From Mobula birostris (Eukaryota), in the NCBI RefSeq assembly GCF_030028105.1, contig NC_092392.1, positions 18,058,613 through 18,122,612 on the forward strand: a stretch of 64,000 bases of DNA, read 5' to 3'. Positions 1 through 64,000 of the stretch are shown piece by piece. The translations under genes were made by a program, and so were the position numbers. The notes under the pieces were generated by a model. That model was not told where the DNA came from. It worked only from the letters and a program-made list of their open reading frames with translations, and made no database searches. Each line of letters starts with the position of its first letter. The first letter of the stretch is position 1.

Positions 1-1598
1 TGAGAGGGAAATGGGAATGGGGAATGGAGGAAGTGGGAATTACCGATGTTCATGGCATCAGGTTGGAGGCTACCCAGACAACTTGAATGTGGACTCATCA
101 TGACAGTAGGCCATGGACTGACATGTCGGAAGGGGAATAGGAAGTGGAATTAAAATAGGTGGCCACTGGGAGATCGCGCTTTTTTCTGAGAAAGGGAGCA
201 TTGGTGCTCAGCGAAGCAGCCTCCCAGTCTGCATTGGTTCTCACCGATATGCTGGAGGTCACACCGGGAGCACCGGATACAGTAGATGATCCCAACAGAC
301 TCACAGGTGAAGTGTCGCCTCACCTGGAAGGACTGTTTGGACCCTGAATGGTAGTGAGGCAGGAGGTGGAGGGGCAGGTGTAGCACTTGTTCAGTTGCAA
401 GGATAAGTGCCAGAAGGGAGATCAGTTGGGGAAGGATGAATGGACAAGGGAGTCACGTAGGGAGTGTTCCCTGCACAAAGCAGTAAGTTGTGGGGTGGGG
501 GTGGGGGGGAGGAAAAAATGTGCTTGGTGGTGGGATCCCTTTGGAGATGGCAGAAGTTCTGGAGAATTATGTGCTGACTCAGAGCCTGGTGGGGTGGCAG
601 GTGAGGACAAGTGGTGGGATTATGGGGTGAGGGCAGACGTGCAAAATGGAAGAAATGTGGTTGAGGGCAGCGTTGATGGTGGAGGAAGGGAAGCCACTTT
701 CTTTGAAGAAGGAGGACATCTCCTTAGTTCTGGAATGTAAAACCTCATCCTGAGAGCAGATGTGATGGATACGGAGGAACTGAGAGAAGAGAATGGAGTT
801 TTTACAAGTAAAAGGATGGGAAGAGGTATAGTTCAGGTCACTGTGAAAGTCCATGGGTTTATAATAGACATCAGTAGAAAAGAGGTCTCCAGAGATACGT
901 TCAGAGAGGTCGAGAAAGGGGAGGGAAATGGACCGGGTAAATTTGAGGGCAGGGTGGAAGTTGGAGGAAAAATTGATGAAGTCGACAAGCTCCACCTGGG
1001 TGCAGGAAACAGTACCAACGCAGTCATCGATGTAGTGTAGGAAAAGTTGGGGAGTGATACCAGTGTAGGCTTGGAACACAGACTGTTCCACGTAGCCAAA
1101 AAACAGGCAGGCAAAGCTGGGACCCATGCAAGTGCCCGTGGCTGCACCTTTTGCTTGAAGGAAGGGGGAGAAGCCAAAGGAGAAATTATTTAGAGTGAGG
1201 ACAAGTTCCGCCAGATGGAGGAGAGTGATGGTGGAGGGGAACTGGTTGGATCCGGTGTCCAGAAAGAGAGCGAGGGCTTTGAGGCCTTCCTAGTGGGGGA
1301 TGGAGATATATAGGGACTGGACATCCATAGTGAAAATAAGATGACTGGGGCCAGGGAACTTGAAATTATTGAAAAGATCAAGACCGTGTGAAGCGTCACT
1401 GATTAGGTAGGAAAAGACTCAACCAGGGGGTATAAAATTGAGTCAAGGTATGCAGATATAAGTTCAGTGGGGCAGGAACAAGCAGAAACAATGGGTCTAC
1501 CTGGACAGTCAGGTTTCTGGATCTTTGGTAGAAGGTAAAATCTGAGGTGCATGGCGTGGGAACTATGAGGTTAGTGGCAGTATATGGGAGATCCCCAG
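1..1598 (-). mobile_element. Penelope-like element (Neptune-type), decayed RT plus GIY-YIG endonuclease
   Basis: ORF 579-1127 has MGPSFACLF...LHYIDD (RT core). ORF 150-386 has IIYCIRCSRC...HIGE...RLG..FAEH (GIY-YIG with CxxC). Multiple frameshifts. Confidence 0.9.
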
Positions 1599-1614
1599 GT
1601 TTTGTTTTTTTTTA

Positions 1615-1713
1615 CAAGAATTATGTGCTGGGTGTGGAGGCAGGCAGGATGGTAGGTGAGGACAAGAGGAACCCTATCCCTGGTGGGGTGGCGGGAGGAT
1701 GGGGCGAGGGCAG
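1615..1713 (-). mobile_element. Second Penelope fragment (RT-to-EN linker, RDRVPLVLTYHP)
   Basis: Duplicates the segment at about 568-637 of the adjacent element. Confidence 0.7.
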
Positions 1714-1887
1714 CCCCACTAATTTTGCCAAAAATATTTTCGAGTGTTTTAAATTTTGGTATAAATACTAAAATGAAATATTCTGACAAATAATGAGAAT
1801 GTATTTTACAATAGATTTCCATAAAGTTATTGTATCATTGTTTACAAATATGTTGTATCATCTTTTTTCAAATCACAAATTTGAATA

Positions 1888-2520
1888 CCTAGGGTATTCA
1901 AATACCTGGGGGCAATCATCAGTGATGAAGGATCAAGACCAGAAGTCCTGGCAAGAAGCGCACAGACAATGACTGCACTATCCAAACTCACGACAATATG
2001 GAGGTTCAGCAACATCACCATGAAGTACAAGATCAGACTCCTGCATGCACTGGTATTCTCCATCTTCCTGTACGCATGTGTGACATGGACCCTCACAGCA
2101 GAGCTACAGAGGAAGATACAGGCCTTGGAAATGAGATGCTATCGCAACAACTTGGGCATCTCATACTTGGACCACATCACAAACGAGCAGGTCCGCTAGA
2201 CCATCCAGCACTACATTGGCCCCCATGAAGACCTTCTCACAACGGTGAAGAAAAGAAAGCTGAAATGGTACGGCCACATAACAAGATCCAGTGGCCATGC
2301 AAAGACCATTCTACAAGGAACTGTAGAGGGGAAAATAAGGAGAGGTAAACAGAGGAAAAGATGGACGGACAACAATAAAGAATGAACAGGGAAAACAATT
2401 GCGCTGACCCAGGCTCTGGCACACAACTGCTACAGATGGAACAGACTGGTGCAAAGCTTGTCATGACAGCACCCCGATGACTCCACCAGGAGTTAAGGGC
2501 ACAAGGAAGGAAGGAAGGAT
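1888..2520 (+). mobile_element. 5'-truncated RTE-clade LINE with (AAGG)n tail and 9-bp TSD
   Basis: FKYLG...SIFLYACVTWTL...EMRCYR...KLKWYGH...ILQGTVEGK..RG.QRKRW.D is an RTE C-terminus. TSD atttgaata at 1879-1887 and 2521-2529. Confidence 0.88.
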
Positions 2521-3079
2521 ATTTGAATAAAGACTCTGACTCACAGCTCAATATAAAGCTGCTCTAGTGTCCAAATGGCAGCAACGCTTTGTCCTCCATG
2601 AATGCTTAAGGCAAAATATACTACTACAAAGTGGCAGTTCCAGGCCACCAATCAACCAACCACTGGCCAGGCAGAATGGGAAACGTACAGTCTGAATACT
2701 TATCATTGATGCGCATAATTGCCCGTAAAAAAATACAATCTGCTTATAAAAGAACGAGATAAATGCCTGCAAGTAAATCGCCAAGATTGGACAACTCAAC
2801 ACAAGCAAAGCTGCGCAAGGTTTGGCCAGTACCCAGAGATTCTATTACTCTATGTTTTAATTTTAATATTTAATACGGCAGGACAGCCTAATGAAACTAC
2901 TCTGTTAGAAAAAAAAGTCATTCCATTAGGCAGTGGTAGAGTGGCAAAATCACACAGGGGTTTAGGCAGTTCTTTTTATAACCATTGATGCATTTATCCA
3001 ATATATTTTCGACAATATTTTTTAAAATGAGCATCATTGCACAGCCATTTTTCGCTCAATATCGGCACGACCAAAGAGC

Positions 3080-3550
3080 TGATAAGTGACTTCAGATGAG
3101 GAAACCAGAGGTCCATGAGCCAGCTCTCATCAGGGGATCAGAGGTGGAGAGGATCAGCAACGACAAATTCCCTGATGTGATCATTTCAGAGAACCTGCAC
3201 TGGGTCCACCAAGTAAGAGCCATCACGAAGAAAGCACGGCAGCACCTCGGCTTTCTTAGAGGGTTGCACAGTCTCGGCATTTCATCTAAAACTTTGACAA
3301 ACTTCTATAGATATGTTGTGGAGAGTATACGAACTGGCTGCATCACAGCCTGGTATGGAAACACCAATGCCCTTGAATAGAAGAGCCGACTAACAGTAGT
3401 GGATACGGCCCAGTCCATCGTGGGTAAAGCCCTTCCCACCATCCTATTGTGTTCTCGTATTTACTATGAATGCCCACAAGTAAATTAATCTCAGGGTTGT
3501 ATATGGTGACCTATACGTACTTTGATAATAAAAATTACTTTGAACTTTGA
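3080..3550 (+). mobile_element. Rex1/Babar-like LINE 3' fragment
   Basis: EVERIS..KF...KKARQHL.FLR...LTNFYRYVVESI.TGCITAWYG; tail ends ctttgaactttga. Confidence 0.8.
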
Positions 3551-5100
3551 AACTTAAACATGTTGTTCTTTTGGTTTGTATGCTTTTGTGGCAATTGCTA
3601 CCCAGAAATTGCAGTTACACATAAATTGTAAAAGAAATAGTTTAGTTGGCCCAATCAGGTAATGTTAATAAATGCTAAGGTCTGATATCAAAAAAGGATG
3701 CAAATTGCTTGGCAGACATGCATAGTATATAACTGTTCGAACAAGTGTTTGTTCCATGGCTGTCTGACACAATTATTTCTTAATATGCTACAAAGGTGAT
3801 TTGTCCAAGTTTTGATTTTTCAATTTTTTTTTTATTTTTGATTTTTCTCACCATCAACAAGGAAGTATCACAGATCAAAGAGTCAAAACAGCAAGGAAAG
3901 GATTTTCAGCAAGAACTGGAGTACTTCCTTGATGGACTTTTGAGTGTAGTTCACTACTCCATGAGCTTCAGAACCACTGACCTAGTTAATACTCTTCCTG
4001 GTTACTGAGAACACTCAGTTAGGCAAGCAACTGTTTCATCCCAAACACAAAAGACTGACCGTTGGAATATCTGTTCAGAAATCAATTCTAATACCATACT
4101 TTGAAGAAAGTTGTTTACAATTTAGTAGGTAAATATCAATAATTCCTCAAGAACTTCCCTCTTTAGCTGTTCCCAACCTCAGGACTCCTATGTACAGATG
4201 TTGCAATGTACTATCTGCTAAAGTTTTGTGGATGGATATGGGAAAACAACAAATATTTCTGTACATCAGGAACATTCATCATCTTTGACAGACAACCAAC
4301 CGGGGAGAGAACAGCCCAGCATCCGTCACTGGATAGTGCTTGGTCTAGTTCCTGTTATTTGATGGTATCCACAGCACTGAAGGTCTTGCTCCCGAGTAAT
4401 TTGTAAAGTCAGCTTTACGCAATTGGGGGTTGGGGGGGGGGGGTAGCATAACCTTTCTCATTAGGTCAGATGAGTTGGGTTACTCGGTGCAGACTGCAAA
4501 CTATGGGTCGAGTGAAACTCAGTAATCACTAGAGTGTTCAAATTTCCAAACCAACAACAGTCTCTTTTAACTCCAGCTTTGGGATTGGCTCCAGTGACAA
4601 ATTCAAATACTAGTCTTGTGCTCTGAAGAGGAGTACAATGTGAACCAACTGCATGTAAATCATTTCTTCTACCTCACTACAGTCCAGTTCATTCAGGTAC
4701 TTTTACCAATTTCATACTGCAATCATTGGAATCCCATTATTGATATATTTTATATATAATTAGATTAAGACCAGATAGCTAGGTGGAATATTATGCACTC
4801 AGCTTTTATCACAACCTTCTCAAGAATATACCCAAGAGCAGACGAATAAAAAATATTTTTCATAGTCTTTCAGGAAATATCACAATAACAATGAAAGCAA
4901 ACTCATTGTTCCTCACCTTGCTAGAGTCCCTGTTTGCTGATCCTAGCAGGTACATACCTTGGTTCCTTCAGGTCAGCAAATAATGACAATTCCCTATCCT
5001 TGCACACTTGCAAATAATGGCCAATACCTGTCTTGCCTTCTGTTTACTTGGTACATCGTAAGATCTCTATTCATTTGCCTCACGATATTTTAATAACATT

Positions 5101-5318
5101 AAGATGAAGAAATCTGCAGATGCTGGAAATCCAAAGCAACACAAACAAAATGCTGGAGGAACTCAGCAGGCCAGGGAGCATCTATCAGTATAGTTGACAT
5201 TTTGGGCCAAGGCTATTCGCTACTCCTGATGAAGGGTCTCAGCCCAAAACGTCAAATGTTTACTCTTTCCCAACAATGCTGCCTGGCCTGCTGAGTTCCT
5301 CCAGCATTTTGTGTGTGT
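5101..5318. mobile_element. Palindromic mini-Penelope insert (two inverted 3' termini)
   Basis: aaaatgctggaggaactcagcaggccagg and its reverse complement flank a degenerate CTGATGA...AAAAC core. Imperfect TSD at 5086-5100 / 5319-5333 (13/15). Confidence 0.8.
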
Positions 5319-6990
5319 TATTTAAATAATATTGCTTTTTTAAAATATTATGTTTCCTAACATTATATTCCATCTCCCACTGTTTTCCCCTAGTTTCTTC
5401 ATCTGTGATGCTTGTTTTCCCTATCTTTGTATAGCGGACAGACTTGCATCTACTCATCTGTATATTCCCTAGAACTCACTGCCTATGCACCCACTTGCCA
5501 AGTAAATGAATCCTTTTTATTTCTACTCTCTATTTTCTGTCATATTAAAATACTACCCACAAGACCAAGAACCCTCATCTTGTTCAACGGAGTTTTGTAC
5601 AGTGGCACCTAATTGAACATCTTTTGGAAATCAAATGCATTAAATCTACTACTAGTTCTTCTTTCTCCTTCCTGCTGAGGACAGTCTCAAAGCATTTAAA
5701 TAAATCAAATTTCACACGTAAGTCCAAGCTACCTTAATGCAAAGGTTAAGAATGAATGTATCAGAGAGGTCAAGCAGCCCCAATAATCAAAATTAGGGTA
5801 TTTCACTGAATTTTTATTCATAATATTGATTATGAAGGTGGAATTAACAGAATATTTTGTATATTAATATTGAGGCAAAAAGCAAGATAGCTTTCCAACT
5901 TCATATATTTCAGCCAGAATAGGAAAATATTTCAAAATTATCTGGTAATGAAAGTGAGAATTGGTATCTGAAGTACACACCAGATATACTTCATTGGCTG
6001 CAAGAGAGCTTTGTAAGTTCAAAAAGTATTGAATTAAACATGTTATTTCTTTGCATGTGGCTGCAGAAACCAGTTATACGTTTGAAGTTACAGATAACAA
6101 AATCAAACAGTCAGAAGATTAAATGTAGTTTTAAAAAAAATATTACAAAGAAGGTAAAATTATTAGCAAGAAGAGAAAAGTTAATAAGCAACAGCTCCTT
6201 TAATTCCAAATAATCTTTTCTCCCTTGCTTCTACAAGGTGGTAACAACTATAGATGTCCATGGGAGTTTAAGCTTGTCACCATAATAGGCTGTGTCTTGA
6301 TTCATTTGGATTCCAAGCTGTATTTAAAATAAATTCCTTTCTGCACTTTCTTTCTATGCTTTTCGATCAGCAAGTTTACATTATGATTGTTGAAAAGCTG
6401 TCATTCACAACTCTATCTCTGCATGATGAATGGATTGCATGTGGTTGTTTAAAGGCCAATAAATCTTTGTACAAAGACTGGAGCATTGAGAAAAGCTCGG
6501 GAGTTCCCCAGCCTTGTTTCCACTTCTATCGCTACAAATATGGCTTTTCATAGCAGGTTTTAAATCCAAAGATTTACTATTAGAATATCAAAAATATGTA
6601 TCTGTCATGCAAAATATTTGTCATTGAAATAGTGCAATCAGCAGATGAAAAATTAGATTTCTGCCAATTGTGAGCATAAGTATGAGAAAGTAAGTGTGCA
6701 AACACGAGGGACATCGAGAAGCATGGAATTCACTTTTAAAAAAGTAGATGCTCTAATGTTTCTTTGAAAGCTTGTATTAATCATTGTTATTGATGTATAA
6801 CGTCTATCATAATAAATTCCAGATGTATGGTATAAAAGGACTAAATTCAAAATGAGGGTTGATCTATAGCATTTGGTTAAATTCTGCAATTGTTGGTACT
6901 CAGTGAGCCTCATTGCAAAATTAAGTACAATGAGAACACATTTAAAGCTTTAGACCTTTTTCAAGAAAAAATATTGCCCTGACATATCAT

Positions 6991-7719
6991 GCAACACACA
7001 TCAAAGTTGCTGGTGAACGCAGCAGGCCAGGCACCATCTCTAGGAAGAGGTACAGACGACGTTTTGGTCCGAGACCCTTCGTCAGGACTAACTGAAGGAA
7101 GAGGAGTAACTGGAGGCTACCCAGACGGAATATAAGGTGTTGTTCCTCCAACCTGAGTGTGGCTTCATCTTTACAGTAGAGGAGGCCGTGGATAGACATA
7201 TCAGAATGGGAATGGGATGTGGAATTAAAATGTGTGGCTACTGGGAGATCCTGCTGGCATGAACATTGACTTCTCAAACTTCCGCTAATGCCCCACCTCC
7301 CCCTCGTACCCTATCCATTATTTATTTATATACACACATTCTTTCTCTCTCTTTCCTTTTTCTCCCTCTGTCCCTCTGACTATACCCCTTGCCCATCCTC
7401 TGGGTTCCCCCCGCTTTCCCTTGTCCCTGGGTCTCCTGTCCCATGATCCTCTCATATCCCTTTTGCCAATCAACTGTCCAGCCCTTGGCTCCATCCCTCC
7501 CCCTCCCGTCTTCTCCTATCATTTTGGATCCCCTCCTCCCCTCTTACTTTCAAATCTCTTACTAGCTCTTCCTTCAGTTAGTCCTGACGAAGGGTCTCAG
7601 CTCGAAACGTCGACTGTACCTCTTCCTAGAGATGCTGCCTGGCCTGCTGCGTTCACCAGCAACTTTTATGTGTCTTGCTTGAATTTCCAGCATCTGCAGA
7701 ATTCCTCATGTTTGCGTGT
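6991..7719 (+). mobile_element. Penelope insertion with 5' inversion and ~113-bp inverted termini, perfect 13-bp TSD
   Basis: TSD cctgacatatcat at 6978-6990 and 7720-7732. The GIY-YIG C-terminus (LEEQHLIFRLGSLQ) is on minus at about 7104-7255, and its continuation (GMNIDFSNFR*) plus 3'UTR is on plus from about 7256. Confidence 0.9.
7580..7615 (+). ncRNA. Minimal type I hammerhead ribozyme motif (Penelope-associated)
   Basis: agtc-CTGACGA-agggtctcagctc-GAAAC-GTC-gact. Stem I is agtc/gact, stem II is GGG/CTC, stem III is the loopless palindrome ACGT, and the cleavage triplet is GUC. Confidence 0.75.
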
Positions 7720-7809
7720 CCTGACATATCATTTTTATTTTTAGAGAGACAAACACTTATCCTGTTGATTAATGAGCCAATTCTGAATCTACAATAAGAT
7801 GATTATACC

Positions 7810-8160
7810 AGAATCAGGCTCAATACCACCAGCATATGTCATGAAATTTGTTTACTTTGCAGCAGCCGTACAAAAAACTGTGAATTACAGTAAATATATA
7901 CATATATAATAGTTAAATTAATTAAGTAGTGTAAAAATAGAAATTATAAAAAAGTAGTGAGGTAGTGTTCATGGGTTCAATATCCATTTAGAAAGCAGAT
8001 GGCAGAGGGGAAGAAGCTGTTCCTGAATCGTTGAGTGTGTGCCTTCAGGCTCCTGTACCTCCTTCCTGACGGCTGCAATGAGAAGAGGGCATGTCCTGGG
8101 TGAAGGGGGTCCCCAATAATGGACGCCGCCTTTTTGAGGCATCACTTCCTGTGGACATCC
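7810..8160 (-). mobile_element. Rex1/Babar LINE 3' end
   Basis: HPGHALFSLLPSGRRYRSL-type C-terminus and (ctgatt)n-type tail on minus; same family as 40743-42119. Confidence 0.8.
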
Positions 8161-9974
8161 CCTTGGCTTCCAACAGCTCATGATCAGACAAGTGCGGAAA
8201 CAGGTGAGAAAATAAATAAATAAAATGTGAAAGGGACTGCGGTTAATTAATGAAAAAAACAAAGACTTCTGCTTTAAGTGACGTTTGGTGACCACATTTA
8301 CGAGAGTTGGGCACTGATTGGGCTGCAAGGCCAGGTATGAATGGTATCTGGGATCCTCGGCACAGCAACTTACCCAGTGCCCTGGTTTCAAGTGTATGCC
8401 ATGGTGCACAGCAAGAGGTCAGGTATATGTGCATCTACCCTCCAGTTCTTCCTGAATCCACTACTGGCTGCTCCTCATCACAACCAGCCCATTCCTCATT
8501 GCAGTCCTGCCGGCTAATTCTCCTTGTTTTCCAACCTCATTGAATTTGGAAACCTGTACACAATGACTTAAAAAAATTTATTTTTCCTAACTAGCTCCTG
8601 AGTTTATATTGTTTACCAAGCTTATGTAATATCAGGGGGCTTCAAAAGCAAGGATATTTCAACAGATGATGTGGTGACTTGCTCAGTGTATGAGAATGAG
8701 TTAGCCTTCAGTACTAAGAAACAATAATAATTCACCAAATGTGCACACTCATCATAACTGTAGCATCATTTTGTGCAAGTTTCAATACCATTGAGGAATT
8801 TCAATGGAACCGAAATTGTTTGGTGCATTAAGTAGAATGTAAGAAAGCAATAAATTCAGTTTATGGACTATTTGATTTGGAGACTCACAAGTACTACATG
8901 GAATCTGTCTGGTTTTCGGGAACCTAGTTTGCTTGAAGAGGAACTGCAGAAGTTCTCATGTGTTCAGTATTTTGAAACTACCCTGTCCTTTTGCCAAAAG
9001 GGTTTATCAGGCGTGTTTGTTGGCTGAAGGAGAGTACGTGCCGTTGACGCTGCTTTTATGTTATTTTCACTGAACTAAAGAAAAATTAGGCTTCCTGCAC
9101 TGATGCTCAGTGGTCACGCTGTGCTGCTGCAAAACGCTCCCCGTCATTAAGTACCACTGAGGTCTAGGATAGCCTGAGCAGCTCGGTCAATAACCTCAGA
9201 TTTCATCAGAAAAAAATCATTCCCTTGTCATAATATTTCAGGTAGGCTGATGATTGTCAACTTGGGACGGTCTGAAACAGCACCCAGGGGACTGGATGAT
9301 TCATTTTCTAGAGAGGCAGATGCTTGGAAAACAACCTCATTTAAAACCCCTCAGGCAAATGATAGATTTCAACTTCAAAAATAAACAGCTGCATCTCTCA
9401 ACAGTGCTAATATTAACTTGCTTTCATTTTTTTATTATGTTCCCAGAAAGATTAGTTATATTACAGCAATTTTGATAAATATCTTTCTTAATAATAAACA
9501 CTAATTGTTCTGGAGCTTCTAAGATATACTCATAATAGCACGAAGTGAAATTATTTATCCAGGTCACAAAGATATTTGGTAGTTTCATCTGGGCAAAAAA
9601 AAACTAAATAGTGCTCAAGTAGTTGAAGCCAGCTGTATTGGAGAGTGTTAGAGTGTTTTTCAAGAGCTGTGCATGAGCTTAATAGCTCACAGGGTCTCTG
9701 AAGCTATTTGACCCATGAAACTATTTTTGGCTCAACTTAAGAGCAATCTTACTTGACCCACTTCCTTGTTCTCTTTGTTATAGTCCTGAAAATTATGTTC
9801 TTTGAGATATTAATCCAGCTCCCTTTTTAATATTACCATTGGATCTGCTTCCACTACTTCCTCAGGTCCAAAACACTTATTGTTTAATATAGGGAGGGAG
9901 GGGAACATCGACTCAGACAATGAGAGGACTGCGTCGGGCATTTTCATGCCTTACAAGGCGCAGATTGGAATATA

Positions 9975-10410
9975 AATGCTGTTTATCTGCCAATCATTCT
10001 ATGTCTTCAATTCATGAACCTTTTGCCCATGGTAATAGTTTCTTCCTTACTGCTCTGAGTGTACCTTCATGGCTATAAACACCTCTATCAGATCTTCCAA
10101 CCTCCTGGGCTCCAGGGACCAACTTCTCTCCCGTCTGCCAATATAACCAACATCCACCTTCTCCAGTAAATCTCTTCTGCATCCTCTTCATTGCCTTCAG
10201 AATCTTCCTAAAGTGTTGAACCCAAAACTGGCCAAACCAGTGTTTCATTACAGTCCTTCAAGACTTCTTTGCTCTTGTACTCTAAGCCCGGGGTACCATA
10301 CACTTCTTAACCACTTTCAAACCTACTCTACCACTTTGAAAGAAATGTGCACATATACTTCCAGATCTCTGCTCTGACAACCCTTTCAGAATTGATTCTC
10401 CTTGCTTATA
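9975..10410 (-). mobile_element. Old CR1 LINE fragment
   Basis: QFWVQHFRK...RMQKRFT-like CR1 ORF2 C-terminus, degenerate. Confidence 0.55.
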
Positions 10411-13400
10411 TAGTAGGCACTCGCACACTTAAGAAGCATGATTAAGCACTTGAATCGTCTAGGCAATGTCGGCTACAGACCAAATGTCCATAAATGGGGT
10501 TTGTATAGATAGGTACTGGATGATCAGGATGGATGTGGTGGGCTGAATGGTCTGTTTCTATGATGTATTTCCATGACTCTTTGACTTTATTACCCCATCT
10601 ATCTACTTCCTCATACCTTCAACTCTGTCTAGTTTTTGCTTAAGCAAAATTGTAATTACATCATTATTACTAGAGACTCCACAGGAGCCTATTCATCCTT
10701 GGTAAAAACCAATATAAAAACTTCATACAATATAGTATCTTAGCTATGGTCTCTGGTTCTATGAGTAAATTTCTTTTCTTTTTGATTTTTAATTTTTCCT
10801 TTTTGTTTAGTTTTCTTTTATGGTTTCTCCCAATCTTTTCCCCTCCTTTCTTTGGCTCTAATATGTTCTTTCCCCCAGCCCTCAGTCTGGAAATGCCGCA
10901 TTTCTTGTAGAGACACAAACATACTGATCAACAGTTTTCCTCAACATGCCTCTGACATGCCTTCCCTTTTCGCCCCATTATGTCTTTGTTACTGAAGTTA
11001 TATTTGCATAATTAAAATCCCCATTACTACTACTCAGAGACCTTTGCTCATCTCTGCAACTTCCACGTGAATTTTCTTCTCAATCTCCTTCCCACTAGTT
11101 AACAGCCCTCAGTGTCGACCTAAGTGTGAATTTGCACCCCCAGTGCTTCTTTATTCTAAACAAATAAATTCTGTTATTCCAACATATTGTCTCTTTCTCT
11201 CTCCCCCAATCAATATAGCCACTTCCCACTTGTTTCTACCCTTCTCTATCTTTCATCATAGCATTTTATAAAGCATTGTAAGACCAGTAAAGATGTCAAG
11301 TGCAATAGTTGCTTGATAGAATGCCAATAATTAAAGTTGTTAGATTGCGGGTGGCTTTGACAAAGCTAATATGTCAAAATTCTAACAGTATGATAAATAT
11401 AGCTATCACAGGATTTATTATTACAGTGTTTCAAAATGAAGAGTATTGGACATTTTAAGCTGATAGATGCTATCAGTGTTCACCAAAGATTACTTCAATA
11501 AAGTATGCTTTCAAGAAAAGCAATAACAAGAAGCCAATATATGCTTAAATGTAGCATCTTTATCAGCATTCCTAAAAAAAAGATGCTATCACCCAATACT
11601 TTCTCAGCATTCATAATAAAAACTGGTAGAAGGCAGAATTTTATGGGTACTTGTACTTGAATCGTTCCCTGTAGGTAATTACTGAGCCTCTAATTGTTGT
11701 AGCTATCCTGGAGGCAGGGATGGAATATAGCACTCATCTAACAAAGGCACGGTTTAAATTCTAAGCAATAGCTGGCTGTTTCATAGACTAATTAATATTG
11801 CGACCAAGGGAAATCTTTTAAATCATATCAATTTAATTGATTTTTTGGGACCTTTCTTTTAATGGGCGGGGGTTGTGGGTATCAGTAATGGGCTTTGTTT
11901 CCTTTGTGAACTAAATATCGAAAAAGATGGGTGAAAGTTAACAAGAAGATTGAGACAGTAAACATAATTATTCAACTGGAAAGTGAAACGGAGAAGATAA
12001 ACTGGCACAACCCTGCTGGAAATATAATTCTACAGAAATAGGCAGAAGGGAAAATAAATATCTACGTAAAGAGTTATAAAAAGGATACATGAACCATGTT
12101 TGAAAACAAAAGAGATTCATGTTTACCAGAGAATCTACTACCAGGTGTTCTTAAATGGAATGATGAAAATCTCCATTCGTAAGTTTTTTAAAAGTATCAT
12201 CTACTTTGAAAATATGTAAAATACTTTATCATTTCAAAAAATATATAAGTATATTAAAGTACAATACAGATGTTTAATAATTATGCATAAAAGCATTTAT
12301 GTACATTAAAATACCGTATGAAAATAGGTTGACACTTCACTCTGCATTGTTATTTTTCCCTCATACCACCTCAATGTAATTATGTGATGAAATGATCTGT
12401 ATAGATGGCAATCAAAAAATATTTTTCTCATTATCTCAATTCATGTGACAATAATAAACCAATTTTTCAATTTAAATAATTTGTGTAACTAGAAAAGTTC
12501 ATTTCATTATCAGACTATGCTTCAACCAGGGATATCAGACTACGTTTTAACCAGGACTATTAAAAACATTTCATGTTATCTGATACTGACTGTATTTTTA
12601 AACCAAATATAGCTGCCTGCCTAGCACACTGACAATCTGATGAGGCAGGCTCCTGTCAGTGTTACTGGAGAAACTGCTCCCATATTGAGGTGAGCTTATT
12701 GCTTGTAATGCAAAGGACATGACAACCTGCCAAAATAAAAATTCAGCATAATACGCATGAAATAATTTTATTCCGTTTCTCTTAGAGGTTTTGTTTATTT
12801 GTTCCAGAAAGGTGTCAATGAAGAACGGGTTACTTTACATGAACATACATTATGGGGGGAACCTCCACAATTCTTCATCGTCACATAACTGATAAGGAAT
12901 GTATTAAGCTCTTAGATGAAATAGATAGCCCCGATATGCAGCTCACATTTATAAAGGGCCACAAAACCTCAACACTTCTCAGAGCTATTGTTATAAAATT
13001 TAGTTATGAGTGCAATGGATAATGCTACAAAACAAACTAAAATAAAGCTGCATTACTTTTGTCTGGCATCTATTGAATTTATTTCTGCTTATGTTTTATA
13101 CTATTTGAAAGACTCAGACAGGGACTGGCAGTGGGTATGAACTCACTCTCAAGTGTCAGGCACGATGCTGCAAATTCTAAAAAACTGGAACTTCAATTGC
13201 AAGTCATTATCTCATGAAGAGGGCCAGACAAGTCCCTCAATGCCTGACATCTTGCATTCTTGAGTTTAGACTGTTATCCAGATTTCCCTTCCATTATTTC
13301 AGTGTTTATTTATTAATTGCCCACAAAGTAAAAGTGATTGTGTTAATGAAAAGGAGATTAGTCAGACAAAACTAAAATTCTTCATTGTGACTATTGTTCC

Positions 13401-13814
13401 CAAAAATTTATCATTCGATATATATAGAACAGTTTTCCCTTTACTATCATCAGTTCCATTTCTGCTGGATAATAATACAAGATGATATAGGAGAAAACAC
13501 AAAGCAGGCACAAATCTGGGAAGTGACATCTTCTTTCTGAGGGAGAAAAAATTGATAGGCATGACAAGTATGTGACAGGGCTCATCAATGTGTCTATCCA
13601 ATGTGTTGCAATTGTACAGCCACATAAAACTGGAAACAAGGAGGAAAAAAGGAACCATACCCTGGGGGGGGGGGGAGGTTTAGGGGGCTGTATCTCTTCA
13701 TGTTAATAGCCTATCATCCACAGTTAACAGATCCGTTAGTATTTACTTAGTCCCTTAAATAAAATTCGAGATCATGATGTTAGAAGCAACGTACTGGCAC
13801 GGTATGGCCCCTAG

Positions 13815-14385
13815 TTATGTCGGACAGACCCGACGTAGATTGGGAGACCACTTCGCCGAGCATCCGCCAGAACAAGCGGGATTGCCCAGTGGCCACCCAT
13901 TTTAGTTCCACTTCCCATTCTCATTCCGATATGTCCATGCATGGCCTCCTCCACTGTCGGGATAAGGCCATGGTTAGGGTGGAGGAACAAAACCTTATAT
14001 TCCGTTTGGGTAGCCTCCAACCTGATGGCATGGACATGGATTTCTCAAACTTCCAGTAGTGCCTCCACGCGCGCCCCCCCACCCCCGTCCCTCTCTCATG
14101 TTATCTCCTTCCCCACCCATCGCCTCCCTCTGGTGCTCCTCCCCCACCTTTCTTCCATGGCCTTCTGTCTCTTACACCAACTTCCTAGCTCTCTGCTTCA
14201 TCAGTCCCCCTCCAAGTTTCACCTATCCCCTGGCGTTTCTCTCTCCCCTCCTCTCACCTTTCAAATCTACTCCTCAGCTTTTTATCTCCAGTCCTGCCGA
14301 AGGGTTTCAGCCCGAAACGTCGACTGTACTTTTTTCCATAGATGCTACCTAGCCTGCTGAGTTCCTCTAGTACTTTGTGTGTGTT
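13815..14385 (+). mobile_element. Penelope 3' fragment (GIY-YIG C-terminus, 3'UTR, mutated hammerhead at 14289-14326) inserted into an old CR1 piece
   Basis: YVGQTRRRLGDHFAEH...PVATHF...EEQNLIFRLGSLQPDGM; cagtc-CTGCCGA...GAAAC-GTC-gactg. The flanks read as CR1 (LNKIRDH... / IKDWLTGR.QR). Confidence 0.85.
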
Positions 14386-16082
14386 GGCATAGATAAAGAT
14401 TGGTTGACTGGCAGAAGTCAGAGAATGGAGATAAAGAGGTCCTTTTCAGGAAGCTGCTGATATCCATTTAAAGCATTGGGATGTCAAGAACTTTTGAAGA
14501 CAGATGTTGCAACCTCAAAACTAAAGCTGCATGAGATGTCCTCTTTCCTCTCCACATCCTTAAAAAAATACAGGGTGCTAAATTTCTAGAAATAATGTTA
14601 CAATCTTACCAATCCAGGAGAAATGCACTGCTCTGTTGATTACTAATGCCAAGGATCATTCTATTTAAGCTCTTTAGGAACAGTAAAGGGGAAGAAAACT
14701 GCCGATGCTAAGTTACTGCCATTTTTTTGCCAGGGGTTGTACTTAATGCTTCATATTTCATTCTTCTGAAGGCACTAAAGCCAAGACTTTAAGAGGCAAG
14801 TGACTAAACACTCATACATATTAAGCACCTGTGAACAAAGGTGAATTTTAAAATATTTCAAACATTAAACAACGTTACCTGTCTTAATTACCACTTAAAA
14901 GGTGTGAGCCAGAAGCTTCAAGCTCAATACAAAGGAATAGTTAATTTGAAGGAAATTTAAATTATTACCACAGGAGGGTGCTGTTGCAGTGGGCCCTTTA
15001 GTAATTCCAGTTCTCTGTCTTGGACAGACCTTCAATTTTGCAAATAATTTAAGTGTTTATTTCCTCTGGGCTTTCAATGTCGATTCACAGAATGGTACTA
15101 CTTTTTCCCATTTACAGACCATTCAGAATGAGCTCTGTGTAATAACCATTTACAATCTCAAAGGAATATATGGGTTTCAATAAACATGTTGCACTGGAAA
15201 TAGAATTGGCAAACAGTCGGGAGTTTGGATAATTACTGTGCAAGGTTGCTTGAGCAGTTGGAATAAATTCAAACGATAGCTCCTGCAAAGGTGCCATTAT
15301 TTCCCAAACTCAGGGGAATTGGATCTCCTTTGCAATGCCTTACCCTCATCCCCTGAACCCCATCACTGGTAGACTTCCCTCTGGAGTTCAGCCATTGCCC
15401 AACTCATGAAGGTGATGCATCCCTGGGAAAATGTTTAATAAGTAGAGTTTCGTAAATCAAAAGGGTGGAAAAATATATCCTGAATATTTTGCTATGCTTT
15501 ACGGGCCGACAGTGGGAAGTTATTCACAAAGCAAAAAATAGAGTTTGTAAATCGAAGAGCTGGATTGCAAAGAGTTTGTGGCATTATTGCCAAAACTCAA
15601 AGATCAGGGAATACGGTACGCCATGGTGCTGCAATTCTTTGAGGTACAATTTGAGTTCATTGTAACTGTAAGGTTAACGTATGGTAAGATTAATAATCAT
15701 GAAAAAATATACAAGAAGTCAGGCAAGCAGCAGGTGTGCGATAAAGCTCAGGTTCTTAAGTCTATTGTTAGAATCTAGACTATTGTTAGCTCACTTAAAA
15801 AGACATGCCCCCCTCCTACATCTCTCTCTCCTTCCTTTTATCTATCTATCTAGTTATCCATTACATATTGCTATTTAACTAGTTATGGTTCTATGACTAT
15901 TTATTATTTATGGTGCAACTGTAACGAAAACCAATTTCCTCCTGGGATCAATAAAGTATGACTATGACTATGAACTACCTATCTAACTATCGATCTATTC
16001 TTGCCACCAGAAGTATCTGGTAGTAGATGCATACTAAAGTCAATGCAGAAATTTAAACTTTTACAATTTTTGTTTAAGAATT

Positions 16083-16840
16083 CAAAGCTGGTTGTGGACT
16101 TCAGGAAGGGTAAGACAAGGGAACACAAATCTATCCTCATAGGTGGAGAGAGTGAGCAATTTCAAGTTCCTGGGTGTCAAGATCTCTGAGGGTCTAACCT
16201 GGTCCCAACATATCGATGCAGCTACAAGGCAGGCAAGTCAGTGGCTCTATTTCTTTAGGAGTTGAAGGGATTTGGTTTGTTAACTAAAACACTCAAAAAT
16301 GTTGATAGATGTACCTTGGAGAGCATTCTGACAAACTACATCACTGTCTGGTATGTGGGGCTACTGCACAGGACTGAAAGAAGCTACAGAAGGTCATCTT
16401 TGGTACTAGCCTCCATTGTACTCAAGACATCTCCAAGGAGCGGTGCATCAGGAAGATGATGTCCATTATTAAGGACCCCAACACCCAGGGCATGCCCTCT
16501 TCTCATTGTTACCGTCAAGAAGGAGGTACAGAAGCCTGAAGGTACACTCAACGATTCAGCTTCTTCCCCGCTGCCATATTCCTAAATGGACATTGAACCC
16601 ATGAACACTACCTCACTTTTTTAATATATTTTATTTCTGTTTTTGCATTATTTTTAATCTATTCAATCAATCAATATATATATACACACATACATACACA
16701 CACACACTTTCTGTATACTTACTGTAATGGATTTATTTACTTTTCTTTCTATGGTATCATGCATAACATTGTACTGCTACCGCAAAGTTATCAAATTACG
16801 CAACACATGCTGGTGATAATATATCTGTTTCTGACTTTAA
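16083..16840 (+). mobile_element. Rex1/Babar LINE 3' fragment
   Basis: LVVDFRKGK...FKFLG...LESILT.YITVWY; 3'UTR ends ggtgataatatatctgtttctga. Confidence 0.8.
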
Positions 16841-17019
16841 TATTAAGATCATTATGAATGTTGTTGACCAATCTGCCTGGAACTGAAAAGTAACTAATTA
16901 GTCCAAACACTTGAACTGTAAGATTTGTAAGAGTCCGCGCTCATACTTAGATCAATGCCAGTCCCTCAGCATTTTCCCTAAACTCCATCTCAGGCCCTGA
17001 TCTTCCTATCATCTGCACC

Positions 17020-17205
17020 ATGCGTAATGAACAGTAGCCAATCACCCTAACAACTCACATGTTATTGTGATGTGGTGGAAAACTGAAGCACGTGGAGTAA
17101 ACTCGTGGTCTTGGAGAGAGAGTGCAAACTCCACATTAACAGCAGCTGATATCAGAATTGAACCTGGGTCCCTGGAGCTGGCAACAGCAGAATTATCTGT
17201 CGTGG
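17020..17205 (-). mobile_element. Degenerate V-SINE/HE1-like tRNA SINE
   Basis: On minus, gacccaggttcaattc (B box) and a ggttt..ccaccaca V-domain-like segment. Confidence 0.55.
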
Positions 17206-18061
17206 TCCTTGCTGTCCAAACTCTTCATATTTCTGTAAATGTTCATTTTCTTGATATAATGGTGCTCTGGTTCTCCTTTCATGGCACAGAGGGACTCAAA
17301 TCATTAAACCAGTCCTCCGATATCAGGGCAAAACAGACATTCACATAGGGGAAGAGATTGCTTCATGAAGCCTTTGGGCTGCCAAGAGTAACAACCAGTT
17401 TCTGTCACACATGACTTGTGCATAATCGTCAGCAAGTTGTGCTGCCCTAATTAATGGCAGGGACCACCTTCTCAGGCGTGAAGAGGAATCAGGCATAAAT
17501 GAGCCGAGTGTTTCTGTTACAAATGTTGGCTTTAAAAAAGCTGACGTCTCATTCAAAACCCAATTCTGCTTTATCGACCTTCCAATTGACGGCGTGAAAA
17601 CGATTGGAAATTACTGAGGGAGCACGTGATGTTCCACTGCCCACATTAACCTTAGGCTACAGTCCTACTACCCAGATCCTTGTCAAGATCACAACCAGCG
17701 ACGATGTGGAGGAATTACAGAGGCAGAGAATGTGAAGAAACATCAATAAAGATACAATCAGAGAACCGAGGCACTTCAGCTTTTCTCTCACCTCAGCTCC
17801 ATCTGCAAATTCAGCTCTCTCAAGCTGTCAGTCTTGATAAGACCACAATGACAGCTCTTGTGATAATATCATCAGCGTTTGTTGTCCAAGGGGCAGAAAT
17901 ACCACAGCGCTGCTAAGATTAATCTTGTCAACAACACGTCTTTACAGAACCACCCTACCTATTCAAAGTATTCAGAAAATGCTTAATGAATGAATGCTAA
18001 ATCAATGCAATCCATTTAAAACAATGAAACTTGAAACATTGCTTCATGAAACTATTTATTT

Positions 18062-18316
18062 ACTTAATTGAGACATAGTATGAAACGGGCCCTTCCGGCC
18101 TGTTTAAACACCCGATTTAAACCTAGCTTAATCACGAGACAATTTACAGTGAACAAATAACCTACCAACCGGTACATCATTGGACTGTGGGAGGAAACCA
18201 GAGCACCCGAAGAAAACCTGGGGAAAATGTTCAAGTTCCTTATAGATAGTGACGGGAATTGAACCCAGGTCACTGGTACTGTAAAGTGTTGTGCTAACCA
18301 CTAGGTACCATGCCAT
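18062..18316 (-). mobile_element. tRNA-derived V-SINE (HE1-like)
   Basis: On minus, A-box-like tagtggttagcac, B box ggttcaattccc, and V-domain gggtgctctggtttcctcccacagtcca. Confidence 0.8.
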
Positions 18317-18865
18317 AACTTGCTCATCTTCTACACTGACAAATCCTTAAGGCCATTTAGACCTTCTTAGAATGATCCACCCCCATCTCCCAACTATTTC
18401 TATATTCAATCTACTCTTAGACAATGTGAAAACAATCATTCCACACCCATTTATATATGGAGCAAAATATAAAGAATTTAACAATGATAATGATTAAAAG
18501 TGACACAGATGCAGAAGATCTCCAGAACCACACTGTTTCCATTCCAGAATCTTGAGAAAACATTGCGAATACTGGAAGATTACATTAAGGGCAGCTACAA
18601 GCTTCACTTGATTCAACAATATTCATTTAGATTTATGAATTTTGCATATGTTGAAGAAAGCTGTGAGAGAGAAACCAGGAAACTGAAATCTAGTTAGCTT
18701 AACATCCATTATCACTATATTGCCAGGATAGAGAGACTGAACACATGAAAATTTTCATCTGATCTGATTTTTTTTCTCTTCTTCTTCTTTATTGTATTGA
18801 ACTGTTGCTGCTAAGTTAACAAAATTCTAGACACATGCCGGTGATAATATACCTGATTCTGATTC

Positions 18866-19541
18866 TTAGATTAGATTATGAGAACACGCAGCCCTCTTTT
18901 ATTGTCATTTAGTAATGCATGCATTAAGAAATGATACAATGTTCCTCCAGAATGATATCACAGAAACACAGGGCAGACCAAGACTAAAAAAACTGACTAA
19001 GACCAAATAATTATAACATATAGTTACAACAGTGCAAAGCAATACCGTAATTTGATAGAAGAACAGACCATGGGCATGGTAAAAAATATCGAAGTCTCTC
19101 GAAAGTCCCATTATCTCACGCAAACGGTAGAAGGAAGAAAAACTCTCTTCCTGCCATGAGCTTCCAGTGCCGCAAACTTGCAGATTCAGCACCCTGGAAG
19201 AACCCCAACCACAGCCAACTCTTGAGTCCGTCCGAAAACTTCGAGCCTCCGACCAGCCCTCCGACACCGAGCACCATCTCTGCTGAGCGCTTTGACCCCG
19301 GCCCCGGCAACAGGCAATAGTCGAAGCCGAGGATCTGGGGCCTTCCCCTCCGGAGATTCTCCATCGCACAGTAGCAGCGGCAGCGAAGCGGGCGTTTCAG
19401 AAGTTTCTCCAGATGTTCCTCCGTGCTTCTCACGGCTGTCTCCATCAAATTAGGATTGTGCACGGCATCCTACTTCACAAATACGATATCAATTCGGAGC
19501 AGCCGTGCACGCTGCGTCGCACTGCCATCTTCTCCTCCCCT
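18866..19541 (-). mobile_element. ~670-bp non-coding retroposon, copy 1 (GC-rich AAGATGG head, (AATCT)n tail)
   Basis: High similarity to 21213-21750, 45477-46160 and 57950-58519; no conserved ORF. Confidence 0.8.
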
Positions 19542-19919
19542 CCCCTGCGTCAGAATCAGGAATAATTTATAGAAGATTGGCATGTCTGACCACGCTTCCC
19601 TTCTCTCCCTCATAAACTTCTGTTCCTTTACCACTCTTTCTTAGGGAGGAACAGGGTAAATGAAAATGGCTCATGGAAATATTTATCTGTATATCAAGGT
19701 AATGGATGTTAGCTTACATTTTTACACAGCTCTGGTTACCCTACACATGCAACAATGAGAACAGTCTCTTACTGTACACTTACGGAGGGCACAACTTGCT
19801 CCAGTGTGATATCGGTATCCCACACCATCACTTACAAGGAAAGCTTGTACAAATTTGGGCTAAAGTCCATGGAAATTAGCAGGTTAAGAGGTGACTTGAT
19901 CAATGTTTTTAAATATATC

Positions 19920-20237
19920 ATTGTACATGGGGACATAGCCTCAAGACTGGGGGGTGTAGATTTAGGACAGAGATGAGGAGAAACTGCTTTTCCCAGAGTG
20001 TGGTGAATCTGTGGTATTCCCTGCCCAATGAAGCAGTGGAGGCTACTTCACTAAATAGATTTAAATCAAGGTTGGCTAGATTTTGCATAGTAGAGGAATT
20101 AAGGGTTATGAGGAAAAGGCAGATAGGTGGAGATGAGTCCACGGCCAGATCAGCCATGATCTTACTGACTGGCGGAGCAGGCTCAATGGGCCAGATGGCC
20201 TACTCCTGCTCCTATTTCTTATGTTCTTATGTTCTAA
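19920..20237 (+). mobile_element. CR1 LINE 3' end
   Basis: RG HSL...FRTEMRRNCFSQSVVNLW; tail cctatttcttatgttcttatgttct. Confidence 0.85.
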
Positions 20238-20959
20238 ATTGACAGGGAAGGAGGGAATTTAATGTCCAATGGTTGGGAAGTCTAGAAAGTAACAAAATCT
20301 GAAAATTAAGAGTCAAATATTAGCAGTGAAATGAACTAATACAGATGCAGGTAGTCTGAAACGAATGGCAAATCTTGAGAACAGATGGTTGAGCTTTTAA
20401 TCTCAACACAATTTGCTATAGATATTGCTTGAATTTCTGATAATGTCCAGTGGTTGAACTGAATGTTCCCTGTTTTGATCTTGTGATAATGAAATCAACT
20501 AAAGCCGAAAAACACAGAGATAAATTGATTTCCTAATGGAGCTCCATAAATCCCAGGCAGAAAAGCAAGCAACATTTTTAGTGTCAATGTTTCAAAAGAT
20601 CTCCTGAAACATTATTGGATCACAGACTTGTAGAAAAATTATAGCACAGTAAGAACACATTCAAGTCCAGCAGATTTATTGTGCTCGGTATCATTCCATT
20701 TCGTGTTGCACCTAAAAAGAAAGTGCTGTGTCTCACCATGAATTTCAGCTGATTTTTCATCATAATTCGATCAACAGAGCAACCAAAGATACTCTACGTC
20801 CGACTCGTCAGCTTGCAGCACAGAGCCACCAAGCTTCAACAAACACCTAAATGTACGTTCAGCTTTTTTGTTAATGCTTTTCTTTAATTCACTCACTACT
20901 TTTTTAACTAACATCTCAAAATTGTTACTTTTTTTGCAAATCACTTTAACTGGTTTTCA

Positions 20960-21960
20960 GAATCAGGTTTATTGTCACTGAGGTTAATTGTGAAATTTGT
21001 TGTTTGGCAAGAATGATAAATTGCTATAAGTTATAGTAAATAAATAGATAGATAGATAGATGGATAGTGCAAAAAGAAGAATAGCTAGGTAGTGCTCATG
21101 GTTTATGGACCATTCAGACATCTGACGGTAGAAGGGAAGAAGCTGTTCCTAACAGGCTGGGTGTGTCACTTCAGCCTCCAGTACTTCTCCCTGATGGTAG
21201 TAATGAGTCAGAACCACATAATTATAACATATAGTTACAGCAGTGCAAAGCAATACCATAATTTGATAAAGAACAAACCATGGGCACGATTAAAAAAAAG
21301 TCTCAAAGTCCCCAAGTCGATCGACTCCCGAGTCCCTGATAGAAGGCGGCAAAAGGGAGAAACTCCATGCCATAAACCTCCAGGCACCGTCAACTTGCTG
21401 ATGCCTTGGAAGCAGCTGACCACAGCCGACACTGAGTCCATCCGTCCAAAAACCTTGAGCCTCCGACCAGCCCCTCCGATACAGCCTCCCGAGCGCCTTC
21501 AACCTCGCCCCGGCTGCTGAAACACGCAAAGCCAAGGATTCGGGGCCTTCTGCTCCGGAGATTCTGGTTACCACACAGTAGCAGCGGCAGCGAAGCGGGC
21601 ATTTCAAAAGTTTTCCAGATGTTCCTCCGTACTCTCACGTCCGTCTCCATCAAATCAGAATTGTGCATGGTCCCCTACTTGACAGATTACAGGTATCATT
21701 CACCGGAGAGGCCGCGCGCGCTGCCGTTGCGCCGCCATCTTCTCCTCCCTTCAAAGATGTTCTCGACGATGTACAGGCTTGTACCTATGATGGAGCCGGC
21801 TATGCCCACAAATCTCTGTGGCCTCTTTCGACCCTGTGTATTGGAGGCTCCATAAGAGACGGTGATGCAACCAGTCAGAATGCTTCACTGGGTACATTTG
21901 TAGGAATTTGCTAAATTTCTTTAAACTCCTAACGAAGTTCAGTACTAACAGGCCTTTGTC
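20960..21960 (-). mobile_element. Rex1/Babar LINE 3' part interrupted by retroposon copy 2 (21213-21750)
   Basis: cagaatcagg tail at about 20960; SILTGCIT.SYG-type coding remnants at 21750-21960. Confidence 0.75.
21213..21750 (-). mobile_element. ~670-bp non-coding retroposon, copy 2 (3'-truncated)
   Basis: Same family as 18866-19541; intact GCCGCCATCTT (YY1 consensus) at 21731-21741. Confidence 0.8.
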
Positions 21961-22146
21961 ATGAATGCAGTCTCCTGTGTCAGCTCCACTATGAGACAAG
22001 TAGGTGTGGCTGTGGGCATTGCGTACTGGAAAGAGTAGTTGTGGCAGGAGATTAAGTCAAGTATAATTCTGGCCAACAATTCCAAATCATGTTCAATTAA
22101 AATATGTCAAATTTGAATTTAGATTGGGCTTTCCCAGTTTTCCCAG

Positions 22147-23457
22147 TACCTGGAGGCATATGACAAGATTAGCAGAACTCAGCATGGATTCCTTAAAGGC
22201 AAATCCTGCCTGACAAACCTATTACAGTTTTTTTGAGGAAATTACAAGTAGGCTAGACAAGGGAGATGCAGTGATGTTGTATATTTGGATTTTCAGAAGG
22301 CCTTTGACAAGGTGCCACACATGAAGCTACTTAACAAGATAAGAGCCCATGGAATTACGGGAAAGTTACATACGTGGATAGAGCGTTGGCTGATTGGCAG
22401 GAAACAGAGAGTGGGAATAAAGGGATCCTATTCTGGTTGGCTGCCAGTTACCAGTGGTGTTCCACAGGGGTCCGTGTTGGGGCCGCTTCTTTTTACATTG
22501 TACATCAACGATTTGGATTATGGAATAGATGGCTTTGTGGCTACGTTTGCTGATGAAACAAAGATAGATGGAGGGGCTGGTAGTGCTGAGGAAACAGAGA
22601 GTCTGCAGAGAGACTTGGATAGATTGGAAGAATGGGCAAAGAAGTGGCAAATGAAATACAATGTTGGAAAGTGTATGGTTATGCACTTTGGCAGAAGAAA
22701 TAAACGGGCAGACTATTATTTAAATGGGGAGAGAATTCAAAGTTCTGAGATGCAACAGGACTTGGGAGTCCTCGTACAGGATACCCTTAAGGTTAACCTC
22801 CAGGTTGAGTCAGTGGTGAAGAAGGTGAATGCAATGTTGGCATTCACTTCCAGAGGAATAGAGTATAGGAGCAGGGATGTGATGTTGAGGCTCTATAAGG
22901 CACTGGTGAGACCTCACTTGGAGTACTGTGGGCAGTTTTGGTCTCCTTATTTAAGAAAGGATGTGCTGACATTGGAGAGGGTACAGAGAAGATTCACTAG
23001 AATGATTCTGGGAATGAGAGGGTTAACATATGAGGAACGTTTGTCCGCTCTTGGACTGCATTCCTTGGAGTTTAGAAGAATAGGGGAGACCTCATAGAAA
23101 CATTTCGAATGTACAGAGTGGATGTGGCAAAGTTGTTTCCCATGATGGGGGAGTCTAGTACGAGAGGGCATGACTTAAGGATTGAAAGGCGCCCATTCAG
23201 AACAGAAATGCGAAGTTTTTTTCGTCAGAGGGTGGTGAATCTATGGAAGTTGTTGCCACGGGCGGCAGTGGAGGCCAAGTCATTGGGTGTATTTAAGGCA
23301 GAGATTGATAGGTATCTGGGTAGCCAGGGCATCAAAGGTTATGGTGAGAAGGCGGGGGAGTGGGACTAAATGGGAAAATGGATCAGCTCATGATAAAATG
23401 GCGGAGCAGACTCGATAGGCCGAATAGCCAACTTCTGCTCCTTTGTCTTGTGGTCTT
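22147..23457 (+). mobile_element. CR1 LINE, 5'-truncated (RT through 3' tail)
   Basis: The 270-aa ORF 22285-23097 has DFQKAFDKVPH, GVPQGSVLGP, FADE (catalytic DD mutated) and RPHLEYC.QFW; tail ctttgtcttgtggtct. Confidence 0.93.
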
Positions 23458-24694
23458 AACAAGGAAGATAAAATAGTGAAGGATGTCCCTACAAGAGCTT
23501 GCAAATTGTGAAATTAACACGTGAGTAATAAACTTGATATTTTCTGTACAGCTTAAAATATGCAGAATATTTTAATATGTAGTTCTAATATTCTTATTAT
23601 ATATTATTATGGATTAATAAAATAATGGTGTTGAAATTTGTAAATAGACTGGGATTCATAAATTAGAAATGCGTTGGCTTCAGATTATAAACATTAATAA
23701 TTTTATAAGTTAAACACAATTACTTTTTTCAAATAAAAATGCATTAGCCTACTGGAAATTTGCATTTACTTAAAAGATGCAACAAATGAAAATTTAGAAA
23801 AGTGAAAATTGAGTACAGTATCTAATTAAATGTTGGTGAATGCTAAGAGGAAATCTAAACCTGGTCACTAACACGTTATGGTACTCAATTAATCTTCTTG
23901 CTAATGTTTCCACTTATATCTCTAATTTGAAATTTGTTTCAATTATAAATTATAATGACAGGGCAAGTGAAAGTCTTTTCCATGACACTTCTAGTCTGAT
24001 AGCTATTCAGAATGTTAAAAAATTAAAACAATTTCAAATTACCTATAACATTTTGGTTCAAACTCTGTTAAGTCACAGATAGTTAAATCAGTTCAATGTG
24101 AAAATGGTTCAAGAGGCTCAAATGCAACAAGCGTTCTGAACTTAGGCATCTGGGTTCAAAACACAAAGGCAAATACAATGTAGAATTCATGGCCCCCCAC
24201 ACATATTCTTCCCCTTGCTCAATGATCTCCTTCACATACTGCATATAAAGTTGTAAAGCACAACACGTTTCTGATTGAATTTGGAACTGATTAACATGAT
24301 CTTGAGCAAAACAGAAGCCAATGCTAATTATATTGTCTGAGGTAAATAACATTGGACATGAATAAAAATCAACAGAAAGAAGGGGAAAAAAAAACATTTC
24401 TCTTGAAAGATAAATATTAAAGATCTTCAAAGATTAGCTTTATTTGTCACACGTACATCAAGACATTTAAACTTACAATGAATTGTGTTTTGAGACAACG
24501 AGCAATACAGTCCAAGATGTGGTGGGGGCAGCCCACAAGCACCACCATGATTTCTGACTCATCAAGACTGATTTCTATATGGTTTCAATATTTTAGTACC
24601 AGGCAGGATGCCATGGTCAGCACAGACGAGTTGGGGCAAAAGGCCTGTTTCTGTTCTGTATTACTCCATCATTCTGAAATGACTGACACAGCAG

Positions 24695-24885
24695 CGCAGC
24701 AGAAAGTGTGCTGCCTCACATCTCCAATACCCAGGTTTGACCTTGACCTTATGTGCTATGGGCAGTAAGATTGCATGTTGCCTTTGTGACAGCATAGGTT
24801 TCAGGCCGGTAAACTGGTTTCCACCTGCATCTCAGAGATGTGCCAGCAGGCTGATTGTTGATTTTAAATTATCCCAACAGTAGGA
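24695..24885 (+). mobile_element. Old V-SINE/HE1-like remnant
   Basis: gctgcctcaca...cccaggtttga...tggtttccacctgcatc resembles the SINEs at 18062 and 26262. Confidence 0.5.
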
Positions 24886-26261
24886 AATTGATAAAAGGAT
24901 GAAAGGGAAGATGTCGACTTAAGAGCAAATAATGCTTAGAACTAGAAGGAAATGTTGCTTCTGTACTAATCACATGCAAAAGTCTGACAATGTCAAAGCT
25001 GCAATACATAGAATACAACCTTCACAGTGTTAGTTCAGCCTTCCTCCCTTCAAAGAAAATTGTGTCAATATTCTAGGTAAATTAAACTTGCTTTCAAAAG
25101 AGCAAGGTCAAGTCTACTGGTGTGTGTTGACGCTGAGCGTGAAGTGCAGTTGAAGATTCCATTTGGTGTGTTTGACGCACTTTTCTTAAGCCTGCAATTT
25201 TGCAAATCACCTTTCTGATTTTATAACTTCACAACAGGGTTTCCATTGACATTGGCTGGAAACAATACACTGATGGCTGAAGGTTTTTCCTCATCTGTGT
25301 TATCTTATCCAGATCTACTTAACGTTTAAGAATTCCAATTACATGTAAGAATAAGCAATCTCAGAATAATTCAATCTCACCTTAGGCAGCAATAATACTG
25401 GAAATTGCCAAGGCATCCATACATTGTTTAATATCTGCAAGCATGTTAAGTTAAATTGCTGTTTTCCTTTCTTAGTCCAATCGTATAACGTAGCAGTAGA
25501 ATGACAAATATCAAAACAAAGTTCCATTACAAACTGTAATAACATTATTTATTCACATTTGGCTCTCCTTTCCTGTATTACTGCCGACTGTAATTTATCC
25601 CTCTGAATCACAATTCCCTTGTGCCTGTTAGAATTGAATCTACATTGTTAGAAGTCTATTTTACAATTTTAAAACACTAAGCACGGACAAGTTGGTTTCT
25701 AAGTTGCATTTAGCTTGGGGCTTCTACACTAATCACATTCTTGGTTATCTTGTTCTGGTTGTACATAGAAAGCCTTGCTACATTCATCTTATTGATTCTC
25801 CTAATTATTATCATCCTTTAATCTTGTTTTTTGCACCCTGCAAACAGACGGAGCTCCTTTTGTCTTTCTGTGCAGGCTCACTAATGTGGCATTGCAGCAC
25901 GTATCATTCCTTAATACTTCCAAGATCAATCTTTTTGACTTTGTAGGAACTGCTGTAATTACATACTCAATGTCTTGTCAGCAATGGCACTCAGATCCTT
26001 AGCCTTGTCCATTTTTCTATTTAATTATAGTTATTATTTTAGTACTGCATTCAGTTACCTCAGAATGAAAAGTAGACTACCATTAACTTGGTCACTTGTT
26101 AATCTTCTCAGTTGCTTAAAAAACTGGTATTTTATGTATCTGAAGCTATAGGAGAAAAGCAAAACATCTACTTTTAGTAATAGGCTATTTCCCAACAGCT
26201 TCAGACAATGTAGTCAACCGTCATCAATGCAGTGCAGTTCCAATCATCCAAATGATGGGAA

Positions 26262-26538
26262 GCACAGTAGCATAGTGGTTAGCACAACACTTTACAGGAC
26301 AGGGGACCCGGGTTGAATTTTTGCTGCTGCCTGTAAGGAGTTTGTACGTTCTCCCCATAACTGGATGGGTTTCCTCCAGGTACTCTGGTTTCCCCCCATA
26401 GTCCAAAGACGTATGGGTTGGTAGGTTAAATTGTAACTTGTCCCGTGGTTAGGCTAGTATTAAATTGGGTGATCGTTGGGGTGTTGTGGCTCAAAGGGCC
26501 TGAGGAGCTTATGCCACACTGTATCTCAATAAAAAAAA
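26262..26538 (+). mobile_element. tRNA-derived V-SINE (HE1-like)
   Basis: A box tagcatagtgg, B box ggttgaatt, V-domain gggtttcctccaggtactctggtttcccccc, and an A-rich tail. Confidence 0.82.
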
Positions 26539-26767
26539 ATCAGAAATAAATTATTTCCAAGGACGAGGGGATAACGTCTGGAGAGAGGATGAGGAAGGTG
26601 GAATTTTGAGGACTGACAACTGATTCTACTGCAGTATTGGATCTCCAGAAACGGTAAAAGTTGCACAGTGCCAGTGACAGTCATCCATCTTGAAACAACC
26701 ATTTTCCCCTCCACGAGGTCTTCAGCCAATTCAGAGTTCATTCACTGACTGCTCCATCAACTTTTAT

Positions 26768-28752
26768 AAAAGGATGGTAGGGTACAGGAACTGTGGTGTA
26801 CAAAGGCTGTTGTAAATCTAGTCAAGAAGAAAAGAAGAGCTTACAAAAGGTTAAAAAAAACTAGGTACTGATAGAGATTTAGAAGATGATAAGGCTAGCA
26901 GGAAGGAGCTTAAGAATGAAATTAGGAGAGCCAGAAGGGGCCATGTGAAGGCCTTGGCAGACAGGATTAAGGAAAGCCCCAACAGTAAGAGGATAAGGCA
27001 TGAGAGAATGGGACCAATCAAGTGTGACAGTGGAAAAGTGTGTATGGAACCGGAGGAGATAGCAGAGGTACTGAATGAATACTTTGCTTCAGTATTCACT
27101 ACGGAAAAGGATCTTGGCAATTGTAGGGATAACTTGCAGTGGACTGAAAAGCTTGAGCATGTAGATATTAAGAAAGAGGATGTGCTAGAGCTTTTGGAAA
27201 GCATCAAGTTGGATAAGTCACTGGGACCAGTCAGGATGTACCCCAGGCTAATGTGGGAAGCGAGGGAGGAGATTGCTGAGCCTCTGGTGATGATCTTTGC
27301 ATCATTAATGGACAGGAGAGGTTCCAGAGGATTGGAGGGTTGTGAATGTTGTTCCTTTATTCAAGAAAGGGCGTAGAGATAGCCCAGGAAATTATAGACC
27401 AATGAGTCTTACTTCAGTGGTTGGTAAGTTGATGGAGAAGATCTTGAGAGGCAGGATTTATGAACATTTGGAAAGGCATAATATGATTAGGAATAGCCAG
27501 CATGGCTTTGTCAAAGGCAGGTTGTGCCTTACAAGCCTGATTGAATTTTTTGAGGATGTGACTAAACACATTGATGAAGGAAGAGCAGTAGATGTAGTGT
27601 ATATGGATTTCAGCAAGGCATTTGATAAGGTACCATATGCAAGGCTTATTGAGAAAGTAAGGAGGCTTGGGATCCAAGGGGACATTACTTTGTGGATCCA
27701 GAACTGGCTTGCCCATAGAAGGCAAAGGGTTGTTGTAGATGGGTCATATTCTGCATGGAGGTTGGTGACCAGTGGTGTGCCTCAGGGATCTGTTCTGGGA
27801 CCCCTACTTTTCTGGATGAGGAAGTGGGGGGATGGGTTAGTAAATTTGCTGATGACACAAAGGTTGGGGGTGTTGTGGATAGTGTGGAGGGCTGTCAGAG
27901 GTTACAGCGGGACATTGATAGGATGTAAAACTGGGGCGAGAAGTGGCAGATGGAGTTCAACCCAGATAAGTGTGAGGTGGTTCATTTCGGTAGGTCAAAT
28001 ATGTTGGCAGAATATAGCATTAATGGTAAGACTCTTGGCAGTGTGGAGGATCAGAGGGATCTTGGAGTCAGAGTCCATAGGACACTCAAAGCTGCTACAC
28101 AGGTTGACTCCGTGGTTAAGAAGGCATATGGTGCATTGGCCTTCATCAACCATGGGATTGAGTTTAACAGCTGAGAGGTAATGTTGCAGCTATATAGGAC
28201 CCTGGTCAGAGCCAACTTGGAGTACTGAGCTCAACTCTGGTTGCCTCACTACAGGAAGGACGTGGAAACCATAGGAAGGGTGCAGAGGAGATTTACAAGG
28301 AGGTTGCCTGGATTGGGCAGCATGCCTTATGAGAATAGGTTGAGTGAACTTGGCCTTTTCTCCTTGGAGCGACGAAGGATGAGAGGTTACCTGATACAGG
28401 TGTACAAGATAATGAGAGGCATTGATCGTGTGGATAGTCAGAGGCTTTTTCCCACGGCTGAAATGGCTAGTACAAGAGGGCATAGTTTTAAGGTGCTTGG
28501 AAGTAAGTACAGAGGAGATGTCAGGGGTAAGTTTTTTTATGCAGAGAGTGGTGAGTGCGTGGAATGGGCTGCCGGTGGCGGTGGTGGAGGCGGAAGTAAT
28601 AGGGTCTTTTAAGAGGCTCCTGGAAAGGTACATGGAGCTTAGAAAAATAGAGGGCTATGGGTAAGCCTAGGTAGTTCTAAGGTAAGGACATGTTCGGCAC
28701 AGCTTTGTGGGCCAAAGGGCCTGTATTGTGATGTAGTGTTTCTATGTTTCTA
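26768..28752 (+). mobile_element. CR1 LINE, 5'-truncated, frameshifted RT
   Basis: NEYFASVF, PGNYRPMSLTSVVGK, QHGF, DFSKAFDKV, GVPQGSVLGP and KFADD; tail gtttctatgtttcta. Confidence 0.93.
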
Positions 28753-28754
28753 AA

Positions 28755-30121
28755 ACCCTTGAGGGGAAGTTTTGGAAATGATATAAGGGCAAGAGGAGCT
28801 ATTTAAATGTTTCAGTTTCTGAATGAGCAGACATGCATGTCAATGTTGTAGGGGTGAACCTCAAAAGTCTCCTGTGTGGGGATTGGGAGGACAGTGCGGT
28901 GGGGCCATTGCATGGTCACTACTGCTAAGAAATTTGTGCCCATGAATGCTCCAGCAAAGTCTACATGATTCCTCTGCCAGGGCAATGCTGGCCAGTCCCA
29001 GGGACGAAGAGGCATTGCTATTGATTGGCATCTTCTGGACATGTTAGCATCCCGAACTGTGCATAGCTAATTGCTCTACCTGGTGATTTATCCCAGGCCA
29101 CCAGACAAAGTTTTGAGCCAACACTTTCATTTTGACCACATCGAGATTACCGGCACATAGCCCCTCCAACACTTTAGCTCTCAGTTTGGATGATACAACA
29201 ACCCTCAGTCCCCACATAAGGCAACTTCCATCAAGGGCAAGTTCGTCCTGCCACTGGTAAAAATGGGGAACCGGAATTTCTGCTGCACATTCCAGCCACT
29301 TTGGGTGGCCATGTAGACCTGAGTCAGTGTGGGCTCTTTTCTGCTTTCCCTTTCCAAAATGTCTACCATGATAGGGAGACTTTCAATTTGCATTAGGGAG
29401 AAACTGTCAAGAGGAGTGTTCACTTTTGTAAATTTTTCAGTTATTTACTGTTCAAAGGATAAATGGAACAATCCATAAGCATTTCCATGTTTAGTGTCTT
29501 CTTGAATTTGATCTGTAATTGCGTCCTCCAAGAAACTGCGCCCCCTCTGTATTTGCGCTGCTCTGTTAGTGCAACACCCTTTCGTGGATTGAAAATGGAC
29601 ACTAGTGGCTGATGATCAGTAATGAGGGTAAACTCTCTCCCATAAGTGTACTGGTTGAAAAGGTTTACACTCCAAACCAGACACAAGGCCTCCCTGTTAA
29701 TCTGTGCATAATTTTTCTCTGCAGCGGTAAGGTGCAAAGGCTGTGGGACGTTCACTTCCATCACTCATAAAATGTGACATAACTGCACCTACGTACACCA
29801 TAAAGGCACACACTTGGCGATTCAGGAACAGCTTCTTCCCTGGCAAGTAGTCATCTCGGCTTCATTTAAAACTTCCTTATCATCACTGGTATGTTTTGTA
29901 ACTCCAAAACATAAAACTAATCAACAGGAAAACATGGAGCTGGGGATATGTGTATACTTCGCTTTTACTTTAGTGAGGCATGCAAATATGGCACGGTGGC
30001 TTAATGGTGTATACCATTCATGGACTTCGTACATATAACCCATATTTATGTAAACAATGTTTAATCAAACAATATATTTGCAATATTTATCAACTGTTAT
30101 TGAGACATTAAATACACAACA
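28755..30121 (-). mobile_element. Deleted Gypsy/Ty3 LTR retrotransposon: 5' LTR (29887-30121) plus RNase H and integrase remnants
   Basis: AEKNYAQI.REAL...GREFTLITDHQPL (RNase H) and PWQR.HVDFAG (integrase). The LTR is similar to 48641-48890. Confidence 0.85.
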
Positions 30122-31495
30122 CATCCAGTCCAGGTGACTTATCTTCCTCAAGTCATTTCAGCTTCCCAAGCACCTTCTCTTTACCAAGTATACTTATTAC
30201 CTATTAAGATGATCTGCTAATTCTTTGTTCCCATAACCACCTCTCCTGTGGTCCGAAATCCACCCTCACCTCTTTTTTACTCTCTATCTAAAAAAATCTT
30301 TTGGTATCTTCTTTTATATTATTGGTGAGCTTGCCTTCATAATTCATCTTTTTTCTTCTTATAGCTTTTTTAGTTGCCATGGTAGAAGATTGGCTTACTG
30401 GCAGGAGGCAAAGCGTGGGAATAAAAGGAACCTTTTCTGGTTGGTTGGAAGTGACTAGTGATGTTCCACAGGGTCTGTGCTGGGACAGCTTCTCTTCACA
30501 ATATATGTCAATGATTTGGATGACAGAATTGATGGGTTTGTGGCCAAGTTTGCAAACCATAGAAGATAGGTGAAGGGGCAGGTAGCATTGAGGAAGCAGT
30601 AAGGCCAAAGTAGGACCTAGACTCCACATCCACTCTATCTATTCCTTTCAATATTTGATAGGTTTCAATGAATGATAGGACTGAAGAAAGGTATCAGTCC
30701 AAACCGTCTTCTGTTCATTTCCATAGATACTGCCTGACCTGCTGTTCCTCCAGCATTTTGTGTGTGTTGCTTATAGGTGAATGGTTGTGCACTAGGGAGT
30801 GTAATGGAACAGTGGGACATAGGAGGATAAATGCATAGTTCATTGAAAGCAGCATCACAGCTAGTCAAGGGATTTAGCATGCTGGTTTTCACCAGTCAGA
30901 GCATTAGGAGGTGGGACATTATGGTGCAAATGTATAAGTCTTTGATAAGGCTGCTCTTGGAAATCTGTGTACTGTTTAGATCACAGTATTATATCAGGAA
31001 AACATGGTAAAACTGGAAAGAGTGCAGAAAATATTTAGCAGGATGTTGTCAGGATGAGAGGGCCTGAGTTATAGGTAGTGGTTGGTTAGGATAAGTCTTT
31101 ATTCCATAGAACATATGAGAATAGAGGGGTGACCTTATAGAGATGTTTAAAACAAAGAGAGGCATAAACTGAGTGGATGGAAACAGATTTTTATACAGGT
31201 CGGGGAGTCCAAAACCAGAAAACATAGATTTAGGATGGGAAATAAGAGGGTCTAGGACCTGACTGGCAGCTTTTTCCACATAGAGAATGATGGCTATATG
31301 GAACGAGCTACCAGAAGTAATTGCAGAAAGGACAATATTATGATTGAAGAAGCACTTCGATAAGTACAAAGAGGGACAGAGCTCGAAGGAATTTTTGCAG
31401 GAGGACGAATATTGAGACTAGCTGGGTGGGCAACGTAGTCAGCAGGGACTCGTTGGGATGAAGGGTCTGTTCCTATGTTGTAATGCTCTATAAGT
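30122..31495. mobile_element. Cluster of CR1 fragments in both orientations with a Penelope terminus at about 30675-30770
   Basis: EGKLTNNIKEDTKRFF on minus is joined to EDWLTGRRQ.VGIKG on plus; an older CR1 3' end lies at about 30775-31495. Confidence 0.7.
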
Positions 31496-31817
31496 TTGTA
31501 GTCAAGCTAACTTGTGAGAAAATAACTAAGGTTTTCAAAGAGGGGCAAGATCAATATCAACTCCGAAAGAGGGGGATTATTGATAATACGTTCTGTCCTG
31601 GAGGCTACATCCAGAGGTAAAATGATGATACTGAATGCTGGGTTGCTTGTTAAGATTCAGTATTGTCTGTTGTATACAGTGGTGCTATAACATTTGTGAA
31701 TCCGTCGAATTTTCTCTATTTCTGCATAAGTATGACCTAAAATGTGATCAGATCTTCATGTAAGTCTTAAATCTTGATAAAGAGAACCCAATTAAATAAA
31801 TAACACAAACAATCATT

Positions 31818-31838
31818 CTGCAGAATTCCTGTTGTTTG
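31818..31838 (+). mobile_element. 21-bp Penelope 3'-terminal micro-insertion in the Tc1 left TIR
   Basis: ctgcagaattcctgttgtttg matches the Penelope terminus (compare 7694-7714). Perfect 12-bp TSD caaacaatcatt at 31806-31817 and 31839-31850. Confidence 0.8.
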
Positions 31839-32088
31839 CAAACAATCATTATACATGTTCATTTATTTATTGAGAAAAATGATCCAATATTACGGGAATT
31901 TGTTGGAAAAGTATGCAATCCTCTGGGGTAGTGCCTTCTACAAAAGCTATTTGGAGTCAGGCGTTCAAACCAATGAGATGAGATTGGGGTTATGGGTTGC
32001 AGAGGTGACCTGCCCTATAAAAAAGACACACAAAGTCAGGTTACTGACACAGCCTGCTCTTCTCAAGAAAGATCCGTTTACGTGCACC

Positions 32089-32821
32089 ATGCCTCGATCA
32101 AAACAACTTTCAGAAGACGTTAGAAGAAGAATTTTAGAGTTGTATGAAGCTGGAAAAGGCTACAACAGCATTTCTAAAGACCCGAGTGTTCATCTGTCCA
32201 CAGTGACAGAAATTGTCTCCAAATGGAAGAAACTCAGTACTGTTGCTATTCCCCATTGGAGTGGGCATCCTGCAAAGATTATACCAAGAGCTCAATGTGC
32301 AGTGCTGAAGGAGGTAAAAAGGAACCCAAGGGTAACAGCAAAAGACTTTCAAGAATCTCTAAAACTTGCTAAAGTCTCTGTTCATGTGTCCACTATAAGA
32401 AAAACACTGAACAAGAGTGGTGTTCACGGAAGGACACCACGGAGGAAACCACCGCTCTTCAAAAAGAAAAACATTGCTGCACATCTCAGGTTTGCATAAG
32501 ACCACCTGGATGTTCTACAATGCTCTGGGACAATGTTCAGTAGACAGGTGAGACAAAAGTTGAACTTTTTGCCAGAAATGCAGAGGTTTCCAGCATCTGC
32601 AAATTTTCTCTTATTCCTGATCTTAATCCTACAGAATTGTTGTAGAAGGACCTGAAGCAAGCAGTTCATGCAAGGAAACCCACCAACATCCCAGAGTTGA
32701 AGCAGTTCTATAAGGAGGAATGGCCTAAAATTCCTCCAAGCCGATGTTCAAGACTGATTAACAGTTACCGGAATATTTGGTTGAAGTTATTGCTGTGCAA
32801 GAGGGTCACACCAGTCACTGA
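32089..32821 (+). pseudogene. Tc1 transposase pseudogene
   Basis: MPRSKQLSEDVRRRI...GKGY..IS (paired-like HTH), a GRP-like motif (SGHP), ETKVELF and PDLNP. It has stops, and the middle of the DDE domain is deleted. Confidence 0.88.
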
Positions 32822-33940
32822 AAGCAAAGGTTCACATACTCTTTCCAACAAATACATGTAATAGTGGATCATTTTTCTCAATAAATAAATGCACAAGTAT
32901 AATGCTTTTGGTGTTATTTATTTAATTGGGTTCTTTTTATCTAGTATTAGGACTTGTATGAAGACTTGATCACATTTTAGGTCATATATATTCAGAAATA
33001 GAGAAAATTCTATAGGTTTACAAACTTTCTGGCATCACTGTAGATAGTTGCTTTTCTGATGTTAGTTGTTGCCCAATATCAGTTTCTAGGGATGTCTGGC
33101 ATGGTGTATAACCATGAAAATATTGTTCACACCATATTCATGTGGGTGTTCATACTGTAAGCCTGTTACACAGCAGAGTCCTGTGGTGTGCCTGCTTTTT
33201 AACTACGTGGTACTGTCATATTCATTGTATCACATTTAGATGGAGACGTAACATAAAGATTTTTACTCCTTGTGTATGTGAAGGATGTAAGAAATAAAGT
33301 CAATTCAATTCAAAACAATAATACTTTTTCTGCTTTAAGGTTGTTGAAAGAAACAGGTACCTGTCACTGAGCAACTTCAGGACAAGTTTTTAACACCAAA
33401 AACAGTTTTTTTTGCAGTGTTTCCCTGTGGCTAATCAAGCAGAGTCTCATTTCTCCAAGGCCTTCACATGGATTGGCAAAAATGCAGAAGAGAGCAAGCC
33501 CAGTGCCAAAGCTAATGCATTGACTAATCTCTGGATTGTCGAATGCAACACAAACAGTTGTGTGGTTTGAATAGAAAATATTGCTGCCCTTTATGTTCTT
33601 AGCATGTATGACTAAGCTCAAGAATCAAACAGATGGAAGTACCTTTAACAACAAATAACATCAGGGAGGTTGAAGGTGATATTGTGAAAACCCAAAATAA
33701 TGTGATATGCAGTATAAAATGCAATATTTCTGATGGGGATTGAGTAGATTTTTATGGTACAAAGCAAAGATATCTTGCTTAAAGTTGATGTGCAGAAAAG
33801 AAGATTATTTTAATCCAGCGGTATTAGAAGTCCAGGCGTACTGGAAATAGCTGAAAGCCAACAACTTGAGGTAACGAGCGAGACGCAAATGAGACAATTA
33901 CTGATTGCATTGTTTTGCAGAAAAAGTTACCCTTGCATTG

Positions 33941-34079
33941 TCATAAACACAAGAAATTTTTATTCTGACATCTTCCCACTTCCTTTCCATTCCCGATGAA
34001 GGGTCTTGGCCCAAAACATAGACTGTTTATTCATTTCCGTAGATGCTGCCTGACCTGCTGAGCATTTTATGTGTGTTGC
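33941..34079 (+). mobile_element. Mini-Penelope terminus insert
   Basis: Degenerate hammerhead core plus gatgctgcctgacctgctgag; TSD tta(c/t)ccttgcattg at 33927-33940 / 34080-34093. Confidence 0.75.
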
Positions 34080-36469
34080 TTATCCTTGCATTGCAGATTT
34101 GCTGCTTTTTACTGTAGATCATGCCTCATGAGATGGCAGTGGTAGATGAACAAATACAAACCAACACTTAACAAGTTCTCCAAGCTTCCATATGAAGTTG
34201 AGTTAGAGAGCCATAGCAAGATCCAAGAGTGCAAAATGGAATTGGAACTGTACTATTGAGGCTGGATCAGTCAATTGTCAGTGTTGCATTGTCCCTTACA
34301 GAGTCATGTTTCAGTTGCCAGAAGTATAAAGCAAGGAACAAAAGCAATTTCAATGGCAATTTAAAAGAGCAGATGAGTGGACTTTATACTTGCATGCTAG
34401 AACAAGATAAACAGAAGCAGGAATAGACCATTCAACCCCTCAAGGCTAACCTCCCATTCAATATGTCATACAAAGCTTGTACCTTTTTGTCACTTTCCTG
34501 TGTAAACACCATTTACTTGATATTTAAAAAACATTGATCTCTGACTTGAATCTACTCAGTGACTGGGACTCCATAACCCACATGGGTAAAGAATTCTAAA
34601 GATTTAATCATTTTGGGGGTGAAGATGTTTGGTTCCAGATACCTCAGCCAGAAGAATATTACCTATCCATCCATCCTTCCAAGCCCCTTAACATTTTGTG
34701 TGTTTCAATGAGATCACCTCTTATCTCACCAAATTCTGGACAGCAAAAGCTACATATATTCTCAAAGTCAAATTCAGAAGCAGCTTTAATATTACAGGCA
34801 TATGCCCTGAAATTTGTTGTTTTGGGCCAGAAGTACATTGAAATACATAATAATAAAAACTATACATTAATTGAAGTATATATACTGTATACACCAGACT
34901 ACAGAGGTAAACTAAGGATGCAGAGACCAAACGAATAAATGCACTCTTCCCCAAAGAACCAAGAAAAGTATTCGCACAGTTCCATTGCAACAACATGCCA
35001 ATACCTGAACAGCCAAAACAGCAACTGAGGAGTACTGGAAGAGTATATGGGAGAAAGGAACGTCACATAACACCAGTGTCCAATGGCTGAAAGACCTACA
35101 AGCAAGCCTCTGCGACCTCCCAGAGGATGAACCAGTCACCATCACAGCAGGAGAGCAAGTATGAAGAACTGGACATCACCAGGGCCTGATATGGTCCACG
35201 CTTATCAGCTGAAGAAACTAACGGTAGTATATACATGGATGGTAGCTCAAATAAACCAGCTGCTTGAAGCAGGCTCCCACCCTGACTGGCCAAAACAAGG
35301 AAGAACAGTACTCATGATGAAGGATCCTCACTAAGGAGCAACACCATCAAACTACTGGTCTACAACCTCCATGTCAACAACATGGAAGCTCCTATCGGGC
35401 ATCATAGCCACCAAGCTGAAGGAACCTGTGTGTAAGTTCCCGATTCCCACTCAGAGGGGGATTGGTAATGGATCCAGAGGCTCCAAGCACCAACTACTGC
35501 TGCACAAAGCAGTTGTGCGAGACTCCAAGACTAGACAAACTAACCTAAGCACAATCTGGATTGACTACCAGAAAGCATATGACTCAATGCCCCACCCATG
35601 GATTCTGGAACGTCTGTCTCTGTACAAAGTTAACAAGACACTAAACAACTTCATCAAGAACATCAGTGGGCAGTTGGACAATGCTAGATGTTAACCCAAA
35701 GCCAATAGCACAAGTGACCATCAGATGTGGAATATACCAGGGTGATGCACTATCCCCACTGCTGTTCTGCATTGGCTTGAACCCCCTCAGCCAGATCATC
35801 TCAAAGAATGGATATGGGTACAGGTTCAAGAGTGAAGTGACCATCAGCCGCCTCCTGTACATGGATGACATCAAGATGCATGCCAGAAATTAAAGAGGAC
35901 GAGGGCTTGAAAGTGTCAAGGCCGCAGTCCTGGAAGAAATGCAAAACATCCATGAGTATGTCAGGAAGATGGCCCCTAAAGATGACCTGTTAGGAGAATA
36001 CCTCAGACAGCAGGCAGACGACACAGAAATGGAAGTGGATGAAGCAGAACCAGAGGACCAGAGACCACGGCAGGACAAGCCACTGCACAGGTTGTACCAT
36101 CACCAGATATCAGAGGTGGCTGACATTAGAAAGTCCTACTGATGGCTGGAAATGGCAGGGTTGAGAGACAGCAAAGAGGCACTGCTCATGGCTGCACAAG
36201 AACAGGCACTGAGCACAAGAACATTAGAAGCTATCCATTGTTCCTGTCTGGTCTTATAGTAGCAGGGTGCAAGATGCTGGCAGGGACAGTATACACTGAA
36301 CGGCACAACCTAGTTGCAGGAACTGTGCACAGGAAGATCTGCGCTGAGTACGGATTGGACACTCCCAAGTCCAAATGGGAAGCACCCTGAGAAGATAGTG
36401 GAGAATGGCAGAGCTAAGATCCTGTGGGATTTCCAAATACAGACTGATAAGAGGTACTGGCCAACCAAC

Positions 36470-36559
36470 ATAAGAGGGAGAAGTGGAGAGTCGTCATCGT
36501 GCCCGTTGCCAGCTCCCTAGGCCTGAGTTGACGTAGTAGTAGTAGTAGTTGTAGTAGTA
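36470..36559 (+). mobile_element. 90-bp 3'-end LINE insertion (probably RTE) with (GTA)n tail inside the R4 element
   Basis: Perfect 11-bp TSD ggccaaccaac at 36459-36469 and 36560-36570; REKWR-like terminal peptide. Confidence 0.75.
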
Positions 36560-36789
36560 GGCCAACCAACCAGACATAGTAATAGTGGACAAGGAGCAGA
36601 AGAAAGCAATAGTAATAGATGTGGCAAACCCGAATGACAGTAATATCAGGAAGAAAGAATACAGGAAGCTGGAGAAATACCAGGGCTTGAAAGGTCAGAT
36701 AAAAAGGATGTGGAAGGTTAAAGCCAGAATAATCCCAGTGGTGATGGGAGCACTTGGAGCTGTGACACCTGAAGGGGGCGAGTGGTTCT

Positions 36790-37358
36790 TTATAAGACAC
36801 TGGTCAGGCCGCTTTCGAAGTATTGTCAACAGTTTTGGGCTCCATATCTCAGAAAGGATGTGTGTCATTGGAGAGAGTCCAGAGCAGGTTCAAGAGCATG
36901 ATTCCAGGAAATGAAGGGGTGAACATATGAGGAGCATTTGGCAGCTTTGGGACCATACTCACAGGACTTTGGAAGAATGCGTGGGGATCTCATTGAAACC
37001 TACCAAACTTTGAAAGGTCTAGATAGGGTGGATGTGGAGAGGATGTCTCCTATGGTGGGGGTATCCAGAGCTAGAGGCCACAGCCTCAGAACTGAGGGGC
37101 AACCTTTTAGAATGGAGGTAAGGAGGAATTGTTTTTGCCAGAGAATAGTGAATCTGTGGAATGCTCTGCCACAGACTGTGGTGTTGGCCAAGGCCATGGG
37201 TATACTCAAGATGGAAGTTGATTGTTTCCTGATCGGTCAGGACATCAAAGGATATGGTGAGAAAGCAGGTGCATGGGCTTGAGTGAGATCTGGGATCAGC
37301 CATGATGGAAAGGTGGATTAGACTAAATGGCCTAATTCTACTCATGTGTCTTATGGTC
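36790..37358 (+). mobile_element. CR1 3' fragment nested in the R4 element
   Basis: RMRGDLIETY...RGHSLR...VNLWNALP; tail tgtcttatggtct. Confidence 0.85.
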
Positions 37359-37659
37359 TAAATCCCGGGAACAACATCTGAGATCTCTGTCCAGAACAGC
37401 GTACTACTAAGAACAGCAAGGATACTGCACCAAACCCTCAAGCTCCCAGGTCTCTGGTAAAGAACCCCAGGTGGAAGGAAAAATACACATACACACACCC
37501 ATAAAGGGTGAGAATAAAAATATAAGATAATAAGACTTTGAACCCTCTCCAGTTTTGGCACATCCTTTCTAAAATAAGGGGCCTACCTGCTCACAATACT
37601 CCCAAGTGAGATATCACCAGTGCTTTATAAAGTTTCAACGTTACATCCTTGCACATATA

Positions 37660-39245
37660 GATATATATATATATATTAGACAGGGGGAAAAAAAAACCTG
37701 AGGTAGTTTTAACAACAGGAATTCTGCAGATGCTGGAAATTCAAGCAACACACATCAAAGTTGCTGGTGAATGCAGCAGGCCAGGCAGCATCTGTAGGAA
37801 GAGGTAGTGTTCATGGGTTCATTGTCCATTGAGAAATCTGATAGTGGGAAAGAAGCTCTTCCTGAAACATTGAGTATGTGTCTTCAGGCTCCTGTACCTT
37901 CTCCTTGATGGTAGCAATGAGAAGAGGGCATGTCCTGGGTGGCGGGGGTCCTTAATGATGGATGCTTCCTTTTTGAGGCATCACCTTTTGAAGGTGTCCT
38001 GGATGCTGGGGAGGCGAGTGCCTATGATGGAGCTGCCTGAGATTACAACTTTCTGCAGGTTTTACCAAATCTATGCAGTGGCCCTTCCAGACCAGATAGT
38101 GATGCAACTAGTAAGAAGGCTCTCCACTGTACATCTGTAGAAATTTGCAAGAATCTTTGGTGACATACCAATTCTCCTCAACTCCTAATGAAATATAGCC
38201 ACTGTTGTGCCTTCTTTGTAACCGCATCAATATGTTGGGCCCAGGACAGACCTTCAGAAGTATTGAAATCCAGGAACTTGAAACAGCTCACCTTTCCACT
38301 TCTAATCCCTTGATGAGAACTGGTGTGTGTTCCCTCGAATTCCCTTTTCTGAAGTCCTCCATCAACTCCTTGGTCTTACTGATGTTGAGTGCAAGGTTGC
38401 TGCTGCAACGCACTCAACCAACTATCCTGACCCTGTACACGTCCTCATCACCATCTCAAATTCTGCCACCAGTAGCTGTGTCATCGGCAAATTTATAGAC
38501 GGCATTTGAGCTCTGTCTAGCCACACAGTCATGGGTGTAGAGAGGAAAGCAATGGGTTACTCATGTATTCCTGAGGTGTGCCAGTGTTGATTATGGGAGA
38601 GGTGAAGATGTTATTTTTGATCTGCGCCAACTGTGATCTCACAGAGAGGAAGTTAAGGATCCAGTTGTAGAGGGAAGTACAAAGACTCAGGTTATGGAGC
38701 TTGTTGATTAGAGTATGATTGTGTTGAGTGCTGAACTGTAGTCAATAAACAACAGCCTGATGTAGGTATTACTATCGTCAAGGGGATCCAAGGCAGAGTG
38801 GAGAGCCAGTGAAATTGCATTCTCTGCGGACCTATTGAAGTGACAGGCAAATTGTAGCAAGTCCAACCCTTGCTTAGGCAGGAATTGATTCTGTTCATGA
38901 CCAACCTCTTAAAGCACTTCATCACAGTAGGTGTGAAGGCCACTGGATGATAGTCATTGACGATAGTCACTCTGCTCTTCTTGGGCACTGGTATGATTGT
39001 CGCTCTTTTGAAGCAGGTGAGAACGTCCAACTGTTGCAGTGAGAGATAAGAGCTGTCCTTGAAAACTCCTGCCAATTGGTTGGCACAGGTTTTCAGAGCC
39101 CTACCAGGTACACCATCAGGGCCTGATGCCCTGTGAGGAATCAGCCTCATGAAAGATGTACTGACTTTGGCCTCCGAGACTGAGGTCACAGGGTCACCAG
39201 ATGCTGCAGAGATTTACACAGGTGTAGTTTTATTCCCCGTTTCAA
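37660..39245 (-). mobile_element. Rex1/Babar LINE (RT region to 3' end) with a Penelope terminus inserted at about 37713-37800
   Basis: ASGPDGVPG...FKRATIIPVPKK...NDYHPVA...MKCF, and YKFADD on minus. Confidence 0.85.
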
Positions 39246-40171
39246 ATTGTTCATCTCAGCAAGCAGTCTAGCAATGCATAATTGCACTTATTCTATCTTC
39301 CTTAGAAATGGAGATGGGATCTGTGCACAGTATTCCAAGTGTGGTACCACCAGAGCTCCATAAGACTGTATGATAAAGATCAAACCAAAAATCCTGAGCT
39401 AGCAAGTTAACTTCCAGGGCTGTCTATGAGCGTAGGCAGATCCATCTGAATACTAATATCTTTCAACCACCCATATGAAAATCCATTTGTTTTCTATTTA
39501 TTTCTAACAAATCTAAAAATCACACAATACTACAGAATTCTATATATGATCTGCTTTGTCCTTACCACTCATTTAACCTGTCTATATCTCCCTGAAGCCC
39601 CTTTGCGACATCCTCACAGCTTTATATCAGTAACGAAGTTCACACAACGAAGAACAGGATTGCACAGCGTCCCTGCCACAAGGAGTAATACCAGCTTATT
39701 TTTAGTAAAGTTGTTCAGTAGCAAACAGCGCACTGCCATGCAAGTTGACACTACCACAGATCATTTGATAATAACTTAAGTAACTTGCTCTTGCAAATTA
39801 AATCAGGCAGCATTAACAGAAAGCTTTTCCACACAGAAAACCTACTCTGGTGGGACTTTGCAGACATTAAGACAAAGGAAGTACTTAGTGCAAATGCAGC
39901 ATACATCAAGTGAGCTACCAGTTACTGTAGCAGACTATGAAAGTAGGACAAATTTAATGGTAAAGGACTAACTCAGACTGGCTTGATAAAATGCTTAAAA
40001 CAATGATGCTTCAGTCAAACCATTAACAATATTGGAAAGAAATGGCAATCTGTTCAAGATCATCTCCACTGGCATAACAGTCACTGTGTGCACATTCATA
40101 TTAGAACAAATACAAAGCCATTCCAGTATCCACTGAGATCAATTCTATACACTCTAAAATGACAGGCTGAG

Positions 40172-40372
40172 AATAGACAAAGACAATAGATGCAGGAGTA
40201 GGCCATTCGGCCCCTCGAGCCAGCACCGCCATTCACTGTGATCATGGCTGATCATCCACAATCAGTACCCCGTTCCTGCCTTCTCCCCATATCCCCTCAC
40301 TCCACTATCTTTAAGAGCTCTATCTAACTCTTTCTTGAAAGCATCCAGAGAATTGGCCTCCACTGCCTTCTG
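40172..40372 (-). mobile_element. CR1 3' end
   Basis: QKAVEANSLDAFKKELD...GYGEKAG; tail on minus. Confidence 0.8.
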
Positions 40373-40742
40373 AGGACCTGAACGGGCTGAAGGTAGAAAA
40401 TGGCAAGAGTGGGCCACAGACACCATGGTTGCATCTGAGGAAAACGGAATCCTCAGCATGTGATCAGCCCACAATGTCACACTGAATAAATGATAGTCAA
40501 TGAAGGATACCCAGAATCCACTTCATTACACATGCACATGGAGTTACCAGCATCAAAATGGATCTCTTCTAAGCTCACATACAAATGAAAGGTTTCGGCA
40601 AAACCTAATGAATATTCTTTAATCAATGGTGGGAGAGATCCAAACTGATCCTGTTAACTCTATGTGCATGTCTTATGTAGTGGTTTCTGGGTATTTTTCA
40701 AAGTTCAAAGTAAATTTATTATACAGGAATATATATGTCAAA

Positions 40743-42119
40743 ATCAGAATCAGGTTTATTATCACCGGCATGTGACGTGAAATGTGTTAACTTAGCAGCA
40801 GCAGTTCAGTGCAATACATAATACAGAAGAAGAAAATAATAATAAATAAATAAATTACAGTATATGTTGAATAGATTAAAAATCTTGCAAAAACAGAAAT
40901 AATATATACTAAAAAAAGTGAGGTAGTGTTCATGGCTTCAATGTCCACTCAGGAATCGGACGGCAGAGGGGAGGAAGCTGTTCCCGAATCGCTGAGTGTG
41001 TGCCTTCAGGCTTCTGTATCTCCTACCTGATGGTAACAGTAAGAAAAGGCCATGCCCTGGGTGCTGGAGGTCCTTAATAATGGACGCTGCCTTTCTGAGA
41101 CACTGCTCCCTGAAGATATCCTGGGTACTTTGTAAGCTAATACCCAAGATGGAGCCAACTAAATTTACCATCCTGTGCAGCTTCTTTCAGTCCTGTGTAG
41201 TCTTCCCCCCCATACCAGATAGTAATGCAGCCTGTCAGAATGCTCTCCACGGTACATCTATAGAAGTTTTTGAGTGTATTTGTTGACATACCAAATCTCT
41301 TCAAACTCCTAGTAAAGTATAGACACTGTCTTGCCTTCTTTATAACCGCATCGATATGTTGGGACCAGGTTAGGTCCTCTTGAGATCTTGACATCCAGGA
41401 ACTTGAAAACGCTCCCTCTCTCCACTTCTGATCCCTCTATGAGGATTGGTATGCGTTCCTTCGTCTTACTCTTCCTTAAGTCCACAATCAGCTCTTTCAT
41501 CTTACTGACATTGAGTGCCAGGTTGTTGCTGCGACACCACTCCACTAGTTGGCATATCTCACTCCTGTACACCCTCTTGTCACCACTTGAGATTCTACCA
41601 ACAATGGTTGTATCATCAGCAAATTTATAGATGGTATTTGAGCTATGCCTAGCCACACAGTCATGGGTATATAGAGAGTAGAGCAGTGGGCTAAGCACAC
41701 ACCCCTGAGGTGCACCAGTGTTGATCATCAATGAGGAGGAGATGTTATCACCAATTCGCACAGATTGTGGTCTTCCGGTTAGGAAGCTGAGGATCCAATT
41801 GCAGAGGGAGCTACAGAGGCCCAGGTTCTGCAACTTCTCAATCAGGATTGTGGCAATGATGGTATTAAATGCTGAGCTATAGTCGATGAACAGCATCCTG
41901 ACATAGGTGTTTGTGTTGTCCAGGTGGTCTAAAGCCGTGTGGAGAGCCATTGAGATTGCATCTGCCGTTGACCTATTGTGGTGATAGGCAAATTGCAATG
42001 GGTCCAGGTCCTTGCTGAGGCAGGAGTTCATTCTAGTCATGACCAACCTCTCAAAGCATTTCATCACTGTAGATGTGAGTGCTACCGGGCGATAGTCATT
42101 AAGGCAGCTTAAGTCATTA
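40743..42119 (-). mobile_element. Younger Rex1/Babar LINE ((CTGATT)n tail) with a near-intact RT ORF
   Basis: The 252-aa ORF 41309-42067 has [31 protein letters not shown] and YKFADD. Confidence 0.92.
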
Positions 42120-42279
42120 AATCACCAGATACAACCCTGAGATACATTTTCTTGCTGGCATATTCAATAAATCCACAACAGCATAACACTATAACAGAAT
42201 CAATGAAAGAATGCACCAACTTGGGCATTCGATCGATGTGCAAAAGCCAACACATTCTGCAAATTCAAAAAGAAAGAAT

Positions 42280-42555
42280 TGTAGCAGTGTGCTACACACA
42301 GCACTAAAGTAACCACACATAGTCAGTGAGTTAGAGTTGCGATAAAAGAGATTTATTCAAACTTCGCGGTCTGCTTTAAGGCCTTCCCATTCCCACCCTC
42401 CTTGGGCGGGACTGCTGTGGGGAATGCATAATCGCAGACCCTCTCCACGCGTGGCATTTTCCCCCTGCTGGTGAAGATGGCCTAGCGCCCTTTTTGGGGC
42501 CGGCCTCTCTGCTGGCGCGCGCCGGTGCGTGTGTGCTAGAAAGTGGGTCGCCACA
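42280..42555 (-). mobile_element. Solo LTR (276 bp), CpG-rich
   Basis: TG...CA ends with short inverted termini (tgtagc / gccaca); 4-bp TSD GAAT at 42276-42279 and 42556-42559; AATAAA on minus at about 42352-42357. Confidence 0.82.
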
Positions 42556-42673
42556 GAATAATGGTAATAAATAAATAAATAAATAAATAGATATTGAGAA
42601 CATGAGACCAAGAGTCCTTGAAAGTGAGGCCATAGCTTGTGGGGACATTTCAATGATGGGGAAAGTGAAGTTA

Positions 42674-43205
42674 GAGTCATAGAGAAGTGCAGCACAGAAA
42701 AAGGCCCTTTGGCCCAGCTGAAACCATTTAAACAGCCTACGCCCATCAACCTGCACTGGGACCACAGCCCTCCATACCTCTGCCATCCATGTACCTATCA
42801 AAACTTCTCTTAAACATTGAGATCAAGCTCACATACACCACTTGTGCTGGCAGCTCGTTCCACATTCTCATGACCCTCAGAGTGAAGAAGTTTCCCCTCA
42901 TGTCCCCCTTTTATCTTTCACCCTTAACCCATGACCTCTGGTTGCAGTCCAACCCAACCCAAGTTGAAAGACCTGTTTGCATTTACCCTATCTATATCCC
43001 TCATAATTTTGTATACCTCTATCAAATCTCTCAATTTTCTAAGTTCTAAGGAATAAAGTCCTCACCTATTCAATCTTTCCTTATAACTCAGGTCCTCCAG
43101 ACCCAGCAACGTCCTTGTAAATTTTCTCCGTACTCCTTCAAACTTATTTCCTGTAAGCAGGTGACCAAAAGTCCACATAATACTCCAAATATGGCCTCAC
43201 CAACG
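42674..43205 (-). mobile_element. CR1 3' fragment
   Basis: ERSTEKIYK..AGS.GPEL-like frameshifted C-terminus; gctgcacttctctatgactct tail on minus. Confidence 0.8.
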
Positions 43206-43839
43206 TTAAATGAAGTTACCCATTTGGTTCAAGAGCCTGATGGCTGAGGGGTAATAACTGTTCCTGAACCCGGTGGTGTGAGTCCCGAGGCTCTCGTACG
43301 TTCTGCCTGATGGCAGCAGTGAGAAGAGAGCATGTCCTGCGTGGTGGGGGTCCCTGATGATAGATGCTGCTTTCCTGTTACAATGCTTCATGTAGATGTG
43401 TTCGATGGTGAGGGGGGCCTTACCTGTGATCAACTGGGCCATATCCATCTACTTTTTGTATGATTTTCTGTTCAAGAGCATTGGTGTTTCCTACCAGGCT
43501 GTAATTCAATACTCTCCATTACATATCTGTAGAAGTTTGACAAAGTTTTAGATGTCATGCTGGATCATCACAAACTCCTAAGGAAGTAGAGGCACCACCG
43601 TTCTTTCTTCGGAATAGCACATATATGCTGGCCCAGGGCAGGTCCTCCAAAATAATAATACCAACGAATTTAATGTTGCTGACCTCTCCACCTCCAATTC
43701 TCCAATGCTAACTGGCTCGTGGACATCTGGTTTCCTCCTCCTGAAGTCAACAATCAGCTTCTTGGTCTTGCTGATATTGAGTAGGAGATTGTTGTTAAGG
43801 CACCACTCAGCCAGATTTTCAATCTCCCTCCTATATGCT

Positions 43840-43934
43840 CACAACACGCTGGAGAAACTCAGCAGGTCAGGCAGCATCCGTGGAAACGATCAGTCAATGT
43901 TTCAGGCCGGAACCCTTCGTCAGGACCAATAGGA
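43840..43934 (-). mobile_element. 95-bp mini-Penelope with hammerhead-like core
   Basis: On minus, gtcCTGACGAagggttccggcctGAAACattgac. Perfect 13-bp TSD cctcctatatgct at 43827-43839 and 43935-43947. Confidence 0.82.
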
Positions 43935-44171
43935 CCTCCTATATGCTGATTCATCACCACCTTTGATTCGGCCTACTACAGTGGTGTCAGCAGCAAGCTT
44001 GAATATGGCATTGGAGCTGTGCTTAGCCGCACAGTCATAAGTGTAAAGCGATACAGCAGGGGTCTAAGCATACAGCTTTGTAGTGTTCCTGTGCGATGGG
44101 GATTGTGGAGAAGATGTTGTTGTCAATCCGAACTGACTGGGGTCTGCAAATGAGGAAATCAAGGATCCAAT

Positions 44172-44359
44172 CACAAACAAGAGAAAATCTGCAGATACTG
44201 GAAACCCGAGCAACACACACAAAATGCTGGAGGAAGTCAGCAGGCCAGGCAGCATCTAGGAAAAGAGTACTGTCGACGTTTCAGGCTGAAATGTTGACTG
44301 CACGCTTTTCCTAGATGCTGCCTGGCCTGCTGAGTTCCTCCAGCATTTTGTGTGTGTAG
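44172..44359. mobile_element. 188-bp palindromic mini-Penelope
   Basis: Near-perfect ~70-bp inverted arms centred at about 44284. Perfect 14-bp TSD atcaaggatccaat at 44158-44171 and 44360-44373. Confidence 0.88.
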
Positions 44360-45476
44360 ATCAAGGATCCAATTGCACTAGATGGTATTAAGACCAAGGT
44401 GCTGAAGCTTATTGATTAGTTTTGAGGGGATGATGGTATTGAAAGCAGAGCTGTAGTCGATGAAGAGCATCCAGATGCATGCACTTTTGCTGTCCAGATG
44501 TTCCAGTGAGTGGGGAGGCAATGAGATGGAATCTGCTGTGGGCCTCTTGTCCCAGTAGGTATACTGAAGTTGCTTCTAGGCAGGAGTTGATATGTTTCAT
44601 TATCAACCTTTCAAAGCACATCATTACCCTGGATGTAAGTGCTATTGGACAATAATCATTGAGGCAGGGTACCATGTTCTCCTTAGGCACCGGTATAAGT
44701 GAAGGTTGTCCCCTTGCCTCTTGAGTCTGATGTCGGCCTCCCAGACAAGATCACAGAGTCACCAGGTGCTATAGGTACGTTCGGTTTGAGATTTAGGCAC
44801 TTGGAGACAGAATCAAGAAATGTTGGCAGTTTTATCAGACAGATCCTTTACACTTGCAATAAAGCACAAGACACTGCCAACAATTTTAGCTCCTAAATCA
44901 GGGAAACACATTGTGGCAACATCAAAGGTATGAAAATAGCAATCTTTCTATTGTAGTTGGGCCTTTTTGTCAAGTGCAGAATGTTCTGTTGCTGCTACTG
45001 CATAGAAATTTTCACTTTGGCAGTAACAATATGATCTACATGTTAAATATTGTCAATAAAAACTCAGAAATTGTCTCTGAAATTGTGGCAAACACCAGAA
45101 GGACCCAATCTTATAAAGAATCCACAAAGCATCAGAATTGCATCAGTGTCTCGATCGGAAATCTTTTCCCAATCATTGCAGCGAGTTAGAATATGAACAG
45201 GGAAAGATCAAATAGTCACTCAGCAATAATATCAACTACTCTGACAGAAAAGTTTTTGGTTAAAACACAAGAGTTATCAGCATGAATGCAAGTGGAAGAA
45301 GCTTTATATACAGGCCCTGTTTAGTTGTTGATTAGACCATCAAAAAAAGCCTTTGCCTTCTTGAGAGCCAACTTTCACAGTGCAGACAAGCAGACTACAA
45401 TGAAAAAGGAAATGATTTTTTTCTGGTAATCATCAATAGCTGTTAGCAATTATTATGAACAGAATGGTATCAAACA

Positions 45477-46160
45477 TTAGATTAGATTATAAAATTAGAT
45501 TATGAGGACAGTCCTCATTTATTGTCATTTACAAATGCATGCATTAAAAAATGATATAATGTTCCTCCGGTATGATATCATAGAAACACAAGACAGACCA
45601 AGACTAAAACTGACAAAAACCACATAATTATAACATATAGTTACAACAGTGCAAAGCAATACCATAATTTGATGAGAGCAGACCATGGGCATGGTAAAAA
45701 AAAAAGTCTCAAAGTCCTGAAAGCCCCAACATCTCACGCAGACAGTAGAAGGGAGAAACTCTCCCTGCCATGAGCTTCCAGCGCCACAAACTTGCCGATG
45801 CAGCATCCTGGAAGCACCCAACCACAGTCCAACTCTGAGTTCATCTGAAAGCTTCGAGCCTCCGACCAGCCCTCCGACACCGAGCACTGAGCACCATCCT
45901 CTGCCGAGCGCTTCGACCCCAGCTCCGGCCGCCAAGCAACAGGCAAAGCCGAGGATTCGGGCCTTCCCTCCAGGGATTTCGGATCACACAGTAGCAGCGG
46001 CAGCAAAGCAGGCATTTCAGAAGTTTCACCAGATGTTCCTCCGTGCTCTCACGTCTGCCTCCATCAAATCAGAATTGTGCAAGGCCTCCTACTTGACAGA
46101 TTACAGATACTCATCACCGGAGAAGCTGTGCGCACTGCATTGCGCCGTCACCTTCTCCTC
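45477..46160 (-). mobile_element. ~670-bp non-coding retroposon, copy 3
   Basis: Full-length homolog of 18866-19541. Confidence 0.82.
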
Positions 46161-46189
46161 GTCCTGATTCATCCCTCATTCATCGACCT

Positions 46190-46580
46190 CCATTATGGAC
46201 ACTAGCCTCCCCACCATCGAGGACATCTTCGAAAGGAAATATCTCAAAAAAGGTGGCATCATTCCTAATGTGCAGGACATACCGTACCTCTTCTCATTAC
46301 TACCATCAGAAAAGAGGCACAGGAGGCTGAAGAAACACACTTATTGTATTAGGAACAGTTTCTTCACACCCCACCCCCACATTCAGATTTTTGAATGAAA
46401 AATGAACCCATATACACCACTTCACTATATTCCTTCTTTATTACTACTTATCAAATTTTTAATATATATTTCTTGTTGTAATTCAGAGTATATTTTATGC
46501 TTTGCACTGTATTGCTGCCACAAAACAACAATTTCGCAGCACAAGTCAAAATGTGATTCTGATTCTGATTCCAATTCTGA
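46190..46580 (+). mobile_element. Rex1/Babar 3' end
   Basis: TSLPTIEDIF...LFSLLPS.KR.R.L..HT; (gattct)n tail. Confidence 0.72.
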
Positions 46581-46682
46581 TATATTGCAGTTTCAAATAG
46601 AACAGCTGAGAGGTCAGTCAGAATAGTCAAGGAAACTCTTAAGGACTAAACATCGCAGGTATAGTAAAAACTCAACATGAAA

Positions 46683-46866
46683 ACAAATTACGGTATTGCT
46701 TTGCACTGTTGTAACTATATGTTATAATTATGTGCTTTTTGTCAGTTTTTTTAGTCTTGGTTTGTCTTGTGTTTCTGTGATATCACTCTGGAGGAACAAA
46801 TTGTATCATTTCTTAATGCATGCATTATTAAATGACAATGAAAGAGGACTGCGTGTCCTCATAATC
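46683..46866 (+). mobile_element. 3' fragment of the ~670-bp retroposon
   Basis: cttaatgcatgcatt...gaggactgcgtgtcctcataatct tail shared with the other copies. Confidence 0.8.
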
Positions 46867-47244
46867 TGAAAATTTGAGGGCTGGCTGATAAAGTAGGCAT
46901 TTCAGTGAGAAAGAACGTAGCTTCTAGCAGAACGAGCATAATCTTAGCCACACTGTTGCCCACTACACCTGGTAAGAAAGTCCAGAGTTTTCATGTACAT
47001 CAAAAGATCTGCTGGAAATTAACCAAATGTGGATGGTGAAGCACTCAGTCATTTCCAAGTTGGATTGAGTGCAGTCTTTAAATAGTCAAGTGGCATAGCA
47101 TGGAAGTCTGACAAAGAAAAAGAACTACCTTTGAGCTCCAATGCTTCAAAGTGCATTTAACATCAAGAGTGGTAAAAAATGAAAGAAGACACTTGACTTG
47201 TTTATTTCTGACAAGAGGTCTCAGATCTGAAACATTGACTGCTC

Positions 47245-47560
47245 AGAGTCATGTCCACTGGCATATGTCATGAAATTTGTTGCTTTACAGCAGCAATATA
47301 TTGCAATACATAATCATAAAATTCTATAAATTAAAATAATAATGTATGTATATGAAATAGTTAAGTAGTGGAAAAAGAGAGCAAAAAAGATAAAAAATAG
47401 TACGCTAGTGTTCATGAATTTATTGTCCATTCAGAAATCTGATGGCAGAGGGTAAGAAGGTGTTTCTGTAACGTTCCAGCCTGTTCTGGCTCCTGTACCC
47501 GGTAGCAATGAGAACAGGGCATGTTCTGGGTGATGCTGCCTTTCTGAAGTATCACCTTTT
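47245..47560 (-). mobile_element. Rex1/Babar 3' end
   Basis: HPEHALFSLLP; shared 3'UTR (atgtcatgaaatttgttg). Confidence 0.7.
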
Positions 47561-48640
47561 GAATGTGCTTCTCTCTCTGCACAGTGCTGTTGACGCACTG
47601 AGTATTCCTTGCATTTACTGATTGTATGCACTATTTAAGGACTTAGTTCTACCTCAGTATACGAGGATTCATTTCCTTCCCCCACCATGAGAAAGTCCAG
47701 TAAAATGATGAAAAGGTGTATTACGTAATAATTTTAGTAGAATTTCTCTCAGTAAAGGGTTCAATGGAAAACCCTGGCAGGGAGTAGTATGTCATTAAGA
47801 GTGTCTCCACATTTAATTATCCATATGCAGACTTCATTAGTTGATAACAGTTTCACAGGGTAATAAATGTCTTGGCTGTGCAATTATTTCAAATTCAAAA
47901 TTTCAGCCATTTAAACTACTGCTCACTTATTTCAGCAGAAGTAACTTTAAGAACTTGGCAGTTCTTTTAAGAGTTTGCCCTGCAAGCAGAAATCCTCTGT
48001 TGCTTTAATAAGCACAGGATTTATACTTCTGTGCAGTCATATCTAAACAGTGAAAATCTACTGCATATCTCTCCTGATGTCTATGTCCATGGACCTTAAT
48101 TTCTACGATACAGCAGTGACCACTCTTAAAACTACTTCTTGGAAAAGTATTGTGATGTCCTGAAATTATCATAAAAGGTACATCATCAATTCAAGCCTAG
48201 ATTCAAATACAGAAAGATTACTCACACTATTAAAGCTGGTTCTGATAGCTGAGCAATCTTATTGGAATAATCTTAATGTTTGTTTTAGCACTGCAATGAA
48301 GAAGCTGATGATTTAAAATCTCACTGGATCAAGGATGCAATTATTTCTTTGGACCGCTGGTAGACTCAGAGCCTTAATATATTTATCTAGCCTTACATTT
48401 AATCCTGCCAAAATATTTGAGAGCTAACAGAAGGACTTTTTAATCATTACTCCTTCCATATTCTCAAGATCAATAAATGTTCAAGCAGTGCAGGAGAAGC
48501 TTAGGGCCCTGGTTCGCCAATTCTTCACACAAATCCTGACCATCAGAAGGAACAAGCATTTAAACATTAACAATGAAACTACAAATACTGGTATTATTTA
48601 ATAAACCAGACAATATTTAGGGGTGTCCTCGGATGCTTCT

Positions 48641-50183
48641 TGTTATGCTTTGTAACTCCAGAACATAAAAAAATTCAAAGAAAACATGGAGCCGGGAATA
48701 ATGTATCTAAATTTCTCAATTTTTTACTTCATGCAAGGTGCGCATATATGGTGTGGTGGCATGATGATGTACGCCATTCACACACTTTTCCATATACTCA
48801 TAATCAATCATTTTAATAACAGATAATACTCAATCAAACAACATACCCACAATATTACTCAAGTATTACTGATAGATTAAATACACAACATCCCTCCCTG
48901 CTTATATATACTGTACAATACAACAACTATACAGACAGCCACAGCATGGTAAATATTAAATTGTGCCATTCAGGCCTAAAGATTAATCGCTACTGAGGAT
49001 TTCTTACTCTTGTGAGAAAACGTCTTTCCTAACAAGAGAGGTCACTCTAACAATCTCAGGTCTGGGCCTCCTCCCTGATGGTTGTAGGAGTTCCCTCTGA
49101 AACTGCAGGAAGGGGTTCTGACAGCTCTGGACCCCTTTCTTCCCCTTTGCTCGGCTTTTCTCTCTTGATGTACTTGATCCTTGCTTTCCTTACAGTCCTG
49201 ATCTTTATTCTCACATTCCTTCTCTCTTTCACACTCCTTTTCAACTTCCTGTCTTTCTTTTCCTCACCTTCCTTTTTCTTCTAGTTTTCTATATCTCTGA
49301 ATTTGCTGATTTCTCAAGAAATTAGGTCTCATTTATCCTCTTCCATTTCCACAGTATTTATATCCTCCTCCTCTTTCTTTTCCTTTTTCTTCTTTCTAGG
49401 ATGTGCATCTTGATCTTGGGAAGGTGCATTTAGATCACCGGAGTATTCCCTTATTAATCCTTCTATCGCTCCCTTTACGATCTGATTTCTCTTCTTGGTT
49501 TCCTCATCCACACTATCATCTGATGAATCTCTGTTTTTGTATCTCCATTGACTCTTTTCTTTTTAGCCTTCCATTTATCCAGCTGGGCTTCGGTCTCTAT
49601 GTTTACTTTAACAAACAGCTTTTTGTCTCCCACTTGAAGTTCATGCAATAGCCTTAAGGCATTAGAGTGGATTCTGGTTTGTTGTAGTCACTAAAGCCGA
49701 ATGCTTGCAACTTTCCTGAAACTCCTTGAACTCTCTTCAGTTTAAAGCCAAGCCACATTACACAAGTAACTGCCTGATCAACATTATCTGCAGCCTTCTC
49801 AAATATATTGCCTACAAAAACTGTTGTAGTTGGCCCAAGGCTTTCATCTCTTTCATGGTTCCTCTGAGCAGCATGGTCCTTCCTTGGCCCAGTATGCTTT
49901 CCAACCAGAGGCACAGAGGTTGGCACAAACATCTGTTTACCCCCTGTTGGGCAATGGCTCATGGTGTACAGCACGGAGACAGTTGTAACTCCGAAATATA
50001 ATAACTAATTCAAAGTAAGGGAGCCAGGAACAATGTATCTTAGTTTTGCTTTTATACTTTAAGTGAGTCACGCACATATGATGTGGTGGTATGATGACGT
50101 ATGCCACTTAAACTAAGAATACTCAATCAAACAACACACCCACAATATTGCTCAAATATTACTGGTATGTTACATAATCAACA
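48641..50183 (-). mobile_element. Gypsy LTR element whose interior is replaced by an RBM25 cDNA (LTR-RBM25-integrase tail-PPT-LTR)
   Basis: LTRs at 48641-48890 and about 49983-50183, same family as 29887-30121. PPT agcagggaggga on minus abuts 48890; integrase C-terminal remnant at about 48960-49145; flanks cttct / ctcct (4/5). Confidence 0.8.
49146..49975 (-). pseudogene. RBM25: Processed (intronless) RBM25 pseudogene fragment: RRM through start of the RE/RD region
   Basis: VGKH...GPTTTVFVGNI.EKA, KRVQG.SGKLQAFGF, DEETK.R.Q..KGAIE.LIREYS..LNAPSQ...HPRKKKKEKK, EDIN..EMEEDK. It has stops and frameshifts, no introns and no poly(A). Confidence 0.92.
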
Positions 50184-50898
50184 CTCCTGAATGCTGATGC
50201 TTGGGTGGATCAAGTCAACTTGCTCCTCTGTACTATCATGTGATGAGGTTTCAAGTTGGTCACATGATTCCCCCCCCCCAATTACCACCTCATCAGACCC
50301 ACGCAGCGCCCCAGTCACTTTTTAAAACAAACTGTTCTGGTGAAATTATTTCCTTACTGAGTGGAAATAAGAACACTAAAATTTAATTACATAAAATCAG
50401 CAGAATTCATAATCCAACAAATTCATTTGTTCAATGAAACCAGATTTCAGAAGCATCAAAATTTTCTTCACACGAAATAAAACTCCTAATTAAACCTATT
50501 TATCTTCCAAAGTGCTTTAATTCACATCAGTGTTCAAAACATAACTTGCTGCAAGTTGATGCTGTCTCAAATTATCAATACTGTTTATGATGTAAACACT
50601 GATTCCACCTTTCACAAACCATCCCTCTCATTCTACTGGGTCAGTGTATTACAAATATAATGTTATGTCTACAATTAAATTTTATATAAGCTCTTCTTTA
50701 ACTTGAAAGAAATTATGAATTTTTGGCTCATTATGGAAAAAACAAGATAGCACATTTGCCAACCAGTGCCAACATTGTGCTTCCATATGGAATACAACAA
50801 AGGTTACACACAGAATGAATTCACTTCCATCATTTCCTCAGTTAAACGCTTCAAATGGAATTTCAGAACAGTACCCTGACAGATCTGGAGTAGGATTT

Positions 50899-51031
50899 CT
50901 ATTTCTAAGAACATTTATCTTGGACCACTTATTTCTTGGACCACTTATTGGACCACTTATTTATCTTAGACCACTTGGACCACTTATTTATCTTGGACCA
51001 CTTATTTCTAAGAACATTTATCTTGGACCAC
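50899..51031. repeat. Short irregular tandem repeat (core ttggaccacttattt) bounded by a 28-bp direct repeat
   Basis: About 6 copies of ggaccac; atttctaagaacatttatcttggaccac at 50901 and 51004. Confidence 0.85.
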
Positions 51032-52767
51032 AACGAGACTAAAGGTTTAGTTTATTGTAGTATCAACAGATGCCAGTGACAATGAAGTTCGCTATTAACC
51101 TTCTTTCATTTAAGGGGTTAGCCATTAATGGGTCTGGATTGGTCCATACCTCTGTCCAGAAACCACTGAAGTACAATCCCATTGGGAATAAAAATGGATG
51201 AATAAGGGGCTATCAAAAATGACAGAACTTTTCACTCCTGATCAATACCTTACAATAGACTAAAATCACAGTAAAGAGGACAATAAGTTGAACAACAGTC
51301 AACATAATGAAGAGACTGGAATTTGTCTACAATGAAAAAAAAATCAGATGAAAAGAATTAAATCTGTTCAGGATGATAACATGTTTTGGCTCCTTAAATT
51401 TCTGTAGAAGTTGAAGAGGTTTTCAGGATTCAAGGGGTAAGCCAGAGATCAGGTACTGAAATGATGCTTGACCTGCAGAGAGTTTCCAGCATTTTCTGTT
51501 CTTAAATCAAACCACAGTATTGCTATGGCAATACAGCTAAGTTACTGGTAAATGAAGATCCTCAATATGTTGACAGTGAAGAACTTAGATGGTAAAGCCA
51601 CTGATATTCAGGAGAGAAAGGATTCAGAGGTGTTTAATTGGCAATTGTGACAGCCCAAAGCCAAAAACCATCCACAGTTTGCTATAGACAAGAACATGCT
51701 ATATACTATTTAAAGAAAGGCATGAATCGAGAATGGGAATGATATTTTGATGATAACAAGCATCATCAATAAACAGTTCCAGTTCTAAAGTTGATGAAAC
51801 AACAGGAAATGACTGGAGTGCAGATCCTTTGCTAAATATTCCTCACTGAAATCTGGATTAACCAGGTATGACTACATTTCTAGTGCATACTTCTCACAAG
51901 AAATAACTCCACGTCCTCCCATCAAAACTGCCAATAAATTTTACAGGTATTGTTTCATGTTAAGTTATAATTGAAGGCTGCAAGTAAAACTTTCAGAGCT
52001 TCACATTGCGAAGGAGGGGACACTCCATCCACTCTGAAGATTATACTCTCGATATCTGATCCACAGTAAAGCCCCAGACAGCACAGGTTTGATTCATTAG
52101 ATTTTTCCATGTGCACTCAGCTGTAAATGAATGAGATTTGCTGATTGCGGTGTCAAGAATTCATCTTTTTTTTCATGTGCAGGTTGAAGTGTACAGATCT
52201 TTGACAAAAAAAAGGACGGGTGGATAAAGTAAGTGTGACAAGAGCACTGAAATACAATGGTCCTTCTATCCGTCACTGCATTCTGTTGTGGGGATTTGGT
52301 CATCTACTTGCGTGTGCGGCTTTGTGATTGAACCACTCATCGAATTTTATGTCATATATCAAATAGTTCTGTTTCACAAAATGGAAATTGTAGGTCATTA
52401 AAGCAATCCCATCTTCTGAATTTAGTGTCAGTATCATTTTGTCTTCCAGTTAGGTTTGACACCCAATCTTCAGCAGATGCTTTTTTTTTTAAAAGGATTC
52501 AACCGTGGATGAACAAATAAGCTTTCAATCCTCTTATTTAAAAAAATCACATCAATATTTTGTTGAGGGGTTTTCAGGAGCTGAAGTTGTTGAATAACTA
52601 AGAACATTTCCAACAATCTAAGATGTTACAGTTATGAGTTACAGCTGATGTAGTGCTATGTACTGCATGAAACTTTAGAGATTGTTTCTTTGATTGAAAG
52701 TTTGAGAAAGCAGCATTCTAAAATCATCACTGGGGAATCATGGCTAATCAGCATATTCTGGAGCTTG

Positions 52768-53275
52768 TTCAGAATCAGAATCAAAATCAGGTTTATTATC
52801 ACCGGCATGTGACGTGAAATTTATTAACTTAGCAGCAGCAGTTCAATGCAATACATAATCTAGCAGAGAGAAAATAATAATAATAAATAAAATAAAATAA
52901 AACATAATAATAAATAAACAAGTAAATCAATGATGTACATTGAATAGATTATTTAAAAATGTTCAAAAACAGAAATACTATATATTAAAAAAAGTGAGGT
53001 AGTGTCCAAAGCTTCAATGTCCATTTAGGAATCGGATGGCAGAGGGGAAGAAGCTGTTCCCGAATCACTGAGTGTCTGCCTTCAGGCTACTGTATCTCCT
53101 GCCTGATGATAACAGTGAGAAAAGGGCATGCCCTGGGAGCTGGGGGTCTTTAATAACGGACACTGCCTTTCTGAGGCACACCTCCCTAAAGATGTCCTGG
53201 GTACTTTGTAGGCTAGTGCCCAAGATGGAGCTTGCCTTGGGTGCTGGGGGTTTTTAATAATGGACGCTGCCTTTC
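52768..53275 (-). mobile_element. Rex1/Babar 3' end
   Basis: Closely similar to 40743-41155, with cagaatcagaatc tail. Confidence 0.85.
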
Positions 53276-55457
53276 AGTATGCAGATGTAAGAGTGTGCAC
53301 ACTAAATAATTAATGCTGTGATCCACCTCATTCAAGTGACCATAATTAGCATTAAAACAGAGGGGCACATAGCATAGAAAAATTTCAAAATACTAACCTG
53401 TCTTGAATGATTTCTAAAGGTCTTATAAATCTTGAGACTGCAGCTCCAACCTGCCACAGTAGACCTCAGTAACCATTAACAATTACTCGCTTGAAGTCAC
53501 TTGAGGAGATGTTATTTTTATCTTTCAATAATATGTACTGTTCATTCTATGGACAGTTCATTGGTTTATCCCCGTTTTTGTGGCATATAGCTGTCACTGC
53601 TGAATCTGATTGTTAAGATGCTCGAGAAGCGCTCAGTAGTGTTTTCACTAAAGGATTAATGACGGTAAGGTGATCAATGGACATTTCGAGAAGAAATGGT
53701 CTGTGGTTATTTACTAGGATACACTTCATTCTGATAAATTATTGGCCATGTAGTTTCAAAATAAATTACTGCTGATTATAATGTTGCAGTCAGCCAAGAA
53801 CTAAGAAATAATATTTGACAACAAAAATGAAGCAATAAAACCATCAGTTCTGAAACTGTTACTCATGTAGTGTGACGGCAGGCATCATTTTCACAGTAAC
53901 TACCATAGAGTACAATTTCCAATTTTGTCACAGAGAACAAAATAATATACAGTATATGGCTCTGGCAAGAAATCTCATTAAACTGGCTAGATCGCAAAGC
54001 TAGACAGAAATAAATTATCACGTTCCCATTGAAGCATGGAATAATGAGGGGCAAGAGCCGAACCTATCAGTCACCTTCTCTCATTAGAGGTCCAAAAGCT
54101 TGCCAATAACCCCATTTCATTCTCAGCTTACAGTATTGATACTGCTCAGTCCCTCGAGCCTCTTTCTAAATCTAAAGCTGTACTCTAAATCCAATGCCAT
54201 TACTCTTAACCATGAAAATTAAATACATCTAAACCACTTTGCCTTGTCCTAGACAGGCAGAGAGTTAATTCTATATAATATGCTGCAGCCTTGCTATAGA
54301 AGAGCATTAGGATGTCATTATCCAAACATCAAAACCATGGCTTATGTCACCTCTGTAGTCTTTTCGCCAATGCCACATGGCATGTCTGATTCAACTAACT
54401 AGACAGAAAAGCAGCAAGCAAGCCCCTTCTACATCACTATTAGTACTGTCCTTAGCTAAGTGCAGAAGATGAAACACACCAGTTGTCTCTGAGGTATTGT
54501 TGATCTGTAACCAATGGATGGCTTTAGTCTGGTTGCCCAGCAAGTGCAGGGAAAGGAAAACATCACCCGGCTATACTAGTTAGGTTAGAAGCCAAAGAAA
54601 GATTCTACTCATCCTCTAGCTTGGAAACGACCAACCGGCTGTCTATGTGCATCACTTGTACAAATAACAGAAACAAGTTTCAATTCTCAGGATCTTCACT
54701 TTACTGATGAGGGAACCTAATAAAGAGCTATCTAGATGGTTGGATTTCTGTAATCAAACTGTCAAAGAATGATATTTTTACATATTAATGACAAAGGATT
54801 AAATTGAGAAAGCTACAGAGTAGCAGACCACTCAGCCTACTGATACACATTGGCATTTCTGCCCCTTGTTGTTTTTTCTCCAGCATTCTTAATTTGTTGG
54901 TACATCTTTCTAATCCTTACTCCCTCATACAAATAACCCATATTTCTCTTAATATGCCATGCCACTTGTTTGCGAGGATATACTTGGAGCTAGCCCTGGC
55001 TAAGTTGCTGCCATGTTTCTGTTGGGGAGTGTCAGATTGTAGGTATCAATGCAATAAAACAACACTGATAGTTCTTTCATCCTTTTATCCAAGCTGCTCC
55101 AAAGTCCTTGCTATAACTGACCAGGCCTGATTCAAATTCTCTACAAGGCTGTGGCTCACTCATTCTTATGATCCTTTGGGTAAACAAACTGCATTTTCTA
55201 TTTAAATATTATTTTAACCTAACTGAGCAGGAAATTTCAGAATGATGTTGTTTATTATAATAAAAACAACAGCTTACCTCAAGGCTTTGAATAATATTGG
55301 AAGTGAGTGGAGAAATAAGTTTAGATGTGTTTATTTCTTCATCCTGAATTAGTGAATCATAGCGAGTTAGATTGGGATGCTGGATCTTCAAGAAAATAAG
55401 TTTAGAAGAAACTGCCTTACTATAAACATGTTTTGTAGTGGTATTTGCTAGAATTTA

Positions 55458-55952
55458 CAGTACTGCGCAAAAATCTTGGACACACATATATAGCTAGGAT
55501 GCCTAAGAACTTTTCACAGTACTGTAGTAATCTTATGTAGTGCATTGTACTGATGATGCAAACAAAAACAAATGTCATGACATATGTGAGTGATGATAAA
55601 CATAATCCTGCTTTGTGTCTCTACTGTAGATTGAGAGTGGGAAGGGGGCAAGGAGGAGGAAGCATGGTTGGGAAAAGGGGAAGGGAGAAGGGAGGGAGTG
55701 GGCTGTGCCAAAGAAACCAATTGCTCGGAATCAAACAGCCATGCTTGGTGTCTTCACCTGCACCACCCCCTGCCCCTCACAAACCTTCCCTGCCACCTGC
55801 CCCACACCCCTCCCATCCCCACCATACCCAACATCCTTTGCTCCTGCCAGTCTTATAAACTCGCTCTGCCCTCCACGTTGACAAATACAGTACTGTGCAA
55901 AAGTCTTGAGCATCCTAACTATATATATGTGCCTAAGACTTTTGCCCAGTAC
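55458..55952. mobile_element. Composite Tc1-like MITE: two inverted ~66-bp self-palindromic units flanking cargo
   Basis: Units at 55458-55524 and 55888-55952 each read cagtactg.gcaaaa.tctt...aaga.ctttt.c.cagtac and are each preceded by TA. Confidence 0.75.
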
Positions 55953-57361
55953 AACAGATGTGCAGGAATCAACATGAACCTCAGCTCTGGTAGTTTATGG
56001 TCAGACAACCTGCTGGGGCTCCCTGTCTGGACTCAACCATCAATGGCAGCTGGGGTAGGAAATGGATTAGTACCACCTTACCCGACTTATTTCTGCATCC
56101 TACAGAAGAGAAGACAACATGAATAAACCTTTGAACTTGCTACAAGTGGATGGGTGTTGGCTCAAGTTATGAAAGAATCAGATCTTATAGTTGCTTAGAT
56201 GTGTGTTAACAGTTTAAGATACTGTGTCCAAAATTTGGGAGCTGGGCAAATGAGTTTTTGTTGTATTTTGTTCTAGGTTTGAACAGCTGCCTCCCAGACT
56301 GCCAAATGAGCAGGTAATTGCAGTGACCGGCACATATTTCTCAAATTTAGTTATTCATGTGTTATCCAAGGGACCACGGCTATGTTTCTGCATCATAAAT
56401 AGAATTGGTGCAAGTTCTCACACTCTTATCAACAGTTGCATTACTTCATATGTAACTGCACAATCTCCCAGGTAACGAAAATTTGGTAGGATTTGAAACT
56501 ATACCTGTAAGACTGGTGAGATTGAATATGAGACCAGACTTCACCATATCAATCTAAAAAAACATAGTTTTAATAAAACAAGTTGTTCTTAGGCCAGTGC
56601 CAAAACGAAATGGTAAAAGAAGTCAGACTATTGAGAACATTTAGATTATGAAGCATGGACCCTTCTAACGAAGTCAGCTCAAGCATGACTCCTGTTCCAC
56701 ACTGTACTGCTAAATCCCCCAAGGACATGGGAGCAACGCTAAATGAGTCAGCCACAGCTGAGGACCTATCGGATATCGTGAAGCAGAAGGAAAAATAAGA
56801 TGCAACTCAGGGGTTGGTGCAAAACCAAAGGGAGATATATCAATGGAATCCCACCAAGATATTACCATATCAAAGAAGCTCCTCTAAGATATCAATAGAA
56901 CTTGCTACAAAGGTACCAATTAAAAGCACAATATCAAAGGTAGCCTCTCTGTCTCACCAAGATATCAAAGGAGTTCATTCACGGTTTCTAGTATCCACCC
57001 CATATTTTGTTAATTTTAATGAACAATATTTGAATATTATCATCACCCAAATGTTTATTTTACTTATATCTCCAATAACTAACTTGCACTGTATGTCAAT
57101 CAATTCACGTATCAAAGTGACAGTGCTCCATTTCGATGTATTTATTCAGTCAGTACAGCCCACTTCTCAATTACAGTAATTTGCAGCTGTATGCTGTTGT
57201 ATTAATTAACTAGTGTCCTTTCATCCATCACTTTTTTAATTCACAGCAGTATTAATTTATTAATCTGACTGTGCCCACTTGTCACTGAACTGACTAATTT
57301 ATTAGAACCTAGCACTCTTATTAACATTAATTCCTGGGTCTTTTTAATGTTAAGCTTCTTT

Positions 57362-57660
57362 ATCTTTGCCTGTGAATCAGAAGATTATGGGTTCATGTTC
57401 CACTGAATTACCAAATCAACACATGCAAGATATGGGATGGTGTTTTGTCCGTCCTCTCAGATGAACACCAGTGTTCCCCTGCATCACTAGAGTAAGAGAA
57501 GGACATTTCTTCTGGACCCTTTGTCACGAAAAGCACAAATCTTCTGCTCGTACTTTGCTGTGTGCCAGCTGCTTACTGTATTTCTCCATCATGAAGTGCC
57601 ATCACCAAACTTCAAAGTGAATGTGAGGAAGTAAATATGTTACAGAAAAGCCATTTTCTC
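57362..57660 (+). mobile_element. Possible ancient DeuSINE/SacSINE-like remnant
   Basis: ttgcctgtgaatcagaagattatgggttca is a tRNA-like head; gtccgtcctctcagatg resembles the Deu domain. Heavily decayed. Confidence 0.4.
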
Positions 57661-57949
57661 TTTCTAGATATCTACATCTATCAGTTATTCTCACTGCTTG
57701 TTACTGAGTGATAAAGGATGTCAGTTTCTGTATGATTCCTCTCACTATTAGATTTAGAGTCAGTGCTGCCTTTTAAGTTCTGTTAACACTAATTTCTACA
57801 TTATCTTACTAGCAGTAAATATTTTGAGTTTGTTGTCCCCATTCTTTCAGTACATTCCATGTAAAATACTTCATTAAATTTTGGCTGTACTTGTTAACCT
57901 AATTTGTATAAAGATGTATCCAATGTGATGACGCAGTACTTCAGTTTGA

Positions 57950-58519
57950 AAGTATTCGTATCTGTTAATAGGGGCCGTGGACAATTCAGATTTGATGGAG
58001 AATGGACGTGAAAGCACAGAGGAACATCTGGAGAAATTTCTGAAACGCCCGTCCGCTGCTGTCGTTACTGTGTGGTCGGGAATCTTTCGGAGGGTAGGCC
58101 TCAAAATCCCCGGCCTTGCCTGCTTTTGGCGACCGAGAAGGAGGTCGAATCGTTCGGACAGAGATGGCGCTCAGTACTCGATGTCGGAGAGCTGATCAGA
58201 GCTCAAAGTTTTTGGATGACTCAGAGTCGGATTGTGGTCGACATAGCAGGGAGAGTTTTTCTTCCTTCTCCCGTCTGCATGAGACATGGGACATTTGAGA
58301 AACTTTGAACTTTACTGTGCTCATGGACTTCTTCATCAAGTTATGGTATTGTTGCACTGTTTGTAACTATATGTTATAATTATGTGGTTTTGTCAGTTTT
58401 TTCAGTCTTGGTCTGTCCTGTGTTTTGTGATATCACACCGGAGGAAATAATGTATCATTTCTTAATGCATGCATTACTAAATGACAATAAAAGAGGACTA
58501 CGTGTCTTCATAATCTAAT
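57950..58519 (+). mobile_element. ~670-bp non-coding retroposon, copy 4 (divergent, 5'-altered)
   Basis: Reverse orientation of copies 1-3; ends cataatctaat. Confidence 0.8.
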
Positions 58520-59630
58520 TGCATTCTCATTCAATAATCAAATAAATTATTATCTGCAATGAGATATAACACCACAGATGCATGGGAAATGATCTTGCCG
58601 GACACAATAAAACAGAGCAACTATAGAAAATTAATTGATACTAGTTTTGCAAAAGTTCTACTGAAGCTGAGTACTAAAAATATCAATTTATTTTCCATCT
58701 TTTTAAAAAAAAAGCTGAGATCATATTAAATTCAGAAATTGTAGCATTTCAGGGTTTTATCTAAATCTATTGATCAAGTTTCAACCCATGGCACTTTACC
58801 TGCAGTGGAAGTATCTTAAGCTACAAAAGCGATGGAGAATGTGAGGCAACACATGTCTTATTGTACCAAGGGGTGGAAACAAAATCAGCTATGAAGAAAT
58901 GAAACAACTATCGATAACCCAGAGGAGAAGAAGATTATAGATCACCTGAAAATTGTGTTTTATCAAATGATCTGAAGCTTTACTACATAAAAAGAAATTA
59001 CTAGTTATCACATTAAACCATTTTAGCTGGTGATTAAATATGCAAATGCTAACTACTTAAATGCCATTTTACCTGAAAGGACATACTTTTATCACTTTTT
59101 GTCCATAAAAACAAACCAAAGACATAATACTTAAACATTTTTATCTGAGGGACGAAACTGAATCAAGCGTGTCAACAAGGCAAATCGACATTTCAATATT
59201 CCATTATGCAAGTTGCATGAATTTCCATAAGAAGCAAAGCATTTACTGCAGTTTTGCTGTAAACCACTAAGGAAAGCTGAATAAGGCAAATTTTAAGAGT
59301 AGTTTCCTGTCAAATGGCAAACTAAATGTGAAAGAGTCAAATATCATAATGCAAATATCATTCATTTGATATATCCTGCTCTTTTGCGTAGTGTAAATTC
59401 AATTGATAAAACATCCATTTTTTTAAATTATTTCTGGAAACTACTAAATGTTTATGTGCTCATGATATTGCTCAGTGAAATGCCCTTCCAGCCATCTATA
59501 AGAAATAAGTGGAAATCTTTATTTCCCCCCATAATTCTCTACCATTTGTGACAATTACCCAGCATTCTGTTAGCTTAGACACACGTTCATTGTCCTGTAA
59601 TAAATTAATGAAAAGTATACAAATAACAAA

Positions 59631-59788
59631 TAAACACAAGAGATCCTGCAGATGCTGGAAATCCGGGGTAACACACGTAAAATGCTGAAGGAACTCAGCA
59701 GGTCAGGCAGCATCTATGGAGAGGAATAAACAGTTGGTGTTTCAGGTCTTGGACAAAAATGTCAATTCCTCCAGCATTTTGTGTGTGT
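59631..59788. mobile_element. Mini-Penelope with partial inverted terminus
   Basis: ctgcagatgctggaaat...aaaatgctgaaggaa and ttcctccagcattttgtgtgtg; imperfect TSD at 59618-59630 / 59789-59801 (11/13). Confidence 0.75.
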
Positions 59789-60548
59789 TACAATTAACTA
59801 ACATCATCTAGTTAACTGGAAAATTAAAGGATAGCTTCTAAAAGATGACATTCCATGTAACTGCTGCATTACATAGGTTGAATGGTGGGAAAAATATTCT
59901 ATCAATGGCAGGCACCATCATTTTACATTCATACTGACTGCAAGCCATTGTTTAACCTGAATGGCACTCAGCTTTCCTTTCAGTAGCCAGATTTTTAATA
60001 ATATTCTTGAGATTCTTGGGATGCTGAAGTGTACATGAGAGAAAAACAACTATTTAACTCAATCTCTAATATCTTTCAAATGTATTTACTTCAAAATAAA
60101 TGTTTTATTTAATCAAAACTGCTGAGCTATCCCTCGAGCTGATTCACACATTGGATATAATTACAATCTCCCACAGAGCACAGTTTGACTCCAGCTAATG
60201 ACACGTTTCTTATTCTGCTTTGACTCAATTTAAAATTGTGTGTAGAATTGCATATATATAAAGAATTTTCAATGCCATCAAATATGCTGTTTGCAGAGTT
60301 TATACTGAAACTATTTTCATAATTTCAGCCTTTTGTTGAATTGCAATCCCTGAGGTACTGATAAGGATTTGGGTGGCAAGAGCTGGGGGTTGTGGCACCC
60401 TTTAATGTGTGTTAGAACACCAGTTGTGAGGCCCAACCGTGAGTCCATGATCTTCTGTCTCTGAGTGTGACTACCATGTTAGGATTACGAGGCAAGAAAA
60501 ACTTTGGACATGTGAAGGACCACCAGCCACAAATACCACAGCAGGTTA

Positions 60549-60792
<244 letters not shown>

Positions 60793-60843
60793 ACGTCGAC
60801 AAGAATCAGCATGTCCTTTGGTGAAGCAGCACCCTGAATGTAC
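60793..60843 (-). CDS. CACNA2D1: CACNA2D1 internal coding exon (51 bp; by recall equivalent to human exon 9), encodes (W)YIQGAASPKDMLILVD(V)
   Basis: Reverse complement reads tcag|GTACATTCAGGGTGCTGCTTCACCAAAGGACATGCTGATTCTTGTCGACGT|gtaagt, with canonical splice sites. The peptide matches alpha2delta-1 (AASPKDMLILVDV) rather than alpha2delta-2 (ASSPKDMVIIVDV), as recalled. Confidence 0.95.
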
Positions 60844-61177
60844 CTGAGGGAATTAAACAAATAAGTTATGCATCACTAACACTACAACAGGGGATTCTGC
60901 GCAGAAATTACTTTAAATATAATATTGCTGTTTGGGGTTAAGTGGGCAGTGGGGTGGAGGAGTGCTAACAAGGTGTAATAAGGTAACTATGTCAGTAGTG
61001 GAAGAGCATGGAGTCTCATAAATTTGATAGCTGGTTGATTAGTTAAAAAGGAAAGTTCTAAAAAAAAATCTTACAAACTTCTGAAAGGGGGATTTATTCT
61101 ATTAATTCAAATCCAAAGTTTGCTGGATTACGTTGCAAGCTTGGTAATTAATAGCAAAACCTAACTGCTCAGTGTAA

Positions 61178-61762
61178 CCATACACGCACACGTGCACCCT
61201 CACACACATAAGCATACTCTTGTGTACCTATACCCACATGTACAAACACGCATTCATGTACACACACACATGTATTCATAAATAAATACTTACATGAACA
61301 TACAGATGCACAACTACATTTAGACGCATGCACACATGTAAACTCATGTACACAGACATTCATACACAGATGCACATGTACAGGCATACACACACACACT
61401 CATGCAAGCATGCAATGAACTTACATATCTGCACACACACACACACACACACTCATGCACAAGCATGTGCGTATGCACACACACGTACTAACACAACTCG
61501 TACACATGCAATTATACACAAACAATAGGTACATCTAATGTCAGAGAAATGTATACAATATACATCCTGAAATTCTTTTTCTTTGCAGACATCCACGAAA
61601 ACAGAGAAGTGCCCCAAAGAATGAATGACAGTTAAAACGTTAGAACCCCAAAGCCTCCACCGAGCACACATACACACATTCACATAGCTGTGTGTGCACA
61701 CTCTTGCACATACACAAGCAACCCCACAAGCATGCAAATGGACACACACACACACACACACA
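61178..61762. repeat. Degenerate (CA)n low-complexity tract with a LINE-tail-like insert at about 61526-61655
   Basis: Direct CA/TG periodicity; pure (CA)n runs at about 61432-61452 and 61742-61762. Confidence 0.85.
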
Positions 61763-64000
61763 CCAGAGGATGGCTCACTGGAACACTGGGATGCAGATCA
61801 ATAATAATGAATAAGAGAAAGAGGAAGAAAGAAAATCCAATAACACTAACTAGCAGCTCTACCATTCTCTTACGTGAATTCCAACCTTGAAGAAATTCTC
61901 TTATATGTCACAGACCCAAAACAATGATTGTTTCTCATTTCACAGATGTGGCTTGACCTATTGAGTATGTCCAACATTTTTGCTTCATGAAACTAGCACG
62001 AGATTCCAAAACTTTAACATACTGGATTACATGGATCTTTAGATTTAGATTGCAAATAGGTTTTTTTTGTGTAAGCCAACTGTGAGCAAACAAGCTCTAA
62101 CCCAAGATCCTTAACTAGCTTCGTCTCTGTTGGTGTCTGCATATAGGATATGCCTCTCGTTCCCTTGGCACCTATCTTAATTTCCTAAAATGAATACTTC
62201 CACCAAGTTTGACTTGATGTGCATCTGTGCAACAGTAATGAAATCACTAAGGTCTTTTAAGCTGATTTTTCTTAATGGGATCTTGGTAAACTTAAATAAT
62301 ATAATTTGTATATCACATGCAAATCTAGAATGAGAATGAGTCTGTAAATTAAGAACACAGAATTATAATTTTGTTGTTAATTGTAACACTTTGAGATACA
62401 TGATGTAAAATTCATGATGCAAGCTAAAAGATCTCCCAATTTGCTTACCTTGATGATAATACTTCAAATTGGGAACAGGAAATGTTAAGTTTTAATTGCT
62501 GAAAACTTAAAACCCAGGAGAATACTTGTGATCTCTGATTAAGTGAAGGATTTTAATATGTAAATTCCTACTTTGAGATTAGCAAAACATGGCACAGTAA
62601 CTGCATATCAAGTCTGGAACAATGCATGCCAGCCACTTGCTTGCTTGTGGTCATTGTCCTGTCTATCCCTTCCCTTTCAAGATGATTTCACCGTAACCAT
62701 ATATAAACTGCGTCCCACTGTGCTCTCAGGTGTAAGGCCTGAGCTGGGCCTACACTGGAAGAGTGAAGGCGCAGACCAGGGGCTATGTTGGCGGAGCATG
62801 GGGCCAGAACTGAGACTTTATCAGAGGGAAGGGCAGGTTGAAATTTGGGCTACATCCAGAGGTCATAAGGGTCAGGGCTGGGGCCACAGTGTATAAAATC
62901 TGTGCCTTAAAAATAGATTCAATTTACTTGGATTAAAAAATGTTCTGTGTGGAAATTCCTGGTCTATGATCACTTAAAATGGAGGGTTATTCCAATGGCA
63001 CTGAGAACCGCGTAGTTGCAAGAGGAAGTCCCGCTATATCGGCAAAAGGAGTGTACCTCCTCCCAAAATCCCTTCCCATCTGTACCATCAAACACCCCCT
63101 GACCCACCTGCAACTCAGTCCATCTGTCCCACACTGGTCTCATCCCAGGGAATGGGAGCAGAAGCAAATTATTCTGAGCCAACCTTGGAGGAATTATCTA
63201 GGGAGAAAGTATTTTCACTCTCTCTAAAAATGACTGCAAAAAAAAAGCTTTGATACCCGTGCTGGGATTTTCTGCAATAGGCACCTCCATTTTGACAGCA
63301 CCCTGGGCTCCACAAACAACCACTGGCAGAAGAGAAATTAATCAAAACTTGACACCAGGCCACCTTCGAAAATGGGCAAAGTATTTTCTGATGAGAACTT
63401 CAAAAGTAGGAAGGTAAGGAAAGGGGGTTCAGAGCTTCATATCCAGCAGTTAAAAGCACAGTTAGTAATAGTCAGCAATTATCAAGAATTATTAGGGATT
63501 ATCAGGGATCAAGAAGTCATTAAAGGAGAAAAGCAGACAGTTATGTCAGGTGCTGCAATCTCTGTAACCTTTTATATGGTTATAGGAGTGAAGGAGATGA
63601 CAAAGGCAGAGAAGGGCAAAGCATTTGAGAGAGGTATGATGTTGAATGTAAATCTAGAATCAATACAATGCAGACAGGAAACACAGAGATGATGGATGAG
63701 AGAATTGATCTTACTGAAGGGCAGAACAGCCTCTGGGGGGCAGGAGCAGGAAGCTGATCATGGTGTTTTTTTTAATGTTACCTGCAGGGTTTTGGACGAC
63801 CTCAGTCTACAGTGAATAAAGCGTGGGGGAAAAGCCAAAAGTGACTTGGAATATTCGAGGCTAGAGGCAACAAAAGCATGAATGAGGGTATTGTCAGCAG
63901 ATGAGCTGAGCTGAGGCAGAGTCAGGTGACTCTATTAACCACATTCACAGAGGGAGTGCAGATACGTGGACCACAACGCATCTCATGTTAACAAAAGCAA

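What the first reader, a model, noticed from the sequence alone, without database searches (positions are those of the whole stretch)
48636..50188. Host RBM25 mRNA fragment captured between two Gypsy LTRs (candidate LTR-mediated retroposition)
Seen, on the minus strand: 5' LTR (50183-~49983), ~830 bp of spliced RBM25 coding sequence, Gypsy integrase C-terminal remnant, polypurine tract, 3' LTR (48890-48641). The flanks are cttct / ctcct, a 5-bp TSD with one mismatch. The RBM25 piece is in the same orientation as the element, truncated at both ends, has no poly(A) or TSD of its own, and joins Gypsy sequence in a purine-rich GAAGAAAG context. Established: LINE-made processed pseudogenes usually keep the 3' end, poly(A) and TSDs, whereas RT template switching yields internal fragments flanked by LTR sequence. 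Inference: this is gene capture by template switching. Caveat: the PBS and the last ~9 nt of the 5' LTR are missing, so a secondary deletion or an insertion-with-deletion is an alternative.
Basis: partly seen in the sequence, partly recalled or inferred. Interest (0 to 1): 0.78.

Follow-up and report, generated by a model that had tools for sequence, protein, structure and literature searches.

The report
Dead RBM25 retrocopy inside Gypsy retrotransposon
A broken, intron-free piece of the splicing-factor gene RBM25 sits between the two end-repeats of an old jumping gene, most likely copied there by that element's own reverse transcriptase, which is a known route of gene copying and here left only a dead fossil.

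Summary
The anatomy is real. On the minus strand: 5' LTR (50183-49983, last 9 nt missing), a 50-nt spacer, spliced RBM25 coding sequence (49932 to ~49195, probably ~49150; 4 stops, 5 frameshifts), a Gypsy integrase-end remnant, a PPT and a 3' LTR (48890-48641), with a 4/5 TSD. A third LTR of the family, next to RNase H and integrase remnants, shows that it is Gypsy-type. Retrocopy decay (~0.11) matches half the LTR-LTR distance (0.117), which fits co-insertion.

Three things complicate the simple story. The 5' LTR has far more private changes than the 3' LTR (24 vs 9, p=0.014), so the pair may not be sisters. The spacer is not demonstrably RBM25, and its first 16 nt weakly resemble a CR1 LINE tail. 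Junction microhomology could not be tested.

Best reading (0.6): LTR-mediated retroposition by template switching, with an aberrant or later-deleted 5' junction. Tan et al. 2016 (PMC5131818) described this route from flies to humans, including Gypsy cases in zebrafish. This is a new, dead example, probably from a cartilaginous fish (host inferred from recalled repeats), lying downstream of two CACNA2D1 exons.

The parts
50184..50188 (-). Upstream copy of the putative 5-bp target-site duplication
   Evidence: 4 of 5 match to 48636-48640; LR about 41; a decayed-PPT reading of this flank is not supported (LR 0.3-3.4 over 10-20 nt, far below 1 at 30-40 nt)
49983..50183 (-). 5' LTR, 201 nt; last 9 nt missing, 37-nt internal deletion, no PBS after it
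   Evidence: pairwise and three-way alignments
49933..49982 (-). 50-nt spacer of uncertain origin. Its first 16 nt (49982-49967) weakly resemble the 3' tail of the window's CR1-type LINEs. It ends in CAG exactly where RBM25 homology starts.
   Evidence: PWM rank 5 of 127,968, best non-training site; held-out scores comparable; but nhmmer E=39 and look-elsewhere 0.05 to >1; RBM25 upstream profile p=0.12
49195..49932 (-). Spliced RBM25 coding fragment (linker, RRM, start of the Arg/Glu-rich region); stops at 49760, 49331, 49316, 49266; frameshifts near 49785, 49739, 49662, 49531, 49292
49150..49194 (-). Probable continuation of the RBM25 Arg/Glu/Asp-rich repeat; the 3' junction lies at about 49150-49135
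   Evidence: codon pattern in frame, with Cys/Gln/His codons at Arg-like positions; purine profile; inference
48904..49149 (-). Gypsy 3' internal remnant: Pro/Glu/Ser/Thr-rich integrase tail, terminal RRYPxRxRxPPxRL-like motif at 49025-48984 (broken by stops), short 3' UTR
   Evidence: motif profile from 4 of 8 named relatives
48891..48903 (-). Polypurine tract
   Evidence: sequence directly
48641..48890 (-). 3' LTR, 250 nt, complete, TG...CA
48636..48640 (-). Downstream copy of the putative target-site duplication

Best explanation
This is a dead LTR-mediated retrocopy. A spliced RBM25 mRNA was co-packaged in the particle of a Gypsy-type LTR retrotransposon. Minus-strand synthesis copied the element's 3' end (LTR, PPT, last ~250 nt of the integrase region), switched onto the purine-rich Arg/Glu-coding part of the RBM25 mRNA and copied about 780 nt of it. 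The product was integrated with a 5-bp TSD downstream of two CACNA2D1 exons and then decayed neutrally. The 5' junction is not a textbook switch-back: either the return to LTR sequence landed inside U5 (an aberrant last transfer, losing the PBS), or a later deletion, possibly after a CR1 insertion, removed the U5 end, PBS and leader. Without a PBS it cannot be copied again. Shown: the parts, their order and strand, the spliced state, the decay. Inferred: co-packaging, the switch, and the cause of the 5' junction.
For: The fragment is internal, truncated at both ends, sense-oriented and has no poly(A); it replaces the element's internal region rather than interrupting it. These are the features Tan et al. 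list (PMC5131818). The family is Gypsy-type: a third LTR (30121-29887) is followed by RT_RNaseH (E 8e-15) and then integrase-zinc-finger remnants, with named relatives annotated as Gypsy or K02A2.6-like Pol. Age concordance: 12 of 121 non-degenerate sites at conserved RBM25 codons are changed (p 0.099, CI 0.05-0.17, K2P 0.109), against half the LTR-LTR distance, 0.117. TSD LR about 41. The 5' and 3' LTRs are the closest of the three pairs (K2P 0.233 vs 0.288 and 0.35). Junction spacers of 44-83 nt and LTR-portion flanks occur in published LTR-mediated retrocopies (Suppl. Table 8; negative values read as inserted bases by comparison with the main-text example).
Against: Sister LTRs should decay equally, but private substitutions are 24 (5') vs 9 (3'), p=0.014; 17 vs 5 and 13 vs 4 after dropping gap-adjacent columns; non-CpG 19 vs 3, p=0.0009 (one outgroup only, and the CpG split was chosen after seeing the data). 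The grouping of the pair against the third LTR is itself not significant (33 vs 24 sites, p=0.29). The excess is spread over the whole LTR, with no significant mosaic pattern. The PBS and U5 end are absent. The spacer's weak likeness to a CR1 tail points to LINE involvement, and Tan's table lists 6 of 21 chicken retrocopies as CR1-flanked, both-end-truncated and non-LTR. Microhomology is untested. The RBM25 age is an upper bound, since no host-lineage RBM25 was among the 118 named homologs used.
Confidence: 0.6

Rival explanations
1. A LINE (CR1-type) reverse transcriptase, or RNA-templated break repair, inserted the RBM25 cDNA into a Gypsy element already in place, deleting several kb of target from U5 to the integrase end. 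The CR1-tail-like bases at the 5' junction would be a jump onto a CR1 RNA end.
For: PBS and U5 end are lost. The first 16 nt of the spacer are the best non-training match to the window's LINE-tail matrix. The window is rich in LINE RT remnants. CR1-flanked retrocopies without poly(A) or TSD are listed in chicken. Vertebrate retrocopy counts track non-LTR content (10.64898/2026.06.26.734816, passages).
Against: It needs a chance hit on a Gypsy copy, in sense orientation, plus a multi-kb deletion. The retrocopy is not younger than the LTR pair. The tail match is not significant with a full-tail profile (E=39). Several non-L1 LINEs are thought to need their own 3' end on the template (PMC3747384, passages). 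It does not explain the LTR asymmetry either.
Confidence: 0.2
2. The Gypsy RT made the RBM25-integrase-PPT-LTR cDNA, but the two LTRs are not sisters. Either the cDNA recombined into an older solo LTR (keeping that LTR's TSD), or the 3' LTR was later replaced by conversion, or the template was a read-through transcript from another LTR copy spliced onto an RBM25 exon.
For: LTR rate asymmetry. No PBS, as expected after a solo or 3' LTR. The spacer ends in CAG exactly at the start of RBM25 homology, which is an exon start by recall (not from a call). Ty1 retrosequences and Tf cDNA recombination are described in yeast (PMC7175516, passages and reference titles).
Against: The read-through version predicts excess divergence only in R-U5, but the excess also appears in the first 73 nt (7 vs 1). 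RBM25 non-CpG decay (8 of 99) is nearer the 5' LTR branch (19-23 of 169) than the 3' LTR branch (3-7 of 169), although the cDNA model ties it to the 3' LTR; the tests are not decisive (p 0.02-0.53). There is no mosaic signal (permutation p 0.15-0.58).
Confidence: 0.16
3. Chance juxtaposition or an assembly chimera: two unrelated LTRs and an unrelated pseudogene happen to lie together.
For: The TSD has a mismatch, and the integrase remnant is supported only by a short motif.
Against: Seven parts lie in the right order and strand within 1.55 kb; the TSD has a 1.7% chance match; the motif sits where expected (5 of 5000 shuffles); the window has no N.
Confidence: 0.04

Closest known systems
LTR-mediated retrocopies of Tan et al. 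2016 (PMC5131818): Drosophila BLASTOPIA/MAX chimeras; zebrafish Gypsy164-LTR, Gypsy35-LTR and Gypsy-115/97 cases; mouse IAPEy/MERVL; human HERV-K14-FAM8A1
   Same: Partial spliced mRNA truncated at both ends, replacing internal LTR-element sequence, no poly(A) or own TSD, both LTRs present, sense orientation, loss-of-function decay in older copies.
   Different: Here the 5' junction lies in U5 with no PBS (the paper's main text has no mention of 'PBS' or 'primer binding'); microsimilarity is untested; the LTRs are unevenly diverged; there is no evidence of further copies or expression; the host is probably a cartilaginous fish, which that survey did not include ('shark' 0 occurrences).
Maize Bs1, rice LTR-internal retrocopies and yeast Ty1 retrosequences (as cited in PMC5131818 and PMC7175516; originals not read)
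   Same: Cellular mRNA pieces carried between or fused to LTR-element sequence.
   Different: Bs1 is multi-copy and coding; this copy is PBS-less and dead.
CR1-flanked chicken retrocopies classed non-LTR (PMC5131818 Suppl. Table 8)
   Same: Both-end truncation, no poly(A) or TSD listed, CR1 sequence at the 5' side (5 of the 6 rows).
   Different: Here the CR1-like match is only 16 nt and not significant by profile search, and the copy lies inside an LTR element.
Gypsy/Ty3 'K02A2.6-like' LTR retrotransposons (named relatives from Labeo rohita, Xenopus tropicalis, Mytilus edulis, Haliotis rubra)
   Same: RNase H then integrase order, P/E/S/T-rich integrase tail ending in an RRYPxRxR-type motif, PPT, short TG...CA LTR, 5-bp TSD.
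   Different: gag, protease, RT, RNase H and nearly all of the integrase are absent from this copy.

Membership tests
LTR-mediated retrocopy (Tan et al. 2016) | Intron-less, partial mRNA copy truncated at both ends | tested here: met
   contiguous across isoform-indel positions at 49763/60, 49707/05, 49370/67 and 49290; covers about residues 77-337 of an 836-aa gar protein
LTR-mediated retrocopy (Tan et al. 2016) | Flanked on both sides by one LTR family, with internal sequence replaced rather than interrupted | tested here: met
   U5 on one side, integrase end on the other
LTR-mediated retrocopy (Tan et al. 2016) | No poly(A) tail or own TSD | tested here: met
   no A run over 5 nt in the internal region; no duplication seen around the insert in self-BLAST, though decay could hide a short one
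LTR-mediated retrocopy (Tan et al. 2016) | Microsimilarity between mRNA and element at the switch points | not testable with these tools
   no host RBM25 mRNA or intact family copy available; the 3' junction is in purine-rich sequence; the 5' junction has a 50-nt spacer
LTR-mediated retrocopy (Tan et al. 2016) | Retrocopy and LTRs inserted together (same age; sister LTRs) | tested here: inconclusive
   mean age fits (0.109 vs 0.117) but LTR branches are unequal (24 vs 9)
LTR-mediated retrocopy (Tan et al. 2016) | Co-transcription from the LTR and secondary copies | not testable with these tools
   no expression or whole-genome data; no second copy in the 64-kb window; PBS absent
Gypsy/Ty3 LTR retrotransposon | TG...CA LTRs, PPT, 4-6 bp TSD | tested here: met
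   (TSD 4 of 5; 5' LTR end lost)
Gypsy/Ty3 LTR retrotransposon | RNase H before integrase; Gypsy-type relatives | tested here: met
   shown on the sister copy at 30121-~28925, not on this copy
Gypsy/Ty3 LTR retrotransposon | PBS behind the 5' LTR | tested here: not met
   the LTR breaks 9 nt short and is followed by unrelated sequence; this is a defective derivative
L1-type processed pseudogene | Retained 3' end, poly(A), own TSD | tested here: not met
CR1-associated retrocopy | CR1 sequence fused at a junction | tested here: inconclusive
   PWM p 5e-6 per position but chosen post hoc; nhmmer E=39

The most novel reading that the evidence does not exclude
The locus records a capture route not shown for vertebrate Gypsy elements in the papers I saw: a PBS-less chimeric cDNA drawing on three templates (Gypsy 3' end, RBM25 mRNA, a CR1 LINE tail), fixed by recombination into an older solo LTR or by an aberrant last strand transfer. 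That would explain the unequal LTRs, the U5 break and the retained TSD together, and would mean that PBS-less 'LTR-retrocopy-LTR' fossils with mismatched LTR ages form a recognisable class in cartilaginous fish genomes.
Probability: 0.12. Interest if true: 0.55.

Novelty: new member of a known kind. Interest (0 to 1): 0.3.

Why it matters
If right, it extends LTR-mediated retroposition to a lineage that the founding survey did not cover (probably cartilaginous fishes, for which a 2026 preprint counts 14,081 retrocopies and ascribes non-mammalian retroduplication to CR1 or Tx1 LINEs; passages). It suggests counting what share of those copies was made by LTR elements. The locus itself is a dead fragment with nine disabling lesions and no sign of function. 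Its more useful lesson is methodological: a TSD-bounded LTR pair can fail a relative-rate test, so LTR-LTR dating of such chimeras needs outgroup copies.

Tried and rejected
Pfam on five frame pieces of the element gave nothing above a cut-off, and the PDB sequence search with the longest ORF gave 0 hits; identity came from homolog search instead. A word-index search with the sister copy's integrase piece found nothing; the full scan found 2898 hits, and 8 of 30 looked up carried names. tblastn of 5 named Gypsy proteins against the remnant was not significant; 4 of 8 named relatives lack the terminal motif and were left out of the profile. No cartilaginous-fish RBM25 was among the 120 listed of 334 hits; 118 named ones were used.

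Rejected: the upstream flank as a decayed PPT, which would make the 5' LTR another element's 3' LTR; an R-U5-only donor or a mosaic LTR. The spacer as plain RBM25 upstream coding sequence was not supported. The flanks match no other repeat in the window, so the empty site could not be rebuilt. No tRNA or Rfam hit in the window. The 260-nt Gypsy remnant folds no better than shuffles (z -1.29). An exon-like stretch at ~48537-48410 had no Pfam match.

Two searches for a recalled retroviral strand-transfer deletion paper returned 0, so the aberrant-transfer idea rests on recall. No paper linking RBM25 with a Gypsy retrocopy, or LTR-mediated retrocopies with sharks or rays, appeared in the listings (open-access library only; listings, not full texts). 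No paper giving the RBM25 exon map was found. Not checked: the host genome, orthologous loci and other copies, as no eukaryotic DNA collection was open; supplementary file 1 of PMC5131818 was not searchable.

Full report
Setting. The window is AT-rich vertebrate DNA, about 27% self-repetitive, with LINE RT remnants and a Tc1-type transposase piece. Two CACNA2D1 exons lie on the minus strand at 60843-60793 and about 60690-60592 (PDB sequence matches E 3e-4 and 7e-13). No further exon was found by motif scans of the minus strand or by Pfam on 33.6-60.6 kb, so the element, 10.4 kb downstream and in the same orientation, most likely lies in a long intron. I take the host for a cartilaginous fish, probably a ray, from recalled SINE/LINE motifs; no call shows this.

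LTR frame. The two repeats at 50183-49983 and 48890-48641 align along their length (BLAST E 2e-18): 160 of 199 ungapped columns identical, K2P 0.233 +/- 0.04. The 3' copy is complete and preceded by a purine tract. The 5' copy stops 9 nt short and has lost 37 nt internally. The flanking 5-mers match at 4 of 5 (chance 1.7%, LR about 41). I tested whether the upstream flank is instead a decayed PPT: 9 of 15 bases match, but with 4 transversions and no similarity further out, so this is not supported. A third copy at 30121-29887 is followed by RT_RNaseH (E 8e-15) and then Integrase_H2C2 remnants (E 0.0015, below cut-off). Its named relatives are Gypsy or K02A2.6-like Pol proteins (66% identity to a Labeo rohita protein; 8 of 30 looked up had names). 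The family is therefore Gypsy-type.

Insert. The longest ORF finds fish RBM25b (E 4.7e-20). Frameshift-aware alignment to gar, paddlefish and Xenopus RBM25 gives 173/243, 175/247 and 167/268 identities, with 4 stops and 5 frameshifts. Secure homology starts at 49932 and ends near 49195; an Arg/Glu/Asp-like codon pattern runs on to about 49150 (inference). Splicing: among 118 named homologs, isoform indels cluster at positions mapping to 49707/05 (same-species isoform pairs in salmonids and Hyla) and 49370/67 (13 proteins), with single cases at 49763/60 and 49290. The window runs across all of them, with one 1-nt DNA-only step in the whole alignment. That these are exon junctions agrees with my recall of the vertebrate gene; no paper with the exon map was found. 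No RBM25 parent exons lie elsewhere in the window. There is no poly(A).

Gypsy 3' remnant. tblastn with named relatives does not detect it. Four of eight named relatives end in an RRYPxRxRxPPxRL-type motif after a P/E/S/T-rich tail. A profile from these four scores highest, of 127,918 six-frame positions, at 49025 within the expected 260 nt; 5 of 5000 shuffles of that segment reach the score, though whole-window shuffles often do. The assignment is probable by position, not proven by alignment.

Age. At codons conserved across the named homologs, 12 of 121 non-degenerate sites (Arg, Ser, Leu codons, codons next to gaps and residues past 310 left out) have changed: p 0.099, CI 0.05-0.17, K2P 0.109. 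Half the LTR-LTR distance is 0.117. This fits co-insertion, but it is an upper bound and the interval is wide.

Results against the simple reading. (a) With the third LTR as outgroup, the 5' LTR has 24 private changes and the 3' LTR 9 (p=0.014; the same under three MAFFT modes; 17 vs 5 and 13 vs 4 after padding gaps); outside CpG contexts 19 vs 3 (p=0.0009). The excess is spread over the LTR, with no significant mosaic pattern. The pair is still the closest of the three, but not significantly (33 vs 24 sites, p=0.29). With one outgroup this is an anomaly, not a verdict. (b) The 50 nt after the LTR break are not demonstrably RBM25 (349 of 3000 shuffles and 115 of 3000 random window 50-mers score as well). 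Their first 16 nt are the best non-training match to a matrix from five LINE 3'-tail copies in the window (rank 5 of 127,968; 0 of 20,000 shuffles; held-out scores 12.8-16.5 for four copies and -11 for the fifth, against 13-17 for the junction). But the 16-nt span was chosen after I noticed the likeness, a rough look-elsewhere correction gives 0.05 to above 1, and a full-tail profile gives E=39. It is suggestive only. The label CR1 is recalled; two tail copies follow an ORF2-end-like motif. (c) The PBS is absent.

Mechanism. Most likely (0.6) the Gypsy RT switched from the element's integrase end onto co-packaged RBM25 mRNA, in purine-rich sequence where short matches are easy to come by (inferred, untested). 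The 5' junction then arose by a last transfer into U5 or by later deletion. The rivals are LINE- or repair-mediated insertion with deletion into an existing element (0.2); a Gypsy-made cDNA joined to a non-sister LTR by recombination, conversion or read-through splicing (0.16); and chance (0.04).

What is known. Tan et al. 2016 (PMC5131818; I read parts 1-4 of 8 of the text, word-search passages, and parts 5-6 of supplementary file 9) describe this structure in fly, mosquito, zebrafish (5 of 7 diagnosable retrocopies, three with Gypsy flanks), chicken, mouse and human. Their Table S8 also shows junction inserts of 44-83 nt and six CR1-flanked chicken retrocopies classed non-LTR. 'RBM25' was not found in the supplements searched (file 1 not searchable). 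From 10.64898/2026.06.26.734816, PMC3747384 and PMC7175516 I saw passages only. Listings showed no report of this locus or of LTR-mediated retrocopies in sharks or rays; subscription literature was not searched.

Verdict. A real and neatly preserved fossil of a known process, probably in a new host lineage, non-coding and immobile. It works like a Tan-type LTR-mediated retrocopy. Membership is probable but unproven, because microsimilarity is untested and LTR sisterhood is doubtful. Interest 0.3.

Noticed in passing
window 60843-60793 and ~60690-60592, minus strand: Two intact CACNA2D1 (calcium channel alpha-2/delta-1) exons about 100 nt apart; no further exon found in the remaining 60 kb, implying a very long intron.
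   Followed up: partly
window 30121-~28925, minus strand: A second, internally deleted Gypsy copy of the same LTR family (5' LTR, decayed PBS-position sequence, RNase H and integrase remnants), with CR1-like LINE sequence on both sides and its 3' end lost; it also jumps from just after the leader to RNase H.
   Followed up: partly
window 31804-32499, plus strand: 231-aa ORF with Tc1/Sleeping Beauty-type transposase HTH domains (Pfam E 1.5e-14).
   Followed up: no
window 49038-49007: A 32-nt imperfect palindrome over the integrase-end motif; it forms a hairpin in the fold, but the 260-nt region folds no better than shuffles.
   Followed up: partly
window 49370/49367 and 49707/49705: The captured RBM25 isoform lacks the optional residues that several fish and frog homologs carry at these two junctions, so it records the short splice form.
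   Followed up: partly
window 44199-44371 and 6987-7682: Head-to-head inverted repeat pairs (86 nt arms, 1 nt apart; 117 nt arms, 92% complementary, 462 nt apart); the first is made of copies of a short repeat common in the window.
   Followed up: no
window ~50700-50900, minus strand: A short tandem repeat visible in translation as recurring KWSK/ISGPR units, about 0.5 kb upstream of the element.
   Followed up: no
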